Notes: generated from the sequence alone by a model not told the origin. DNA of 64,000 bases from Candidatus Kaiserbacteria bacterium CG10_big_fil_rev_8_21_14_0_10_47_16 (GCA_002773395.1 PFBI01000006.1:12049-76048), one strand, 5' to 3'. Shown: positions 1 to 64,000, counted from the first letter of the stretch. Translations and numbers: made by a program.

Positions 1-794
1 TATAGGTCGTGGAGGAGCGCGATATCCGCTGGAGTGGCCCCTTGGTCTATTGAAAAGTCTTCATTACTTGAAGTGCCCCACTGCATTCCTCCTGCACCTA
101 CATAGTGCTTGAGCGTAGCAAGTACGGAAGGGGTGCCAGTATTTTTTGGGGCATTATTTTGAAGCCCACGTACATATGCCGCTCCGAGTCGGCCAACGAG
201 GGCTGGGTCATCAGAAAATGTCTCGTAGACTCTTCCCCAGCGAATATCTTGCGGCATGTCGAGCGTCGGTGAGAAGCTCCATGAGATATTGGTTGCTACC
301 AGTTCTTCTGCCGTCGCTCTTGCGACACGCTCAACAAGATCTACATCTCCCGTGGCACCGAGGCCAATGAAGTGCGGGAATATTGTTGCGCCAGGGATGT
401 TTCCGTGTCCATGGTTTGCATCAACACCATAGAGGATAGGAATACCGAGTCGTGATGTGCGAGATATGTCAGTAAATCCATTGACCATTGTCTGCCAGCC
501 AGCGACGGTATTATTCTCGGGATTACCTCCGCCACCGCTCAGTAACGCCCCAAGGCCGTAGGCGCGAATATCATCCGTCTCCGAAATACTATTTTTTTCA
601 ATAAGGGCCATTTGGCCTATTTTTTCTTGCAGCGTCATCTGCGCAAGAAGATCTTCCACACGTTCTGCCGTAGGAAGTGATGAATCTCGATAGCGATCAG
701 AATATGGCGGAAACTGATTTACCGATAAATAGACAAACATCAAAATATATACTGAAAAAAGTGCGAGGGAGAACCCAATAAGGAGGAGCCGGGT
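1..794 (-). CDS. glycoside hydrolase family 3 protein (BglX/NagZ-like), N-terminal part; the gene continues past the window start
   Basis: Minus-strand translation from ATG at 794 gives MVDDPAPPYWVLPRTFFSIYILMFVYL (signal anchor), then LTLQEKIGQM...GIPILYGVDANHGHGN...DIRWGRVYETFSDDPALVG, which are GH3 N-domain motifs. The frame stays open to position 1, so it is absent from the ORF track. Confidence 0.6.
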
Positions 795-884
795 CGTCGA
801 CCATTTTTTAAAGGAAGAATACACAATACTAAGTATACTCCATACAAAAAAGCCTACTCACACACCTGTTGCTTTCAGTACTGC

Positions 885-1781
885 TTATAAAAACTTTTCG
901 ATCTCCGTTAATACCTCATTTCCCTCCCCCTTCTTAAACCAGCGAATACTCTTATCGCGTTTGAGCCACGTCATCTGCCGCTTCGCAAATTTACGACTTT
1001 CGCTTTCAATCTTTTCACACATCTCTTCCTTACCTATTTTCTTTTGTAAAAATTGTGCAATGTAACGGTATTCAAGTCCGAGGGATTCCAACCGTTCGTA
1101 TGAAAGTCCGTTTTCGTGGAGATGCTCCACTTCTTCAATCATTCCCTCTTCAAGTCGGGTATAGAGACGCGTATGGATATTTTCGTGTAGTTTCTCTTTC
1201 TCTATATCAATACCAATAATAAACGCTTTGTACAGTTCTTCTTGTGTAGATTCAGGTACGCTACCGATTGCCTCTACAATCTCAAGTGCACGGATGAGTC
1301 GTACGGGATTGTCTTTATCAATGTCCGCCGCACGTCGCGGGTCCTGCTCTTCAAGAAGTGCAAAAAGTTCTTCAGTACTTTTTTCTTCCAAAGTCTTTCG
1401 AAGTTCTTGGTTTGGCGGTACTTCTGGAGTACTTACGCGTCCAAGAAGCGCATCAACATAGAAGAAACTACCGCCTGCGACAATCGGCAGCTTTCCTCGC
1501 GCAAGAATGTCTGCAATCGCAGTGCGACCGTCGCGCACAAAGTCAGTGACGTTGTATACGTCCTTCGGATCTGCAACATCAAGAAGGTGGTGCGGGACGC
1601 CGTCCATTTCTTCCTCAGTCACTTTGCCACTGCCAATATCGAGTCCTCTATATACTTGGCGAGAATCTGCAGAGATAACCTCACCGTTAAACTGCTTCGC
1701 CACTTCGATAGAAAGCGACGTCTTGCCCGAGGCAGTTGGCCCCACAATCACTACTATTTTTGGCTTGTTTTTGTCACTCAT
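885..1781 (-). CDS. miaA: tRNA dimethylallyltransferase
   Basis: P-loop GPTASGKT followed by ISADSRQVYRGLDIGSGK; 298 aa, typical MiaA layout. Confidence 0.9.
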   Translation of the reverse strand: MSDKNKPKIVVIVGPTASGKTSLSIEVAKQFNGEVISADSRQVYRGLDIGSGKVTEEEMDGVPHHLLDVADPKDVYNVTDFVRDGRTAIADILARGKLPIVAGGSFFYVDALLGRVSTPEVPPNQELRKTLEEKSTEELFALLEEQDPRRAADIDKDNPVRLIRALEIVEAIGSVPESTQEELYKAFIIGIDIEKEKLHENIHTRLYTRLEEGMIEEVEHLHENGLSYERLESLGLEYRYIAQFLQKKIGKEEMCEKIESESRKFAKRQMTWLKRDKSIRWFKKGEGNEVLTEIEKFL

Positions 1782-1875
1782 TGGAGGGACTATACCACAC
1801 TATTGCTGTTTGTACGGGTATCTGATAGTCTCCTAGCAGAAGAAGCCAAGGTGGCTTCAAAACAGGAGATTTAAG

Positions 1876-2565
1876 ATGGGATTTCGAGTTGTCACTCCGT
1901 CACCAGAAGCGGTTCTCGCCGCTTTATTTGAAGCGAGGGCAGTGGGATTCAAAAGGGGGAAGGCAATTCGTTTCAAACAAAAAATCCTTTCCCCAGGCGC
2001 GTATATCAATAACCGTGCATTGCCGTCCCATCGGAAAGAATGGGCGGTAGTGATTCGGGAGCTGCAGCGCGTTGCTGATATTCTTCATACCAAGCACGAG
2101 TATTCCGTCATTGCTTCGATTGCAACGGGCGCAATCGTTCATGGTGGAGTATTGGCGTGGGAAACTGGATTTCCTCATGTCATCGTCAAGGCTGAAGAAA
2201 AGACACATGGCCTCAGTGGTTTGATTGACGGCGATACGAGAGTTCTTGAAGGAGCACGCGTGCTCCTGATCGAGGACATGTCGTCGACCTTCAAGAGCAG
2301 TCTCGCAGCGATGCGTGCATTTGCTGAAAAAGGGGTGGGCGTTTCTTGCTCGCTGCTCATCAACACGTGGGGATTCCCGGAATTTCATGAAAATGTTGGG
2401 GATCACGATGTGGTCGCCCTCTGCTCGGGAAGCATGATCGTGGACTTCGCAGAGTCGAATCACATCATCGACGCTGAGTATGCAACACTCTTACGGAAGT
2501 GGATCGCAGATCCGTACGACGAGAGCTGGGTCAGTGACGAGTGGATTATTCCACCAAGGAAGTAG
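1876..2565 (+). CDS. orotate phosphoribosyltransferase-like protein (type I PRTase fold) with a degenerate PRPP motif
   Basis: Spacing of FKRGKAIRFKQ...SPGAYIN resembles the OPRT N-terminus; KAEEKTHGLSGLIDG flexible loop; VLLIEDMSSTFKSS sits where VLVVDDVITTGGS would be. Confidence 0.5.
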   Translation: MGFRVVTPSPEAVLAALFEARAVGFKRGKAIRFKQKILSPGAYINNRALPSHRKEWAVVIRELQRVADILHTKHEYSVIASIATGAIVHGGVLAWETGFPHVIVKAEEKTHGLSGLIDGDTRVLEGARVLLIEDMSSTFKSSLAAMRAFAEKGVGVSCSLLINTWGFPEFHENVGDHDVVALCSGSMIVDFAESNHIIDAEYATLLRKWIADPYDESWVSDEWIIPPRK

Positions 2566-2583
2566 TTCTCGAGCCAAATAAAG

Positions 2584-2617
2584 AAAACGGCCGGTGCGCA
2601 TGCGCACCGGCCTTTAT
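2584..2617. terminator. bidirectional intrinsic terminator (hairpin ggccggtgcgcatgcgcaccggcc)
   Basis: Perfect 24-nt palindrome flanked by A-rich and T-rich runs, lying between convergent genes. Confidence 0.6.
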
Positions 2618-2633
2618 AATTCCCCAGCTTCTT

Positions 2634-3371
2634 TTATCGAAGCTGCAGGAGATCGAGCATTTGTTCAACACGACCGCGTACATCGGGATGGTCGTTGACT
2701 CCGCGTCCGAAGACAAAGAAGTCAGTGCCTGCTCGCTGTGCCTCAGTTGGCGCGAGCGCATTCAGCGAGTTGCTGTCTGCCATTGCGTCAGAAGGCTTTA
2801 CGCCTGGGCACACAATACTCACTTGATCTCGTTGGTATGAAGGAATCCACCGAATATCTCGTGGAGCGCAGAGTAGCCCTTCTGCTTCCAGATATTCTGC
2901 GCGAACAAAGTAATCTTTCGCCGCACTTCGACGATCGTGATAGCCTTCCGCAACAAAGTCCGCGTCGCCCTTGTCGGTTGGAAGACCGAACGGCAGGACG
3001 AGTGCTGAAGGCAGCATGTTCTTGATGCCATCAAACGCGTGTCTTGTTACCCTGCTATCGATTGTAACGATCGCCGGTTCGTATCGCGCATAGACCAAAT
3101 ATTCGTTGAGGAGTGTATTGTCGGTACCTGAAGATTTCAAATCAAGCATGACGCGCACATTGCGACCCTTCAGATACTGCAATACTTCGGGGACACCACA
3201 GACGCGCGCAACCACCTCGACCTTCAGAAGGACGTTCAGCCCCTCTATTGCATCGCACAGTCCCCCAAGAAACTGGAAGACTTCGATTTTAGTTCGGTGT
3301 GCAGGCACTGCACCAAGTGGAAGGTCCGCAGAAAGAATGACCCGTTCCGTGAGATGTTGTAATTCGAGCAT
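2634..3371 (-). CDS. pyrF: orotidine 5'-phosphate decarboxylase (probable)
   Basis: ILSADLP (Asp of the ALD motif), MLDLKSSGTDNT resembling DLKxHDIPNT, and C-terminal FFVFGRGV (GR motif). It lies next to the pyrE-like gene. Confidence 0.55.
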   Translation of the reverse strand: MLELQHLTERVILSADLPLGAVPAHRTKIEVFQFLGGLCDAIEGLNVLLKVEVVARVCGVPEVLQYLKGRNVRVMLDLKSSGTDNTLLNEYLVYARYEPAIVTIDSRVTRHAFDGIKNMLPSALVLPFGLPTDKGDADFVAEGYHDRRSAAKDYFVRAEYLEAEGLLCAPRDIRWIPSYQRDQVSIVCPGVKPSDAMADSNSLNALAPTEAQRAGTDFFVFGRGVNDHPDVRGRVEQMLDLLQLR

Positions 3372-3422
3372 GGGGCTCCCCTGTTGAACTGTTTTTACTA
3401 CGATGATTATACAACAAAAATA

Positions 3423-3878
3423 CTATTTTGCAATATTTAGGATATGGTCGAAATGTTTCTTAGAGACTGGTTGTACGGAGAGTCGTTGTCCTTTTTGTAT
3501 GAGTGGCATACCGGTAAACGCAGGATCGTTTTTAATTTCTGCGAGTGTAATCGGGTGTTTAAATTTTTCCTTAAACTTCACGTCGACCACGTACCAACGC
3601 GGATTATCTCTCTTCGCTGTTTTATCAAAGTGATGATCTTTTGGGTCAAATTGAGTTGGGTCTGGATATGCGTCGCTTACCACTTCAGCGATGCCAAAGA
3701 CGCCGATTGGTTCGGTATTTGAGTGATAGAAAAGCACCAAATCCCCTTTCTCAATCGTGTCTCGTATCAGATTTCGTGCCTGGTAGTTGCGGACACCATC
3801 CCACAGTGTTTGCTTGTCGCGCTTTAAATCATCAATGGAATAGCTTTTTGGTTCGCTTTTCAGTAGCCAATATTTCAT
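3423..3878 (-). CDS. EVE (PUA-like) domain protein
   Basis: MKYWLLKSEPKSYSIDDL...WDGVRNYQARNLIRD is the EVE-domain signature. The listed 203-aa ORF has a spurious N-terminal extension; the start at MKYW (3878) avoids thrS. Confidence 0.7.
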   Translation of the reverse strand: MKYWLLKSEPKSYSIDDLKRDKQTLWDGVRNYQARNLIRDTIEKGDLVLFYHSNTEPIGVFGIAEVVSDAYPDPTQFDPKDHHFDKTAKRDNPRWYVVDVKFKEKFKHPITLAEIKNDPAFTGMPLIQKGQRLSVQPVSKKHFDHILNIAK

Positions 3879-3947
3879 ACGTCCATTATATCTTTTTCTC
3901 GGAAATATGTTATTTTTAGCTATTATACGGAGGTTAGCAGGAATTAT

Positions 3948-5705
3948 ATGAGTGAACAGATTTCTAACATTGAGAAAAAGCGTCATACACTCGCCCACCT
4001 TTTGGCGGCAGCGGTTTTGAAAGACTATCCGCACGCACTTCTCACGATCGGTCCTGCTATCGAGAATGGTTTCTATTACGATATTGATTTTTCTGCGGGC
4101 GCAGCGCCCGGAGACGACGATCTAAAAAGTATCCAAAAAAACATGAAGAAGCTGCTCTCTTCATGGAAGGAATTTACACACAAGGAAGTATCTGCTGCTG
4201 ATGCGCGTGAAGTATTTGCAGGAAATGACTTCAAGATTGAACTCATCAATGAGCTTGAGGAAAAAGGAGAAACAATCACACTTTATACGGTAGGCGACTT
4301 TACTGACCTTTGCCGAGGAGGACATTCGGAAACTCCGGCAACTGATATTGATGCCGATGCATTTAAACTCACCTCAATTGCGGGTGCATACTGGCGTGGG
4401 AGCGAAAAGAATCCAATGCTTACCCGTATCTACGGCGTCGCATTTGATACAAAGGAAGAACTTGCTGCGTACGAAACACAGCTTGAAGAAGCGAAGAAGC
4501 GTGATCATAAGAAGCTTGGAGGTGAACTTGGACTCTTTACTATTTCGCCGCTTATTGGCGCCGGCCTCCCACTCCTTCAACCAAAGGGTGCACTCATCCG
4601 TCGTGAGATTGAAGAGTATCTATGGGATCTACATAAAGATAAAGAATACGACCGCGTATGGACACCACATATTGCCCGAGAGGCGCTCTATGAGACAAGT
4701 GGTCACGCAGCTAAATTTGGTGACGAGCTTTTCCGTGTGAAAGGCAAAGAAGATGAGTTTATCCTCAAGCCAATGAACTGTCCGCATCACATGCAGATTT
4801 TTGCAGACAATCAATTCTCATATCGTGATATGCCGATACGATATTTTGAACCTGCCACCGTATACCGCGATGAAAAGAGCGGCCAGTTGGGAGGTCTTAC
4901 TCGCGTACGCGCTATTACACAAGATGATGGACACCTCTTCTGTCGTGTAGAACAAATTACCGAGGAAGTTTCAACGATCGTTGGTATCATTCGTGAGTTT
5001 TACGCGACGATGGGTATGCTTGAGGGTTACCATGTACAGCTTTCGGTACGTGATGGAGAAGATAAGTATTTAGGAAGTGACGCAGTATGGGAACGTGCTG
5101 AAAAGGCACTTGATGATGCTGCAAAGGCAAATAATCTTAACTATACGCGTGTTGAGGGCGAGGCGGCATTCTATGGACCAAAGCTTGACTTCATGTTCAC
5201 TGATGCAATCGGACGAGAGTGGCAACTTGCAACCATTCAGTGTGACTTCAATCTTCCTGAACGATTCAACCTTTCTTTTATTAATGAGAAAGGTGAAAAA
5301 GAGCAGCCAGTGGTTATCCACCGTGCAATCTCAGGTTCACTCGAGCGCTTTATGGGGGTCATGATTGAACATTTTGCAGGCAACTTCCCACTCTGGCTTT
5401 CACCGGAACAAATCACTATTATCCCTGTTTCTGATGCTCATAATGAGTACGCACAGCAGGTATACGATGGCCTCAAGGCTGTTGGTATCCGTGTATCATT
5501 CGATGATTCTAAAGAATCAATGGGTAAGAAGATACGGAATGCAAAGAAAGGTAAACTCCCCTACTTTGCAGTTATTGGAGATAAGGAAGTTGAAAATAAA
5601 ACAGTGACTCTTGAATCACGAAATGGTGAATCAAAAGAAATGACAACGTCAGAACTCGGTAACCATTTGCTTACTGAAATTGAAATGAAGGCATTGCCGA
5701 AGTAA
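3948..5705 (+). CDS. thrS: threonine--tRNA ligase (short form lacking the N-terminal TGS domain)
   Basis: HTLAHLLAAAV...GPAIENGFYYDIDF (editing domain), class II motifs, HRAISGSLERFMGVMIEHFAGNFPLWLSP. Confidence 0.9.
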   Translation: MSEQISNIEKKRHTLAHLLAAAVLKDYPHALLTIGPAIENGFYYDIDFSAGAAPGDDDLKSIQKNMKKLLSSWKEFTHKEVSAADAREVFAGNDFKIELINELEEKGETITLYTVGDFTDLCRGGHSETPATDIDADAFKLTSIAGAYWRGSEKNPMLTRIYGVAFDTKEELAAYETQLEEAKKRDHKKLGGELGLFTISPLIGAGLPLLQPKGALIRREIEEYLWDLHKDKEYDRVWTPHIAREALYETSGHAAKFGDELFRVKGKEDEFILKPMNCPHHMQIFADNQFSYRDMPIRYFEPATVYRDEKSGQLGGLTRVRAITQDDGHLFCRVEQITEEVSTIVGIIREFYATMGMLEGYHVQLSVRDGEDKYLGSDAVWERAEKALDDAAKANNLNYTRVEGEAAFYGPKLDFMFTDAIGREWQLATIQCDFNLPERFNLSFINEKGEKEQPVVIHRAISGSLERFMGVMIEHFAGNFPLWLSPEQITIIPVSDAHNEYAQQVYDGLKAVGIRVSFDDSKESMGKKIRNAKKGKLPYFAVIGDKEVENKTVTLESRNGESKEMTTSELGNHLLTEIEMKALPK

Positions 5706-5713
5706 GGGTTGGC

Positions 5714-5757
5714 GGGCACGAAAAAAGCCAGACGGATGTCTGGCTTTTTTCGTGCTC
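5714..5757. terminator. bidirectional intrinsic terminator; 18-bp perfect stem gcacgaaaaaagccagac/gtctggcttttttcgtgc
   Basis: Long perfect palindrome containing A and T tracts, placed between convergent thrS(+) and the large surface-protein gene(-). Confidence 0.7.
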
Positions 5758-5815
5758 ATTTGAGCGTTGCGGCGGGACTCACAATTATTACTGGAGACTT
5801 TCGGGTCCAGACAGC

Positions 5816-8800
5816 TTACGCTGTGAGAAGTGCTGCGAGGCGCTCTTTGTTGATTACCATCCAACCGTTTTCAGTTGGGAACATTGCCTTTGCCTTCGTG
5901 ATCACATGATCAAGCATGGTAAGACGTTGTTCAAGTGGTGCATCCTGATCAGCGACGTAACTGAGTGCGTCGGCTGAAAGAAGTACACGTGATGCATGTG
6001 CTCGATTTTCAATTGTCGATGCAGCATCCGCTACTTCTTCTTGCACCATTACCGGTGCTCCGGTAATCGGTTCTACTGCTGCAATCGGAAGATTAAACGG
6101 AATACTTGAGTCGGCCGTCACTTCAGAAGCAACCGTTGATGTGGCGACAGGGGTTGGAATATGCTGCGCTGCAGATACTCCTTTCCCTGCTGTTGCAAAA
6201 CGTCCTTTCTTCACTACGAAGAAGTATGCGATACCGACTCCCCATAGAGCGAGGAGTGCATAGAATACTGAGGTAAGGAATGGTCCTGCATCGAATCCTG
6301 TGTATGGCACACGTACGAGCTGTACGCCGGCCACGAGTGGATCCTGTGTTCGAACGGTTGTAACAACAACATTGTTATCATCATCAACACGTACCTCTAC
6401 ACGACAGGTGTCAGTGTCACCTTTCTTTCCGTACGCAGTAAGCGTATATTCAGTATCTTCGTCTGGTCGGACAGAAATACTGTCACGTTCAGGATCTTCG
6501 TTGTCTCCATTGTCGGTATCAACGAGAGTCTTTCCATGATCGTCACGAAGACGGATGTCCTCAGTGTCGTCATTGTCCCAACTGAGCGTAATACGATCGC
6601 CGTCGTTAATACGATCATCAGAGACTTCGAGATCACATCGTACGTTACCAGAATCCTTTACATTAACTGATGTTGAACAAGTCACGCTATCAGTATTGTT
6701 TGAAGCGGTAAGGCGGTATGTCTTATTGTCGTACGCGTAGAGTGTTACGGATCCATCTTGAGCAACGAGTCCAAGACCGTTGTCAATAGAAACGCGCGTT
6801 GCATCAGTTGTGTTCCATCGGAGTTCAAAGGAATCTCCCTCATCAACACTTGAAGGTGTTGCTGTAAAGTAATCACATGAGAGATTACTTTGCGGTGGGG
6901 TATCCTGCACGTTTACCGATGTTGAACACGTTACGGTATTCGTATTATTTGATGCAGTGAGTACGTATGTCTTACTGGCAGTACCGGTAAGGGTAACTGA
7001 ACCGTCAGCTGCAACGAGTCCAATACCATTGTTGATTGATACAGAGTTTGCATCAGTTGTGTTCCAGATAAGTTGGAATTGATTACCCTGTTGTACAGTC
7101 GATGGTGATGTGTAGAACTGGTCACAACTGAGTGAACTTTGTGGTGGCGTATTCTTAATCTTTACTGATGTTGAACATGATACCGTTCCCGTACTATTGG
7201 TTGCAGTAAGGGTGTAGGTCGTATCGTGATTTACTGCAAGAGATACTGATCCGTCCTGTGGGACGAGTCCTGTTCCTTGGTTGATTGAAACTTGCGTTGC
7301 GCCGGTTGTATTCCATGAAAGTTGGAATGCCTCACCTGCTTCAACGAAGCTTGGACTTGCTTGGAAGAAATCACATGAGAGTGGATTTTCAACTGGAATA
7401 TCTTGCACCTTTACGCTTGTTGTACATGAAACAATGCTTGACGCATTTGAGGCAGTAAGTACAAACGAGGTGTTCTTGGTTACGGTAAGCGCGATAGAAC
7501 CGTCCTTAGGAACAAGTCCAACACCGTTGTTAACAGTCACCTGTGTTGCCCCAGTTGTACCCCACGTAAGTTGGAAGGCTTCGCCAGAACCAACAGTACC
7601 AGGATTCGCTTGGAAGAAGTCACATGAAATCGGATTTTCCTCTGGGATGTCCTGTACTTTTATATTCGTCACACATGACACAATACTCGAACTGTTTGAA
7701 GCGGTGAGTACGAACGATGTATCGTTCGTCACGGTAAGAGCGATTGATCCATCTTGTGGCACAAGTCCGACACCATTATTGATGTTTACTTGTGTTGCAC
7801 CAGTCGTCCCCCACGTAAGTTGGAAGGCTTCGCCTTTCTTTACGATATTTGGATTCGCCTGAAAGAAATCACAAGAAATCGGTTCGTCTACAACTACCGT
7901 TTCAACTTTCACATTTGTCGTACATGACACGATGCTTGAGCTGTTTGACGCAGTGAGTACAAATGAAGTGTCTTGATTGACGGTAAGTGCAACCGATCCG
8001 TCCTGTGGTACAAGACCGATACCATTATTAATGGTTACCTGTGTACCACCAGTTGTACCCCACGTAAGTTGGAATGCCTCACCTTTCTTTACAATACTCG
8101 GGTTTGCTTGGAAGAAGTCACACGAGAGTGGGTTCTCGACAGGAATGTCTTGTACGTGCACGGTCGATGTACACGATACGATACTCGAAGCATTAGATGC
8201 GGTAAGCACGTACGTTTTGTCAGCTTGCACGGTAAGTGCAACCGATCCATCTGCTGGTACAAGACCAACACCGTTGTTGATGTTTACCTGTGTCGCTCCG
8301 GTCGTTGCCCACGTAAGTTGGAATGCTTCACCCTTTCCTACTGTTGAAGGATTCGCTTGGAAGAAATCACATGAGAGTGGATTTTCCTCTGGAATATCTT
8401 CTACATGTACCGTTGTCGTACACGACACAATACTTGAAGCATTTGATGCCGTAAGGATAAATGACTTATCAGCTTGCACTGAAAGTGCCACCGATCCGTT
8501 TTTCGGTACAAGACCAACACCGTTATTGATGTTTACCTGCGTCGCTCCGGTTGTTGCCCACGTAAGTTGGAATGCCTCACCTTTGCCTACAGTGCTTGGG
8601 TTTGCTTGGAAGAAGTCACATGAAAGTGGAGTTTCTACAGGAATATCCTGCACCTTCACATTTGTGGCACACGAAACCGTTCCCGTGCTATTCGATGCGG
8701 TAAGGATAAAGGACGTATCTTGATTTACAGAAAGCGCTGCCGAACCATTCTTTGGAACGAGGCCTACGCCGTTATTGATTGATACTGTGGTAGCACCTGT

Positions 8801-9673
8801 TGTGCCCCATGTAAGTTGAAATGCTTCACCTTTCTTCACGATACTTGGACTTGCTTGGAAGAAGTCACATGAAAGTGGTGTTTGCTGTGGTGGCTGTTGG
8901 TTTACATTGATCTGTACCGTACACGTATCACTGCCTCCTTGTCCGTATGCAGTAAGGGTGTATGACTGTGAGTGATCAACGTATACGCTACTTGAACCGT
9001 TCTTTGGAACAAGTCCGAGTCCTGGATTAATAGATACTGAAGTTGCGTATGAAGTTCCCCATGTAAGTGTTACGTTTGCGCCGCCAGCGGGAACTGTTGT
9101 GTTACTTGCAGTAAAGAAGTCACAGTATGCGGGCTGTGGAGTGTAGTGGTAGTCGTTGTAGTACGTGTAGTCGTAATAGGTGTAGTCGTTGTATGTGTAG
9201 TAGTCGTAGTAATCGTAATAGTCGTAGTTGTAGTATTGGTAGTCGGTGTAGTAGTAGTCGGTGTAACCGTAGTCGTATGAATAGTCGTTGTACCCGTAAT
9301 CATACGAGTAATCGTTATACCCGTAATCGTAGGAATAATCATCGTAGCCACCACAGCCATAACAGCTGTCGCCACCGACGTACCCGCCATTTCCATAATT
9401 ATACGAGTAGTCGTTATACCCGTAATCATACGAATAGTCGTTGTACCCGTAGTCGTATGAGTAGTCATAGTATCCTCCACAGCTGTAACAGCTGTCGCCA
9501 CCGACGTAGCCACCCCCATAGTCATAGGAATAGTCATCGTAGTATTGAGCCTCTGCTGTTGCAGGGACGAGCGTAAGATCATCAGTGATCTGTGATACTG
9601 AGACAAGACCAAACGCAAAAACAGCAGTCGCGAAGACTCCCGTAAGGATTGAGATTTTAATAATAGTGTTCAT
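5816..9673 (-). CDS. giant cell-surface repeat protein: signal peptide, Tyr/Asp/Gly-rich low-complexity region, eleven ~83-aa Cys-bracketed Ig-like tandem repeats, VPYTG motif + TM helix + KKGR, then a ~130-aa C-terminal tail
   Basis: The ORF is open from 9829, but the real start is probably MNTIIKISILTGVFATAVFAFGLVSV (ATG at 9673), since the Tat-protein terminator lies upstream. The repeat consensus is PLSCDFFQANPS.V.KGEAFQLTW.TTGATQV.INNGVGLVP.DGS.AL.V..D.SF.LTASN.SSIVSC.T.V.V.DIP.EN. Confidence 0.85.
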   Translation of the reverse strand: MNTIIKISILTGVFATAVFAFGLVSVSQITDDLTLVPATAEAQYYDDYSYDYGGGYVGGDSCYSCGGYYDYSYDYGYNDYSYDYGYNDYSYNYGNGGYVGGDSCYGCGGYDDYSYDYGYNDYSYDYGYNDYSYDYGYTDYYYTDYQYYNYDYYDYYDYYTYNDYTYYDYTYYNDYHYTPQPAYCDFFTASNTTVPAGGANVTLTWGTSYATSVSINPGLGLVPKNGSSSVYVDHSQSYTLTAYGQGGSDTCTVQINVNQQPPQQTPLSCDFFQASPSIVKKGEAFQLTWGTTGATTVSINNGVGLVPKNGSAALSVNQDTSFILTASNSTGTVSCATNVKVQDIPVETPLSCDFFQANPSTVGKGEAFQLTWATTGATQVNINNGVGLVPKNGSVALSVQADKSFILTASNASSIVSCTTTVHVEDIPEENPLSCDFFQANPSTVGKGEAFQLTWATTGATQVNINNGVGLVPADGSVALTVQADKTYVLTASNASSIVSCTSTVHVQDIPVENPLSCDFFQANPSIVKKGEAFQLTWGTTGGTQVTINNGIGLVPQDGSVALTVNQDTSFVLTASNSSSIVSCTTNVKVETVVVDEPISCDFFQANPNIVKKGEAFQLTWGTTGATQVNINNGVGLVPQDGSIALTVTNDTSFVLTASNSSSIVSCVTNIKVQDIPEENPISCDFFQANPGTVGSGEAFQLTWGTTGATQVTVNNGVGLVPKDGSIALTVTKNTSFVLTASNASSIVSCTTSVKVQDIPVENPLSCDFFQASPSFVEAGEAFQLSWNTTGATQVSINQGTGLVPQDGSVSLAVNHDTTYTLTATNSTGTVSCSTSVKIKNTPPQSSLSCDQFYTSPSTVQQGNQFQLIWNTTDANSVSINNGIGLVAADGSVTLTGTASKTYVLTASNNTNTVTCSTSVNVQDTPPQSNLSCDYFTATPSSVDEGDSFELRWNTTDATRVSIDNGLGLVAQDGSVTLYAYDNKTYRLTASNNTDSVTCSTSVNVKDSGNVRCDLEVSDDRINDGDRITLSWDNDDTEDIRLRDDHGKTLVDTDNGDNEDPERDSISVRPDEDTEYTLTAYGKKGDTDTCRVEVRVDDDNNVVVTTVRTQDPLVAGVQLVRVPYTGFDAGPFLTSVFYALLALWGVGIAYFFVVKKGRFATAGKGVSAAQHIPTPVATSTVASEVTADSSIPFNLPIAAVEPITGAPVMVQEEVADAASTIENRAHASRVLLSADALSYVADQDAPLEQRLTMLDHVITKAKAMFPTENGWMVINKERLAALLTA
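6335..9124 (-). repeat. tandem array of ~249-bp coding repeats (eleven 83-aa domains); the central units are near-identical at the DNA level
   Basis: Repeats 3-7 encode almost identical peptides. The antisense and alternate-frame ORFs at 7281-7862, 7977-8723 and 7973-8347 show the same periodicity. Confidence 0.85.
9125..9544 (-). repeat. low-complexity coding DNA for a Tyr/Asp/Gly/Ser/Asn-rich segment (YDYSYDYGYNDYSY units, with an internal ~45-aa duplication containing CxxC pairs)
   Basis: Translation reads YYDDYSYDYGGGYVGGDSCYSCGGYYDYSYDYGYNDYSYDYGYNDYSY... The alternate-frame ORFs at 9070-9618(-) and 9127-9576(+) are composition artefacts. Confidence 0.8.
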
Positions 9674-9784
9674 AGAATAATTAATATAACGATTAGTACT
9701 ACACTGGATGACGACTATCATGCCAGATGATGAAGGTGAATCGAGTTCACCGCCAACATCAATAATGATGTAAGAAAATAGGTT

Positions 9785-9822
9785 TCTGGTGGCGCGATGC
9801 TTTCGCAACGCGCCACCAGTTA
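9785..9822 (-). terminator. intrinsic terminator after the Tat-signal gene (stem tggtggcgcg/cgcgccacca, then a T-rich run on the minus strand)
   Basis: 10-bp perfect stem, followed on the minus strand by tattttctt. It separates the three-gene cassette from the giant gene. Confidence 0.55.
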
Positions 9823-9825
9823 CCT

Positions 9826-10335
9826 TCAACAGGCATCTCCCTTGCTCGGTTCACACCGACATGGGAGAGGAGCGCCGTAGCGCGCAAAGGACCAATTGCC
9901 ACACACGAGTGGCTTTATGATCCGGTATTGAACACCCGTCTCATCGTTGACGTACCAGACGGCAGCGATGCGGGAAGCCTTGGACTTCCATTTCGACGGC
10001 ATTGCTACCGTTTCCTTGGCGACCCAATGCTTTTTGCGAGTGAAGACCATGGTGCCTACTGGGTCACCGTCACGTAGTTCATACGTGTCGTGACCCTTGG
10101 GATGGTGGGCGACTGCTGCAGATATGCGCGGACGCATATCTGCAGGGATACCCGCCAATTCCATGGCTTGGTCGAGGGTTCCCTTGAAAGGGTTCCCTCC
10201 ACCATTTGTCCAGAGGAAGGTGCCCTTGTCGAGGGTACCTACCCCCGCATGGTCATCTGCGGCAAACGCAAACCTTGGGAGGAATGCAACTGCCGCGATG
10301 CCAGCGAGAAGCTGACGTCGAGTTGGTTGCATCAC
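9826..10335 (-). CDS. secreted protein with a twin-arginine (Tat) signal peptide and C-terminal 4-Cys cluster; function unknown
   Basis: MMQPTRRQLLAGIAAVAFLPRFAFA-ADD, with RRxLL and an AxA cleavage site. SD AGGAAAGGAAAGG upstream. Local GC about 57%. Confidence 0.6.
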   Translation of the reverse strand: MMQPTRRQLLAGIAAVAFLPRFAFAADDHAGVGTLDKGTFLWTNGGGNPFKGTLDQAMELAGIPADMRPRISAAVAHHPKGHDTYELRDGDPVGTMVFTRKKHWVAKETVAMPSKWKSKASRIAAVWYVNDETGVQYRIIKPLVCGNWSFARYGAPLPCRCEPSKGDAC

Positions 10336-11258
10336 CTTTCCTTTCCTGCGTTACCGGGAACGATGGCAACAACCAAAACCGGATCTCTCTGGTTTCGGCC
10401 GCCGCCGTTCTTCACGTAGTTGTAGATGCTATCCGTGCACATAACACGTGCCTCGGCAGCCTTCTTCTGGTGCGCGATGATGTCCCAAGGGACTTGCACG
10501 CAGAGCAAGGTTTCGGAATCGATGCGCGAAGCGTCGATCTCGATCACCTCGTGCCCCTGGTTGTTACCCTTGTAGATTACGTCCTTATCCTCGCCGTTTC
10601 GGGTGAGGAAGAGGGTGACAGGTGCATTCACTACGCGAACGTCACCAGTGTTGGTGCCGTCGCGCAGATCAGGGCCGTATTCGTCAGCATTACGGTCGCC
10701 GACAATGCGGTCGACGGTCGGTGTCTGCCGAGGCAAAAATGCCCCTACAAAAGCCGACCCTTCGAGTGAGTTGCGGTCGGAGTTTGCACCGGATGGTACG
10801 AAATCCTGACGATCGTCGCTTTCGTAGTCATCACGGTAGGAGGCCGGACGAATGTCCGAACCCGACCGTCTAACGGCGACTGTGCGGCGTTCAACCTGAA
10901 CGCCGCTACCGGCACCGTAGTAGCCGGACCGCTGCTGACGACCGTAGTTTTGGCCACGGTCATAGCGTCGTTCGGTCACGATGCCGTTTTGGCTGAGAAC
11001 AGCCTGACGACACCATTCACGGGGATTACCCCGCGAGCGGTCACGTCGAGCGCGATACTCACAGTCCTCGATGGCTCGCGCCATCTGGGGAGTGATCTGT
11101 ATCGAGTCACCTTCACGGTGGTAGCCGCCGGATTCAGCACGCATCTCGCGATGCATACCTCCTCCGGAACGAATAGGTTCGTACTCGGAACTCACCTGAG
11201 TACCAGCACACGCCGTGAGCAACAGTGCGCCCACGGCCAGAATCGTTACTTTTAACAT
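10332..11258 (-). CDS. lipoprotein (lipobox LLTAC) with an R/Y/G/D-rich N-terminal region; function unknown
   Basis: MLKVTILAVGALLLTAC signal II. SD AAGGAGAAG 5 nt upstream. 4-nt overlap with the downstream gene. Confidence 0.6.
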   Translation of the reverse strand: MLKVTILAVGALLLTACAGTQVSSEYEPIRSGGGMHREMRAESGGYHREGDSIQITPQMARAIEDCEYRARRDRSRGNPREWCRQAVLSQNGIVTERRYDRGQNYGRQQRSGYYGAGSGVQVERRTVAVRRSGSDIRPASYRDDYESDDRQDFVPSGANSDRNSLEGSAFVGAFLPRQTPTVDRIVGDRNADEYGPDLRDGTNTGDVRVVNAPVTLFLTRNGEDKDVIYKGNNQGHEVIEIDASRIDSETLLCVQVPWDIIAHQKKAAEARVMCTDSIYNYVKNGGGRNQRDPVLVVAIVPGNAGKER

Positions 11259-11279
11259 GGATCTTCTCCTTGAAGTTGA

Positions 11280-11825
11280 TCAGCGCCGCGGGCGCGGCTG
11301 ATGTTGCTGTTGCGGGCGCGGCTGAGGCCGTCGCTGTTGCTGCCGCCGATATTGAGGCGGTGGCGGTTGGATACGATAGTATTGTTGCTGCCGATACTGT
11401 TGGCCTCCGCCGTAGCGTTGACCATTCCCGTATTGACCGCCACCATAACCTTGTTGACCGTAACCGTACTGACCACCGCCGTAACGACGTTGACCATAAC
11501 CCTGTTGGCCGCCATGGTGGCGACCTTGGGATATTTGTCGGCCAATTCGCATCTTACAATCGTACAAGATGTCATCAAACGCTGGATGAGCATGGTGTGC
11601 GCCCTGCGTTCTTTCGTCAACGCACTGCCACACCATTGCTCTTCCGCCATCTGGATGACCTCGGCCTCGAGATTGGTTGCTGCATCCACCGAGGACGCAA
11701 GCAAACAACCACATACCACGATCGATGAGGTATATTTCTCCTCGATCAAGCTCAGCCTTTGCGGGTTGGGCTACACTCGCCATCGCAATGAAAGCGACGA
11801 CGCAGAACGCAAATAGTCGCTTCAT
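11280..11825 (-). CDS. secreted protein with a Gly/Gln/Tyr/Arg/Pro-rich low-complexity C-terminus
   Basis: Signal peptide MKRLFAFCVVAFIAMASVAQPAKA. C-terminus GYGQRRYGGGQYGYGQQGYGGGQYGNGQRYGGGQQYRQQQYY...PQYRRQQQRRPQPRPQQ. SD AAGGAG 8 nt upstream. Confidence 0.6.
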   Translation of the reverse strand: MKRLFAFCVVAFIAMASVAQPAKAELDRGEIYLIDRGMWLFACVLGGCSNQSRGRGHPDGGRAMVWQCVDERTQGAHHAHPAFDDILYDCKMRIGRQISQGRHHGGQQGYGQRRYGGGQYGYGQQGYGGGQYGNGQRYGGGQQYRQQQYYRIQPPPPQYRRQQQRRPQPRPQQQHQPRPRR

Positions 11826-12158
11826 TACTTAGGCTCCTTTTTCCTGTTGAAGCCGTGTCTTGCACGGCATTGTTAAAGTTCACCTCCCGTCGCACAAAAA
11901 ATCATGCGTGGAGCTCTTTGTTTAGAATAATTTTGTATAACACAATACAAAACACACGCTCTATTCTAAAAAAAGAGCTACCTACATGTACATTTTCCCC
12001 ACCACAGAGAACAATTTGATTAGGGTAATTCTACACCAAACTATTGTATATGTCAAGTATTTGTCTCTCTTTTCTTTCTGTGAGCACTCTTAAAATACAG
12101 CTTAATATAAGCCTATAAATAGTATATTGTTATTGAAAATCTAGACAATCCTGCGGAA

Positions 12159-13127
12159 TTATCGCAAAAGATCCATGATGAGATGATGAACAAGCTCTCT
12201 GTGTGAGGCTCCGACAGCGGTCATTGCCTTCGGGAAAAGTGATTCTTCAGTGAGTCCTGGCAGTGTATTTACTTCGAGAAAATAAATTCCATCATCGGCA
12301 ATCATAAAATCTGATCGAGAGTATTGCGCGAGATCAAGTGTTTCGTGGACGAGTCGTGCAATACGTTCCATCTCTTTCTTTTCGGTATGAGTAAATCGTC
12401 CCGGACACACTTCTTCTGTCTCCCCTGTGTATTTCACATCTGCAGAAAAGAAATCTGATTTTTGTGGTGGAATAATTTCAATTGCAGGAAGTGCGTACAA
12501 CTCTTCACCGCGAAAACGATTGAGTACTCCGCATGTCGCTTCTTTTCCAACAATTCTTTTTTCTACGAGAACTTGATCATAAATATTAAGAGCATCGCTG
12601 AGTGCACTTGCAAGGAGTGTTGGATTTTTTACCATCATGGTTCCAACGGATGATCCTGATGAAATTGGTTTAATAACGTACTCAGGACCAAACATGTCGG
12701 CAATACTTTCGCTCAGTCCATGCAAATTTCGTTTCGAGTCTCGCGTTACTACCATGTGTGGAGGCATCTTGAGTCCAAAATCACGTAAGTGATCCTTGGT
12801 AAGTACTTTATTCATTGCAATGCTTGATGCGTAGGAACGACTTCCAGTGAACGGGACGCCCGCGCGCTCGAGAATACGTTGTAGCTTGCCGTCTTCACCG
12901 AATGCGCCGTGGAGAGCGATAAAGACGGCGTCGACACTTTGGAGGATTTGCTCAGGATATCGTGAGACACCACGATGCAACCACTCACCTGTCTTGGTGA
13001 TGGTTATATCAAGTGGTTCAAAGAGATCTCGGCTAAGCGAGGCCAGTACTGCATCACCAGTTTTCATTGAAACTTCGTATTCTTCACTGGGGCCTCCGCG
13101 GAGTACCGCAACGCGTATCTTACTCAT
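12159..13127 (-). CDS. ddl: D-alanine--D-alanine ligase
   Basis: IRVAVLRGGPSEEYEVS...ALHGAFGEDGKLQRILERAGVPFTGS...; ATP-grasp fold, 322 aa. Confidence 0.9.
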   Translation of the reverse strand: MSKIRVAVLRGGPSEEYEVSMKTGDAVLASLSRDLFEPLDITITKTGEWLHRGVSRYPEQILQSVDAVFIALHGAFGEDGKLQRILERAGVPFTGSRSYASSIAMNKVLTKDHLRDFGLKMPPHMVVTRDSKRNLHGLSESIADMFGPEYVIKPISSGSSVGTMMVKNPTLLASALSDALNIYDQVLVEKRIVGKEATCGVLNRFRGEELYALPAIEIIPPQKSDFFSADVKYTGETEEVCPGRFTHTEKKEMERIARLVHETLDLAQYSRSDFMIADDGIYFLEVNTLPGLTEESLFPKAMTAVGASHRELVHHLIMDLLR

Positions 13128-13186
13128 AGCGACATTCTAACACGCCCTTATTCTTTACCTCCCCCATCATGTATAAAACACCACTC

Positions 13187-13228
13187 TAGGTTAGTCAGAC
13201 TAACCTAGATTAGACTAACCTAGATTAC
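13187..13228. repeat. 22-bp perfect palindrome (ctaggttagtc|gactaacctag) fused to a tandem 15-bp direct repeat (gactaacctagatta x2)
   Basis: Read directly from the sequence. It lies immediately 3' of the uvrC stop and upstream of ddl. Confidence 0.6.
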
Positions 13229-14451
13229 GGGAGTTTGCGTTTTGAGCGGTGGTAACCGATGGCGAAGCGGTGTGCCTCGGCGTTTACGAGCAAAATAGCA
13301 TCGTGGTAGGTGTCGATAATAGAACGCGGGCCGATAATACGCTTTGGATTATGTTTTTCATCTTTTACGACGCCGACGACAGGAATGAGTACATCGTATT
13401 TACGAAGAACGTGCTCCGCAGCGTTTTTTTGTGCAGTGCTCCCATCAACTACAATAATACTTGGATACTGCCATTCGGGATGCGCGAGTCTCCGTTCAAG
13501 TACCTCGCGGAGTGCAGCAGGATCATTGGAACCATGTACGGTATTTATTTTAAACTTCCGATATTCTGATTTCTGCGGTTGCAAGCCCTCACTCACTGTC
13601 ATAACGCCCACCATATTCTTGCCACTTAAGTGCGCGACGTCATACCCTTCGATACGTGCAGTCTTCTCATCACGATACACGCGGACGTCATCCTTAATGA
13701 GCGCAACATCCTGAATATGTTGCAGAGCAAATATTTTCCTCTTTACAAGGTTAGCATCTTCAAATTTCTCAGCCTTTGCAAGCGTCTTCATCTCTTTCTC
13801 AAGTTCAGTAATGATTTGTTTCTTCTTTCCTTCAAAGAAAAGCTTGATGTGCCGTATCGTTTTCTGGTATTCCTTCTTGGATTGAACGCTTGGATAGAGT
13901 CCAATTTGGCGGTTAAAATCCACTTTTCCTCGAGCCATCTTGCCCTTCTCTGTCCCTATCGGCTTGTCCGTGTCGTAGAATTGAAATATCTTTCTGACGA
14001 TTTTTAGCGCTTCACGAAAGAGCATTCCACTTGGGAATGGGCCGAAGTGGTATTTAATTTCTTTTTTCGCGAATTCTTGCGTGAGATCCTTTCCTCGTAC
14101 GACGAGTACACGTGGAAACTCTTCATCAGTGATGACAAGATGGTTGAAACTCTTATCGTCTTTTGAAATGGTATTGTATTTTGGCTTATGTGTACGAATG
14201 AGGTTGGTTTCGAGAATAAGTGCTTCAAGTACTGAGTCCGTCACAGTGGCATCAACCGTCTTTGCTTCCTCAACCATTTTTTCAATAATCTCACTCCGCT
14301 TCTCCCGAATATCATGGGTAAAGTAGCTTCGAACGCGGTTTTTTAACGAGGTTGCTTTCCCGATATATAAAATTTCCTTGCGTTTTCCAAGGAAGAAATA
14401 GACACCAGGGGCGTCTAGAAGCTTTTTCTGGGGGATATCCTCTTTTTTCAT
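13225..14451 (-). CDS. uvrC: excinuclease ABC subunit C, short form (GIY-YIG + EndoV-like nuclease, no C-terminal HhH2)
   Basis: The GIY-YIG motif is PGVYFFLGKRKEILYIGKATSLKNRVRSYF. C-terminal ...VVDGSTAQKNAAEHVL...LLVNAEAHRFAIGYHRSKR. Confidence 0.8.
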   Translation of the reverse strand: MKKEDIPQKKLLDAPGVYFFLGKRKEILYIGKATSLKNRVRSYFTHDIREKRSEIIEKMVEEAKTVDATVTDSVLEALILETNLIRTHKPKYNTISKDDKSFNHLVITDEEFPRVLVVRGKDLTQEFAKKEIKYHFGPFPSGMLFREALKIVRKIFQFYDTDKPIGTEKGKMARGKVDFNRQIGLYPSVQSKKEYQKTIRHIKLFFEGKKKQIITELEKEMKTLAKAEKFEDANLVKRKIFALQHIQDVALIKDDVRVYRDEKTARIEGYDVAHLSGKNMVGVMTVSEGLQPQKSEYRKFKINTVHGSNDPAALREVLERRLAHPEWQYPSIIVVDGSTAQKNAAEHVLRKYDVLIPVVGVVKDEKHNPKRIIGPRSIIDTYHDAILLVNAEAHRFAIGYHRSKRKLP

Positions 14452-14519
14452 AGGTTCTATAGAGTATACTAAAACTTTAGAGAAGTCCTTATAGCAATTT
14501 GGTTCGGAGGGAACCCCAC

Positions 14520-14738
14520 ATGGGCACGAAACCTATCGTTCATGCACTCCATTACGCACGTCTTCAGTGTGACGGGAAACCGTGCGACTTTGGGATGAAG
14601 AGTTGTCCAGAATATTGGCGTAACGTCTTCATCTCCCATTTCAACGATACTCCAGTAGGAGACACTGATACAAGGTGGGATCATCTTTTCCAAGTTGGAT
14701 TTCCCGCTCTCCGTCACATGGAAGCACTCGGCATCTAA
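14520..14738 (+). CDS. hypothetical small Cys-containing protein (72 aa); tentative
   Basis: SD GGAGGG 8 nt upstream of ATG. Followed by the hairpin caacggcgcc..ggcgccgtt plus a T-rich run. Codon usage resembles host genes more than the overlapping minus-strand ORF does. Confidence 0.3.
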   Translation: MGTKPIVHALHYARLQCDGKPCDFGMKSCPEYWRNVFISHFNDTPVGDTDTRWDHLFQVGFPALRHMEALGI

Positions 14739-14773
14739 TCCTCTAGCCCAACGGCGCCTCACGGCGCCGTTTC

Positions 14774-17422
14774 CTATTTCTTCCTGAGCATCTTCTTCAG
14801 GTACTGCCCGGTGTATGATTTTTCAGTATTCGCAACTTCTTCAGGAGTTCCCTTTGCTACAATGTTCCCTCCACCAGCTCCGCCCTCAGGACCAACATCG
14901 ATAATGTAGTCGGCACATTTAATAAGATCGAGGTTATGTTCAATTACCATTACGGTATTACCGCGGTTTACGAGTTCTTGCAGAATTTCAATAAGCTTCT
15001 TTACATCCTCATAGTGAAGACCGATGGTCGGCTCATCGAGAAGGTACATGGTCTTTTGTGTATGTGGACGATAGAGTTCTGAAGCAATCTTTACACGTTG
15101 TGCTTCTCCTCCTGAGAGCGTTGTTGCGCTCTGGCCGAGTTGAAGATACCCAAGTCCCACGTTGAGGAGCGAATAGAGACGATCGTAAATTGCCGGCACA
15201 TCAATGAAGAAATCAGCAGCCTCCTCAATGGTCATATGAAGGATCTCGTCGATGTTCTTTTTCTTATAGGTAACCTCAAGTGTTTCCTTGGTAAATCGCT
15301 TTCCATCGCAGACATCACAGGTTACATACACCGTTGGGAGGAAGTGCATTTCTACTGCAATCATTCCGTTCCCTTGGCATGTCTCACAGCGACCGCCCTT
15401 TACGTTGAATGAAAATCGTCCCGGCTTCCACCCACGAGCGCGAGCTTCGCTACTGGCTGCAAAGAGATCACGGATGTGCGTAAATGCTCCTGTGTACGTC
15501 GCAGGGTTACTGCGTGGCGTACGACCGATTGGAGACTGATCAATGAGGATTGTGCGTCCAAGATACTCCGTACCCGTGAATTCTGTTGCGTTGTACGTAT
15601 GTGGCGTACGATACTTTCGCTCCAGCCGTGATTTGAGGTTGCGGTGAAGTATTTCATACATAAAGGTAGATTTCCCAGAACCAGATACTCCGGTGACCGC
15701 AATTAAGCGTCCGAGCGGTATATCAACATTCATGTTTTTAATATTGAATGCCTTCCCACCACGAACTTTGATGGAACCTTTTTCTCCCTCACGTCGTTTT
15801 TCAGGTATTTCAATACGTTTGTCTCCTCGGAGATAATCGAGCGTAATTGATTTCGATGGATTTGTTTTTGCAGAGAGGAGCGGTTCGAGTTCTCCTGCAA
15901 CGACAACTTCCCCGCCGTGCGTCCCTGCACCTGGGCCAATATCAACAATATAGTCTGCAGCAAAAATAGTATCCTCATCATGTTCGACCACAATAATCGT
16001 ATTTCCAAGGTCACGAAGGCCAGTGAGTGTTTTGATGAGCCGGTCGTTGTCTCGTTGGTGAAGACCGATGGTCGGCTCATCGAGAACGTAGAGCGCTCCT
16101 ACAAGACCTGACCCAAGCTGTGAGGCGAGGCGAATACGCTGTGCTTCTCCTCCTGAGAGTGTGTTGGCACGTCGATCGAGTGTAAGGTACTCAATACCCA
16201 CATCAATCATGAACTGCAGACGTTCAATAATTTCGCGAAGTGCTGGCCACGCGATTTCCTGATCTTTCTTAGAGAGCTTGAGGTTTACAATAAAATCAGC
16301 AGCGTCCTTCACGGTCATTGAGGTGAGGTCGACGATGTTTTTCCCAAGGTCGTTTCCACTTCCACCGAGATACACGCGGAGTGCTTCTTTACGGAGGCGA
16401 GCGCCATGACATTCAGGACATTCGTCACTTTGGAAGATACCCGTAACACCGAGACCATTACATTCAGGACAGGCGCCGTATGGAGAGTTGAATGAGAAAA
16501 GGCGTGGTTCAACTTCAGGGAATGATGATCCGTCTGCTGGACAGATGAACTTTGCAGAAAGCGTACGTTCGCTGCCATCGGGATTTTCGATTTTAATCAA
16601 ACCGTTTGATTCCTTGAGCGCAAGTTCGACTGCTTCTGAAAGTCGCTCGCGGGAACCCTTTGGGTCGTCTCTGAATTCGCTCACATAGATTTCATCGACG
16701 AGGAGATCGATATCATGTCGCTTTGTTTTCGTGAGTGCTATTTTTTCTCGAAGACTCTTTATCTCACCATCGATTTTGACGGTCTCATACCCTTTTCCAA
16801 GAAGGTCGTAGAGCATCTGGTAGTACTCTCCCTTTCGCCCAACGACGAGTGGTGAGAAGATCGCGACTCGTGCAGATGAGATAGGGACTCCGAGCACGTC
16901 CTTACTTCCCTTTGCGTTTTTAATCTCCTTCCCTTCGATTGACTTGAGAACGATCCCGAGGATTTCATCCTGAGAGAGCTTTTCGATTTTTATATCGACA
17001 TCAAGACAATATGGTTGCCCGATACGTGCGTAGAGGATACGAAGGTAATCGTATATTTCAGTAATGGTCGCGACGGTTGAGCGTGGATTTCGTGATGCAG
17101 ATTTTTGATCAATTGAAATGGCTGGAGAGAGACCCGAGATTTCATCAACATCAGGCTTTTGCATTTGCTTGAGGAATTGCCTCGCATACGCAGAAAGAGA
17201 CTCAACGTAGCGGCGCTGTCCTTCGGCAAAAATAGTATCAAACGCGAGTGATGACTTCCCTGACCCTGAGAGACCAGTAAATACCACCATTTTATTGCGT
17301 GGCATTTCGACATCTACATTCTTAAGGTTGTGCGTGCGAGCACCCTTAACAATGATCTTATCCTCTTTATTTCCAACGTTTGTTTTTGTAGTTTTCTTTT
17401 TTTCAGCCATTTTATGAGCCAT
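14774..17422 (-). CDS. uvrA: excinuclease ABC subunit A
   Basis: [58 protein letters not shown]; two ABC modules, zinc fingers. The start was taken at [10 protein letters not shown] (GGAGGG upstream); the alternative starts are 17410 and 17452. Confidence 0.9.
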
Positions 17423-17520
17423 TACCCTCCATATACGCAATCCCCGGTGCATGTTGGCACCGGTTCAGTAGTAGTTCTATTATACGCACATCCTCAAACT
17501 TCTCAAATAAAATTAAAGAG

Positions 17521-17547
17521 ACCCCGGATCAGTCTGATCCGGGGTCG
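17521..17547 (-). terminator. intrinsic terminator (stem gaccccggatc/gatccggggtc) ending a ~270-nt untranslated segment downstream of uvrB
   Basis: On the minus strand the hairpin is followed by tctctttaattttattt. Confidence 0.55.
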
Positions 17548-17814
17548 ACGACGGTTTTTACCATTGAGACACAACCGTCCAATGTTCTCAGTGGCAAGAT
17601 CTCGAGTACAAGCTGGGGGCTCGATCCTTATGTTCCCAGCAGCGCACCCCTTCCCGCGAAGTGCTACGGCGATCGCTAAAGGGATCTAAGACAGGGCCGT
17701 ATTCTCTCATGCCTTTGCGTCGTAAAGCCGAGATGTCCGCGCTGTGCGGATTGCCGACTCCTCACGGCAGCCTCCTGTGCGGTAAACGTACCCTATTTAC
17801 AGAAATACGCAACT

Positions 17815-19851
17815 TTATTTCTTCTTTTTCTTTGAGTCTATTTCTTCAAGGGCGGCGATTTCGTCTCGAATAAGGGCAGCTGTTTCAAAGTCGAGAATCT
17901 GTACCGCTTCTTCCATTTGCCTACGCTTTTCTTTCAGGAGTTTCTTCGGGTTCTGTTTGTAGAGGTCTGCGTCAATGGTAAGGAGCGTATGCACTGCAGC
18001 TTGGTGCTCGGTACGAAGCTGGCCAGTAATATCTTTGATTTCTTTTGCAATCGTAATCGGCGTGATCCCGTGCTCTTTGTTGTATGCAACTTGAATTTTA
18101 CGACGACGGTTCGTCTCACCAACCGCTTTCTCAAGAGAATTGGTCATGTGGTCGGCATAGAGTACTACTCGTCCGTTCACGTTACGTGCAGCGCGTCCAA
18201 TCGTTTGAATAAGTGAGGTCTCACTACGGAGGAAGCCCTCCTTGTCTGCGTCAAGAATCGCGACGAGCTCCACCTCAGGAAGATCGAGCCCTTCTCGGAG
18301 TAGGTTGACTCCCACGAGACAGTCAAATTCTCCACGACGGAACGAAGTCAAAATCTCAATACGTTCAATCGTCTTAATGTCTGAGTGAATGTACTTTGTA
18401 TTAATACCTTTTTCGGTAAGGAAGTCAGTGAGGTCTTCTGCCATCTTTTTCGTAAGCGTTGTGGTAAGGACACGTGCTCCACCAGCAATAATCTTTGTTG
18501 CTTCTTCAATGAAGTCTTTTACTTGGCCTGGATAACTCCCTGTGCCCGTCACCGGACGAATATCAATCTCAGGATCAACAAGGCCTGTCGGACGAATGAT
18601 CTGATTGGCGATTTGTCCGTGTGGCGGAATTGCTCGCTCGAGTTCGTACTTCCCTGGTGTTGCAGAGGTAAAAATCATTTGTCCTACACGCGCTTCAAAT
18701 TCTTCAAAATTAAGTGGACGGTTGTCGACTGCACTCGGAAGTCTGAATCCAAATTCTACAAGCGTCTTCTTTCGTGACTGGTCACCTGCGTACATGGCGC
18801 CGAGCTGCGGCATCGTTACGTGCGATTCATCAACAATGGTGAGGAAGTCAGGCTTACCATCTTTTGTGTGAGGGAAGTATGAGAGAAGCGTGTGCGGTGC
18901 GTCTCCTGGCTTTCGGCCATCAAAGTGGCGTGAATAGTTTTCAATACCGTTGCAGTATCCAACTTCACGAATGAGTGCGAGGTCGTGGTCAGTACGACGC
19001 TTAATGCGCTCTGCTTCCAAGAGCTTCCCTTCTTTCTTAAATTTCTTTAGCTGCGCATCGAGCTCTGCTTTGATATCAATGATCGCTCGCTTTCGCTCCG
19101 TTTCGGGCGTCACAAAGTGCTTTGCAGGAAAGAGATAGAATACGTCTGCCTCTTCAATAATGGCGCGCGATACGGCATCAATCTTTGTAATATCAGAGAT
19201 ACTGTCCTTAGAAAAACTGAGACGATAAATTACTCGTTCGTTCGTCGGCATGATTTCAATCGTATTTCCCACCGCGCGGAAATGCCCCGGCGTTAAGTCG
19301 GCGTTGGTACGCTCAAAGTACATATTCACGAGCGTACGGAGCATTTCCGCGCGTGTTGTCTTAAACCCACGTTCAATCTTTTGGTGTACTTTCTCATATT
19401 CCTCTGGTGAACCGAGACCGTAAATACATGAAACGGACGCAACGATGATTACATCCTTACGCGTCAGGAGTGCTTGTGTTGAGGCGTGACGAAGCCGATC
19501 AATTTCTTCATTGATCTGCGCTTCTTTCTCAATATAAGTGTCAGACACCGGCATATATGCTTCCGGCTGGTAGTAGTCGTAATAGGATACGAAATAGTGC
19601 ACTTCGTTGTTTGGGAAGAAGTCGCGGTATTCCTGTGCAAGCTGGGCGGCAAGCGTCTTGTTGTGCGCAATCACCAAGGTTGGCTTTTGAATCTGCGCGA
19701 TCACGTTTGCAGCGGTAAAGGTCTTTCCTGAACCGGTAACACCAAGGAGTGTCTGGTGTGTCATCCCAGATTTAATGCCCTTTACGAGCTTCTCAATAGC
19801 CTTCGGTTGATCCCCCGCCGGCGTTTTGTCTGTCGCAAGCTCAAATTTCAT
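17815..19851 (-). CDS. uvrB: excinuclease ABC subunit B
   Basis: MKFELATDKTPAGDQPKAI...TLLGVTGSGKTFTAANVIAQIQKPTLVIAHNKTLAAQL...YFVSYYDYYQPEAY. The start is chosen by alignment to the UvrB N-terminus. Confidence 0.9.
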   Translation of the reverse strand: MKFELATDKTPAGDQPKAIEKLVKGIKSGMTHQTLLGVTGSGKTFTAANVIAQIQKPTLVIAHNKTLAAQLAQEYRDFFPNNEVHYFVSYYDYYQPEAYMPVSDTYIEKEAQINEEIDRLRHASTQALLTRKDVIIVASVSCIYGLGSPEEYEKVHQKIERGFKTTRAEMLRTLVNMYFERTNADLTPGHFRAVGNTIEIMPTNERVIYRLSFSKDSISDITKIDAVSRAIIEEADVFYLFPAKHFVTPETERKRAIIDIKAELDAQLKKFKKEGKLLEAERIKRRTDHDLALIREVGYCNGIENYSRHFDGRKPGDAPHTLLSYFPHTKDGKPDFLTIVDESHVTMPQLGAMYAGDQSRKKTLVEFGFRLPSAVDNRPLNFEEFEARVGQMIFTSATPGKYELERAIPPHGQIANQIIRPTGLVDPEIDIRPVTGTGSYPGQVKDFIEEATKIIAGGARVLTTTLTKKMAEDLTDFLTEKGINTKYIHSDIKTIERIEILTSFRRGEFDCLVGVNLLREGLDLPEVELVAILDADKEGFLRSETSLIQTIGRAARNVNGRVVLYADHMTNSLEKAVGETNRRRKIQVAYNKEHGITPITIAKEIKDITGQLRTEHQAAVHTLLTIDADLYKQNPKKLLKEKRRQMEEAVQILDFETAALIRDEIAALEEIDSKKKKK

Positions 19852-19922
19852 TACGCGAGTATAGCATAAATTGACAATCATTCTCTGGTGTTCTATGGTC
19901 TGTATAGAAAAAGGAGGTCGTC

Positions 19923-20417
19923 ATGCAAATAACGTTGCCCCAGCTACTTGTATCTGTTGCGGCGAAAATGGAGCGCGAAGTTTCAGCAATGAAGCAGCGT
20001 AAAACGAGTCCTGAAGAACGAAGAGAGATTCTCAAGTCTTTTCAAAAGACCATGTTCATTTCAGACAGCGATATCGAAGAAGTGATTGTCTATCTACAGA
20101 CAGTGGAGACCGGCGGTAGTTTCATTGAAAACGATGCACTCCCCCTTCTCAATGAAATTGTAAATGAAGGGAGAAAGCTTCTGAACGAATATCAAGAAAA
20201 GTACGATAGCATTGAATCAGAAATTTCAAAAATTCACTTTCTTTCAGAGACAGAGAAAAAAACGCGAGCTCTTGCCCGTACACTCCCTCTCGTCAGGGAT
20301 ATTAATAGGCAGCTCATGGCAAAGCTCGTTTACATTGGAGTATTGCCTGATGATGCCCGAAAAATCATCAGCGCCTTGTATGATGAAAGGATAGAAAAAG
20401 CCGGCAGTCTCTCGTAA
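19923..20417 (+). CDS. hypothetical protein (164 aa, predicted helical)
   Basis: Strong SD AAGGAGG 6 nt upstream. Terminator downstream. No recognisable motif. Confidence 0.5.
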   Translation: MQITLPQLLVSVAAKMEREVSAMKQRKTSPEERREILKSFQKTMFISDSDIEEVIVYLQTVETGGSFIENDALPLLNEIVNEGRKLLNEYQEKYDSIESEISKIHFLSETEKKTRALARTLPLVRDINRQLMAKLVYIGVLPDDARKIISALYDERIEKAGSLS

Positions 20418-20439
20418 AGTACGAATGTCTGACGGTGTT

Positions 20440-20472
20440 GCAGCGTGCCCAGTGGGGGTGCGCTGCTTTTTT
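20440..20472. terminator. intrinsic terminator (gcagcg...cgctgc + TTTTTT) shared by convergent genes
   Basis: Hairpin then T6, overlapping the tgt stop. Confidence 0.5.
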
Positions 20473-21679
20473 ATGCATTTAGAATTTCTTCTCGGAGCCT
20501 CTTTGTGAAATTTACGATGACGTAGAGGTTGTGGAGTGATGCGAGATGTGCACCAAGCATTTCCTGCGCGCGGAAGAGGTGCGCGAGATACGCTTTGGTG
20601 TAGTTCGTACACACGTAACAATCGCAACCCTCATCAACGCTACTAAAATCACGCTGGTACTTTGTATTGAAAAGATTGGTCTTTATGATTTCACCCTCTT
20701 TGTGCTCATAGATTGTCCCTGTACGTGCAAGACGTGTTGGTGCAACACAGTCGAACGTATCGCAGCCGAGTGCAACGGCCTCTCTAATATCGTTTGGTTC
20801 ACCAATACCAAGAAGATGACGGGGTTTATCTTCTGGAAGAATTTCGTTTACCACGCGGATTGCGTCGCCGAGATCATCTTTTGAGAACGAGCCGCCAATT
20901 CCATAACCATCAAAATCCATATCACTAAGCACTCGAGCACTTTCTGCACGAAGATCAAGATGACGCCCTCCTTGTACGACGCCGTAGAGACCCTGCTTCT
21001 TCAGCGCTTCATAGTTTTGCTTGTGCGCAAGAATAGATCGCTTTGCCCAACGGTGTGTACGATCCATTGCTTCCTTTTGGTACTCATAGTCCGCTGTAGG
21101 CGACGTACATTCATCAAATGCAAACATAATATCTGCACCAATTGCATGTTGTATTTCAATAGATCGTTCAGCAGTAAAACGATGGAGCGATCCATCGTGA
21201 TGTGAGGTAAAGGTTACCCCTTCTTCATCAATAACACAGAGCTTCCCATGACTCTTTGCAAGATCCTTTGAGTAGACATTGAGCTCGGTCTTCTCCCCTT
21301 GTTTTTCTTCCGGTACGTCCCCACTTGCGAATTTCGTCACACCTTTTCCAAAAGCTGCACCAAGTGAAAATACTTGGAATCCACCTGAGTCAGTAAATGT
21401 CGGCATGTTCCAGTTTGCAAATTTGTGAAGTCCGCCAGCTTCTTCTACGATTTTGTGCCCTGGCTGAAGATAGAGATGGTACGTGTTGGCGAGTGCCGCC
21501 TGATTACTTATGTACTCCTTCATGTCTTCGGGCTTGATTGATTTGACCGTACCCTTTGTACCAACCGTGATAAAAGCTGGTGTTTCAATATCACCATGGG
21601 GCGTAGAAATAACACCAGCCCGGCCTAGTGTGCCGGGCTGTTTCTTAACAATTTTAAATGTAATGGGTCGATCACTCAT
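20471..21679 (-). CDS. tgt: queuine tRNA-ribosyltransferase
   Basis: FTDSGGFQVFSL, LLGIGEPNDI, C-terminal zinc site CDCYVCTNYTKAYLAHLF. Confidence 0.9.
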   Translation of the reverse strand: MSDRPITFKIVKKQPGTLGRAGVISTPHGDIETPAFITVGTKGTVKSIKPEDMKEYISNQAALANTYHLYLQPGHKIVEEAGGLHKFANWNMPTFTDSGGFQVFSLGAAFGKGVTKFASGDVPEEKQGEKTELNVYSKDLAKSHGKLCVIDEEGVTFTSHHDGSLHRFTAERSIEIQHAIGADIMFAFDECTSPTADYEYQKEAMDRTHRWAKRSILAHKQNYEALKKQGLYGVVQGGRHLDLRAESARVLSDMDFDGYGIGGSFSKDDLGDAIRVVNEILPEDKPRHLLGIGEPNDIREAVALGCDTFDCVAPTRLARTGTIYEHKEGEIIKTNLFNTKYQRDFSSVDEGCDCYVCTNYTKAYLAHLFRAQEMLGAHLASLHNLYVIVNFTKRLREEILNA

Positions 21680-22206
21680 TATTTAACCTCGAGGAGTTCA
21701 ATGGAGAACACAAGGACAGAATTCGGTGCAATAGGACCTACCTGTGCATTTCCGTATGCCATTTCTGCTGGAACAACGAGAATGCGTTGACCACCAATTT
21801 TCATACCGAGGATTCCTTCATCCCAACCTTCGATAACCTTTCCTGTACCAACGGTGAATGTGAATGGTTCGCCACGTTCGTATGAGCTGTCGAATTTCAC
21901 ACCCTCCTTCGTAGTACCAACGTACTGTACGGTGACCGTGTCCCCCTTCTTAACCTCAGGACCTGTTCCTGCGCGAACATCATCAATGATGAGTTTCTTG
22001 AGATCACCTTTTGTCGTTGCCGCTTCTGAAACTGCGTCAGCAATACTAACGTCGTCGCCTGTTGCAACAACAACTGCACTTGATTGTGAACCGCCGCCAA
22101 GCTGTGCAACCGCATCTCCAATATTCTGAAATTGAAATATAGCGAGTACAAGCGCCATAAACGCGATACTTAAAAAGATTCCTATTGCTTCATGTTTATT
22201 TACCAT
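21679..22206 (-). CDS. FKBP-type peptidyl-prolyl cis-trans isomerase, membrane-anchored
   Basis: N-terminal TM. GDTVTVQYVGTTKEGVKFDSSYERGEPFTFTVGTGKVIEGWDEGILGMKIGGQRILVVPAEMAYG. Confidence 0.8.
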   Translation of the reverse strand: MVNKHEAIGIFLSIAFMALVLAIFQFQNIGDAVAQLGGGSQSSAVVVATGDDVSIADAVSEAATTKGDLKKLIIDDVRAGTGPEVKKGDTVTVQYVGTTKEGVKFDSSYERGEPFTFTVGTGKVIEGWDEGILGMKIGGQRILVVPAEMAYGNAQVGPIAPNSVLVFSIELLEVK

Positions 22207-22260
22207 ATTCTATATCGTTACGTACCTGACACTATACTGTAAATACACCATTACGCAACC

Positions 22261-23274
22261 TTACCGCGGAAGTGTAAAGAAGTCCTTGGAGAAGCTTTTC
22301 GTCGATGGATTTCGAGCGAATACACTCTGTAGGAGAGCTTTTGCCTCATTTTGATTCATGATATTTGGCTGACTCGGTGAAGCGACGCTCGTGATTGGTA
22401 TGAGGGTGAACGTTATATCCTTCTCACTCACCGTAAGCTCTAGGAGAAGTCCTTCCTGGGTTTCTCTACTGAAGTCCTGATCGAAGACAAAATTCCCGAG
22501 TGAATAGAAAATAGCACGACCGTTATATATTTCAATATCTTGCACTATATGCGGATGCATACCAACGATAACGTCGGCACCACTCTCTATGAGGGAATGT
22601 GCGATCGATTCTTGCCGCGGTGTGTGAATTGGTTCGTACTCTTCTCCCCAGTGCATATATGCGATTTGTATATCACTCTCATGCTCGAGTCGAACCAGTG
22701 CCGCTTTCGCCGCAGTTACGTCGAGTGGCACACTTATGTCATTGAGTGCCAATAATCCTATACGTACTCCTTTCTGCGTGACCACACGTTCTTGAGGTAC
22801 ATTCGGATGACCGACGCAGACGAGCTCTGCATCTCTGCAGGAATCTTTTGTATTTAAAAATCCGTCAGCACCAAAATCAAACGTATGATTATTGGCAAGT
22901 CCGAGGATATCGAAACCGTTGTCCGCTAATACAATAAACGATGACTGCTTCGCAGAGAGCTGCATTCCCATCGAAGGTGTCCGCACATGTACATTTGGCG
23001 ATGCTGCTTCGAAGTTGCCGATGGTGAGATCGGGCTTGGTAAGGAGTGCTTGGGTACCCAGAAATGGGTAGTTACTCCCCCGACCTTCCATTCTAATTTC
23101 AACTGCTCTCCCCATCATAATATCTCCCGTAAAGAGAAGACGGAGCGGAGGGTTGTCAGAAGTCGTTACCGAGTGTGGAGCTAAAGCAAAATAAACCTCT
23201 TTAATCGGAAGAAAGAAAATTGCTACTGAAACGGCAACGATACCTGTAATGAGTGCTGCTAATCGCATACGCAC
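22261..23274 (-). CDS. CapA/PgsA-family metallophosphatase-like protein
   Basis: LANNHTFDFG, GMHPHIVQDIEIYNGRAIFYSLGNFVFD; N-terminal TM. Confidence 0.7.
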   Translation of the reverse strand: MRMRLAALITGIVAVSVAIFFLPIKEVYFALAPHSVTTSDNPPLRLLFTGDIMMGRAVEIRMEGRGSNYPFLGTQALLTKPDLTIGNFEAASPNVHVRTPSMGMQLSAKQSSFIVLADNGFDILGLANNHTFDFGADGFLNTKDSCRDAELVCVGHPNVPQERVVTQKGVRIGLLALNDISVPLDVTAAKAALVRLEHESDIQIAYMHWGEEYEPIHTPRQESIAHSLIESGADVIVGMHPHIVQDIEIYNGRAIFYSLGNFVFDQDFSRETQEGLLLELTVSEKDITFTLIPITSVASPSQPNIMNQNEAKALLQSVFARNPSTKSFSKDFFTLPR

Positions 23275-23308
23275 AACCTACGCTATTTAAGAGAATATTC
23301 AATAGTGC

Positions 23309-23731
23309 CTACACCGGCAGTTCTGAAACGTAGAAGAAGCCCGCACCGAAGAGATACATTGCGGCAGTCACCGCAACTGCAGCAAGAATGAGTGCGCTCA
23401 CGAGAATTGCGAACGTGTGAGACTCTTCTTTCTCGACGACGCGCTTACTATAGTAGGCAGTAACATTTTCATCTTTTGAATGAATATTGATACCGAGGAG
23501 CGTTGAGAGTACTTTCGGTGAAACGCGAGAATCTGAATGAAAGAGCTTGCGTGCTGCCACCACATGCACGTCTTCTGTTTCCGTCTGACCACGAAGGACC
23601 AAGAGCGCCACTTCTACATCATCATCTTGCCAACGAGCCGATATAAGCGCAGTTCGAATTTCTTCGTCGGGTGAATCGGGCGGTATACCGTTGATGCGGA
23701 GGAAGTTTTCGATATGCGCTTTTTGAATCAT
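23309..23731 (-). CDS. hypothetical tail-anchored membrane protein
   Basis: 140 aa with a C-terminal TM (FAILVSALILAAVAVTAAMYLFGAGFF). No known motif. Confidence 0.45.
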   Translation of the reverse strand: MIQKAHIENFLRINGIPPDSPDEEIRTALISARWQDDDVEVALLVLRGQTETEDVHVVAARKLFHSDSRVSPKVLSTLLGINIHSKDENVTAYYSKRVVEKEESHTFAILVSALILAAVAVTAAMYLFGAGFFYVSELPV

Positions 23732-23740
23732 AGGTAAGTA

Positions 23741-24784
23741 TTATTGACTGGGGTTTGGATTGTGTGCCATATACAGTTCAATGAGCACTTTGAACAAACT
23801 CAATATGACGGGGCCGACCACGAAACCAATTGGACCGAAGAATGCGAGTCCCCCAAGAACGGAGAGAAGTATGAAAAACGGATGGAGTGTCCCTCCGCGA
23901 CTGATGATGTACGGACCGAGGAGATTATCAATGAGTCCCACTGCAAGGGCTGCCCAGATAGAGAGACCGACGGCAGAGAGGTATGAGCCAGTCGCAAGAA
24001 GATAGATAATCGCAGGAATGAATACAACAGATGTGCCGATACCTGGAATGAGCGCTCCGAACGCCGCTATCGTTCCCCAGAGAACGAATCGATCGAATCC
24101 AAAGATAGCAAAGCCAATAGCAGTGAGTGTTCCTTGGATAAGCGCTACAAGGACCGTACCGAGTGCAACCGATCGGATTGAGCGTGCGAGTCGTTTGAGG
24201 ATAGCACTGTCTTGTTCGTCAGGAAGTGGGCTGACACGAATGAGGTACTTCGTGAACTCTTTTCCATCACGGAAAAAGTAGAATGTTGAAATAAGAGTAA
24301 GGAAGAAAAGGAAGATAGTTGACGCGGTTCCCGTAAAGATGGCAGCGATGTTTGAGGTAATGAGACGAGCTCCTTGTTGAATATACCCAGCAAGATCGAG
24401 TTTGAACGATGGAATAACGCGTTGGACAATATGTTCAACATTGACGATGCCTTGCTGCAGTGCAATCGAGCTGTCTGGTTTGTTGACGAGAGAGTAAATT
24501 TCCGCGGCCTCTCTAAAGATGAACATCCCGAGAATGCTGAGCGGGATAAGAAGAATACAAACCACGAGAAATGTGGTGATGAGTGCAGCAACTGAAGAAT
24601 TGTGCCGCGGAGTCATTATTCGCACTCGTTCATATATTGGATAGCAGATGGTGGCAATTATTGCCGCGAGTGCGACTGCAGTACCAAACGGCATGAACAT
24701 TTCCCATAAGAGGAAGCCGGCAAATCCGAGTAGACCAAAGAAAAATACATATTCAATAATACGTCCCGAAATCATTAGCTTCAT
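23741..24784 (-). CDS. AI-2E family transporter (PerM/UPF0118)
   Basis: 8 TM pattern with a C-terminal G-rich segment GPIGFVVGPVILSLFKV. The listed ORF start (24850) is a TTG inside the terminator T-tract; ATG MKLM at 24784 follows a TATAAT box. Confidence 0.75.
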   Translation of the reverse strand: MKLMISGRIIEYVFFFGLLGFAGFLLWEMFMPFGTAVALAAIIATICYPIYERVRIMTPRHNSSVAALITTFLVVCILLIPLSILGMFIFREAAEIYSLVNKPDSSIALQQGIVNVEHIVQRVIPSFKLDLAGYIQQGARLITSNIAAIFTGTASTIFLFFLTLISTFYFFRDGKEFTKYLIRVSPLPDEQDSAILKRLARSIRSVALGTVLVALIQGTLTAIGFAIFGFDRFVLWGTIAAFGALIPGIGTSVVFIPAIIYLLATGSYLSAVGLSIWAALAVGLIDNLLGPYIISRGGTLHPFFILLSVLGGLAFFGPIGFVVGPVILSLFKVLIELYMAHNPNPSQ

Positions 24785-24847
24785 TATATCAGATGCCGGA
24801 GAGAAGATGTCGTTCTTACCGGCAGCGTAGATGTGTACAGGAGAATA

Positions 24848-24876
24848 CAAAAAAGCCGCCCGGAGGCGGCTTTTTT
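24848..24876. terminator. bidirectional intrinsic terminator (aaaaaagccgcccggaggcggctttttt)
   Basis: Perfect hairpin with A and T tracts. Confidence 0.7.
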
Positions 24877-24889
24877 GTATGGAGAGCGG

Positions 24890-25183
24890 TTACTTCATCG
24901 CGAGAGTTGGACTCCAACACGCTGAAGACGCAGACCATGGTTGTGTACCCTGTTTCTCATAGAGATACCGGGCATATGCCATGTTGTCGTAGATGTTTGT
25001 CAAATCGAGTCCAAGTTCCTTAGCTTTGGCACCGTGATAACGCTCGTTAATTTGCATTACCCCCATGTCAGCTGAGTCAACTTTTCCGCGAAGAACAGAT
25101 CCATCTGCGAGTGTTTGTCGATATTGCGATTCACAACGAGCAACCTGGATCATTACCGGAACATCGCTGAAGTAGTGACGCAC
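24890..25183 (-). CDS. small lytic-transglycosylase (SLT/lysozyme-like) domain protein; the reading frame stays open upstream to 25330 and encodes a signal-peptide-like segment with no canonical start codon
   Basis: ARCESQY...GVMQINERYH resembles the SLT E-S...GLMQ motifs. The upstream in-frame translation is DLWLILSSVFAAILAVSNITAAVPVAEA. Confidence 0.5.
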   Translation of the reverse strand: MRHYFSDVPVMIQVARCESQYRQTLADGSVLRGKVDSADMGVMQINERYHGAKAKELGLDLTNIYDNMAYARYLYEKQGTQPWSASSACWSPTLAMK

Positions 25184-25451
25184 AATACGTTCTACATCGG
25201 TTGAGTCAGTAATGGTTGGCTGAACAGTTTCAATAGCACCATACGATGCTTCTGCTACTGGTACAGCCGCAGTAATGTTTGATACAGCAAGAATTGCTGC
25301 AAAGACACTGGATAAAATAAGCCAAAGGTCTTAATTAACAAAAAACGGCCAAAGCCGCTTAGGCGTCCATTATAGCATGCCTAGTCTAAATGTCAAGTTA
25401 TACAATAAATATTCCGCTCGTCAATGGTCTTTAGACCCTTATTTTAAGCCT

Positions 25452-26318
25452 TTATTTAAAGAAACCGGCAATATAACGAAAAAGGCCATTTGTCCATGTT
25501 CCCTTCATCTGGTTTGTGCTTTGCTCCAAAGTAGCCAAAACCGCCATAGCGCCGTAGAGTCCAGCCTCATCTTTGAGTGATGCGTCTACTATTGCAGGGC
25601 AAGCGACTCCTTCAGGAAGTAATTCCGTCGTATGTCTTGTAATATCTGCCAAAAGTATGCGCGGGTCCCCCACGATCATGGATCCGCCGAGCACAATAGC
25701 GTCAGGAGACCATGCGGTCACAACATTCACGAGGGCATGTGCCAGCTTTTCAGCAAGAACATTCCATACAGGATCACTTTGCGGAATCTCGTACGGCTTC
25801 ATTCCCCGCTGTTGCTCAAGTGCGGTACCTGAAATCTGATCTTCAATAGTATGTGGTCCGCCAACAAGATCATTATGCGTCGCAATAACCTTTCCTTCAC
25901 TTACGAGCGCTCCACCCACTCCCGTGCTGACTGTGTGGTAGGAAATGCGTGAGTACCCTCGACCTGCTCCAAAGGAGGCTTCGCCGAGCGCTGCAACTTC
26001 TGCGTCATTTCGAAGCAAGATAGGTGCTACAAAAGCAGCTTCTAAATCTTTTGCCAGAGGCTTGTCTACCCAATCTGTTAAAATCTTCTCACTGACGAGT
26101 TCAGTCTTTGTGGCGTTCAATTCTCCTCGTATCCCCCCTGCGACCAGGGTAATTGGTGTCGCTGGATTAAGCGTACGGACTGCTTCTGTAATCGCTGCGA
26201 TACCTTCAGCATATGAAGCAGGTGTATCAAATTTTTCTACTTTAAAGGATTGTAGGTCCGTACTGACCGCAACACGAGTCTTTGTTCCGCCAATATCAAA
26301 AAGGATGTATGTCTGCAT
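25452..26318 (-). CDS. ROK-family sugar kinase (glucokinase-like)
   Basis: ILFDIGGTKTRVAV; NDAEVAALGEASFGAG; ROK fold. Confidence 0.8.
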   Translation of the reverse strand: MQTYILFDIGGTKTRVAVSTDLQSFKVEKFDTPASYAEGIAAITEAVRTLNPATPITLVAGGIRGELNATKTELVSEKILTDWVDKPLAKDLEAAFVAPILLRNDAEVAALGEASFGAGRGYSRISYHTVSTGVGGALVSEGKVIATHNDLVGGPHTIEDQISGTALEQQRGMKPYEIPQSDPVWNVLAEKLAHALVNVVTAWSPDAIVLGGSMIVGDPRILLADITRHTTELLPEGVACPAIVDASLKDEAGLYGAMAVLATLEQSTNQMKGTWTNGLFRYIAGFFK

Positions 26319-26320
26319 AG

Positions 26321-27250
26321 CTACTCAACGATAATACTAAGTTTCTTTCCAAAGAGTTCTTCTGTCTTTTCCATGTAGTCGGCAATGTTCTCTTTAAAGA
26401 ATGGGGGCTTCACTCCCTGAATCGTTCCTACCACGTAGTATGCAATCGCGAGCATTGCAGCGGGACCCGCATCCTTCGGAAGGGGTATGGTAATCCGTGT
26501 ATCCACACCACCAAAGAGGTTGTTCTCTTCTCCAAAGCTGATAAAACATTCACGCGGCGAATCAACAACCGTCTTGGCATGCTTTGCACCTTCGCTCGTA
26601 AAGACACGCCCGAGAAGCATTGGTCCAAAGAGTTCATCGAATTTCGTTACAATCATCGGCGCAGTTGCTGCACACTGGGGTGGGATTAAGAAACAGAACG
26701 CATCGTATGCGGCAAGCTCTGGTGTACAGATCGGTGCAACTTTTTCTTCAATCCATGTTCGTATTGCAGCAGGATCTTCACCGCTGTGTCCAAGAATCAT
26801 ACTCAGATACGTTGATACATTGTAGGTATATGGTTCACGAATCTTTGGAAAGAGGTGTACGTGGTCTGGCGTTAGCAGTGCAACGGCCGGTGATTTCTCT
26901 GTGTTCGTGAGGAGTACAACCGACATACCGTGCGCAAGAGCGTACTCAGTGACCGTGACTGCATGTTTACTTCCCGATGCAGAGAGCACAACAACGCCGT
27001 CCGCATCTGTATGTGTACTACAGACCGCAGCAAAGGTACTTTCGTTTGCAAAGACCGCTGCAGTATCTGCAAAGAGGAGTTTACTCACTGAATGCGCATT
27101 AGCGCTCCCAACGATAATTGGCTTCTTAAATGGAATAGTGACTTTTGGAATAGAGGCTGTCTCAAGAAATTCGAGTGCCCCCAGAACGACCGTATCGAGA
27201 TTTGGAAGTGACTGTGCATCGAAGGTCTGGAGTGTCTGGAGTGGATTCAT
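26321..27250 (-). CDS. SIS-domain protein, possibly an archaeal-type bifunctional phosphoglucose/phosphomannose isomerase
   Basis: VVLSASGSKHAVTVTEYALAHGMSVVLLTNTEKSPAV is a SIS-like S-x-S-G-x-T motif. About 300 aa. Adjacent to the glucokinase. Confidence 0.45.
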   Translation of the reverse strand: MNPLQTLQTFDAQSLPNLDTVVLGALEFLETASIPKVTIPFKKPIIVGSANAHSVSKLLFADTAAVFANESTFAAVCSTHTDADGVVVLSASGSKHAVTVTEYALAHGMSVVLLTNTEKSPAVALLTPDHVHLFPKIREPYTYNVSTYLSMILGHSGEDPAAIRTWIEEKVAPICTPELAAYDAFCFLIPPQCAATAPMIVTKFDELFGPMLLGRVFTSEGAKHAKTVVDSPRECFISFGEENNLFGGVDTRITIPLPKDAGPAAMLAIAYYVVGTIQGVKPPFFKENIADYMEKTEELFGKKLSIIVE

Positions 27251-27262
27251 AGTGGAATCGTA

Positions 27263-28003
27263 TTAAACCTGCCGCGGAGTACACGGGTTCACATGCTTTG
27301 TGATGTAGCTATAAGCTTCTTCAACGGAGTCTACAAGAACGAACAGATCGATGTCTTCTTGACTGACTGTTTTATACTTCGTGAGCATTCTGTCATTAAT
27401 GAAGGCAATAAGTGGTTCCCAAAAATCTTTCCCGTAAAGCACGATAGGGATTTTAGAAATTTTCTTTGTCTGTACGAGTGTGAGGATTTCAAAGAGTTCA
27501 TCGAGCGTACCGAATCCTCCTGGGAAGTACACATATACTTCTGAAGCAAACGCGAGCATTACCTTTCGAGAGAAGAAGAAATGAAATTCTGTAGATTCAG
27601 TGAGGTATTTATTTATTGTCTGTTCGTGCGGGAGGGTGATATTGATACCCACTGATTTCCCTCCTACTTCATGCGCGCCAATATTGGCTGCTTCCATAAC
27701 ACCTCCACCACCACCGGTAATAATGGTAAAACCAGACTTCGCGAGGAGTCCTGCCAATTGAGATGACGCCTCGAATACTTCATCTCCCACACCACAGCGT
27801 GCACTTCCAAAGAAGGTTGCTGCTGTTTGGTACTTACGGAGAAGCTCGAAGCCACTTACGAATTCCGACATGATGCGGAAAATTCGCCACGATTGAATCG
27901 CATCATCACCTGTTTGTGAGGATGGATCTGCGAGGAGATCGGTCATGACACGACAATGCATGTCTACAACCTGTACGTTAAGTTTTTTATTCTTCTTAAA
28001 CAC
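27263..28003 (-). CDS. LOG-family protein (cytokinin riboside 5'-monophosphate phosphoribohydrolase-like, TIGR00730)
   Basis: ITGGGGGVMEAANIGAHEVGGKSVGINI...PGGFGTLDELFE. Confidence 0.8.
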   Translation of the reverse strand: MFKKNKKLNVQVVDMHCRVMTDLLADPSSQTGDDAIQSWRIFRIMSEFVSGFELLRKYQTAATFFGSARCGVGDEVFEASSQLAGLLAKSGFTIITGGGGGVMEAANIGAHEVGGKSVGINITLPHEQTINKYLTESTEFHFFFSRKVMLAFASEVYVYFPGGFGTLDELFEILTLVQTKKISKIPIVLYGKDFWEPLIAFINDRMLTKYKTVSQEDIDLFVLVDSVEEAYSYITKHVNPCTPRQV

Positions 28004-28020
28004 GGCTTAATGATATCACG

Positions 28021-28617
28021 CTAGACACTCCACGGAATTTCATACTGTGTAAATTCAGGAAGAAGTTTCTTGCCGTACAACAGTCGAGACGTTACTTCCG
28101 CATGAGAGATTGCGCCGGTGAGCGCATTGTGTGGCTGCGGTTCATCAGGAATACCACAGTACTGTAATACTGCATCAAGATTAAGCGCCGATCGTTTATG
28201 TTGTGCATCAATAGGAGGATTCTTTCCAGATTTCACAATATGCATCCAGCACAGCGTATGCGTATCAATCGTTCGATACGCTAAATCCCACGGAAGTCCC
28301 GCTCGTTCTGCGGCAGCTCTTATAAAATCACGATCAAAGGAAACGTTTTGCCCCGTAAGCGTACGGTCAGCGAGACTCATAGACCATTCAAGGAATTCTG
28401 TCACAAGCTCCGCTTCAGTCTTTTTACTTGGATCAGTAATCTCTGCTTCAGTAAATCCATTCACGGCAAGTGCTCCCTCCATAATGTGAGCACCGTCCCA
28501 AATGCGGCACTCTCCATAAAATTGATTTTCTGGATTATCAAAATCAAGTGCACCAATCGATACGATTGAATGCTTTCCGTACTCTGTTCCGGAAGCTTCA
28601 ACATCTAAAATTAACAT
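28021..28617 (-). CDS. DEDD-family 3'-5' exonuclease (RNase T/DnaQ-like)
   Basis: ILDVEASG (Exo I) ... HNALTGAISHAEV (Exo III-like). 198 aa. Confidence 0.6.
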   Translation of the reverse strand: MLILDVEASGTEYGKHSIVSIGALDFDNPENQFYGECRIWDGAHIMEGALAVNGFTEAEITDPSKKTEAELVTEFLEWSMSLADRTLTGQNVSFDRDFIRAAAERAGLPWDLAYRTIDTHTLCWMHIVKSGKNPPIDAQHKRSALNLDAVLQYCGIPDEPQPHNALTGAISHAEVTSRLLYGKKLLPEFTQYEIPWSV

Positions 28618-28641
28618 GTCAGTATTTTATCATAGCCACCA

Positions 28642-29019
28642 TTAAATCCCTTTGCAGTTTGCTGCGGGAGTATATCCTGCCGCTTCTGCCTCTGCTTTAC
28701 TATTGAAATATATCTTATTCTCTTCTTTTATTTGCTTTGCGCCGCCACACCATGGCAGGTGATACTTGGCGCCACTTTTTGAAGCGATGTAGAGTATGCT
28801 ACTGCTTGCACTTGGAGGACTTTCAGCTGGTAATTGCTCCACAGTCCCTGTGACTGCGGCTGCGGGAAGCACGCCTGAAGCCTGTTCTACCGACCCTCTT
28901 CCAAGCCCAAACGCGACGATCCCCACGAGAAGGATCAGGGTAATGGTAAACGCCTCATCATCCAAAAGGAGTCCTACGGCCCTGCTCTTGAGTTTTCCTA
29001 TACTTTCTTGTATACTCAC
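28642..29019 (-). CDS. membrane-anchored protein with a C-terminal Ada-like zinc-binding domain
   Basis: TM ITLILLVGIVAFGLG, then KYHLPWCGGAKQIKEENKIYFNSKAEAEAAGYTPAANC, resembling Ada_Zn_binding (F...C...C...NV.F......A...GFRPC). Confidence 0.45.
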   Translation of the reverse strand: MSIQESIGKLKSRAVGLLLDDEAFTITLILLVGIVAFGLGRGSVEQASGVLPAAAVTGTVEQLPAESPPSASSSILYIASKSGAKYHLPWCGGAKQIKEENKIYFNSKAEAEAAGYTPAANCKGI

Positions 29020-29046
29020 AACGTTAATTTTACAGCATAGTTACCT

Positions 29047-29334
29047 ATGGCACATAAGAAAGCCGGTGGATCGGCAAAAAACCTCAGAGACTCACAGCCA
29101 AAATACCTTGGTGTGAAGCGTGCAGATGGTCAAACAGTGAAAACTGGTGAGATTATTGTACGTCAGCGCGGTACAAAGATTGAGGCTGGAAAGAACGTAC
29201 AGGTTGGAAAAGACCACACTCTTTTCGCAATGCAGCCTGGTGTTGTCTCATTCCGCAATACACGAAAGACACGATTTGACGGACGTACCGTTGGAAAGAA
29301 AATGGTGGATGTCCTTGCAGCAGTTGCAAAATAA
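29047..29334 (+). CDS. rpmA: 50S ribosomal protein L27
   Basis: [61 protein letters not shown]. Confidence 0.95.
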
Positions 29335-29346
29335 TCTCCTTATATA

Positions 29347-29380
29347 CAAAAACCCCGCGGCATTGCCGCGGGGTTTTTGT
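29347..29380. terminator. bidirectional intrinsic terminator (aaaaaccccgcggcattgccgcggggttttt)
   Basis: Perfect 8-bp GC stem with A5/T5 flanks between convergent rpmA and the PPIase gene. Confidence 0.8.
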
Positions 29381-29392
29381 ATATTCCCTTCT

Positions 29393-30088
29393 CTACTCAA
29401 TCTTAATAGATTCAATAATCACTGCGTCTACGGGAAGATCTCGCTGACCTGTCTGAACACTTGAAATTGCGTCAACAACGTCCATTCCTTCAATAACACG
29501 TCCGAACACTGGGTGCTTCGATGTAAGCGGTTCTTTATCGAAGTCGAGACCTGTGTTATCCACAACGTTAATGAAGAACTGACTACCGCCAGAGTTTGGC
29601 TGTCCGGTGTTTGCCATTGCAATCGTACCTCGCGCATTTGTGAGAAGTGCACCGCTTACAAATTCATCTTGAATCGTGTATCCCGGACCGCCTGTGCCGT
29701 AGGTTGCAACATTTTCAGTCTTTGAATTTGGATCTCCGGCCTGGATCATAAAGTTTGGAATTACCCGATGGAACTTTGTGCCATCGTAATATCCTGATTC
29801 CGCAAGTTTAACGAAGTTTGCGGTCGTAATAGGCATTTGGTCTTCGAAAAGCTCCATCTTAAATACTCCTTTATTTGTATTGAATACTGCAGTTCTATTC
29901 ATATCGTTTGTTACATCTGGGTTAGCGACGGCTAATTCTTTTGGTGAAAGTGGCCCATTGAGTGCTTTATCTTCACTGAGAAGTGTCTCTGGCGTACCGC
30001 CATCACGCATGACAACAAGTGCTGCGAGTGCTCCGAGCAGGAGTGCCGACACGAGTAGGATAATGATGATTTGTTTGTAGTCCCCCAT
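29393..30088 (-). CDS. cyclophilin-type peptidyl-prolyl cis-trans isomerase, N-terminal TM anchor
   Basis: FHRVIPNFMIQAGDP...GTIAMANTGQPNSGGSQFFINVVDN...HPVFGRVIEGMDVVDAI. Confidence 0.85.
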   Translation of the reverse strand: MGDYKQIIIILLVSALLLGALAALVVMRDGGTPETLLSEDKALNGPLSPKELAVANPDVTNDMNRTAVFNTNKGVFKMELFEDQMPITTANFVKLAESGYYDGTKFHRVIPNFMIQAGDPNSKTENVATYGTGGPGYTIQDEFVSGALLTNARGTIAMANTGQPNSGGSQFFINVVDNTGLDFDKEPLTSKHPVFGRVIEGMDVVDAISSVQTGQRDLPVDAVIIESIKIE

Positions 30089-30090
30089 AG

Positions 30091-30531
30091 TTACTCTTTT
30101 GTGATTGAGAGTGTAAAGGTGCCTTTTAGATCACCTGAAGAAATGGCAATCTCGTGTTCACCAACTTCTTTGAGTGGGCTATGGAGTGCAATATGATCAG
30201 CATCAAGAGGACCAACTTCTTTTGTGACCTGTGCCGCAATATCTGTTGCCTTCACACTCTTAAAGAGGTGACCTTGTTCATTGGCTGATACAGGGAGCGT
30301 TACGGTCGTGCCCTCGAGCTTTTTAAGCGTGTCTTCAAATGTTGAAGCGGCTCCTGCTCGTACCTCATCTACCTTCTTCATACGTTCTTTCAAACGACGC
30401 ATGTTTTCTGGTGTTGCGGGTTCAGCAAGACGCTTTGGAATTAGCATGTTGAGTGCATGTCCATCGGGTACAACCTTCATTTCGAATCGGCGTCCAATAC
30501 GCGCTACGTCCTGTAATAAGATTACTTTCAT
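30091..30531 (-). CDS. rplI: 50S ribosomal protein L9
   Basis: MKVILLQDVARIGRRFEMKVVPDGHALNMLIPKRLAEPATPEN; 146 aa. Confidence 0.85.
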   Translation of the reverse strand: MKVILLQDVARIGRRFEMKVVPDGHALNMLIPKRLAEPATPENMRRLKERMKKVDEVRAGAASTFEDTLKKLEGTTVTLPVSANEQGHLFKSVKATDIAAQVTKEVGPLDADHIALHSPLKEVGEHEIAISSGDLKGTFTLSITKE

Positions 30532-30614
30532 CCTAATATCATCATAATTACCGTTAAATGTACGGAGACTATAGCATATTCTTATATAGGGTGCATGAAT
30601 AGACTTTTATATAG

Positions 30615-30646
30615 CAAAAGCCCGGCGCGTACGCGCCGGGCTTTTC
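30615..30646. terminator. intrinsic terminator (aaaagcccggcgcgtacgcgccgggctttt)
   Basis: Perfect GC-rich hairpin with A4/T4 flanks. It lies 15 nt 3' of the small acidic ORF on the minus strand. Confidence 0.65.
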
Positions 30647-30660
30647 CAGTGTTGTTCGAG

Positions 30661-30786
30661 CTATGCAGCTGGAGTTTCTTCTGGGGTTTCCTCCGCTGGA
30701 GTTTCCGGAGCTGCTTCTGGTGTTGCTTCTGCTGGAGTATCTCCTGCAGGAGTCATTGTTGGGTCTGTTGTAGTTTCTTCCATCAT
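30661..30786 (-). CDS. tiny acidic Pro/Thr/Glu/Ala-rich ORF (41 aa: MMEETTTDPTMTPAGDTPAEATPEAAPETPAEETPEETPAA); tentative
   Basis: Read manually; not in the ORF track because it is under 60 aa. It ends 15 nt before a strong terminator. No SD. Confidence 0.25.
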   Translation of the reverse strand: MMEETTTDPTMTPAGDTPAEATPEAAPETPAEETPEETPAA

Positions 30787-30916
30787 AACAATGCATTGTT
30801 AACTAGTAGAGGTGCATGGTATCAAAGATCGAGGATATAGCTACCCGAGAAATACACAGCGCCACTTAATTACCAATGATGCAACTTTTCATTTTTTCAG
30901 TATACTGACCACACTT

Positions 30917-30986
30917 GCGCGGTTAGCTCAGGGCAGAGACAAAATAGTATGGGATACTATTTTACGATTGACATTGAATATATTGT
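30917..30986 (+). pseudogene. degenerate tRNA-like remnant (acceptor/D-arm-like gcgcggtTAGCTCAGGGcagagac, a 10-bp stem hairpin, an ATTGACATTG anticodon-arm fragment) immediately upstream of tRNA-Val
   Basis: TAGCTCAG D-arm consensus plus ATTGACATTG identical to the tRNA-Val anticodon arm. No T-arm or 3' acceptor. Confidence 0.35.
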
Positions 30987-31059
30987 GAGCGATTAGCTCA
31001 GCTGGTAGAGCGCTACATTGACATTGTAGAGGTCACAGGTTCAAGTCCTGTATCGCTCA
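30987..31059 (+). tRNA. tRNA-Val (anticodon GAC)
   Basis: Manual cloverleaf: acceptor GAGCGAT/ATCGCTC, D-arm GCTCAGCTGGTAGAGC, anticodon stem CTACA/TGTAG with loop TTGACAT, T-arm ACAGGTTCAAGTCCTGT, discriminator A. Confidence 0.85.
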
Positions 31060-31139
31060 CAATATATTTAAGACAGTCACAAATTGACCTAATTTTTAAG
31101 AAGCGAAGCGACTATAAAAATGGAAATGTCCTTGTGGCG

Positions 31140-31160
31140 CAAGCCCTGTATCGCACATTA
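31140..31160 (+). repeat. imperfect direct repeat of the tRNA-Val 3' region (caagYcctgtatcgc...), about 80 bp downstream of the tRNA; att-core-like
   Basis: caagccctgtatcgcaca versus tRNA caagtcctgtatcgctcaca. Confidence 0.4.
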
Positions 31161-31163
31161 GAT

Positions 31164-31202
31164 AAAAAGAACCCCGTTTGTTTAGAACGGGGAATTTTTT
31201 AT
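31164..31202. terminator. bidirectional intrinsic terminator (aaaaagaaccccgtttgtttagaacggggaatttttt)
   Basis: 7-bp stem with A5/T6 flanks, between tRNA-Val(+) and the HTH gene(-). Confidence 0.7.
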
Positions 31203-31218
31203 ATGGATGCCCATACGC

Positions 31219-31515
31219 TTACTCTGTCGAGAGTGTGCGTATTTTTTCAACAAGTGCCGCCAACATACCCGCTCTTCTTTTGGGACATTTGGGTATTTGA
31301 ACGCCCTGCTTCCACTGCGAATACATACCCTGATTCACTCCACAGATATAAGATATCTCTTTGTTTGGCAGACCGCAGGTAATATTTGCAAGTCGCACCA
31401 AAGCAATAAATATATTTCTGTCCATGAAATCGAGCTCAGTCGCATACGACACAAAGTCTGTCCGGACCTTTTGCAAAAATATTTTCTCAGTCTTCCGTAA
31501 CGAACACATGCTCAT
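31219..31515 (-). CDS. XRE-family helix-turn-helix protein (repressor-like)
   Basis: EISYICGVNQGMYSQWKQGVQIP aligns with the XRE HTH pattern L..GVS...IS.WE.G...P. 98 aa. Confidence 0.45.
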   Translation of the reverse strand: MSMCSLRKTEKIFLQKVRTDFVSYATELDFMDRNIFIALVRLANITCGLPNKEISYICGVNQGMYSQWKQGVQIPKCPKRRAGMLAALVEKIRTLSTE

Positions 31516-31618
31516 CCCCTTTATGTTCTTGATTCAATGTATAAAATACAATTTTTATTTAATATGTCAATACTCTCCTTTACGCTTGTCTCAAAATAAG
31601 GTTAATATGTGATTACCT

Positions 31619-32803
31619 ATGAATATCCTCTCAATTGAAACATCGTGTGATGAAACAGCGGTCAGTATCGTCCGTGCTGACGGTGATTTTCCTGATGCGA
31701 CGTATACACTCCTCGGAAATGCGCTTTTTTCACAAATTGATATCCACCGTGAGTACGGCGGCGTATTCCCAATGGTTGCAAAACGTGAGCACGCAAAGAC
31801 TCTCGTACCAATGACGGAGCGTGCTCTGAAAGAAGCGGAGCTTCTTTCAGAGCACGCGGAAAAGCTAGAAAGTGATACCGATGAATCACTCCGTACACTT
31901 TTTTACCGCGAGGAAGAACTTGCAGACGCCCTTATTCCGTTTGTAGAAACTTATGCAAAGCCCGATATTGATGTAATCGCAGTCACTCACGGTCCTGGAC
32001 TTGAGCCTGCACTCTGGGTTGGCGTCAATTTTGCAAAAGCACTTGCGATGCTGTGGGGCATTCCTGTAGTAGGAACGAACCATATGGAAGGCCACGTCCT
32101 TGCGTCTGTTTTTGATGGAACAAAGCTTGCGCCACTTTCCTTCCCTGCGGTAAGTCTTCTTATTTCTGGAGGTCACACAGAACTCCTTAAAATGAAAAGC
32201 TGGACAGAATACGAAATGCTCGGGCAAACACGCGATGACGCAGTCGGTGAAGCCTTTGATAAAGCAGCGCGTATGATGGGACTTCAATATCCTGGAGGCC
32301 CTGAGATTAGTGTGCGAGCTGCTCGTGCACGCGAAAAGAATCTTCCGCCGTACACAAAACTTCCAAAACCGATGATTGACTCGGGTGATTGCGATTTTTC
32401 ATTTTCTGGACTGAAGACTGCAGTACGATACGCAATTCGAGATATCACTGGTGAAAAAGAAATGACCGAAGAGGAGCGCGAGGCGCTCTCGCGTGACTTT
32501 GAAGACGTGGTCACTGAAGTGCTTCTGAAAAAATCTATTCTCGCTGTTGAAGAATCGAACGCGCATGCACTTATTCTTGGTGGCGGTGTAACAGCGAACT
32601 CATACATTCGAGAACAATTCAAACTCTATTTTAATAAAAAATATCCAGATCTTGCGCTCCATTTCCCCGAACGGAATCTCTCGACTGATAACAGCATCAT
32701 GATTGCTCTTGCCGGCCACGCACGTCTCGATGAGAGTCATTCCGCAGAAGGCACTCAGACGAGCCTAAAGGCCGATGGAAATCTCTCACTTTCGCAGGGA
32801 TAA
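31619..32803 (+). CDS. tsaD: tRNA N6-adenosine threonylcarbamoyltransferase
   Basis: LSIETSCDETAVSIV, GGVFPMVAKREH, GVTANSYIRE. It carries a ~35-aa acidic helical insertion (EAELLSEHAEKLESDTDESLRTLFYREEELADALIP). Confidence 0.9.
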   Translation: MNILSIETSCDETAVSIVRADGDFPDATYTLLGNALFSQIDIHREYGGVFPMVAKREHAKTLVPMTERALKEAELLSEHAEKLESDTDESLRTLFYREEELADALIPFVETYAKPDIDVIAVTHGPGLEPALWVGVNFAKALAMLWGIPVVGTNHMEGHVLASVFDGTKLAPLSFPAVSLLISGGHTELLKMKSWTEYEMLGQTRDDAVGEAFDKAARMMGLQYPGGPEISVRAARAREKNLPPYTKLPKPMIDSGDCDFSFSGLKTAVRYAIRDITGEKEMTEEEREALSRDFEDVVTEVLLKKSILAVEESNAHALILGGGVTANSYIREQFKLYFNKKYPDLALHFPERNLSTDNSIMIALAGHARLDESHSAEGTQTSLKADGNLSLSQG

Positions 32804-32847
32804 CGCCTTTTAGAGCGTCATTTTCCGTGCTACTATCGGCTTTATAT

Positions 32848-35061
32848 ATGGAGGAGAAATCATCACAACTACCGGAAATCTTTTTGAAGCCGTATGACGC
32901 ACAGGCGCATGAAAAGAAATGTTATGAAATGTGGGAATCCTCAGGCCTCTTTAATCCTGACGTGAGTGTTGAAAAAGGTATAACGCAGAAAGATGCGGAA
33001 ACATTTTCAATGGTGCTTCCGCCGCCAAACGTCACCGGTCACCTCCACATGGGAAGTGCGCTTATGCTTGCCATTGAAGACATGATGGTTCGTCATGCGC
33101 GCATGCAAGGAAAACGAACACTTTGGATTCCGGGGACAGACTCAGCGGCAATCGCAACGCAGGCTCGCGTAGAAAAAGATATTCAAAAAGAAGAAAAGAA
33201 AACGCGTCACGATCTTGGACGTGAAGAACTTCTTAAGCGTATTGATGCATTCGTCGAGAAAAATAAAAGTCACATGATCGGTCAGATGCGCGCAATGGGG
33301 GCATCGCTCGACTGGAGTCGCTATGCGTATACGATGGATGACGCGCGATACGACGCGGTGATGGAAGCGTTTATCCAAATGCATGCCGCAGGGCTCATTT
33401 ACCGCGGGAACCGCATTGTAAACTGGGATCCAAAAGGCCAGACGACAATTTCTGACGATGAAATTGTCTATGAAGAGCGAAAAGCCACGCTCTATACATT
33501 TAAATATTCAAAGGACTTCCCTATTCCAGTTTCAACAACCCGTCTTGAAACAAAAGTTGGGGACGTCGCCGTCGCAGTACATCCAGATGACGCACGCTAC
33601 AAGGAATTTGTTGGAAAGGAGTATGACGTGATGTTTTGTGATGTACCGCTTCATATAACTATTGTTGCTGATACTGAAGTTGATCCAGAATTTGGAACTG
33701 GCGCGCTCGGTGTCACTCCAGCACATAGTCATGTTGACTGGGAGATTGCCGACCGGCACGGCATCACAAATCGCCCTGCCGTTATTAATGAATACGCAAA
33801 GATGACCGTCGCAGGACATCTTGAAGGGATGAAGGTGAACGAAGCGCGGGAAGCGGTAGCAGAGTGGCTCCGTGCTGAAGATCTTCTTGAGAAAGAAGAA
33901 GAAATCACCCAAAACGTTTCTACTGCAGAACGCACAGGAGGTATCGTTGAACCACTCCCAAAGCTCCAATGGTGGATTGACGTAGATAAAACGTTCACAC
34001 TTCCCCATTCTGAGATTCCAGGTATTGAAAGCGGTTCAGAGACAACACTTAAAGAAATCATGCGGAGCGCGGTAAAAAGCGGCACTATTCAGTTTGTCTC
34101 AGAGCGTCATGAACGTGTATATATGAACTGGATCGACAACCTCCGGCCGTGGTGTATCTCACGACAAATCTGGTTTGGTCACCGTATTCCTGTTTGGCAC
34201 AAAGACGAAGAAATGAAAGTACAAGTTGAATCTCCAGGCGAAAGCTGGGAACAAGACCCCGATGTGCTCGATACGTGGTTCTCTTCTGGACTTTGGACGT
34301 TTAGTACACTCGGCTGGCCAAACGAGACTGACGACCTAAAAACATACCATCCAACGACACTCATTGAGAGCGGGTACGATATTCTTTTCTTTTGGATTGC
34401 ACGTATGGTGCTCATGAGCGGCTTTTTCCTTGGGCAGGTACCATTTAAGACCGTCTACCTTCACGGATTGGTACGTGATGGTCAGGGACGAAAGATTTCA
34501 AAATCACTTGGCAACAATATCGATCCTATCGATATGATCGAGAAGTACGGGACTGACGCCGTTCGTCTTTCACTCGTGACCAATATGGTCCCCGGAAGCG
34601 ATAGTCGAATCTCTGAAGACAAGATCCGTGGCTACAAGCACTTCGCAAACAAAATTTGGAATATCTCTCGGTTTGTTCTGGAGAACCGAACGGTTGATAC
34701 TGCCAAGGAAACACAGTGGGATGACGCCGACAAACGCGACCTCGCCGAACTCGATGCAACAATTACTGATGTGAACGGACATATGGAATCGCATCGTATC
34801 GACCTTGCAGTTGACGCTGTCTATCACTATGTATGGCATACGTTTGCCGATGAGGTGATTGAACGAAGTAAAGATGCGCTCAAGGGTGACGACGTATCTG
34901 CTCGTATTCGTACATCTCGCAAGCTCCAACACATCCTCACCACCTCACTTAAGCTCCTGCATCCGTTCATGCCGTTTGTGACTGAAGCTGTTTGGCAAGA
35001 ACTTCCAAAAGATATGAAAGACGCCGAACTTCTCATGGTAGCGAAGTGGCCGCGCACATAG
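32848..35061 (+). CDS. valS: valine--tRNA ligase (short form without the C-terminal coiled coil)
   Basis: PPPNVTGHLHMGSA (HIGH), WCISRQIWFGHRIPVW, KISKSLGNNIDP (KMSKS). The start was taken at MEEKSS; the ORF track start at 32827 is GTG. Confidence 0.9.
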   Translation: MEEKSSQLPEIFLKPYDAQAHEKKCYEMWESSGLFNPDVSVEKGITQKDAETFSMVLPPPNVTGHLHMGSALMLAIEDMMVRHARMQGKRTLWIPGTDSAAIATQARVEKDIQKEEKKTRHDLGREELLKRIDAFVEKNKSHMIGQMRAMGASLDWSRYAYTMDDARYDAVMEAFIQMHAAGLIYRGNRIVNWDPKGQTTISDDEIVYEERKATLYTFKYSKDFPIPVSTTRLETKVGDVAVAVHPDDARYKEFVGKEYDVMFCDVPLHITIVADTEVDPEFGTGALGVTPAHSHVDWEIADRHGITNRPAVINEYAKMTVAGHLEGMKVNEAREAVAEWLRAEDLLEKEEEITQNVSTAERTGGIVEPLPKLQWWIDVDKTFTLPHSEIPGIESGSETTLKEIMRSAVKSGTIQFVSERHERVYMNWIDNLRPWCISRQIWFGHRIPVWHKDEEMKVQVESPGESWEQDPDVLDTWFSSGLWTFSTLGWPNETDDLKTYHPTTLIESGYDILFFWIARMVLMSGFFLGQVPFKTVYLHGLVRDGQGRKISKSLGNNIDPIDMIEKYGTDAVRLSLVTNMVPGSDSRISEDKIRGYKHFANKIWNISRFVLENRTVDTAKETQWDDADKRDLAELDATITDVNGHMESHRIDLAVDAVYHYVWHTFADEVIERSKDALKGDDVSARIRTSRKLQHILTTSLKLLHPFMPFVTEAVWQELPKDMKDAELLMVAKWPRT

Positions 35062-35133
35062 CCAAATCATCGACATTTTGTAAAAACGTGGTACTCTGAG
35101 GGCACTAACTTAGTGTTTTAGAACTGTTTACAT

Positions 35134-36636
35134 ATGAAAATTATAGGACGCCTACATCGACGTTATGGGAAACGCTTTATTTGGAGCGTTGCTGGAGCTG
35201 CACTCGTTATCATCATTATTATTGTGGTCGCTATTAAGAGTAGCGAAAATACCGCATCAATTGCTACAAATGTACCGCCAACAGTGGTGGTTTCAAGTGT
35301 TCGTGATATTTCAGGTAAAAATACTATCAATTTGATTGGTTCTGTCGAAGCTGTCGACGAAGTACGTCTTGAGACAGAGGCATCAGGCCGCATTACCAGC
35401 GTTGGTGTTGGACTTGGCGATTCAGTAGCTGCCGGACAAATCATTGCGCAAATTGAGAACGCGAGCGAATACGCTGCACTTCTCCAAGCGCAAGGATCCT
35501 ACGAAGCAGCAGTTGCTTCTTCACGTTCTACAAGTGTAAGTCTGATCAACGCACAAAGCGATGCAATCAACACCTACCGAAGTAGCTACTCAAAAACAAA
35601 CGACGTCATTCTTAATACAATCGATAGCCTCTTTTCAAATCCAAAAGCAATAACGCCAGGTGTCCGTATTCAGACTGGTAGTAATGTCGATATCCTCAAC
35701 AGCGAACGTTACGCTTTCAATACCATGCTCTCTGAGTGGCAGAAGCAGAGTGTTACTCTCACGACAAGCAGTGATCTCCATGCAGCGCTTCGTGAAGCAC
35801 GTGCAAACGTCACTCGCGTACAGAAGATGATCGATATCTTTATTCCGTATCTCGCATCAGAAGACGCGGGAACATTTACCGAAACACAACTCAGTACCAT
35901 CCGCTCAAACTTCGCATCGTCAGATACCGTTATTACTTCTCTCCTCAATTCAATTAATAGCGCCGAGGATACACTTTCACGCGCAGAACTCAGTAGCTCT
36001 GGAGGCGTTGTGTCTGCAGCTGACGCCCAAGTGAAGCAAGCACTCGGAAGTCTCAAGGCCGCTGAAGCAAACTATGCAAAAACAGTCATTCGGACTTCAA
36101 TTGCAGGTACGGTGAACTCCCTCTCAGTAAAAACTGGTGACTACGTATCAACATTCGCACCGGTCGCTATCGTGGCAAATAATAATGCGCTTGAAATCAC
36201 CACCTACGTTGGTGCATCAGATCGTGACCGTATCGCGGTTGGACAGAAAGTTATTATTGCAAAGAAATATACTGGCGTGGTAACGCAGGTTGCACCGGCC
36301 GTTGATCCTGTAACGAAAAAAGTTGAAGTAAAAATCCAAGCAGAGACAGCCGATATCTCAAACGGCGATACTGTCGACATTAGTATTACAACAACCAACG
36401 AAACAGCCGTCACCGTCGGTCCGATTCTCGTACCTATTACTGCAGTGAAGTTTAATGCTGAAAACGGTGACGTCTTCTCTGTTGTCGAAGGTCAACTCGT
36501 TTCTCATCCGGTGGTGATTGGGGATGTTCGCGGCGCCTTTGTTGAGATTCTTGATGGTATTACCTTCGATGATACGATCGTACTCGATGCTCGTGGTCTT
36601 AATGCTGGAGAACGTGTAGAAGCAATACTCCCCTAG
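35134..36636 (+). CDS. efflux RND transporter periplasmic adaptor subunit (HlyD/MFP family)
   Basis: N-terminal TM, GSVEAVDEVRLETEASGRITSV..GDSVAAGQIIAQI, coiled-coil segment, VIRTSIAGTVNSLSVKTGDYV. Confidence 0.8.
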   Translation: MKIIGRLHRRYGKRFIWSVAGAALVIIIIIVVAIKSSENTASIATNVPPTVVVSSVRDISGKNTINLIGSVEAVDEVRLETEASGRITSVGVGLGDSVAAGQIIAQIENASEYAALLQAQGSYEAAVASSRSTSVSLINAQSDAINTYRSSYSKTNDVILNTIDSLFSNPKAITPGVRIQTGSNVDILNSERYAFNTMLSEWQKQSVTLTTSSDLHAALREARANVTRVQKMIDIFIPYLASEDAGTFTETQLSTIRSNFASSDTVITSLLNSINSAEDTLSRAELSSSGGVVSAADAQVKQALGSLKAAEANYAKTVIRTSIAGTVNSLSVKTGDYVSTFAPVAIVANNNALEITTYVGASDRDRIAVGQKVIIAKKYTGVVTQVAPAVDPVTKKVEVKIQAETADISNGDTVDISITTTNETAVTVGPILVPITAVKFNAENGDVFSVVEGQLVSHPVVIGDVRGAFVEILDGITFDDTIVLDARGLNAGERVEAILP

Positions 36637-36647
36637 CCATATTCTGT

Positions 36648-39600
36648 ATGTATAAACTCTGGCAATTTTTTATCCTCAACAACCGTTTCAGCTACCTCAT
36701 GATGGTTGCGTTAACTGGTTTTGGTATTCTCTCCCTCTTTCTTATTCCGAAAGAATCAGCTCCCGAGGTACAAATTCCAATCGGCGTGGTGAGTGTCCTC
36801 CTTCCTGGAGCACCTGCAGCAGACATCGAATCCCTCGTCACAAATGAGATTGAGCGAGGTATCGCCGGCTCACTTGAGAACGTAAAATCAATTACCTCCA
36901 CCTCACGAGAGAGTGTGTCTGTGGTGACCGTTGAGTTTGAAGACAGTGCAGATATTGATGTTGCGATTCAAGATCTTAAAGATAAAATCGACACCATCAA
37001 ACCCAATCTTCCAACGGATGCTGAAGATCCTGTAGTGTCGGAAGTAAATTTTGTCGATCAACCAGTCATGACGGTTGCGCTTTCTGCCAATCTTACTGAC
37101 GCTGAGCTCACTGCACTTACCGATACACTCGAAGTTGAAGTTGAGAACGTATCGGGCGTTTCTCGTATGGAAAAAAGCGGAGTGCGTGATCGAGAAGTAA
37201 CCGTTGTGGCCGACCAAGCGTCTCTCCAACGTTATGACATGAGCGTGATTGATATTTTAAATGGTATCCGCTCTGCAAACAGCACCTTCCCTGTCGGACA
37301 AATTGAGAACGACGGTGTGAACTACAACATTGCGTTTGAAGGTGATATTGCTGATAGCACCGAAATAGCCGGCATCGTAATCGGTATTCGTGGTGGTCAA
37401 CCAGTCTACGTCCGCGATGTTGCCAAGATTGATGATGGACTCGGTCCGACCGTTACCCTCTCTCGCCTCTCTGTCGACGGAAAGCCGTCAGTACACGCTG
37501 CATCCTTTAGTGTGTACAAACAGCGTGGTGGCGATATCACCCGCATCACCGGCGCAGTGAACGACCGTCTGAGTGAGCTTCAAAAGCCCGGTGAACTTCT
37601 TGATGGTATTACCGTCGTCACTGTCCTCGATAGCGGAAAGGATATCAAAACAGACCTCACAAGGCTCTCTCGATCAGGTGTACAAACGGTTATCCTCGTT
37701 ATTATTGTGCTGGTTCTTGCCATTGGTTGGCGAGAAGGATTTGTTGCAGGAAGCGCAATCCCTCTTTCGTTCCTCATTGGATTCATCGGCCTTTATCTCT
37801 CAGGTAATACCATAAACTTCGTAAGCCTTTTTGCGCTCATTCTTGCCATCGGTATTCTTGTCGATTCGGCAATTGTGATGGTTGAAGGAATCAACCGCCG
37901 TATGAAGGAAGACCCCCATATTGATAAATCAAAAGCTGCACTCGAGACTATTCGTGAGTTTAGTACTCCGCTCATTTCTGGAACACTCACGACGGTTGCT
38001 ATGTTCTCTGGACTCTTCCTCATCTCTGGAGTCACCGGCCAATTCATTGGAGCGATTCCGTTTACGATTAACTTTATCCTTTTTGCCTCACTTCTTGTTG
38101 CACTTGGATTTGTACCGCTCATCGCATCGACAGTGCTCAGACGACGAAGTGAGACAAACTTTGAGAAAAGACAAATTGCTTATTCTCACAAACTTGAAAC
38201 GTGGTACCGCTCAAAGCTTTCGCTCATCATCGGAAATAAAAAGAACGAACGGAAGTTTCTTTGGATCATTGGTATCGCACTCATTGTTGCGCTCGCGCTT
38301 CCAATCACCGGTGTCGTAAAGGTGATCTTCTTCGAACAGTCCGATATTGATTGGATTTATGCAGAAGTAGAACTCCCACAAGGGAGCACACGCGCTGAGA
38401 CTGATGTCGCCGTACGACGTGTTGAGGAGTATCTCTACCAAGAGCCTGACGTTGCATCCTTTGTAACGACAGTTGGTCAAGCTGCTGTGTATGGTGGGAA
38501 CGGTGGTACCACCGATGAAAAGTTCGGCAACATGTTCATCACTCTTAAACCTGACCGCAAAGATACCAGTACCGATGTCGTGGAGCGACTTCGAGGTACC
38601 TTTTCTGAAATTCGTGATGTAACCGTTACCGTAGACCAGCCAAGCGATGGGCCACCAACAGGATCCGAACTCGGGTACCGTTTCCTCGGAGACGACCTTG
38701 CTGAACTCACTGAGCTTGCAAATAAAGGTGCGATTATTCTGAAGGATATTTCTGGCACCACCAACGTCGTCACGAGTACTAACAACAACAGTACCGAATT
38801 TGTACTCACACTCAATAAACAGAAAGCGTCCGCACTCGGTCTTTCACCGCAACTTATTTCTCAGACACTTCGTGCCGCAGTGTACGGTATGACCGCAACA
38901 TCACTCACGACACTCGATTCTGATATCGACGTTATTGTAAAACTCGACCTCACACAAAGTGGCGCACTCACCTCTGATGCAACGAATATTGCAAACCTTG
39001 AGACACTCAAGAACATTCAATTCATTACACCATCTGGCGAAACCGTTCTTCTCTCTTCCTTTGCGGACGTATCGCTCCGTGAATCAAGTAACGTTATTTC
39101 ACACGACGAACAACGCCGCGTCGTCTCACTTTCTGGTGGTATTACTGCTGATGGCAATATTGCGACCATCAATGCTGAATTCGAGAAGCGCTTGCGTGAA
39201 GAAATAAACATTCCAAGTGATGTCACGATTGAGATTGGTGGACAAACAGAGGAGTCCAACAAAGCATTCATGGAAATGTTCCTTGCACTTATTGTAGGAG
39301 TCATTCTCATGCTCGCTGTATTGGTATTGCAGTTCAATTCATTCCGTCACACATTCTACGTACTTTCAATTCTTCCATTCTCACTCATTGGTATCATGGC
39401 AGGACTCGCGATTACCCAACTCCCTCTTTCCTTCCCATCTATCATGGGATTCATCGCGCTCTCAGGTATTGTGGTAAATAACTCAATCCTCCTCATCGAT
39501 ATGATGAACGAGAATCGTCGCAAATACCCAGACCGTGACCTCCTTGAAAACATCATGAATGCCGCATCTTCACGACTCCGCCCGATTCTCCTTACCACCC

Positions 39601-39752
39601 TCACCACCGTGATCGGTATGATCCCGCTTACGTATGCGTCAGACCTTTGGTCACCGCTTGCGTGGGCAATTATGTTCGGACTCACCTTCTCAGTGGTCAT
39701 TACCCTTGTCCTGATTCCTGTGATTTACCACCGTAACCCAGGCAAGATTTAG
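36648..39752 (+). CDS. efflux RND transporter permease (AcrB/HAE1-like)
   Basis: 1034 aa, 12-TM RND layout. C-terminus FIALSGIVVNNSILLIDMMNENRRKYPDRDLLENIMNAASSRLRPILLTTLTTVIGMIPL. Confidence 0.9.
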   Translation: MYKLWQFFILNNRFSYLMMVALTGFGILSLFLIPKESAPEVQIPIGVVSVLLPGAPAADIESLVTNEIERGIAGSLENVKSITSTSRESVSVVTVEFEDSADIDVAIQDLKDKIDTIKPNLPTDAEDPVVSEVNFVDQPVMTVALSANLTDAELTALTDTLEVEVENVSGVSRMEKSGVRDREVTVVADQASLQRYDMSVIDILNGIRSANSTFPVGQIENDGVNYNIAFEGDIADSTEIAGIVIGIRGGQPVYVRDVAKIDDGLGPTVTLSRLSVDGKPSVHAASFSVYKQRGGDITRITGAVNDRLSELQKPGELLDGITVVTVLDSGKDIKTDLTRLSRSGVQTVILVIIVLVLAIGWREGFVAGSAIPLSFLIGFIGLYLSGNTINFVSLFALILAIGILVDSAIVMVEGINRRMKEDPHIDKSKAALETIREFSTPLISGTLTTVAMFSGLFLISGVTGQFIGAIPFTINFILFASLLVALGFVPLIASTVLRRRSETNFEKRQIAYSHKLETWYRSKLSLIIGNKKNERKFLWIIGIALIVALALPITGVVKVIFFEQSDIDWIYAEVELPQGSTRAETDVAVRRVEEYLYQEPDVASFVTTVGQAAVYGGNGGTTDEKFGNMFITLKPDRKDTSTDVVERLRGTFSEIRDVTVTVDQPSDGPPTGSELGYRFLGDDLAELTELANKGAIILKDISGTTNVVTSTNNNSTEFVLTLNKQKASALGLSPQLISQTLRAAVYGMTATSLTTLDSDIDVIVKLDLTQSGALTSDATNIANLETLKNIQFITPSGETVLLSSFADVSLRESSNVISHDEQRRVVSLSGGITADGNIATINAEFEKRLREEINIPSDVTIEIGGQTEESNKAFMEMFLALIVGVILMLAVLVLQFNSFRHTFYVLSILPFSLIGIMAGLAITQLPLSFPSIMGFIALSGIVVNNSILLIDMMNENRRKYPDRDLLENIMNAASSRLRPILLTTLTTVIGMIPLTYASDLWSPLAWAIMFGLTFSVVITLVLIPVIYHRNPGKI

Positions 39753-39759
39753 AGGAATT

Positions 39760-39785
39760 GCGTACCATATACAAATATGGTACGC
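39760..39785 (+). promoter_or_regulatory. 11-bp perfect stem-loop (gcgtaccatat acaa atatggtacgc) between the RND permease stop and the rpsU start; terminator or attenuator
   Basis: Read directly. No T-tract. It ends 12 nt before the rpsU ATG. Confidence 0.4.
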
Positions 39786-39797
39786 TTGCAACCACAT

Positions 39798-40043
39798 ATG
39801 TCAGTAAACGTTCAGGTAGAAAAAAACAACAACGAAAGCACTGCGAACCTTATTCGTCGTTTTACGAAGCGCGTACAAGGATCAGGGATTATTAATCGTA
39901 TCCGTCGTGAGCGTTACTACAAACGCGCAAAGTCACGGAACATTGGTAAGACTGCCAAACTCCTCAAGCTCGAAAAGAAGGTAAAGTACGAAACCCTTCT
40001 CAAGCTCGGTAAGATTCAAGAAACTCGCGGACGCCGACGATAA
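39798..40043 (+). CDS. rpsU: 30S ribosomal protein S21
   Basis: MSVNVQVEKNNNESTANLIRRFTKRVQGSGIINRIRRERYYKRAKSRN matches the S21 pattern (MP.I.V..NE..D.ALRRFKR). Confidence 0.8.
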   Translation: MSVNVQVEKNNNESTANLIRRFTKRVQGSGIINRIRRERYYKRAKSRNIGKTAKLLKLEKKVKYETLLKLGKIQETRGRRR

Positions 40044-40049
40044 TCATAC

Positions 40050-40086
40050 AAAAACGACCGCACGGGACTCCGTGCGGTCGTTTTTA
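40050..40086 (+). terminator. intrinsic terminator (aaaaacgaccgcacgggactccgtgcggtcgttttt)
   Basis: Perfect 11-bp stem with A5/T5. Confidence 0.8.
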
Positions 40087-40136
40087 GTTTATAACCCGTC
40101 TGTAAGCCAGCCTAAGTAGCGTATACTAGCAAGAAC

Positions 40137-40517
40137 ATGAAAGCATTTGACGTTTCAGCAACAGTGGCTGAGTACCCGAAACTCCCGTACGAAAAGATAA
40201 AGAATGATATCTTGGGAAGTTCTTACAATCTGTCTCTCGTTTTTATTGGGAAGACACGCGCACAATCACTCAACAAAACGTACCGAAAGAAATCGTATGT
40301 ACCGAATGTACTTTCGTTTCCAATCGAAAAGAGTGTAGGAGAAATTTTTATTACACCGGAAGTTGCGCAGCGTGAAGCAAAGAAACACGACCTCTCCTAC
40401 TCAGGATATATCGGATTTTTGTTTATCCACGGTTTATTGCATTTGAAAGGACTCGCTCACGGCGATACAATGGAGAAAGCAGAAAAACGCTTCATTTCAA
40501 AGTATCGACTGAAGTAA
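40137..40517 (+). CDS. ybeY: rRNA maturation endoribonuclease YbeY
   Basis: IHGLLHLKGLAHGDTME is the H..LH..G.DH metal motif. 126 aa. Confidence 0.85.
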   Translation: MKAFDVSATVAEYPKLPYEKIKNDILGSSYNLSLVFIGKTRAQSLNKTYRKKSYVPNVLSFPIEKSVGEIFITPEVAQREAKKHDLSYSGYIGFLFIHGLLHLKGLAHGDTMEKAEKRFISKYRLK

Positions 40518-40540
40518 TGGTGGGAGTGTACACATAATAT

Positions 40541-41710
40541 ATGGCAGATAAAATCGTAACCGGAATAGACGTAGGAACCTTTCAAGTAAAGGTGGTTATT
40601 ACGAGCTGCCCAAAGAAAGATGCGAGTCGTACACTTCCCCAGATTATTGGTACAGGATTTGCTGAATCACGAGGTCTCCGCAACGGCTACATCATCAACG
40701 AGAGCGACGTAGTGCGAAGTGTTCGTAACGCTGTCGCGCAAGCCGAGAAAGCCGCTGGTGTCTCTGTGAAGCACGCCTATATCTCAATGGGTGGTATTGG
40801 TCTCGATGAAATTCGCTCACGTGGTGAAGTGATTACCTCACGTGCTGACTCAGAAATTACGCAGACAGACTTGGACAAAGCGATGCAAGATAGCGAAGAA
40901 CGCATTATTGATCAAATCCCGAACCGTCGAATACTCCACGCAATTCCCCTTTCATACGTTGTTGACGGTGACCCTGTCTTTGGCCGCCCACACGGTCTCA
41001 AGGGTACGAAGCTCGAAGTTGAGACACTCTTCATCACTGCCTTCGAACAGCACCTCAGCGACCTTGTAGGGGCCATTGAGGGCATTGGTATCGCTGTGGA
41101 CGATGTTATGGCATCACCTGTTGCAGGAAGTCTCGTGATGCTCACAAAAGCTCAGAAACGAGCCGGATGCGTACTTGCCAATATCGGCGCTGAAACTGTT
41201 TCGATTGTGGTCTTTGAAAACAGCACTCCTGTCTCACTTAAAGTCTTTCCTATTGGTTCAAGTGACATCACCAACGATATTGCGCTTGGTCTCAAGATTC
41301 CTCTGGAAGAAGCAGAGAAGGTGAAGCGCGGAGGTATGACCAGTGCAGCAATTTCAAAACGAAAACTTGATGAGATCGTAGCAGCGCGCCTCACTGATAT
41401 TTTTGAACTCATTGATTCACACCTTAAAAAGATTAAACGAGACGGACTCCTTCCGGCAGGAATTATTATTACCGGCGGCGGATCTGGTATTGCAACCATC
41501 CAAGATCTTGCAAAAGCATCTCTCCGACTTCCCTCTAAAATCGCAACACTCGATCCTGCACAAAACGGAAAAGTAAAGGATGCATCATGGGCAGTTGCGT
41601 ACGGACTTTGTATTTGGGGAAGCTCAAGTGCAGAAGAAGACACCGGGATCATAACTGCCAAGAAAGCTGGGGGCACCCTCCTCAACTGGTTGAAACAATT
41701 TCTTCCATAA
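40541..41710 (+). CDS. ftsA: cell division protein FtsA
   Basis: IVTGIDVGTFQVKVVI, actin-like ATPase fold, IITGGGSGIATIQDLA. Confidence 0.9.
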   Translation: MADKIVTGIDVGTFQVKVVITSCPKKDASRTLPQIIGTGFAESRGLRNGYIINESDVVRSVRNAVAQAEKAAGVSVKHAYISMGGIGLDEIRSRGEVITSRADSEITQTDLDKAMQDSEERIIDQIPNRRILHAIPLSYVVDGDPVFGRPHGLKGTKLEVETLFITAFEQHLSDLVGAIEGIGIAVDDVMASPVAGSLVMLTKAQKRAGCVLANIGAETVSIVVFENSTPVSLKVFPIGSSDITNDIALGLKIPLEEAEKVKRGGMTSAAISKRKLDEIVAARLTDIFELIDSHLKKIKRDGLLPAGIIITGGGSGIATIQDLAKASLRLPSKIATLDPAQNGKVKDASWAVAYGLCIWGSSSAEEDTGIITAKKAGGTLLNWLKQFLP

Positions 41711-41920
41711 TATAGTTTTTGACTAGTCCGGCATCCACTTACCCTGGATGTCTTTTATTTTCAATGTTATTTCAATATATTTTTCTATAAAATCAATCGC
41801 ACGAAACAGAAGAATGTCAACGGAGTGACAGGGGAAAACAGGCACGGTATGATGTGGGTACTTCGTTCTTGGGGTTGGGATCCCGAACGTATTTTGGAAT
41901 CATTAATTCAATATTCAGTT

Positions 41921-43141
41921 ATGGAACAAATAAAAACAGACGTTGAATCATTCGCACGAATTCGCGTCGTTGGTGTTGGTGGTTCAGGCAAGAATGCAGT
42001 GAACCACATGGTGAACTCGAAGGTGAAAGGGGTTGAGTTCATCGCGATCAACAGTGATGCGCAAGATTTGCACAACTCACTTGCAAAGAAGAAGATCCAC
42101 ATCGGAAAAAATCTGACGCGAGGACTTGGTGCCGGCGGTGATCCTGATATGGGACGACGTGCAGCAGAAGAAACGCGTGAAGAGATTGCAAACGCAATCA
42201 AAGGATCCGACATGGTCTTCATCACAGGAGGTATGGGAGGTGGTACCGGAACAGGATCTGCACCTGTTGTTGCAAAGATTGCACGAGAGACAGGAGCACT
42301 CACTGTTGGTGTTGTCACCAAACCATTCCTCTTTGAAGGACAAGAACGTATGCGTCTTGCCCTCCAAGGTATTGCTGAACTTCAGAAAGAGGTTGATGCC
42401 CTCATTACGATTCCAAATGACCGACTCCTCGCTATTGTTGATAAAGAAACAACAGTAAAGAACGCGTTCGAGATGTGCGATAACGTCCTCAAGCAAGCGG
42501 TAGAAGGTATCTCTGACCTTATTACCATGCCAGGTATCATTAACGTCGACTTCGCCGATATCCGAAGCGTGATGGAAAACGCAGGATCAGCACTCATGGG
42601 TGTTGGACTTGCAACTGGTGAGAAGCGTGCTGAAGAAGCTGCTCGCGGATCAATCAATTCCCCACTCCTCGAAGTCTCTATTACTGGTGCAAAGGGCGTA
42701 CTCTTTGCAATTGCTGGTGGTGACGATCTCGGAATGCTTGAAATTCAAGATGCAGCTCGTGTAATTACGGAATCAATTGACCCACATGCGAAGGTAATCT
42801 TCGGTGCCATCCGTGACGACAAGCTAAAGAAGAACGAGCTTAAGGTGACGGTTATTGCGACAGGGTTCCCTGATGCTGGATTCCCTACCCGTCGTATCCA
42901 AGAAGAAGTCCGTGATTTTGGTGGAACTGATGACAGTGACGAATCTGGACGAGGACGAATCTTTAATTCACTCGGTACACCGCGTACTCCTGAACGGACT
43001 GAACAAAAGCAACCAAAAGAACCGGTCGCTGCAGTTGAAATGAAACCAAAAGAATCAAAGCCTGTCGAACCTATTGATGAGGATGAAGATGAAGACTGGG
43101 GCGCGGTGCCGGCATTTTTGCGACGAAGTAAGCTAAAATAG
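41921..43141 (+). CDS. ftsZ: cell division protein FtsZ
   Basis: [40 protein letters not shown]-terminal [11 protein letters not shown]. The start was taken at MEQIKTD; the ORF track extension from 41825 is probably spurious. Confidence 0.9.
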
Positions 43142-43142
43142 C

Positions 43143-43252
43143 CGGCACTGCGGGCCGGAGCGTCGTGAGTCGCTCGTCCCAGAGCGACGAACCGCGAGGC
43201 GGGCTCGCGAGTACTTACTATTTTTAGAGCGTAGCGCTATAAAAATAGTTAG
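43143..43252 (+). ncRNA. candidate structured element: a 70-nt, ~70% GC multi-hairpin segment plus a 32-bp AT-rich imperfect palindrome (ctatttttagagcgtagcgctataaaaatag) in the ftsZ-trxB spacer; tentative
   Basis: Local GC spike in an AT-rich spacer. Self-complementary segments cgtcgctc/gagcgacg and cgcgag/ctcgcg. Confidence 0.25.
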
Positions 43253-43321
43253 TAACTTGTGAGCCGTTCCACCTTTTTCCCACAAATCTAAGCTTAAATA
43301 ATTATAGCTGCCCTCTAAGAA

Positions 43322-43356
43322 AAAACCCGCGAGCAGAGCTCGCGGGTTTTTTCTTT
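43322..43356 (+). terminator. intrinsic terminator (aaaaaacccgcgagcagagctcgcgggtttttt)
   Basis: 9-bp GC stem with A6/T6. Confidence 0.75.
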
Positions 43357-43402
43357 CTCTAATCTACGTTAGAATGTACTTCTATTATCGACTAAAGAAT
43401 TT

Positions 43403-44326
43403 ATGATGCACGACTTAATTATCATCGGTGGAGGCCCTGCAGGTATTGCTGCCGGCGTCTACGCATCTCGCAAGCAACTCAAGACACAATTTGTTACGAA
43501 AGAATGGGGCGGACAAAGTATTGTCTCTCCCGATATTCAAAACTGGATTGGAACACCACATATTTCTGGTGACGATCTCGCAAAAAACCTTGAGGCTCAC
43601 CTTCGCGAATATGCAGCTGATATAGTTGAGATCAAAAGTGGATCACTCGCGACGGCAGTTACAAAGACCGACGCCGGCTTCTCCGTAACACTTGAAGACG
43701 GATCTACGTCAGAAGCAAAGGCAGTACTGATTGCCGCAGGTTCAAATCGTCGAAAACTCGATGTTCCAGGTGCCGAAGAATTTGATAACAAAGGACTTAC
43801 CTACTGCGCATCATGCGATGGTCCCCTCTTCTCAGGACAAGATGTTGTGGTTGTCGGGGGTGGTAATGCTGGATTCGAAACCGCCGCCCAACTTCTTGCG
43901 TATACAAAGAGCGTGACCCTTCTCCACCGTGGCGATCAATTTAAAGCTGACCCTGTAACCGTAGAAAAAGTCCTCGCCCACAAAAATATGACCGCCGTAT
44001 TAAACGCTACTCCAACTGAAGTCACTGGCGATAAATTTGTAAATGGTCTCACATACACCGATGCAGAAGGTACTGAACACACACTTGCCGTCAATGGCGT
44101 ATTCGTCGAAATTGGAATGATTCCAAACACAGACTTCGTCGCAAATACTCTTAAGCTCGACGACTACAAACGAATTGAAATTGACCCATGGACACAACAA
44201 ACATCTGTTCCTGGTATTTGGGCTGCTGGTGATTGTACAAATATTAAATACCACCAAAACAATATCTCTGCAGGAGATGCGGTTCGTGCACTCGAAGATA
44301 TCTACATCAACCTACACGCCAAGTAG
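43403..44326 (+). CDS. trxB: thioredoxin-disulfide reductase
   Basis: IIIGGGPAGIAAGVYASR (FAD), CASCDG redox-active site, VVVVGGGNAGFETA (NADPH). Confidence 0.85.
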   Translation: MMHDLIIIGGGPAGIAAGVYASRKQLKTQFVTKEWGGQSIVSPDIQNWIGTPHISGDDLAKNLEAHLREYAADIVEIKSGSLATAVTKTDAGFSVTLEDGSTSEAKAVLIAAGSNRRKLDVPGAEEFDNKGLTYCASCDGPLFSGQDVVVVGGGNAGFETAAQLLAYTKSVTLLHRGDQFKADPVTVEKVLAHKNMTAVLNATPTEVTGDKFVNGLTYTDAEGTEHTLAVNGVFVEIGMIPNTDFVANTLKLDDYKRIEIDPWTQQTSVPGIWAAGDCTNIKYHQNNISAGDAVRALEDIYINLHAK

Positions 44327-44331
44327 TCTTT

Positions 44332-45153
44332 CTACAGACTCCCAAAAAAGATTGCTGCCACAACAACTCCCGCAAGAATAATGCGGTACCACACAAACGG
44401 CCACAGCGTGTGTTTTCGTACAAAGCCAATCATAAAGTGAATAGCGAAGAGTCCGACAATAAAGGCTGTTGCAGCTCCTACCGCGACAAGTGGCCACGAG
44501 ATATCCGCATTGAGAGCAAGGAGATCAAGGAGTTTCTTTGCTCCTGCACCAAGAAGTACTGGTATACCAAGCAAGAATGCAAAACGAGTTGATTCACTAC
44601 GCGTAAGTCCGAGAATCATACCTCCAGAAATTGCTGATCCTGAACGTGACATACCTGGAATGAGGGCGAGCGTTTGGAAGAATCCAATCTTAATCGCCAT
44701 AGACACTGTCATGACAGTAGATGGTACGGGTGGTTTTTTTAGATATCGATATTCCGCAAACATAAAGAGTCCTGATCCCACTACAAGAACTCCGGCGACG
44801 AGGAGCGGATTTCGAAACACGGTCTCCATCATTTTTTCAAGGAGAAGTCCGAAGATAACCGCAGGAATTGTTCCGATAATTAACGCCTTGAGGAGCGTTA
44901 CATTCTTTTGATCAACCGGCTGTCTTCCGAGTACGCGGAGAAATGTTTGGAACAGCACCCAAATCTCACTATAAAAATACACAATAATCGCTGCAACAGT
45001 CGCGAGGTGGAGGATTGCATCGAACGCGAGTGCGTTCGCATCTTCACTCCCAAGAAGATTCCCAAAGAGAATCAAGTGTCCCGTAGACGAAACGGGCAAA
45101 AACTCAGTAAGTCCTTGTACGAGTCCGAGAATAATAACTGAAAAGAGATCCAT
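44332..45153 (-). CDS. uppP: undecaprenyl-diphosphate phosphatase
   Basis: VQGLTEFLPVSSTGHLIL; 8-TM BacA pattern. Confidence 0.9.
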   Translation of the reverse strand: MDLFSVIILGLVQGLTEFLPVSSTGHLILFGNLLGSEDANALAFDAILHLATVAAIIVYFYSEIWVLFQTFLRVLGRQPVDQKNVTLLKALIIGTIPAVIFGLLLEKMMETVFRNPLLVAGVLVVGSGLFMFAEYRYLKKPPVPSTVMTVSMAIKIGFFQTLALIPGMSRSGSAISGGMILGLTRSESTRFAFLLGIPVLLGAGAKKLLDLLALNADISWPLVAVGAATAFIVGLFAIHFMIGFVRKHTLWPFVWYRIILAGVVVAAIFFGSL

Positions 45154-45277
45154 AGATATAACTGAGGCTTGATAATAGTACCGAAAGAACGGCTATACAG
45201 CGCGGTTCTGTAGGATAGATACCAGTATACTACATATGGTATACTTTTCTCATACTACTTTAGAATAGTCATCACGT

Positions 45278-45988
45278 ATGGAGAAAAATCCTTTTGCCGT
45301 CCCTATCGCAATAATCATCGCTGCCGGCCTTCTTGCGGGAGCAATCTACTTCAGTGGAAAACAAAATTCTGCGAATACTGCCAATGACGGTGATTCTTCA
45401 CCGAGTGAAGAAATTACCATCCCTCCAGTGACTGAAGCGGATCACATCTTAGGAAATCCAAATGCTCCAATCATGATTGTTGAGTATTCGGATTATGATT
45501 GTCCGTTCTGTAAAAATTTCCATGAGACAATGAAAAAAATCATGGATGACTATGGAGCAGGCGGCAAGGTTGCATGGGTCTATCGCTATTTCCCACTCCA
45601 ACAACTTCACCCGAATGCGCCTGAGCTTGCAGTCTCTGCCGAATGTGTCGCGGAACTCGGAGGAAACGATGCGTTCTGGAAATTCAGTGATCTCGTCTTT
45701 AGTGAACGAGATACCAACGAACAGACCGATATGACACGCGTACCTGAGTTTGTTGCAGCAGCCGGCGTCGACACTACAGCATTCCAAGAATGTCTCGATA
45801 GTGGTCGCTACAAATCTCTCGTAGAACAGCAGTTCAATGACGCTGTTGCGGCTGGCGGACGTGGTACTCCATACCCAATCGTCGTTGTCGGGGATCAGAA
45901 AGGCACGATCCAAGGAGCACAGCCATACTCAGTAGTAAAACAAATGATTGATACCCTTATCGCACAACTCGATAACTCAGGTAACTAA
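45278..45988 (+). CDS. DsbA-like thiol:disulfide oxidoreductase, membrane-anchored
   Basis: N-terminal TM; thioredoxin-fold CPFC active site (EYSDYDCPFCKNFH). Confidence 0.75.
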   Translation: MEKNPFAVPIAIIIAAGLLAGAIYFSGKQNSANTANDGDSSPSEEITIPPVTEADHILGNPNAPIMIVEYSDYDCPFCKNFHETMKKIMDDYGAGGKVAWVYRYFPLQQLHPNAPELAVSAECVAELGGNDAFWKFSDLVFSERDTNEQTDMTRVPEFVAAAGVDTTAFQECLDSGRYKSLVEQQFNDAVAAGGRGTPYPIVVVGDQKGTIQGAQPYSVVKQMIDTLIAQLDNSGN

Positions 45989-45989
45989 T

Positions 45990-46026
45990 AAAAAAGACCG
46001 ATCGCTCTGCGATCGGTCTTTTTTAT
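45990..46026. terminator. bidirectional intrinsic terminator (aaaaagaccgatcgctctgcgatcggtctttttt)
   Basis: 11-bp stem with A5/T6, between convergent genes. Confidence 0.8.
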
Positions 46027-46033
46027 TACCCTC

Positions 46034-49000
46034 TTATTCTCCCTCCCCCATAAAGCGTGCAGCAAGCTGGCAGTAGTTGCTCGTTTTTGGATCACACGAT
46101 TCTTTAAGAAATGCGCCTGATGCAATCTCCTTTGCGACCCGAATAATGTCTCCTTTGAGCGCATCAACTTCTTCGTCAGTGATAGAGAACGTTTCCTCGT
46201 GAATGACTCCCTTACTATCAGGCTCCACAAACGAAACCGTCATCTCACGACAGAGATACCGTTCGTCGCCATAGAGCGAGAGGAGTAACGCATAAAATAC
46301 GAGCTGGCGTTTGTACTTTCCATCTGAACTCTTTGTTTCTCCCGCTATGTCGCCACGCGTTTTCGGCTTCCCTGTTTTGTAATCAATAACCCGAAGCAGC
46401 TTCCCTCCTGCATCAAAATCAAGTCGATCGAGCTTCCCTGTCAGCGGAATTTCTGGCAGATCAGGGTCTCCCGTCGGAAGTACTACCCGCAGTGAGAACT
46501 CTTCTTTTGCTGACTCCGTCAATGAGTTCTTAAGATGCGTACTGTACGCATAGAGGGCTGCAAGGCCGCGTTCGAGTTGTCGTACGTATTCTTCTTTCGT
46601 AAGTGGTAAACGGCCGAGTGCTTGTTCTAGAAATTTCTTGATCTCGGTATCCGTCGGAAGCACACCGGTGCTTGTGCGCAGTTTTGTCGCCCGTTCAAGC
46701 ACACTATGTACTGCAGTACCGTACTGCATTGGGACTGCCTGCACCTCCGGTATGCGGAGCATGTTACGGAAAAAGTAATTCCATGGGCTTTCCAAATAGT
46801 TATTGAGGTGCGTCGCTGAGAGTCCTCGCTCAAGCAGGAGCTTGCGAAGGAGCGCAGCATCAACCTGCGCGCCATGCATCGTCGCGCTCATATGAGCGAG
46901 TGGTTCAAAAGATTTTTCTTCAGCGTCGGTATCAACGAGCGCAACATATTCTTGACCGATACCCTCAAACAACCGCGATGGTGTCAGCTCCCTTCCGTCT
47001 GCATTTGTTTCTGCTTGTGAGAGAAATAGATATGACTTTGCGCGGGTCATTGCAACATAGAGAAGTCTCCGTTCATCATCCAGTCCATCGAGAGGCGTTG
47101 TGATGTGTTTGGTAAGTGGAATATCAAAGAGTGTTCGATGCGTACGACCGCCCCACAGATTGTCTGAGAGGTGCGGTATGTACACGACGCTAAATTCAAG
47201 ACCTTTCGACTTATGTGCAGTCATCACCTCGACTGCGTGTGCGTCATTGGCAATATACGGCGCATTGAGTGGGAGGAGGTACGCACGTCGCTTCGTAAGA
47301 ACCGCTTGTACTTCACGAAGCGTTCCTGCGCCATCACGACGTACCATTTCCTCCACTTCGTCGTACAGCCTGCGCACCGTGCGGACCCCTTCAAATGGGC
47401 TCTCGTTCATGACGTGTTCAATGAAACCACTTTCGGTAAGCAGACATTCGAGCACTCGATGTGGCGCTTCGGTCACCTCACGCTGCCGCGCCATCGTTAA
47501 TACCTTCATGATATTTTCTGCAGCCGCAACATCGGATACGCCAATCTCTGCAAGTGTGTCTGTATCACTCAGTATCTTTGTGAGCGAACGTGAGTAACTT
47601 CGTGCACTGGCAATGCGGACTAAATCTTCTGGCGTCAGTCCCCAATACGCTCCGTGCAGAACGGTAAACAACGCTGACTCGTTCTCGGTATCAATCGCAG
47701 CATCAATGAGTGCCTGTACCGCCTGAGTAATAGGGTGGAGCAAAATATCACCTTCAGCTGATGCGTGCGCGGCAATACCCGCTCGGCGAAGTGCTTCAGC
47801 GTACTCCTCAACTTCACGGTTCGTACGTACAATGACCGCAATCTCTGAAGCGGGAACACCTTCCGTAATACGATGTTTAATATCCTTCACCACAAAGGCA
47901 TCCTCAATGGCCTGATGCGAGAAATCACGACGCTCAACCTGCGCTACAGCATCCGGAAGTGCCGTAAGCGGTACACGAAGATCTTTGAGTGGGCCGTCTT
48001 CGACCGCAATCAAACTGTGCGCTGCATCGAGAATCTTCTGACCAGACCGGTAGTTTTGTGTGAGTGCAATAGTTGCTGTCTCTGAAAAGACATCTTCAAA
48101 ATAAAGAAAGTTTTCAAGTGATGCGCCTTGAAAGCGAAAGATTGCCTGCTTCTCATCTCCCACTGCAAAAATATTTGGTCGCTCGTGATACGACGCAAGT
48201 AATTCTAAAATACGGTTTTGGCTGCCATTCACATCTTGGTGCTCGTCGGCGTGTATATATTGATACGTTTCCTGCAGGTCTCGGAGCATGTCTTCGTTCT
48301 TTTCAAGTGCGTCAATCGTCTCCAGAATCATGTCATCAAAGTCGTACAATCGTTTGTCAGTAAGGAGTGCCTGGTATCTCCGGTACACAAAGAGAAGCTC
48401 TTTATTTTTCCCAACTGCTTTTTCCTTCGTCGCATATTCACCGCGAACCTTTCCTTTGTGCGCACCCTTTTCATGTACTTTTTGAATATTTGCGAGATCG
48501 ATTTCTTGTGACGCAATAATGGTCGCGAATGTATCGGGAGTGATGTACTCCTTTTTCATAGATTCAATCGCACTCAGTATCGGTCGTATGTAGTACGACG
48601 GATCTCCGTGGGGTCGTAGGAGGCGAATTTCACCAGATTCAATGATTGATTCCAAGATTGAGATCTTATCGAGGTCAGACGCAGGACGTCCGCCAACAAC
48701 TCTATCGTATGCATCGGGATACTTCCCAATACATTCTTTTGCAAATCCATGGAAGGTTTGAATCGGTACTCGATACCCTTCACTCCCAATGTACCCACGA
48801 AGACGTTCACGCATCGCCTTTGCACCCGCATCAGTAAAGGTAAGCGCAAGAATATTTTCTGGCGCGGTATCCGTCCTCCGTAGAATATTTGCAATACGAA
48901 GGGTGAGAATCTGGGTCTTACCCGTTCCTGGACCTGCAATAACCATGACCGGACCTTCGATCGTATCCACTGCTTTTTTCTGTTCTTTGTTGAGCCGTGC

Positions 49001-49042
49001 GTACGCTGTTGAAAAGGCGTCCGTCGCTGTAGATTTCTCCAT
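46034..49042 (-). CDS. ATP-dependent UvrD/PcrA-type helicase fused to a C-terminal RecB-family PD-(D/E)XK nuclease (AddA/AdnB-like)
   Basis: VIAGPGTGKTQ (motif I); nuclease motifs LDRLDFDAGG, IDYKTGK, QLVFYALLL. C-terminal cysteines C..C-x7-C. The start was taken at MEKSTATD (49042) after a TATACT box. Confidence 0.85.
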   Translation of the reverse strand: MEKSTATDAFSTAYARLNKEQKKAVDTIEGPVMVIAGPGTGKTQILTLRIANILRRTDTAPENILALTFTDAGAKAMRERLRGYIGSEGYRVPIQTFHGFAKECIGKYPDAYDRVVGGRPASDLDKISILESIIESGEIRLLRPHGDPSYYIRPILSAIESMKKEYITPDTFATIIASQEIDLANIQKVHEKGAHKGKVRGEYATKEKAVGKNKELLFVYRRYQALLTDKRLYDFDDMILETIDALEKNEDMLRDLQETYQYIHADEHQDVNGSQNRILELLASYHERPNIFAVGDEKQAIFRFQGASLENFLYFEDVFSETATIALTQNYRSGQKILDAAHSLIAVEDGPLKDLRVPLTALPDAVAQVERRDFSHQAIEDAFVVKDIKHRITEGVPASEIAVIVRTNREVEEYAEALRRAGIAAHASAEGDILLHPITQAVQALIDAAIDTENESALFTVLHGAYWGLTPEDLVRIASARSYSRSLTKILSDTDTLAEIGVSDVAAAENIMKVLTMARQREVTEAPHRVLECLLTESGFIEHVMNESPFEGVRTVRRLYDEVEEMVRRDGAGTLREVQAVLTKRRAYLLPLNAPYIANDAHAVEVMTAHKSKGLEFSVVYIPHLSDNLWGGRTHRTLFDIPLTKHITTPLDGLDDERRLLYVAMTRAKSYLFLSQAETNADGRELTPSRLFEGIGQEYVALVDTDAEEKSFEPLAHMSATMHGAQVDAALLRKLLLERGLSATHLNNYLESPWNYFFRNMLRIPEVQAVPMQYGTAVHSVLERATKLRTSTGVLPTDTEIKKFLEQALGRLPLTKEEYVRQLERGLAALYAYSTHLKNSLTESAKEEFSLRVVLPTGDPDLPEIPLTGKLDRLDFDAGGKLLRVIDYKTGKPKTRGDIAGETKSSDGKYKRQLVFYALLLSLYGDERYLCREMTVSFVEPDSKGVIHEETFSITDEEVDALKGDIIRVAKEIASGAFLKESCDPKTSNYCQLAARFMGEGE

Positions 49043-49168
49043 AATACAAGCAGTATACCAAGAAATCCGTAGAACACAGTCTGTGCTTGCAAGATATAAA
49101 AATAGGCATAGTATAGTGCCTGTGCCCTGTGGGGCATTTTGTTTTCCCACGTTTTAAAGAAGTTTTCT

Positions 49169-51256
49169 ATGCTATCACCCCAAGTATTTCTCTCATTCTT
49201 TGTTATTCTCGCGCTTTCAAGTCTCGCGGTCTTTGTCGCACGAAAGGTTCGCCTGCCCCACACTGTATTCCTTGTTGTCGTTGGTGCGATACTTGGTTTC
49301 CTCTCATTCCTGCCCCCATTTACGTTCATTAGTCAGTTTGAATTTACGCCAGGACTCCTTTTTTACCTTCTTCTCCCAACGCTCATTTTTGAGTCTGCGT
49401 TTGCTATGCAAATCCGACGTATTCTTGCCGATATTCCAATCATCTTCCTGCTTGCGGTTGTTGGACTTCTTATATCAGCACTCGCGATCGCCGCAGGTCT
49501 CTCATTCGGTTTCGGACTCATCGGTCTTTCTGTTCCTTTCTCATTTCTTTTCCTCTTTGGCGCAATCATTTCAGCAACAGATCCAGTTGCGGTTCTCGCC
49601 CTCTTCAAAGAGTATGGCGCTCCGGAACGTCTCTCCCTCATTTTTGAAGGAGAGAGTCTTTTCAACGATGCAACGGCGGTAGCACTTTTCTTCATTGTAC
49701 TCGGTGTGATTACCGAAGGATTTCACGGTTCAAGCACAGTGAGTATTGCAGTGGTGAATTTCACATTCATGATGATTGGCGGAATTCTCTTCGGTGCACT
49801 TATTGGGAATCTCTTCTCATGGCTCGTTGGAAAAGCTCGTGAAAACGAAGTGGCGAGTATTACACTCACTATCGCTCTTGCGCATATTACGTTTATTCTC
49901 TCTGAAGTTATTTCTGAACACCTCGTATTCTTCAACACGCAGTTTGCAATCTCTTCGATCGTCGCAACTACTGTGGCTTCGCTCATCATGGGTAATTACG
50001 GACGAGCAAAGATTCACCCATCTGCGGATGAATTCGTATCGAAGCTCTGGAGCCAGCTTGCCTTCATGGCAAACTCAACGATTTTTGTCCTCATCGGACT
50101 TCTTTTTGTGCGAAGTGGTGTATTCACCAACGGAATGATTGTGCCTATTCTTGTCACGATTATTGTGGTCGCTATTGCGCGCGCACTCTCTATTTACCCT
50201 GTCGCCTTTATCTATAATCTCTTTGCAAAATCAAGTCGCGACCTACCAACTGCGTGGGTACACCTCCTTTCGTGGGGCAGTCTCCGTGGTGCACTCGCCA
50301 TTACGATGGTACTCCTTGTGCCTGCTGATCTTGAAATCCCTGGATGGACATTCAGTATTTCTCCACAAGCCTTCCTCCTTTCTCTCACCGCAGGTTGTAT
50401 ATTCGCAACACTCTTCCTTAAAGCAACGACCATTCGTCCGTTTATGCGAAAGCTTAAGCTCGACGCGCATACTGATCTTGAGGAACTTCAACTCTACGAA
50501 GCGCAGGCAATCATCCATGAACGTATTACCGAACGTCTACGGCAACACCACAAGCGCGGCTATATTGCCGACGGTGTGTTTGAAACTCTGTTGAAGGAAC
50601 ATGTCGATGCATTTACGAAAGCGTGTGCGGCGGTTACTTCATGCGGAGAGCGTAATGAAGAACGTGCACAGAGTGTGATTCGTATGTACGCCATCGGTAT
50701 TGAATTTCTTTATCTCAAAGAACTCTATCAATACAATGAAGTGAACGAGTTTGTCTACCGTCGTATTTTTGGTAAGCTCTCAGCCCAATTTGAAGCTATT
50801 GAACACGGCAATCTTTCTGCTGACTCTGTGATGCATACCGACGGAAAGGACGTCTTTGAAAAGATGGCAGCACGCATCCATGGCGCGCTCTTCCCGAAGT
50901 CAGTTGGCACTATCGCGGAAGAGAATTACCTCTACTACCGCGCGCAGTCTATTATTTCCCGAAAGGTACTCAAGGAGCTTAATCGTCATGACGACAGCGA
51001 CGCCATCAGCATCTTCTCTGAGCAAGCGTTTAGTGAAATCATCCGAATCTACGAATCGTATAAAGAACAATCAAAAGCAAAAATGCTCAAGATTGCAGAG
51101 GAACACCCTGAGACAATCGCTGCACTCTCTCAGTCGCTTGCAGTACGCGGTGTCTATAAGACAGCCTCACAGACACTCAGTGAACTCCGCAGCACACAAC
51201 TCATCACTGCGAACCTTCAGATCGCCCTCAGTGACGAACTCAAAGAAGCCGACTAA
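49169..51256 (+). CDS. CPA1-family Na+(K+)/H+ antiporter (NhaP-type) with a ~300-aa cytoplasmic C-terminal domain
   Basis: ATDPVAVLALFKEYGAPERLSLIFEGESLFNDATAV are the NhaP TM4/5 signature motifs. 12 TM. Confidence 0.8.
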   Translation: MLSPQVFLSFFVILALSSLAVFVARKVRLPHTVFLVVVGAILGFLSFLPPFTFISQFEFTPGLLFYLLLPTLIFESAFAMQIRRILADIPIIFLLAVVGLLISALAIAAGLSFGFGLIGLSVPFSFLFLFGAIISATDPVAVLALFKEYGAPERLSLIFEGESLFNDATAVALFFIVLGVITEGFHGSSTVSIAVVNFTFMMIGGILFGALIGNLFSWLVGKARENEVASITLTIALAHITFILSEVISEHLVFFNTQFAISSIVATTVASLIMGNYGRAKIHPSADEFVSKLWSQLAFMANSTIFVLIGLLFVRSGVFTNGMIVPILVTIIVVAIARALSIYPVAFIYNLFAKSSRDLPTAWVHLLSWGSLRGALAITMVLLVPADLEIPGWTFSISPQAFLLSLTAGCIFATLFLKATTIRPFMRKLKLDAHTDLEELQLYEAQAIIHERITERLRQHHKRGYIADGVFETLLKEHVDAFTKACAAVTSCGERNEERAQSVIRMYAIGIEFLYLKELYQYNEVNEFVYRRIFGKLSAQFEAIEHGNLSADSVMHTDGKDVFEKMAARIHGALFPKSVGTIAEENYLYYRAQSIISRKVLKELNRHDDSDAISIFSEQAFSEIIRIYESYKEQSKAKMLKIAEEHPETIAALSQSLAVRGVYKTASQTLSELRSTQLITANLQIALSDELKEAD

Positions 51257-51267
51257 CACAAGGAATA

Positions 51268-51303
51268 TAAAAACAGCGAGCCGTACCGGCTCGCTGTTTT
51301 TAT
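51268..51303. terminator. bidirectional intrinsic terminator (aaaaacagcgagccgtaccggctcgctgttttt)
   Basis: 11-bp stem with A5/T5 between convergent genes. Confidence 0.8.
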
Positions 51304-51304
51304 A

Positions 51305-51673
51305 TTAGTCTCGTCCGAATCGCATCATTCGTTTGATCATTGCACCGCCCCGCTTTACTAACGTCTGCTCCTTACTCTGCGCCTTCCGAATCTCGCGCTC
51401 GACCTCATTTCGCATTTGGTCAATAGATTTTTCAATCTGGTCAGTCGTTGCTTCTGCTCGATATAACTTGCCGCCAACTCGAATATTTACTTCGGCGCGG
51501 AAGATATTTCCACTGTGACTCCCTGTCATCTTCTCAAGCTCAATATCACAGGTCACGTCTGGTCGGTCGCCGATGAATTTACCCAGTTTTGCAAATTTTT
51601 GTTCAACGAGTGTCCGAAGTGTGTCGGTCACTTCGATGTTCGATCCTTGGATGTGCGTAATTGAAAATGTCAT
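51305..51673 (-). CDS. hpf: ribosome hibernation-promoting factor (RaiA/HPF, short form)
   Basis: ITHIQGSNIEVTDTLRTLVEQKFAKLGKF...GNIFRAEVNIRVGGKLYRAEATTDQIEKSIDQ. Confidence 0.85.
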   Translation of the reverse strand: MTFSITHIQGSNIEVTDTLRTLVEQKFAKLGKFIGDRPDVTCDIELEKMTGSHSGNIFRAEVNIRVGGKLYRAEATTDQIEKSIDQMRNEVEREIRKAQSKEQTLVKRGGAMIKRMMRFGRD

Positions 51674-51683
51674 AGGTACAATA

Positions 51684-51908
51684 TTATTTCTTTATAATAT
51701 CAAAAATCTTGGTTGGGGACCGATGTCCGGCAGTGATACGTACATCCCGTACCGGTACTTCGTATATTTCAGCAAGCACTGCTTGCACCCGTCGGTTTGC
51801 AAGATTCCGCTCTGCTGGCTCACGTACTGATAGGGCAAACTCAGTATCACTTACTTTTTTTACCAATTCCTTACGCGCTCCCGCAACTACTCTTACTCTA
51901 ACATACAT
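51684..51908 (-). CDS. DUF167 (YggU/UPF0235) family protein
   Basis: VRVVAGARKELV...LSVREPAERNLANRRVQAVLAEIYEVPVRDVRITAGHRSPTKIF. Confidence 0.65.
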   Translation of the reverse strand: MYVRVRVVAGARKELVKKVSDTEFALSVREPAERNLANRRVQAVLAEIYEVPVRDVRITAGHRSPTKIFDIIKK

Positions 51909-52183
51909 ACATTTGGTTCTGTCGTATCACCTTTTTGTGAAGCCATTCCAGAACCATAGTTCTTTTCAAGATACTCAGAAATAGGACCTGATTCGTACAT
52001 GAATGTACCTGTTTCAGGGTCAATCATAAAGGGAGTCTGCCCTTTCCCGCCCTTTTCAACGAGTTCGTCCATAACACCTTCATCGGCAATATTTTTCTCG
52101 TCAATCGTAAGGTTTAAGTCTTCAACTTTTTTAAGTACCATTGCGCAAAATGGGCACCCTGTCTTTACATAAAGCGTAATCAT
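51893..52183 (-). CDS. glutaredoxin-like protein (CPFC active site)
   Basis: MITLYVKTGCPFCAMVLKKVEDLNL...TPFMIDPETG. Confidence 0.75.
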   Translation of the reverse strand: MITLYVKTGCPFCAMVLKKVEDLNLTIDEKNIADEGVMDELVEKGGKGQTPFMIDPETGTFMYESGPISEYLEKNYGSGMASQKGDTTEPNVCMLE

Positions 52184-52233
52184 GAAATCAAAAATCGTTA
52201 TATCGTAATGTTGTGTAAGTATACTACACCCAC

Positions 52234-52854
52234 CTATGGCCGCTTATATCGTGCAGTAAGCGTCGCACTCTCAATCATCATACCTTTTGCTGCAATCTCC
52301 ACTTCATCGAGCGTTGGCGCTTTAATGAAGTTGAGCGTACCGGTCACCGCGTACAGTCGAAAGATGTATCGGTGTTCAGTCGGCTCTATATCTGTTGGCG
52401 GACACGGACCTGTATATTCTGCATTCCCTGCAGAATTAAGACCGGTTGTACCGAGGCGATCTTCTTCGTTAATTTCTCGTGTGCTCGGGACGATATTGTA
52501 GAGAACCCAATGATCAAACTTTTCTATTCCCCGCTGCTGTTTTATGCTCTCTGGAATATCAGGATCATCCATTACGAGAATGAGTGATTCTGTTCCTTCA
52601 GGAACTCCACTGATTAAGAGTGGCGGATTAAGATATCGTTTTCCATCACAGGTATATTCTGCGGGAATTGTCCCCCCATCAACAAACACCGGTGAAGTCA
52701 GTTTTAGCATAGTTGTTTCATCAGTAGATGAATAATCGGCTTCTTGAGGAGTCTCTCCCTCTTTTGTTGGAGCATCGGCATGTTCAAGTGCGAAAAATGC
52801 ACCGCCAATGATAACGAGAAAGAGAATACCGAGTAAACCGTATGCTCGTCGCAT
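52234..52854 (-). CDS. YbhB/YbcL-family PEBP (Raf-kinase-inhibitor-like) protein, secreted or anchored
   Basis: N-terminal TM/signal; HRYIFRLYAVTG; DPDIPE...FDHWVLYNI. Confidence 0.8.
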   Translation of the reverse strand: MRRAYGLLGILFLVIIGGAFFALEHADAPTKEGETPQEADYSSTDETTMLKLTSPVFVDGGTIPAEYTCDGKRYLNPPLLISGVPEGTESLILVMDDPDIPESIKQQRGIEKFDHWVLYNIVPSTREINEEDRLGTTGLNSAGNAEYTGPCPPTDIEPTEHRYIFRLYAVTGTLNFIKAPTLDEVEIAAKGMMIESATLTARYKRP

Positions 52855-52863
52855 AATGTATGC

Positions 52864-52891
52864 ATTATACCATATGTCTCATCTTGTCGAA
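52864..52891 (-). promoter_or_regulatory. putative sigma70-like promoter (TTCGAC-16-TATAAT) for the PEBP gene, giving a near-leaderless transcript
   Basis: -10 TATAAT sits 11 nt upstream of the ATG on the minus strand. Confidence 0.3.
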
Positions 52892-53209
52892 GAAGCCTCT
52901 TCACGGCATGTTCATGACACTTTAGTATAATGACTGCAGTACGATATGATTTCTTAAATGATTAGGTAGTGAAGCAAGTGTGTTCTGAACCATTTGTAGT
53001 AGCTACTCATACCGTTTTATTTTGTTCTTTAATGTTTTGTTGTACAACCCACTTTAGGCGGTGCCTTTGTGTGCCGCTTATTGTTATGACACTGCTTTTT
53101 AGCACGATACCCTGCCTCTTTGAGGCGGGGTATTCGTATAAATGACTGTATAAAAAAGCCGCCCTCTCGTTGAGACGAAAGTTTGGCTTTCTTCTCGCGT
53201 AGGGCGGTC

Positions 53210-53428
53210 TCATCGGTACTCCACTCGATACCAGAACCATGTAGTAAGGCGAGTCCTGTTACCAATAATTGCTTCTTGGCGCAGAATTTCTTCATGCGCC
53301 AAGCCAAGCCAGGGGCCTGAATATCGTAGACCTGATACCAAACTCTCCTGGACTAAACGGCACTCACCAGGGTCAGTGCCATTGAGGATTCGAGTAAGAC
53401 TGCTGGGTAATTCTATACCGGGAACCAT
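53210..53428 (-). CDS. small ORF (72 aa) with a perfect SD; its C-terminal 40 aa weakly resemble a degenerate tyrosine-recombinase box II (LRYS...IIGNRTRLTTWFWY)
   Basis: AAGGAG 6 nt upstream of ATG. Alignment to H.LRHT..L...G......Q.LGH...TT..Y.H with both His positions substituted. Confidence 0.3.
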   Translation of the reverse strand: MVPGIELPSSLTRILNGTDPGECRLVQESLVSGLRYSGPWLGLAHEEILRQEAIIGNRTRLTTWFWYRVEYR

Positions 53429-53542
53429 TTTTTACTCCTTTCTCACCACAATTGGTGCACTTCTTGAACCAGAGTTTGATTGGTACGCTGCGCTTTGCGC
53501 GCAGAAGACTTCCGCTTCCACGACACCTCTTGCACGTCTTCA

Positions 53543-53812
53543 TTATCGTACATTCCCTTTTTGGTTTTTTGGCGAACGTGTTTGAAGTGTCTCGAGAAAA
53601 CTCTTCAGCTCATCTGTCTCGAGAAGTGGCAAGAACCCCCGCACACTCGCAATGATGACGCAGTGAATGAGACTGCGTTGCGTATAGATCTTGTTGATTT
53701 CTTCGCAGACAACGACTCGGTGTTCTTTCGAAATCCTGTAGTCATCCATGAGCACATCAGCACAGTGCCCGTGGTCCCATTCCACCTGTGTCCCCTTTTT
53801 AAAAAGCGGCAC
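53543..53812 (-). CDS. hypothetical small protein (89 aa) with a canonical SD, inside the tRNA-Asn-adjacent islet
   Basis: AAGGAGG 5 nt upstream of the GTG start. It begins 15 bp after the tRNA-3'-end repeat copy. Confidence 0.4.
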   Translation of the reverse strand: MPLFKKGTQVEWDHGHCADVLMDDYRISKEHRVVVCEEINKIYTQRSLIHCVIIASVRGFLPLLETDELKSFLETLQTRSPKNQKGNVR

Positions 53813-53826
53813 AATAACCTCCTTCG

Positions 53827-53865
53827 GTTTGTAATGATTCCTAAGCTCCGCGGGCAGGATTCGAA
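53827..53865. repeat. 36/39 direct repeat of the tRNA-Asn 3' end plus 19 nt of its downstream flank (copy of 53971-54009)
   Basis: gtttgtaatgattcctaagctccgcgggcaggattcgaa versus ttttgtaatgatttctaggctccgcgggcaggattcgaa. The sequences diverge right after gattcgaa. Confidence 0.7.
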
Positions 53866-53950
53866 GCTTACAGCCTCAGTACACCTTGTCGCTCTTTTAT
53901 TTCCTTACGTCATAAAAGAGCTGGCAAGGTTTTCGAATCCTCACAAAACA

Positions 53951-53965
53951 GTCCACTGGACTGTC
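53951..53965 (-). terminator. putative tRNA-Asn terminator hairpin (cagtcca c tggactg, with a T-run on the minus strand)
   Basis: Perfect 7-bp palindrome followed on the minus strand by ttttgtgagg. Confidence 0.35.
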
Positions 53966-53989
53966 TTTGATTTTGTAATGATTTCTAGG

Positions 53990-54061
53990 CTCCGCGGGCA
54001 GGATTCGAACCTGCGACCAATTGATTAACAGTCAACTGCTCTACCGCTGAGCTACCGCGGA
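53990..54061 (-). tRNA. tRNA-Asn (anticodon GTT)
   Basis: Manual cloverleaf on the minus strand: acceptor TCCGCGG/CCGCGGA, D-arm GCTCAGCGGTAGAGC, anticodon stem GTTGA/TCAAT with loop CTGTTAA, T-arm GCAGGTTCGAATCCTGC, discriminator G. Confidence 0.85.
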
Positions 54062-54159
54062 GCCTAAAAATCATTGTTTCAAGGTACATCTCCTCCGTAG
54101 AAGAGTTACAGCATTGTACAGAAAAATCACAGAGTTTCAACACATCCTTCTAAAGATGG

Positions 54160-54396
54160 CTATCCTGAAAAGGCACTATTGAAGAATTGCTGGATTGCTG
54201 CTCCAATATCGATCGTCCCCGCAAGGTTAAAAGCGATAGAAGTGACGACCGCAACTAAGACCGTTGCGCCGAGCGCAGTACCAAGGCCGCGTACCAACCC
54301 TTTCAAAAATACTCTCTTCGGAGAGTTCTGAATCTTCAACTGCTCATCAACTGAGGAAAGAATCTCATAGAGCTTCTCTTCGTTCTTTTTTTCCAT
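54160..54396 (-). CDS. hypothetical small membrane protein
   Basis: The start was taken at MEKKNEEKLYEIL; C-terminal TM GTALGATVLVAVVTSIAF. Confidence 0.4.
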   Translation of the reverse strand: MEKKNEEKLYEILSSVDEQLKIQNSPKRVFLKGLVRGLGTALGATVLVAVVTSIAFNLAGTIDIGAAIQQFFNSAFSG

Positions 54397-54461
54397 GGTT
54401 CTATGATACCAGAGTGGATAGAAACGATGTACCGATACCTGTGTGGTATATAGTGGTGCAT

Positions 54462-54626
54462 ATGGAATCAAAACGATTGACTTGGCTACTCATGATTGTC
54501 GGCGGAGCTATCGGCGGATACGTGCCGATACTCTGGGGAGCGAGCTATTTCTCCTTCTCTTCAATCATCGGCAACGCGGTCGGCGCCATCTTCGGCATCT
54601 GGCTCGCGTTTCGTCTCACTCATTAA
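54462..54626 (+). CDS. small two-TM membrane protein, GlsB/YeaQ/YmgE-like
   Basis: MESKRLTWLLMIVGGAIGGYVPILWGASYFSFSSIIGNAVGAIFGIWLAFRLTH. The ORF track shows a longer frame from 54264. Confidence 0.4.
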   Translation: MESKRLTWLLMIVGGAIGGYVPILWGASYFSFSSIIGNAVGAIFGIWLAFRLTH

Positions 54627-54762
54627 GAAAGAGTTCCACGTAAACATGGTTTCGGTTTAGACAAACCCATCTAGTTATTCACCGTACCCATTGTGCTTAC
54701 GCCCAGATTTGCGAGAATAGAAGTATTAATAATATAAATTTCTAGGTCTTCTAGAAAACATC

Positions 54763-55128
54763 ATGAACACAAAAAAATTAGCACAAGTGTTTGGAGTGGT
54801 CTTTCTACTCATCGGTATTCTTGGATTCGTTCCTGGAATCACCACAACAGGTCATCTCCTTGGTATCTTTGAAGTTGATATCCTTCACAACGTTATTCAC
54901 ATCCTCACGGGTATTCTTGCACTCGTTTTTGCAGGAAGTGCGGCGAAGATGTTTTTCAAAGTATTTGGTATCGTATACCTCATCGTAACGGTTGTCGGGT
55001 TTGTTCAAGGTGATACTGTTCTCGGTCTCATCGGCGTAAACCTTGCTGACAATGTTCTTCACCTCGTTGTAGCTGCAGTTGCGCTCTACGTTGGTTTCAA
55101 GAAGGACACTATGGTGTCATCAATGTAA
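54763..55128 (+). CDS. DUF4383-family membrane protein
   Basis: FGVVFLLIGILGFVPG...LLGIFEVDILHNVIHILTGILAL. 4 TM. Confidence 0.6.
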   Translation: MNTKKLAQVFGVVFLLIGILGFVPGITTTGHLLGIFEVDILHNVIHILTGILALVFAGSAAKMFFKVFGIVYLIVTVVGFVQGDTVLGLIGVNLADNVLHLVVAAVALYVGFKKDTMVSSM

Positions 55129-55137
55129 TCATTGACC

Positions 55138-55168
55138 CTACGAACATAAAAATCCCCGCACATGCGGG
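55138..55168 (+). terminator. intrinsic terminator (aaaaatccccgcacatgcggggattttt)
   Basis: Perfect stem with A/T flanks. Confidence 0.75.
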
Positions 55169-55276
55169 GATTTTTATTTATCGCCAAAAAAACCTTCTTT
55201 CTATTAAGCAGTTATTGACTTTTTATACCCTCAGTCGCATACTGCCGCTTAGATGCACCATAAAAGGGCCTGACAC

Positions 55277-55615
55277 ATGCTTATGCTCAATGCGTTAAGT
55301 GCCATAGCGTTAATGGCCGCTCTGTCGCCAACGATTGCATCAAACGACATCGATGCATGTGAGGGAAGAATATTTAACTTCCCCGTATTCATAGATATCG
55401 ATTTCCACAATGCAACGACTGCCGGTGACTGCGACATTACGCTAAACTACCGAATGCCGCCAATGAGCGACGGGGCCACCATTTTTTCCGTCAGCGTCGT
55501 CATAGAAAACGGCAAGGAGGTCACTACGGGAGTACAAATCACACAGACGACACTCGTCTGTAAAGATGGGAAGATGGTTCGCAAGGAGGGTTCTACTGAT
55601 GCCGTTTCTCGTTAA
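55277..55615 (+). CDS. small secreted 4-Cys protein of unknown function
   Basis: Signal peptide MLMLNALSAIALMAALSPTIASN. TTGACT-type promoter upstream. Confidence 0.5.
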   Translation: MLMLNALSAIALMAALSPTIASNDIDACEGRIFNFPVFIDIDFHNATTAGDCDITLNYRMPPMSDGATIFSVSVVIENGKEVTTGVQITQTTLVCKDGKMVRKEGSTDAVSR

Positions 55616-55880
55616 GTTGACTGTCGTAAAGATTTCCGCACTGTTGCTGCTCATTTATTTGGCGACGACACACGCGGAAATCCTACGCACCATCCAACGC
55701 TGGGTCGGTGCCGCCGTCGACTGGGTGGAAAGGATCTTTGAGGTCAACGCCCAGTTCATGATTTTCTTCGATCTTTTCGGAGGCAAATCAATCCTGCTCT
55801 TCATTGTTCTCTGCTTCGTCATAACGATATCCGCGATATTGATTAAACATCTTACACGTGAGACAAAGAAAAAAGCGTGA
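55599..55880 (+). CDS. hypothetical membrane protein (N- and C-terminal TM)
   Basis: MPFLVKLTVVKISALLLLIYLATTHA...ILLFIVLCFVITISAILI. It overlaps the upstream gene by 17 nt. Confidence 0.4.
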   Translation: MPFLVKLTVVKISALLLLIYLATTHAEILRTIQRWVGAAVDWVERIFEVNAQFMIFFDLFGGKSILLFIVLCFVITISAILIKHLTRETKKKA

Positions 55881-55897
55881 ACATCCACACCCTGAAG

Positions 55898-55932
55898 GAA
55901 GCCCGGTCGCAGCATGCGGCGCGGGCTTTTTC
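55898..55932 (+). terminator. intrinsic terminator (compound GC hairpin + TTTTTCTTTT)
   Basis: agcccg...cgggct stem enclosing cgcagcatgcggcg. Confidence 0.6.
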
Positions 55933-55984
55933 TTTTACACAACACCGCCTATTTACCTATCGACGTACGATACAATAGGTCTGT

Positions 55985-57049
55985 ATGATTTTAAAAAGTA
56001 TGCGCATTCTCATTCTGAGTTTTATTGCATTTCTCCCTTCCTCTTTCGCATCTGCGCATGAAGTGTACGTGCTTCCACAAGACGTTATCGATACCGCAAT
56101 TCATACCCCCGGAATGCCGCTCATGCAGATACTCCTCGAGAACCTCAATCAGTTTTTACTCTGGGGATTTATGGCAATACTGTTGGTCTTCATTATCTTC
56201 TTTACTTCAATTTCACACACCCTCGAAGAACGGCTCGACCCTTTCCTTGCAAAGCTTCCTCCCTTTGCCCCCGTGATCAGCCGTATCACGATTGGCCTCG
56301 CCTTTCTCGCGGCAGCCTACTACGGGGCTCTCTTTGGGCCAGAATTGCCTCTAGGTGCATCTTTTGGGGCATATACGCCCATTATCACTGCTTTATTGAT
56401 TGTCCTCGGTTTAATGATTATTGTGGGGTTCTATACCCGCGTTGCTGCCATTATTGCCGGTCTTATTTTTCTGTGGCAAGTATCCATCTCTGGTGAATAT
56501 ATGTTCACCTATGCCAACTACGCTGGTGAGCTTATCCTCCTCATCATTCTCGGCGCGCATAAATTTGCCTATCACCACAAAGGACACGACGTGCGCCGTG
56601 CGCCCCGAGCCCTCCTTCGTTTGAAGGAAATCCTTACGCCTTATACCTTCCTCATTCTCCGCGTTGCCTTTGGTGCTTCCCTACTCTACGCTTCAATATA
56701 TGCAAAAATAATTCACAACGAACTTGCGCTCGCAGTTGCTGCAACACCGCTCGCAGGACATGCGACCAGCCTCGCTTCTGTCTTTGGGTTCTCACCAGAG
56801 TTTCTTGTTCTCGGTGCAGCGATTGTGGAGATTGTCATCGGTACATTCTTTATTCTCGGTATCGAAATTCGGTTTACCTCACTCTTCCTCCTCTTCTGGC
56901 TCTCACTTTCACTCTGGTACTTCGGCGAAGTGGTGTGGCCACACATTGTTCTCATCGGTATTCCTATTGCATTTATTTTTTATGGATACGACAAATACTC
57001 GCTCGAAGGATTCTTTTTCAAACGAAACGGGCGTGACCCTGTGCTCTAG
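55985..57049 (+). CDS. integral membrane protein with a cleavable signal peptide (~8 TM); unknown family
   Basis: MILKSMRILILSFIAFLPSSFASAHEV; multiple hydrophobic spans; HHKGHDVRR loop. Confidence 0.55.
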   Translation: MILKSMRILILSFIAFLPSSFASAHEVYVLPQDVIDTAIHTPGMPLMQILLENLNQFLLWGFMAILLVFIIFFTSISHTLEERLDPFLAKLPPFAPVISRITIGLAFLAAAYYGALFGPELPLGASFGAYTPIITALLIVLGLMIIVGFYTRVAAIIAGLIFLWQVSISGEYMFTYANYAGELILLIILGAHKFAYHHKGHDVRRAPRALLRLKEILTPYTFLILRVAFGASLLYASIYAKIIHNELALAVAATPLAGHATSLASVFGFSPEFLVLGAAIVEIVIGTFFILGIEIRFTSLFLLFWLSLSLWYFGEVVWPHIVLIGIPIAFIFYGYDKYSLEGFFFKRNGRDPVL

Positions 57050-57099
57050 GAGTGCATAACCGGGAGTCCACTCAAAGATGATGGAATACAATAAGACCC

Positions 57100-57303
57100 A
57101 TGGAATCAGATATACTCAAAAAACTATCCGAACAAGACGAGAAGCTTGATGCTATTTGGCGTTCTGCAGAAAAAACGCGCAAGATGTTCCTCTTTACTAT
57201 GTGGGGCACGATTATTGCCTTTGTACTCCCGCTTCTCGCACTCGCGTTCGTTATCCCAAGCTTTATTAATTCGTACCTCTCAAGTTACCAAGGATTATTG
57301 TAA
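57100..57303 (+). CDS. small membrane protein (67 aa); tentative
   Basis: Amphipathic N-terminus then TM MFLFTMWGTIIAFVLPLLALAFVIP. Confidence 0.3.
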   Translation: MESDILKKLSEQDEKLDAIWRSAEKTRKMFLFTMWGTIIAFVLPLLALAFVIPSFINSYLSSYQGLL

Positions 57304-57337
57304 TCATTGTTCGCACGGTATCAGTGGGCGAGAGACA

Positions 57338-57366
57338 TTGACTTTTAAGGGTTTTTATATTACTAT
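57338..57366 (+). promoter_or_regulatory. sigma70-like promoter TTGACT-17-TACTAT, followed by a ~90-nt structured leader of the DEAD-box helicase gene
   Basis: Exact 17-nt spacer. The leader contains the hairpin ccccaccttaagatactcgtgtgggg. Confidence 0.45.
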
Positions 57367-57459
57367 CTCCCCACCTTAAGATACTCGTGTGGGGCTCTTC
57401 AGGAGCGAAAAGCTATTTTCGGATTATTACCTGCACCCCTAAGAACATACATTCCAGTC

Positions 57460-58788
57460 ATGGATCATACAACAAGCCGACCTAGTCGGAACTCTTCTTC
57501 TCGTAGTGGCAGTCGCCCAAGCTACGGAGGAGCAAACAAACGATCATCTTTCAGTGACCGTCGCGGTCGCGGTGGAAACGGAGGAGGATCATCATTTAGT
57601 AGCAATCGTTCACCACGTGGTGGTTCATCACGAAGTGGTGGTGGCAGTGGCTCATCACGTGGTCGCGGTGGCCGCATGCAAAAGTCTTTTGACGTATCAC
57701 AATACATCAACAAGAACCCTGTTATTCAGGAAACTGCAGAGGTATACGTACCTGAACATAAATTTACTGAATTCGGCCTCGATAAGAAGCTCGCATTTAC
57801 GGTAACGTCTTCAGGACTTGTGTCTCCGACACCAATTCAAGATCAGATTATTCCGCACATCCTTGAAGGACGTGACGTCATTGGTCTTGCAAACACAGGT
57901 ACCGGAAAGACCGCAGCCTTCCTCATTCCACTTATTGATAAGACCCTGCGCGAATACAATCGTCAGACACTGATTCTTGCGCCAACTCGAGAACTTGCAA
58001 TTCAGATTCAAGAAGAGCTTCGAAAGCTCAGTGGACAGTCTAAAATCTACTCAACCATCTGTGTTGGTGGAACGAGTATTCGACCACAGATCCAAGGTCT
58101 CCGACGAAAGAATCATTTTATCATCGGAACTCCCGGACGTGTGCTCGATCTTATTAATCAGGGATACCTCAAGCCGCAGCACATCCGTACCGTCGTTCTC
58201 GACGAAGCGGATCGTATGCTCGACATGGGATTCATCCATGATATGCGTAAGATTCTGCAAGACATTCCAAAAGATAAAGAAACACTCTTTTTCTCAGCGA
58301 CTATGTCTGCCGACATCGAACGACTCGTCAGCGACTTCCTTCGAAACCCTATTACCGTATCGGTAAAGAAGAAGGATATTACTGGCAGTATTGAACAAGA
58401 CGTTGTCCGTCACGGTAATCATGATAAGTTCCAAACATTGGTAACACTTCTCAAGGATACTGAGACATTCAAACGAGTGATTATCTTCGGTGCTATGAAG
58501 CACAGTGTTGAAAAACTCGGACAAGCACTCAATGCTGCAGGTATTACCGCAGAATCAATTCACGGTAATAAGTCACACCCACAGCGACAGCGCGCACTGA
58601 AAAACTTTAAAAGTGGGCAGTCACGCGTACTCGTTGCAACAGACGTCGCCGCTCGCGGTATCCACGTTGACAACGTGACTCACGTGATCAACTACGATCT
58701 CCCGAACTGTTACGAAGATTACGTACACCGTATTGGCCGTACCGGCCGCGGTGAGAAGCTTGGAAAAGCACTTACGTTCGTAGCGTAA
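57460..58788 (+). CDS. DEAD-box ATP-dependent RNA helicase with an N-terminal ~75-aa RGG/Ser-Gly-rich disordered region
   Basis: Q-motif TPIQDQIIP, AQTGTGKT-like ANTGTGKTAAF, DEAD (VLDEADRMLDMGF), SAT, HRIGRTGRG. N-terminus SRSGSRPSYGGANKRSSFSDRRGRGGNGGGSS.... Confidence 0.9.
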   Translation: MDHTTSRPSRNSSSRSGSRPSYGGANKRSSFSDRRGRGGNGGGSSFSSNRSPRGGSSRSGGGSGSSRGRGGRMQKSFDVSQYINKNPVIQETAEVYVPEHKFTEFGLDKKLAFTVTSSGLVSPTPIQDQIIPHILEGRDVIGLANTGTGKTAAFLIPLIDKTLREYNRQTLILAPTRELAIQIQEELRKLSGQSKIYSTICVGGTSIRPQIQGLRRKNHFIIGTPGRVLDLINQGYLKPQHIRTVVLDEADRMLDMGFIHDMRKILQDIPKDKETLFFSATMSADIERLVSDFLRNPITVSVKKKDITGSIEQDVVRHGNHDKFQTLVTLLKDTETFKRVIIFGAMKHSVEKLGQALNAAGITAESIHGNKSHPQRQRALKNFKSGQSRVLVATDVAARGIHVDNVTHVINYDLPNCYEDYVHRIGRTGRGEKLGKALTFVA

Positions 58789-58823
58789 TAAAAAGCCCTC
58801 GGCACTCGCCGAGGGCTTTTTAT
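58789..58823 (+). terminator. intrinsic terminator (aaaaagccctcggcactcgccgagggcttttt)
   Basis: 10-bp stem with A5/T5. Confidence 0.8.
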
Positions 58824-58900
58824 TATTTTATGCCCCATATTGACTCTTTTTGGAAATAAGGACAGTATAGGAACTAGATTCATTGGCATGGGAGCTCAAA

Positions 58901-59131
58901 ATGGAATTTCTCCAATCGCAGGTACCCCTCATTGCCTGCGTCGTGATAATCATACTCGGCGCAGCCTTTTTTCTGGGTTGTCTCGCCTTTCTGTCAGACA
59001 ATATCTTCGTCTTCACTCTAAGGTTTACATTTTTTGTCGTCCTCGCGGCAGTCGCTGTTTTGATTGTCTATCATTCGGACGAGAGTGTGTCGACAAGTAT
59101 CCGAGCAGAGCTGAAGCGGCTCACGAGCTAA
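58901..59131 (+). CDS. small two-TM membrane protein (76 aa)
   Basis: SD GGGAG 7 nt upstream; MEFLQSQVPLIACVVIIILGAAFFLG...FFVVLAAVAVLIVY. A terminator follows. Confidence 0.4.
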   Translation: MEFLQSQVPLIACVVIIILGAAFFLGCLAFLSDNIFVFTLRFTFFVVLAAVAVLIVYHSDESVSTSIRAELKRLTS

Positions 59132-59135
59132 CATA

Positions 59136-59174
59136 CGCCGCCCAAGGAAAGGCTTCCTCTGGGCGGCTTTTCTG
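59136..59174 (+). terminator. intrinsic terminator (gccgcccaagg...ctgggcggc + ttttct)
   Basis: 8-bp stem with a structured loop. Confidence 0.55.
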
Positions 59175-59260
59175 TTACCTATATAGTGACAATCTCATAT
59201 TTTTATGATATAAATTTGCCAGATTTCTCCCACATACGAAAGGACCCTCACGTGGAAAGA

Positions 59261-59608
59261 ATGCATGTACCCCAATGGGTCCTTATCGGGACCATCATCA
59301 GCCTCGCGCTCGCCGACCAACTGCAGGAGAAAGGAATTCCCGCACATAAGCTCGATGTGCTTCCGCAAGACATCGAGATTCTGAGCAATCTCCTGCCGGA
59401 AGAAGACCGGCGAGCAACGATCCAATATCGGCGTACGAGAATCCGGGACGTCTTACGGAACGAAATTCCCGTTCTCGCTGGGTTCGGATCGGAAAATGTG
59501 ACATACTCCGATTTCGATACCTGGGTCCAGGATGTGGCAAATGCTGTCTTCGATGGCGATGGAGGTGCCATTATCGAAAACCAACGAGGCAGAGTTCTCG
59601 TCATTTAG
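59261..59608 (+). CDS. hypothetical protein (116 aa, N-terminal TM)
   Basis: MHVPQWVLIGTIISLALADQL...; a terminator follows. No known motif. Confidence 0.4.
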   Translation: MHVPQWVLIGTIISLALADQLQEKGIPAHKLDVLPQDIEILSNLLPEEDRRATIQYRRTRIRDVLRNEIPVLAGFGSENVTYSDFDTWVQDVANAVFDGDGGAIIENQRGRVLVI

Positions 59609-59628
59609 CATGAACAGCCTTCCCTTCA

Positions 59629-59674
59629 GAAAACCGCCAGTGGGTACGTATCCCACTCGGCGGTTTTGTTTTTT
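59629..59674. terminator. bidirectional intrinsic terminator (aaaaccgccagtgggtacgtatcccactcggcggttttgtttttt)
   Basis: Hairpin between the convergent hypothetical gene and the GH18 gene. Confidence 0.7.
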
Positions 59675-59678
59675 GTAA

Positions 59679-60872
59679 TTATAAATTTTTCCAGATATCC
59701 GGATCCTCTTCCCCATCAATCTTAAAGAGTGCAACTCCTCGAAGCCCAAATTCTTTTGCAAGATCAATCTTTGTTTGAGCTGACGTTGCGTCTCCATATG
59801 ATGCAAGGTTGAAGGTGAGTGTCTGCCCTGTTGCATTTGCATACATGAGTGCTTGTGCTGCAGCTTCATTCCCCTTTTGTGTACCTTTCGGCACAGGGAG
59901 TGCGCTCAATACCCGATACGGTGATTCCTTTGGGAAATAGGTGAAATTGAGTTCGCCGCCGAGATTGCGCCCCGGTGTCACCTTGTAGTCTTTTGCAATT
60001 TGCTCTAAGTCAGGCTTATTCAATGCCCCAAGACGTTCATAGCTTTGATACCAATCAGGAGAAACCGTCACACGGTAATGATACCCGTACGTTGGAATAC
60101 CGAGCATAATTTTATCTGCAGGGATATCCTTCAGTGCAAACGCTACCACTTTACGCACCCAATCAATATCAGACACAGGGAAATACGGTGCACCTTTTCT
60201 GGCATTATTGAGTGAGAGATCGGCACGTTGCTGATCGTAGGCCATGATCACCACACGGTCGCAGTGTGTCGCGATTGCTTTATAGTCATTTGAGTAATTG
60301 ATAGTCGCAGGAACAACCTTATACAGCGATTCTGGTGGTGTACGTGGTTCAATGGTACACACAAGTGTCTTACTGCCGATCGCAGCCTTTAGTTCTTTAA
60401 GAAAAAGTGAGAAGTACGGATTTGTCTCAGCAAGCTTTCCTTCATAATCAATATCAACTCCGGCGTAGCGTCCGTCTTCTACCATTTTCTTGATCTCTGC
60501 AATATGTGCGGTGCGAGATCTAGTGTTACTTAAAATACGATTGAGCACCTGCCCATCGCTCGACATGATGCTCGGGATGACATCAGTATTATCCCTGTCC
60601 GCTTGGCGAATAAGACGCTTCCATTTACTTTCATCTAACCCCGCGAGGTCTTTGAGGGTGCCGTCGCTTTTAATAGTAAATCCAAAAGGAAATATCATAT
60701 CGAGACTGCTCATATGGAGTCGTGCAGATTTGGTGCCGAGTGTTTCCTGCCAATATGGCACCCACCCTGCAACCTCAAGATCACCAGTCGTAGTGGCTGC
60801 GTTTACGGTACCTACACCAAAACTGCTTACCGTGAGTAGGGAAACAACAAAAACTCCAATATATGATTTCAT
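59679..60872 (-). CDS. secreted glycoside hydrolase family 18 protein (chitinase/YaaH-like)
   Basis: Signal peptide MKSYIGVFVVSLLTVSSFGVGTVNA; GH18 catalytic motif YAGVDIDYEGK (DxDxE). Confidence 0.8.
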   Translation of the reverse strand: MKSYIGVFVVSLLTVSSFGVGTVNAATTTGDLEVAGWVPYWQETLGTKSARLHMSSLDMIFPFGFTIKSDGTLKDLAGLDESKWKRLIRQADRDNTDVIPSIMSSDGQVLNRILSNTRSRTAHIAEIKKMVEDGRYAGVDIDYEGKLAETNPYFSLFLKELKAAIGSKTLVCTIEPRTPPESLYKVVPATINYSNDYKAIATHCDRVVIMAYDQQRADLSLNNARKGAPYFPVSDIDWVRKVVAFALKDIPADKIMLGIPTYGYHYRVTVSPDWYQSYERLGALNKPDLEQIAKDYKVTPGRNLGGELNFTYFPKESPYRVLSALPVPKGTQKGNEAAAQALMYANATGQTLTFNLASYGDATSAQTKIDLAKEFGLRGVALFKIDGEEDPDIWKNL

Positions 60873-60924
60873 ACTTGTGATGACGGACTAAAAATCTCTT
60901 TCTTTCATCCTATGCTACTGCCCC

Positions 60925-60965
60925 ATCTTTTCTGCGTTTGCCAAGATGGCAAACGCAGAAAAGAT
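60925..60965. terminator. 19-bp perfect inverted repeat (atcttttctgcgtttgcca aga tggcaaacgcagaaaagat) abutting the typA stop; 3' stem-loop or terminator
   Basis: Read directly; no clear U-tract on the minus strand. Confidence 0.45.
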
Positions 60966-60966
60966 A

Positions 60967-62748
60967 CTATTTCCGCTTCAACTTTGCTCGTTCAGCCTCT
61001 TTGAGGTACTTCTTTCGGAGACGTGTACTTTCTGGAGTAATCTCGAGGTACTCATCTTCAGACATAATTTCGAGACCAAGCTCAATCGTGAGTTCTCGCG
61101 GTGGCACGAGCTGAATGTTTTCGTCAGTTCCCGATGCACGCATGTTGGTAAGTTGCTTCCCTTTAATTGGGTTTACCGACATATCCTCACCCTTTGAGGT
61201 GTTTCCAATAACCATTCCTTCATACACTTCGGTATTCACTGGAATATAGAGCTGTCCGCGATCCTGAAGGTTCGCAAGAGAAAAGCCGAGTGCCTTCCCC
61301 ATTGCCATAGAAACCATTGATCCTGTTGCTCGCTTCACGATCTCTCCTGCAAACGGCTTAAAGCCCGTCACACGACTCGAGAGGATGCCTTCACCCTTCG
61401 TATCAATAATAAATTGTCCGCGATATCCGAGAAGTCCTCGAGTAGGAATTTCAAAGATGAGACGTGATGTGTTCTCGTGCTGCGTCATGTTGAGCATGAT
61501 GCCTTTGCGGTTTCCAAGACGTTCAATAACCGAACCTTGGAATTCTGTCGGGACATCAATCGTTACTTCTTCATACGGCTCAAGCTTCTTACCATCCTCT
61601 TCTTTGATGATGATGCGTGGCTGCGATACTTGGAGTTCATAGCCTTCACGTCGCATGTTCTCAAGAAGCACGGCGATATGGAGTTCACCACGTCCTGCCA
61701 CACTAAACGGCGCACCGGTACTGGTGTCTACATGGAGTCCAACGTTAATTTCAAGTTCTTTATCGAGACGTTCACCAATCTGTCGTCCCGTTACATACTT
61801 TCCTTCGCGACCAGCAAAAGGGGAGTCGTTTACCAAAAAGTCGAGGGTGATGGTCGGTTCATCAATTGTGATAGCGGGGAAGGGATCAACAGCATCATTT
61901 CCACAGAGTGTTTCTCCGATGAAGATATCAGGGAATCCCGCAACGAGCACAATGTCTCCCGCTTCAGCGAGTTCTGCTTCTTCTCGTGCAATACCACGGA
62001 AGGTAAAGATCTTCGTTACTTTCCCACTTCGTACTTCCCCTGTTGGCTTCTTTACAAAAATCGTACTCCCCATCTTGATCGTACCGTCATAAATACGAGC
62101 AACCGCAAGACGTCCGAGGAAGTTGTCGTATCCGAGGTTGAATACCTGCGCGCGTAGTTCAGCATTTTTATCACCTGATGCTGCTGGTACCTCTGCAAGA
62201 ATAGTATCGAGGAGTGGTGTGAGGTCTGTTGATTCATCCTCAAGCTTCTTCTTCGCAATACCATCGCGGCCGATTGCGTACACAACCGTAAAGTCGAGTT
62301 GCTCATCGTTTGCACCAAGTTCCATAAAGAGTTCGAGAACCTGTTCTTCTGCAAGCTCTGGATTTGCCGCAGGCTTGTCAATTTTATTAATAACCACAAT
62401 AGGCTTCAGTCCGAGCTCAAGTGACTTCTTGAGTACGAAACGTGTCTGTGGCATCGGCCCTTCCTGTGCGTCTACGATGAGAAGCACCGAGTCAATAGAA
62501 CGGAGTACGCGCTCTACTTCACTACCGAAGTCCGCGTGTCCTGGAGTATCTACAATGTTGATCTTGGTATCACGGTAGTATACAGCCGTATTTTTAGCAT
62601 AAATAGTAATACCACGCTCTTTTTCAAGATCGTTGGTATCCATACTCATTCCTTCGTCAAACATACCCGTCTGACGCATGATGCCGTCAGTCAGGGTCGT
62701 TTTCCCGTGGTCTACGTGCGCGATAATAGCGATATTTCTAATTTCCAT
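60967..62748 (-). CDS. typA: translational GTPase TypA/BipA
   Basis: [46 protein letters not shown]; 593 aa EF-G-like domain order. Confidence 0.9.
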
Positions 62749-62876
62749 TGTAGTAAGATGAAGTGCCAGAATACACTAGAAAGCCCTTAAATTCAACCGT
62801 ATTTATCATGTATACTATTCGAATATGAAAACTATTGGAATCGCGGTACTACTCTTTATAGGACTACTCCTCCTCA

Positions 62877-63686
62877 ATGCACTGGTTTCAACGCTATAAA
62901 AACTTTTTTACGCGTAGGGAAGTGCCGTACGTTTTTCTAGAAAAAGCTGTGGGCGAGACTCCCCTTGTTGCGCTTGAAAAATATCGCGCAGAGCATCCTG
63001 CGCTCACTGGTGTTCCTATGGCATACGCCGGCCGTCTTGATCCTATGGCGAGCGGGACGCTCCTTATACTCATTGGCGACGAATGCAAACAGCAGGAAAA
63101 GTATCACGCACTCGACAAAGAGTACGAATTCTCTGTGCTCTTTGGTGCTTCCTCTGATACAGGTGACGTCCTTGGGCGGATTACGGCGATGGACGCGCCG
63201 GATGTTAGCGAAGCTAACATCCGGCGCGTCCTCCCCACCCTCGTAGGTCCGATTACCCTTCCGTACCCACACTTCTCTTCAAAAACGGTCCGAGGAAAAC
63301 CACTCCACGTATGGACACTCGAAAACCGCCTCGATGAAATCGATATCCCAACATACACCAGTACCATTTACACACTGACGCTTAATACTGTTATACAAAA
63401 ATCCGGCGTAGATATTTCCAAGGAAGCGCTCACGAAGATTGAAACCATTCCACCCGTCACCGAAGCATCAAAAGCACTTGGAAGAGATTTTCGTAGAGAC
63501 GACGTACGGAAAGACTGGAAACAATTTGAAGAAACGCACGGGAGTGAAATCTACACAATTGCAACATTTACCTGCAAAGCATCTTCCGGCATGTACATGC
63601 GTTCCCTCTCTGAAATAATCGCGCAAAAGCTGGGTACCACAGGTCTTGCGTACGCTATCCACCGTACAAAGATTTTTCTAAGTTGA
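62877..63686 (+). CDS. truB: tRNA pseudouridine(55) synthase
   Basis: AYAGRLDPMASGTLLILIGDECK (catalytic Asp motif), ..YEFSVLFGASSDTGDVLGRI. Confidence 0.85.
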   Translation: MHWFQRYKNFFTRREVPYVFLEKAVGETPLVALEKYRAEHPALTGVPMAYAGRLDPMASGTLLILIGDECKQQEKYHALDKEYEFSVLFGASSDTGDVLGRITAMDAPDVSEANIRRVLPTLVGPITLPYPHFSSKTVRGKPLHVWTLENRLDEIDIPTYTSTIYTLTLNTVIQKSGVDISKEALTKIETIPPVTEASKALGRDFRRDDVRKDWKQFEETHGSEIYTIATFTCKASSGMYMRSLSEIIAQKLGTTGLAYAIHRTKIFLS

Positions 63687-63754
63687 CAAAGAGACCATTT
63701 CTGGGGTATAATATATTTAGATATTCACCCACTTTTAGACGAAAGAGGGCTGCG

Positions 63755-64000
63755 ATGCACATCGAAATCATCAAGTTTTCTTCCTACCACGTCACCGTCC
63801 TTATTAATGGAGTTGAGATCAATTTTATTGGATACCTCAATATCATTGAAAAGGATTCAGGCAATTGGATTTCCGACAAAGGGGCATTCTTTGCTGGAAA
63901 AAACTTGGCTCAGAAAGCCATGGGAGTTGCGCGGGAAATGAACGGTATGAAACCGTCTCGTAACAGTTTCTACGCAAAGAAAATTTTAGAGTGGCATTAC
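63755..64000 (+). CDS. hypothetical protein, 5' part (runs off the window end)
   Basis: SD AAAGAGGG 6 nt upstream of ATG; MHIEIIKFSSYHVTVLINGVEINFIGYLNIIEKDSGNW.... Confidence 0.4.
   Translation, partial: MHIEIIKFSSYHVTVLINGVEINFIGYLNIIEKDSGNWISDKGAFFAGKNLAQKAMGVAREMNGMKPSRNSFYAKKILEWHY

Follow-up and report, generated by a model that had tools for sequence, protein, structure and literature searches.

The tRNA-Asn Gene and Its Direct Repeat

The stretch of DNA analysed here (the window, 64,000 nt) carries on its minus strand an intact tRNA-Asn(GTT) gene, part of which is repeated a short distance downstream (Table 1). The two copies of the repeat agree at 38 of 41 nt (93%) with a spacing of 144, and the 36/39 match between 53827-53865 and 53971-54009 reported in an earlier note on this DNA was obtained again when recounted from the sequence. 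Copy B holds the T-loop, the 3' strands of the T-stem and of the acceptor stem, and 19 nt of trailer. The similarity ends within the T-loop (TTCGAA), so the divergence point that the note had placed there stands, and with it the att-type form of the direct repeat. The 3' part of the tRNA gene is thus repeated while the gene itself, at 75 bits, is left intact, as in an att pair. A 21-nt exact core (GCTCCGCGGGCAGGATTCGAA) occurs twice in the 64 kb and in none of 100 dinucleotide shuffles, even with three mismatches allowed. Between copies A and B lie 103 nt of non-coding DNA. The GC content and skew of the region show no anomaly in a composition scan. Elsewhere in the window, the tRNA-Val gene has short partial copies of its own ends nearby.

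Table 1. Features of the tRNA-Asn region, in coordinates of the window.
Feature	Position	Strand	Basis
tRNA-Asn promoter, TTGAAA-16-TACAAT	54113..54140	-	Promoter scan, 10/12; 28 nt identical in relative L031
5' leader segment complementary to both trailers; acceptor stem lengthened by ~13 bp	54062..54075	-	Inverted repeats; MFE fold
tRNA-Asn(GTT), intact, intron-less	53988..54061	-	ARAGORN; Rfam tRNA RF00005, 75.4 bits
Repeat copy A, T-loop through tRNA 3' end plus 19-nt trailer	53972..54012	-	Repeat search
TLE, conserved ~135-nt element; window copy without the 5' acceptor-like strand of relatives	53844..53979	-	Covariance model R1
TLE hairpin H1 (AAAGACAGTCC-AGT-GGACTGTTTT)	53945..53968	-	Helix 2: 5/5 pairs covary
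TLE long-range helix, 5' strand (GAGGATTCGAA), complementary to T-loop/T-stem part of copy B	53932..53942	-	RNAalifold, covariation
TLE stem 2 (ACCTTG/CAAGGT) around hairpin H3 (GCTCTTTTAT...ATAAAAGAGC)	53883..53930	-	CC/GG to GG/CC compensatory changes (either direction); H3 covaries
TLE hairpin H4 (5 bp, conserved TGTAA loop)	53862..53878	-	5/5 pairs covary; 98.7% of cells paired
Repeat copy B, 3' strands of TLE closing helices (TTCGAATCCTG and CCCGCGGAGC) plus 19-nt trailer	53828..53868	-	Repeat search; covariance model
o89, 89-aa ORF, GTG start, AAGGAGG SD at 53818-53825	53543..53812	-	Small conserved family, no assigned function
o56, 56-aa zinc-ribbon-like ORF (CxxC...CxxC); ATG one base past o89 TAA	53373..53543	-	ORF scan
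o72, 72-aa orphan ORF, AAAGGAG SD	53210..53428	-	Cluster of 1; no family matches
Intrinsic terminator-like hairpin, end of small-ORF operon	53159..53178	-	Scan
PEBP promoter, extended -10 box TGGTATAAT, near-leaderless mRNA; putative inversion breakpoint	52865..52873	-	Half of presumed ancestral divergent promoter

A Conserved Structured Module Downstream of tRNA-Asn

The 103 nt between the copies and copy B together form one structured module and are not the random debris of a decayed element. We call this tRNA-Asn-linked module of ~135 nt TLE. A covariance model (R1), whose seed consists of seven relatives and the window copy itself, scores the window TLE at 120.2 bits (E = 8e-33 in a search of 806 kb, 2e-35 in the local search). 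Read along the tRNA strand, TLE comprises a 5' strand, GCTCCGCGGG, which is the complement of the tRNA 3' end, then H1, CAGGATTCGAA, stem 2 around H3, a GTAC-type linker, H4 with its TGTAA loop, and GAATCCTG-CCCGCGGAGC. It folds into six helices, namely four hairpins and two long-range helices, with strong covariation. From eight sequences RNAalifold predicted 37 pairs, with compensatory changes in 21. When 15 distinct copies were compared, 25 of the 37 pairs had changed on both sides and 89.8% of the cells were paired, against 67.7% in shuffles. The covariation score was 0.561 compared with 0.161 for the shuffles, none of 500 of which reached it, and controls with slid partners did not exceed 0.117.

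The GCTCCGCGGG strand pairs with the 3' end of TLE in 11 of 12 lineages, with a compensatory change (CGCTGG/CCAGCG) in L030. The window TLE lacks this strand, as well as the terminator that precedes TLE elsewhere. Here, however, the tRNA leader is able to stand in for the missing strand. Its inverted repeats match at 95% (I1) and 86% (I2), and in the MFE fold of the 271-nt transcript it is paired with copy B in a 21-bp duplex (z = -8.8). Pairs other than Watson-Crick were GU/UG in 17 instances and AC/CA in 14, with no strand bias. As a discriminator between RNA and DNA this wobble-pair strand test fails, since counts of 17 and 14 do not separate the two readings.

No Rfam family matches TLE at E ≤ 1, either in window positions 50000-58000 or in seven related loci. 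Identification of TLE as tmRNA, as the remnant of a group I intron or as a self-cleaving ribozyme found no support in Rfam, and tmRNA was likewise not found by ARAGORN.

Copy B therefore very probably belongs to a conserved structured module derived from tRNA-Asn, and this bears directly on another explanation of the repeat, that it is a simple and functionless local duplication or slippage product with no link to recombination. The short spacing of 144 nt would suit such an event, as would the partial end copies at tRNA-Val. The sequences beyond the 41 nt are unrelated, however, so that the repeat is not a tandem duplication, and homologues of the interval, covarying with it, are present in no fewer than 12 lineages besides that of the window. 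We consider a local duplication very improbable; the covariance-model matches and the covariation effectively refute it, and with it the simple tandem duplication that the earlier note had named as part of what would overturn its own reading.

TLE Copies in Related Genomes

Of 40 related loci that could be assessed, 11 have a TLE whose start lies 33-43 nt past tRNA-Asn (L022, L025, L029, L069, L078, L084, L086/L136, L089/L092, and L122). Copies outside the seed were recovered by R1 in L086/L136 (130 and 101 bits), L026 (115), L030 (83), L025 (72 and 70), L089/L092 (a second copy, 70) and L158 (68). The 3' end of the element follows the T-stem and acceptor sequence of the lineage in which it resides: CCTGGTCGCGGAGC in L084, CCTACCCGCGGAGC in L069 and L122, and CCTGCCGCCGGAGC in L026, with a single mismatch in L029 (CTTGCCGCCGGAGC). 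The copy in L022 is partly decayed and ends in GCCGCAAGA.

TLE always lies on the tRNA strand. It is usually followed by a terminator-like hairpin of its own, and in nearly all lineages another such hairpin, carrying a T-run, stands immediately before it. In L089 the scan placed TLE between two terminators; in L078 it flagged only the hairpin on the tRNA side, on the opposite strand, and the hairpin after TLE was recognised by reading the sequence, as were the flanking hairpins of all lineages other than L089. No promoter was predicted for TLE in either L089 or L078. Between L089 and L086 the stretch from the tRNA 3' end through TLE is 96.9% identical, and the adjacent PEBP gene 82%.

Arrays contain one to three copies, some of them mosaic or truncated. 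The copies stand in tandem in L086; in L089 they bracket a cassette with a DUF218 gene and a gene for 120 aa, and in L025 one of 2.4 kb with a patatin-like gene among its contents. A gene with an NYN domain lies just past the distal copy in L025. In L026 a three-gene island (SEC-C motif, DUF4238, and membrane protein) lies together with a TLE body between repeats that consist of the tRNA 3' end and ~34 nt of trailer, the same form as the window repeat with its 19-nt trailer. A "type 2" core (H1, stem 2/H3, and H4) is found upstream of tRNA-Asn in L022, L029, and L100, between duplicated fragments of the leader and tRNA 5' part, and a related stand-alone core occurs once in a housekeeping spacer (L158, 14894-14952).

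Two TLE motifs searched for in viral contigs gave chance matches only, none of them upheld by the model, and one match to the 21-nt core proved to be an unrelated tRNA-Asn of high GC content. A metagenome scan for the exact pattern of repeat plus trailer returned 0 matches, in a collection that evidently lacks the source genome.

tRNA-Asn as an Integration Site in the Clade

In 11 of the 40 assessable related loci, other than those with TLE, a gene for a large serine recombinase (LSR) abuts or overlaps the 3' end of tRNA-Asn. These genes, of 500-580 aa, converge on the tRNA 3' end and usually overlap it, the C-termini of their products (...LRGxDSNxRP) being encoded by the complement of the tRNA. 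Their Pfam domains are Resolvase, Recombinase and, though not in all, Zn_ribbon_recom; in NCBIfam they show XisF/CcrB-like similarity below the curated cut-offs. The order in L158 is tRNA, a 7.5-kb LSR island, a degenerate and displaced tRNA 3' fragment, a terminator of the native type, and TLE. In another, unrelated species of Parcubacteria the strains diverge directly after the tRNA, and what follows is an LSR island, a restriction-modification pair or different content. Across genera, related tRNA-Asn loci present the tRNA alone, tRNA with TLE, tRNA with an LSR island, or tRNA with both island and TLE; among the loci compared, no strain-level pair differed by the TLE unit alone.

In 17 of 50 related loci tRNA-Asn carries an insert between anticodon positions 35 and 36, and all six loci whose inserts were tested match the group I intron family (Rfam RF00028) at 54-89 bits. 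In the window the tRNA is continuous by both ARAGORN and Rfam and lacks such an intron.

Because LSR genes abut it in 11 relatives and because in L158 an island separates the tRNA from the displaced fragment and TLE, the clade does have an integration hot spot at tRNA-Asn. The suggestion of a hot spot made in the earlier note is thereby upheld for the relatives. The relation of the LSRs to TLE is one of position, since TLE was never found within the end of an LSR island, and in L158 its place is past the displaced 3' fragment. In the 64-kb window no recombinase was found by tblastn with five LSRs, which matched only at the overlap with the tRNA, and no remnants of an LSR pseudogene were found in the 1.1 kb downstream. 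The gene tables of the loci and their Pfam matches revealed no IntI-type integrase or attI beside the array.

Small ORFs, Synteny, and a Putative Inversion

Beyond copy B lie three small ORFs, o89, o56 and o72 (Table 1). The earlier note had described two of them, o89 and o72, each with an SD site atypical for the genome; both are present, preceded by AAGGAGG and AAAGGAG, respectively, and such sites are indeed unusual, since of the window's 37 long ORFs only 4 follow an SD-like site. The third, o56, had been overlooked. A -10-like box directly upstream of PEBP and of several other ORFs was observed, and leaderless starts otherwise seem to predominate in this genome. As the scan detected no promoter or terminator between the tRNA, TLE and o89, TLE is probably co-transcribed with the tRNA and the o89 operon in the window. 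The small ORFs are most readily understood as accessory cargo under the control of the tRNA promoter, and their strong SD sites would follow from a position inside a long, tRNA-led transcript in a mostly leaderless genome.

The o89 family has 21 representatives among 1.84e9 proteins and no PDB, Pfam, PHROG, PADLOC or NCBIfam assignment. Its homologues P0002 and P0042 occur in contexts without a tRNA or recombinase gene; among homologue contexts, L019 consists of housekeeping genes and L005 is a short contig. For o56 there were only sub-threshold matches of the DnaJ CXXCXGXG type. The product of o72, to which an integrase box-II-like tail had been attributed, has no match in Pfam, PHROG, PADLOC or NCBIfam. 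Profile searches found no similarity of the small ORFs to integrases, excisionases, phage families or defence families, and the integrase or excisionase character that had been envisaged for them is not borne out.

The gene block PEBP-glutaredoxin-YggU-HPF is kept in dozens of Parcubacteria. Immediately upstream of PEBP the relatives have tRNA-Asn, in most cases divergently oriented and within ~75-400 nt of it, and at none of these PEBP loci are o89, o56, o72 or DUF5665 encoded; the ~1.1-kb interval singled out in the earlier note is thus specific to this lineage. In L031, L078, and L089 the promoters of the tRNA and of PEBP abut, with ...TTTCAA directly joined to TGGTATAAT and the ATG 7 or 8 nt further on. 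In the window both promoter halves are intact but 1.27 kb apart. An inversion of the 1.27-kb segment comprising promoter, tRNA, repeat and ORFs, with its breakpoint at the divergent promoter, would account for the additional 1.1 kb between tRNA and PEBP. The gene-poor 1.1 kb would then correspond to the variable region found 3' of the tRNA in the normal arrangement, which has come to stand against PEBP.

A 396-kb JGI contig matches the window without a difference, and its proteins bear the name Candidatus Kaiserbacteria bacterium CG10_big_fil_rev, a member of the Parcubacteria. Insertion polymorphism had been proposed as the test of an integrated element; the eight same-species contigs are identical, and all that reach the region show one arrangement, with no occupied or empty variants. 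An ENA contig (L003/L007) that was considered as such a variant was rejected and treated as a chimeric assembly: it joins window positions 52423-54061 (99.94% identical) at the tRNA 5' end to a foreign flank from another organism, of the Parcubacteria CG2_30_48_51 type, whose own tRNA-Asn has a different T-stem and acceptor. The join falls within 43 nt common to both tRNAs and leaves the acceptor stem with a G:G mismatch.

These results bear on the possibility that positions 52855-53990, small ORFs included, are a single decayed phage or island in which the 72-aa ORF is an integrase relic and the att sites would be copies A and B, or copy A and a lost distal copy. Such an element would agree with the lineage specificity of the interval, with its atypical SD sites and with the hot spot in relatives. 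The copies, however, bracket 103 nt only and leave the ORFs outside. Near PEBP, the search for a third repeat copy or degenerate TLE gave only a 9-mer at chance level and, with the filters of the model off, scores of at most 5 bits. The ORFs do not resemble the expected families, the matches of LSR proteins to the window are confined to the tRNA overlap, the o89 homologues lie among housekeeping genes or on a short contig free of tRNA and recombinase genes, composition shows no anomaly, and the SD sites are also explained by the tRNA-led transcript. We regard a decayed island as improbable. The choice offered by the earlier note, between a decayed element and a still-active hot spot, is therefore only partly sustained: the att-form repeat and the hot spot in relatives speak for it, and the missing recombinase, integrase ORFs, polymorphism and composition anomaly speak against it.

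A Possible Mini-Unit at the T-Loop or a Possible tRNA-Like RNA

The reading we favour, with a probability of roughly one half, is that TLE is an integrated mini-unit without cargo, of the form attL-body-attR, at an attachment site in the T-loop. Copies A and B would be the direct repeats bracketing the TLE body, in the manner of a cis-mobilizable element. The unit presumably arose, and spreads, by site-specific recombination, with the crossover in the T-loop TTCGAA of tRNA-Asn and with LSRs as the likely enzymes. Each integration would bring a new tRNA 3' end and trailer, shifting older 3' ends and units downstream, and recombination between the repeats would keep the 3' end of TLE identical to the host tRNA. 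In the window the unit would have become fixed with no recombinase gene nearby, the three small ORFs downstream would be accessory cargo of the same variable region, and the whole segment of promoter, tRNA, TLE and ORFs would have been inverted later. A process at the DNA level accounts for the trailer-containing repeats in two lineages, for the arrays and cassettes, for the terminator flanks and the absent wobble-pair bias, and for the LSR islands at the same site.

Several observations do not fit this proposal easily. The 64-kb window has no recombinase and the eight same-species contigs no presence/absence polymorphism; 103-144 bp is very small for excision as a circle; and one recombinase with a single site in the T-loop leaves the upstream "type 2" core unexplained. 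Co-transcription of TLE with the tRNA and the o89 operon, which the window sequence suggests, would also speak against it. Moreover, the multi-branch fold, the conserved unpaired nucleotides (the TGTAA loop and the GTAC-type linker) and the compensatory changes that span deep lineages are features expected of a functional RNA more than of att arms.

TLE may instead be a functional tRNA-like RNA, co-transcribed with tRNA-Asn and cut out by tRNA-processing enzymes, because the two ends of TLE reproduce the acceptor stem of tRNA-Asn. It would serve as a small RNA or as a punctuation or stability element for the downstream accessory mRNA, and the direct repeat would be merely the 3' strand of acceptor and T-stem that the two structures have in common. 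We regard this as the main rival, with a lower probability than the mini-unit. The covarying hairpins and long-range helices with their conserved loop and linker, the pairing of the GCTCCGCGGG strand with the 3' end (compensated in L030), the constant orientation with the tRNA and the usual hairpin after TLE all agree with it. So do the apparent position of the window TLE inside the tRNA-o89 transcript, with the leader replacing the missing strand, and the better conservation of TLE than of the adjoining protein gene; the RtT family (PMC4986893) provides a precedent. On the other hand, no promoter was predicted for TLE in L089 or L078, a terminator-like hairpin and T-run stand before it nearly everywhere, and G:U pairs are not in excess over A:C. 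Tandem, mosaic, truncated and cassette-bracketing copies are unusual for a housekeeping RNA gene, the trailer-including repeats of the window and L026 look recombinational, the window copy has no 5' strand, and Rfam yields no match at E ≤ 1 to any family, not even RtT or tmRNA. Multi-branch folding, conserved loops and a closing stem like that of an acceptor are easier to understand in an RNA; the two readings are not mutually exclusive.

The genomes of CPR bacteria (Patescibacteria) are tiny, and the ways in which accessory genes enter and leave them are poorly understood. The loci compared here point to one tRNA gene as a common platform across many lineages, host to LSR islands, to group I introns with homing endonucleases and to a folded module at the edge of a variable region. 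Tentatively, TLE may represent an undescribed structured class, tRNA-derived and specific to Parcubacteria: either a mini-element moved by LSRs that copies the 3' end of tRNA-Asn, or a tRNA-like RNA that organises a tRNA-anchored cassette array. It could count as a new class if its mobility or a stable RNA were demonstrated. If mobile, TLE would stand out as a structured integrative unit of unusually small size that imitates its target; if an RNA, it would found a new tRNA-like family with no entry in Rfam. Should the proposal hold, TLE, the "type 2" core, the stand-alone copy, the group I introns and the LSR islands would make tRNA-Asn a multi-layered recombination platform. On either reading the covariance model provides a sequence-and-structure marker for the variable region in these genomes, and a partial tRNA copy near a tRNA gene should not automatically be taken for the scar of a prophage.

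Comparison with Known Systems

Williams, in 2002, reportedly distinguished a T-loop sublocation class among integration sites at tRNA genes. Like the att repeats at such sites, the repeat described here reproduces the 3' part of a tRNA, ends in the T-loop and leaves the tRNA intact, and relatives have recombinase islands at this tRNA, with older material pushed downstream. The differences are that the bracketed segment is just 103 nt, non-coding and free of an integrase, the ORFs beyond it having no similarity to recombinases; that this segment is itself a conserved structured family; that the recombinases at the site in relatives are LSRs and not tyrosine integrases; and that the repeat also takes in 19 nt of trailer.

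Cis-mobilizable elements (CIMEs), as defined in PMC6323972, offer a second parallel. The TLE unit likewise has att-type repeats with no genes for integration or transfer between them, and such units likewise stand in tandem with others at one tRNA site. TLE is far smaller than the CIMEs described, its body has a fold supported by covariation, and no parent element containing the TLE body was found. LSR islands occupy the same tRNA in 11 relatives, none of them found to have the TLE body as an arm.

The 178-bp repeats of E. coli tyrT contain a tRNA 3' end. TLE resembles the RtT or tRNA-linked repeats in being non-coding, in lying directly downstream of a tRNA gene whose 3' end it repeats, in its occasional tandem arrangement and, in the window, in its probable co-transcription with the tRNA. 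It has no match in sequence or structure to Rfam RtT at E ≤ 1, and phylum and fold are different. Repeats of this kind in tyrT and other tRNA operons of E. coli are credited to Bosl and Kersten (1991) in the account given by PMC4986893, and RtT RNAs are released from those operons (PMC4986893).

With the attC sites of integrons TLE shares conservation of structure rather than sequence, copies that bracket short gene cassettes at a single locus, and wobble pairs without strand bias. No IntI-type tyrosine recombinase is present, and TLE is tRNA-derived and tRNA-anchored, with a multi-branch structure in place of a single imperfect hairpin and arrays of only one to three copies. The tRNA-like domain of tmRNA also has an acceptor-like closing stem with a GGAUUCGA motif near its 5' side; TLE lacks the G3:U70 pair, the T-arm hairpin and the tag reading frame, occurs in multiple copies and, at 135 nt, is too short.

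In the tests that could be applied TLE falls outside the known classes: it lacks the recombinase gene of an integrative element, and Rfam gives no match to RtT or tmRNA. Judged by these analogies, it appears to work most like the att repeats of tRNA genes and the CIMEs, and to look most like the RtT or tRNA-linked repeats.

Repeats around the tRNA genes

The tRNA-Val gene of the window carries a leader/trailer inverted repeat that lengthens its acceptor stem (30974-30993 versus 31052-31071, 95%). A partial copy of its 5' part lies 70 nt on the 5' side (30916-31 versus 30986-31001, 88%), and 98 nt on the 3' side there is a partial copy of its 3' part (31140-64 versus 31042-66, 80%). An extended stem and partial copies of the ends are therefore features common to both tRNA genes of the window. 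The covariance model of the TLE, the structured element linked to tRNA-Asn, gave no match in the tRNA-Val region (window 30886-31178).

Some relatives have a complete tRNA-Asn, its leader complementary to its trailer, that is flanked by ordered fragments of an older copy: on the upstream side positions 1-20 and about 20-36/43, on the downstream side about 37-65 and 62-73. On the distal fragment of L045, the trailer TTAGTTTTCAAAAT is identical to the one native to L037. Duplicated leader and 5' tRNA fragments surround a relative of the TLE module, called 'type 2'. It is positioned 5' of tRNA-Asn and has the consensus GTGAGAAAG-hairpin-CGCAAGA-stem/hairpin-TGAACAG-hairpin(TGTAA); one copy sits between deformylase and an unrelated gene.

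Features of the window and of related loci (L-numbers, each in its own coordinates).
Feature	Locus	Coordinates	Strand	Remark
tRNA-Val	window	30987-31060	+	features span 30886-31178
Nested tRNA-Asn	L045	826-1365		Kaiserbacteria S40-18
Nested tRNA-Asn	L036	5760-5980
Nested tRNA-Asn	L096	1728-1800	-	tRNA; plus ~170 nt either side
'Type 2' copy	L022	2087-2155
'Type 2' copy	L029	5678-5743
'Type 2' copy	L100	1272-1381
'Type 2' copy	L080	10-120
'Type 2' copy	L027	4615-4675
'Type 2' copy	L086	3792-3911
'Type 2' copy	L158	14894-14952
LSR ORF overlapping tRNA-Asn	L009	5997-7628
LSR ORF overlapping tRNA-Asn	L036	3986-5692
LSR ORF overlapping tRNA-Asn	L042	4135-5883
LSR ORF overlapping tRNA-Asn	L048	4352-5890
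LSR ORF overlapping tRNA-Asn	L083	1746-3476
Split tRNA-Asn	L086	1174-1772
Split tRNA-Asn	L136, L021, L023, L025, L026, L028, L040, L063, L067, L098, L106-108, L112, L132, L145

Recombinase reading frames across tRNA-Asn

In five related loci the ORF of the large serine recombinase (LSR) enters the tRNA-Asn gene from the opposite strand, and its C-terminal residues (...W/LLRGxDSNxRP..) are the translated complement of the tRNA acceptor and T-arm. The window ORF 53480-54028 (+) reads LRGQDS in the same frame through both repeat copies. In the LSR island of L158, palindromic, T-loop-like GGTTCGAACC motifs are repeated at 11400-11530 and 4240-4340, within the 3' part of the LSR coding sequence and close to the island's far end. 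These palindromes could be recombinase-binding or crossover sites.

Putative promoters and a palindrome in the window

An extended -10 box, TGGTATAAT, is found 8 nt upstream of the ATG of the PEBP gene (window 52855-52876; the tRNA-Asn promoter is at 54113-54140). PEBP appears to be transcribed from this box as a near-leaderless mRNA, which matches the scarcity of SD sites in the window (4 of 37 long ORFs).

Elsewhere, the space between the Na+/H+ exchanger and HPF genes holds a near-perfect 43-nt palindrome (window 51264-51306), which came up as an inverted match to itself (93%) and is probably a bidirectional terminator; a mir-485 match at this site was spurious.

Contig breaks within tRNA-Asn

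The contig represented by L003 and L007 (ENA ERZ27293414 k141_1345973) has its junction at window 54056-54061. It is probably a chimeric metagenome assembly of two Parcubacteria genomes, joined via 43 nt common to their tRNA-Asn genes. The Logan contig L002 likewise has a break inside tRNA-Asn, at window 54017.

Group I introns in tRNA-Asn

The tRNA-Asn gene is interrupted between anticodon positions 35/36, by an insert of 200-615 nt, in 17 of the 50 related loci; such split genes were overlooked by ARAGORN. Rfam RF00028 (group I intron) was found in all six of the split loci tested (54-89 bits), and the intron of L086 encodes an HNH endonuclease. Group I introns are mentioned for CPR tRNAs in PMC8172020.
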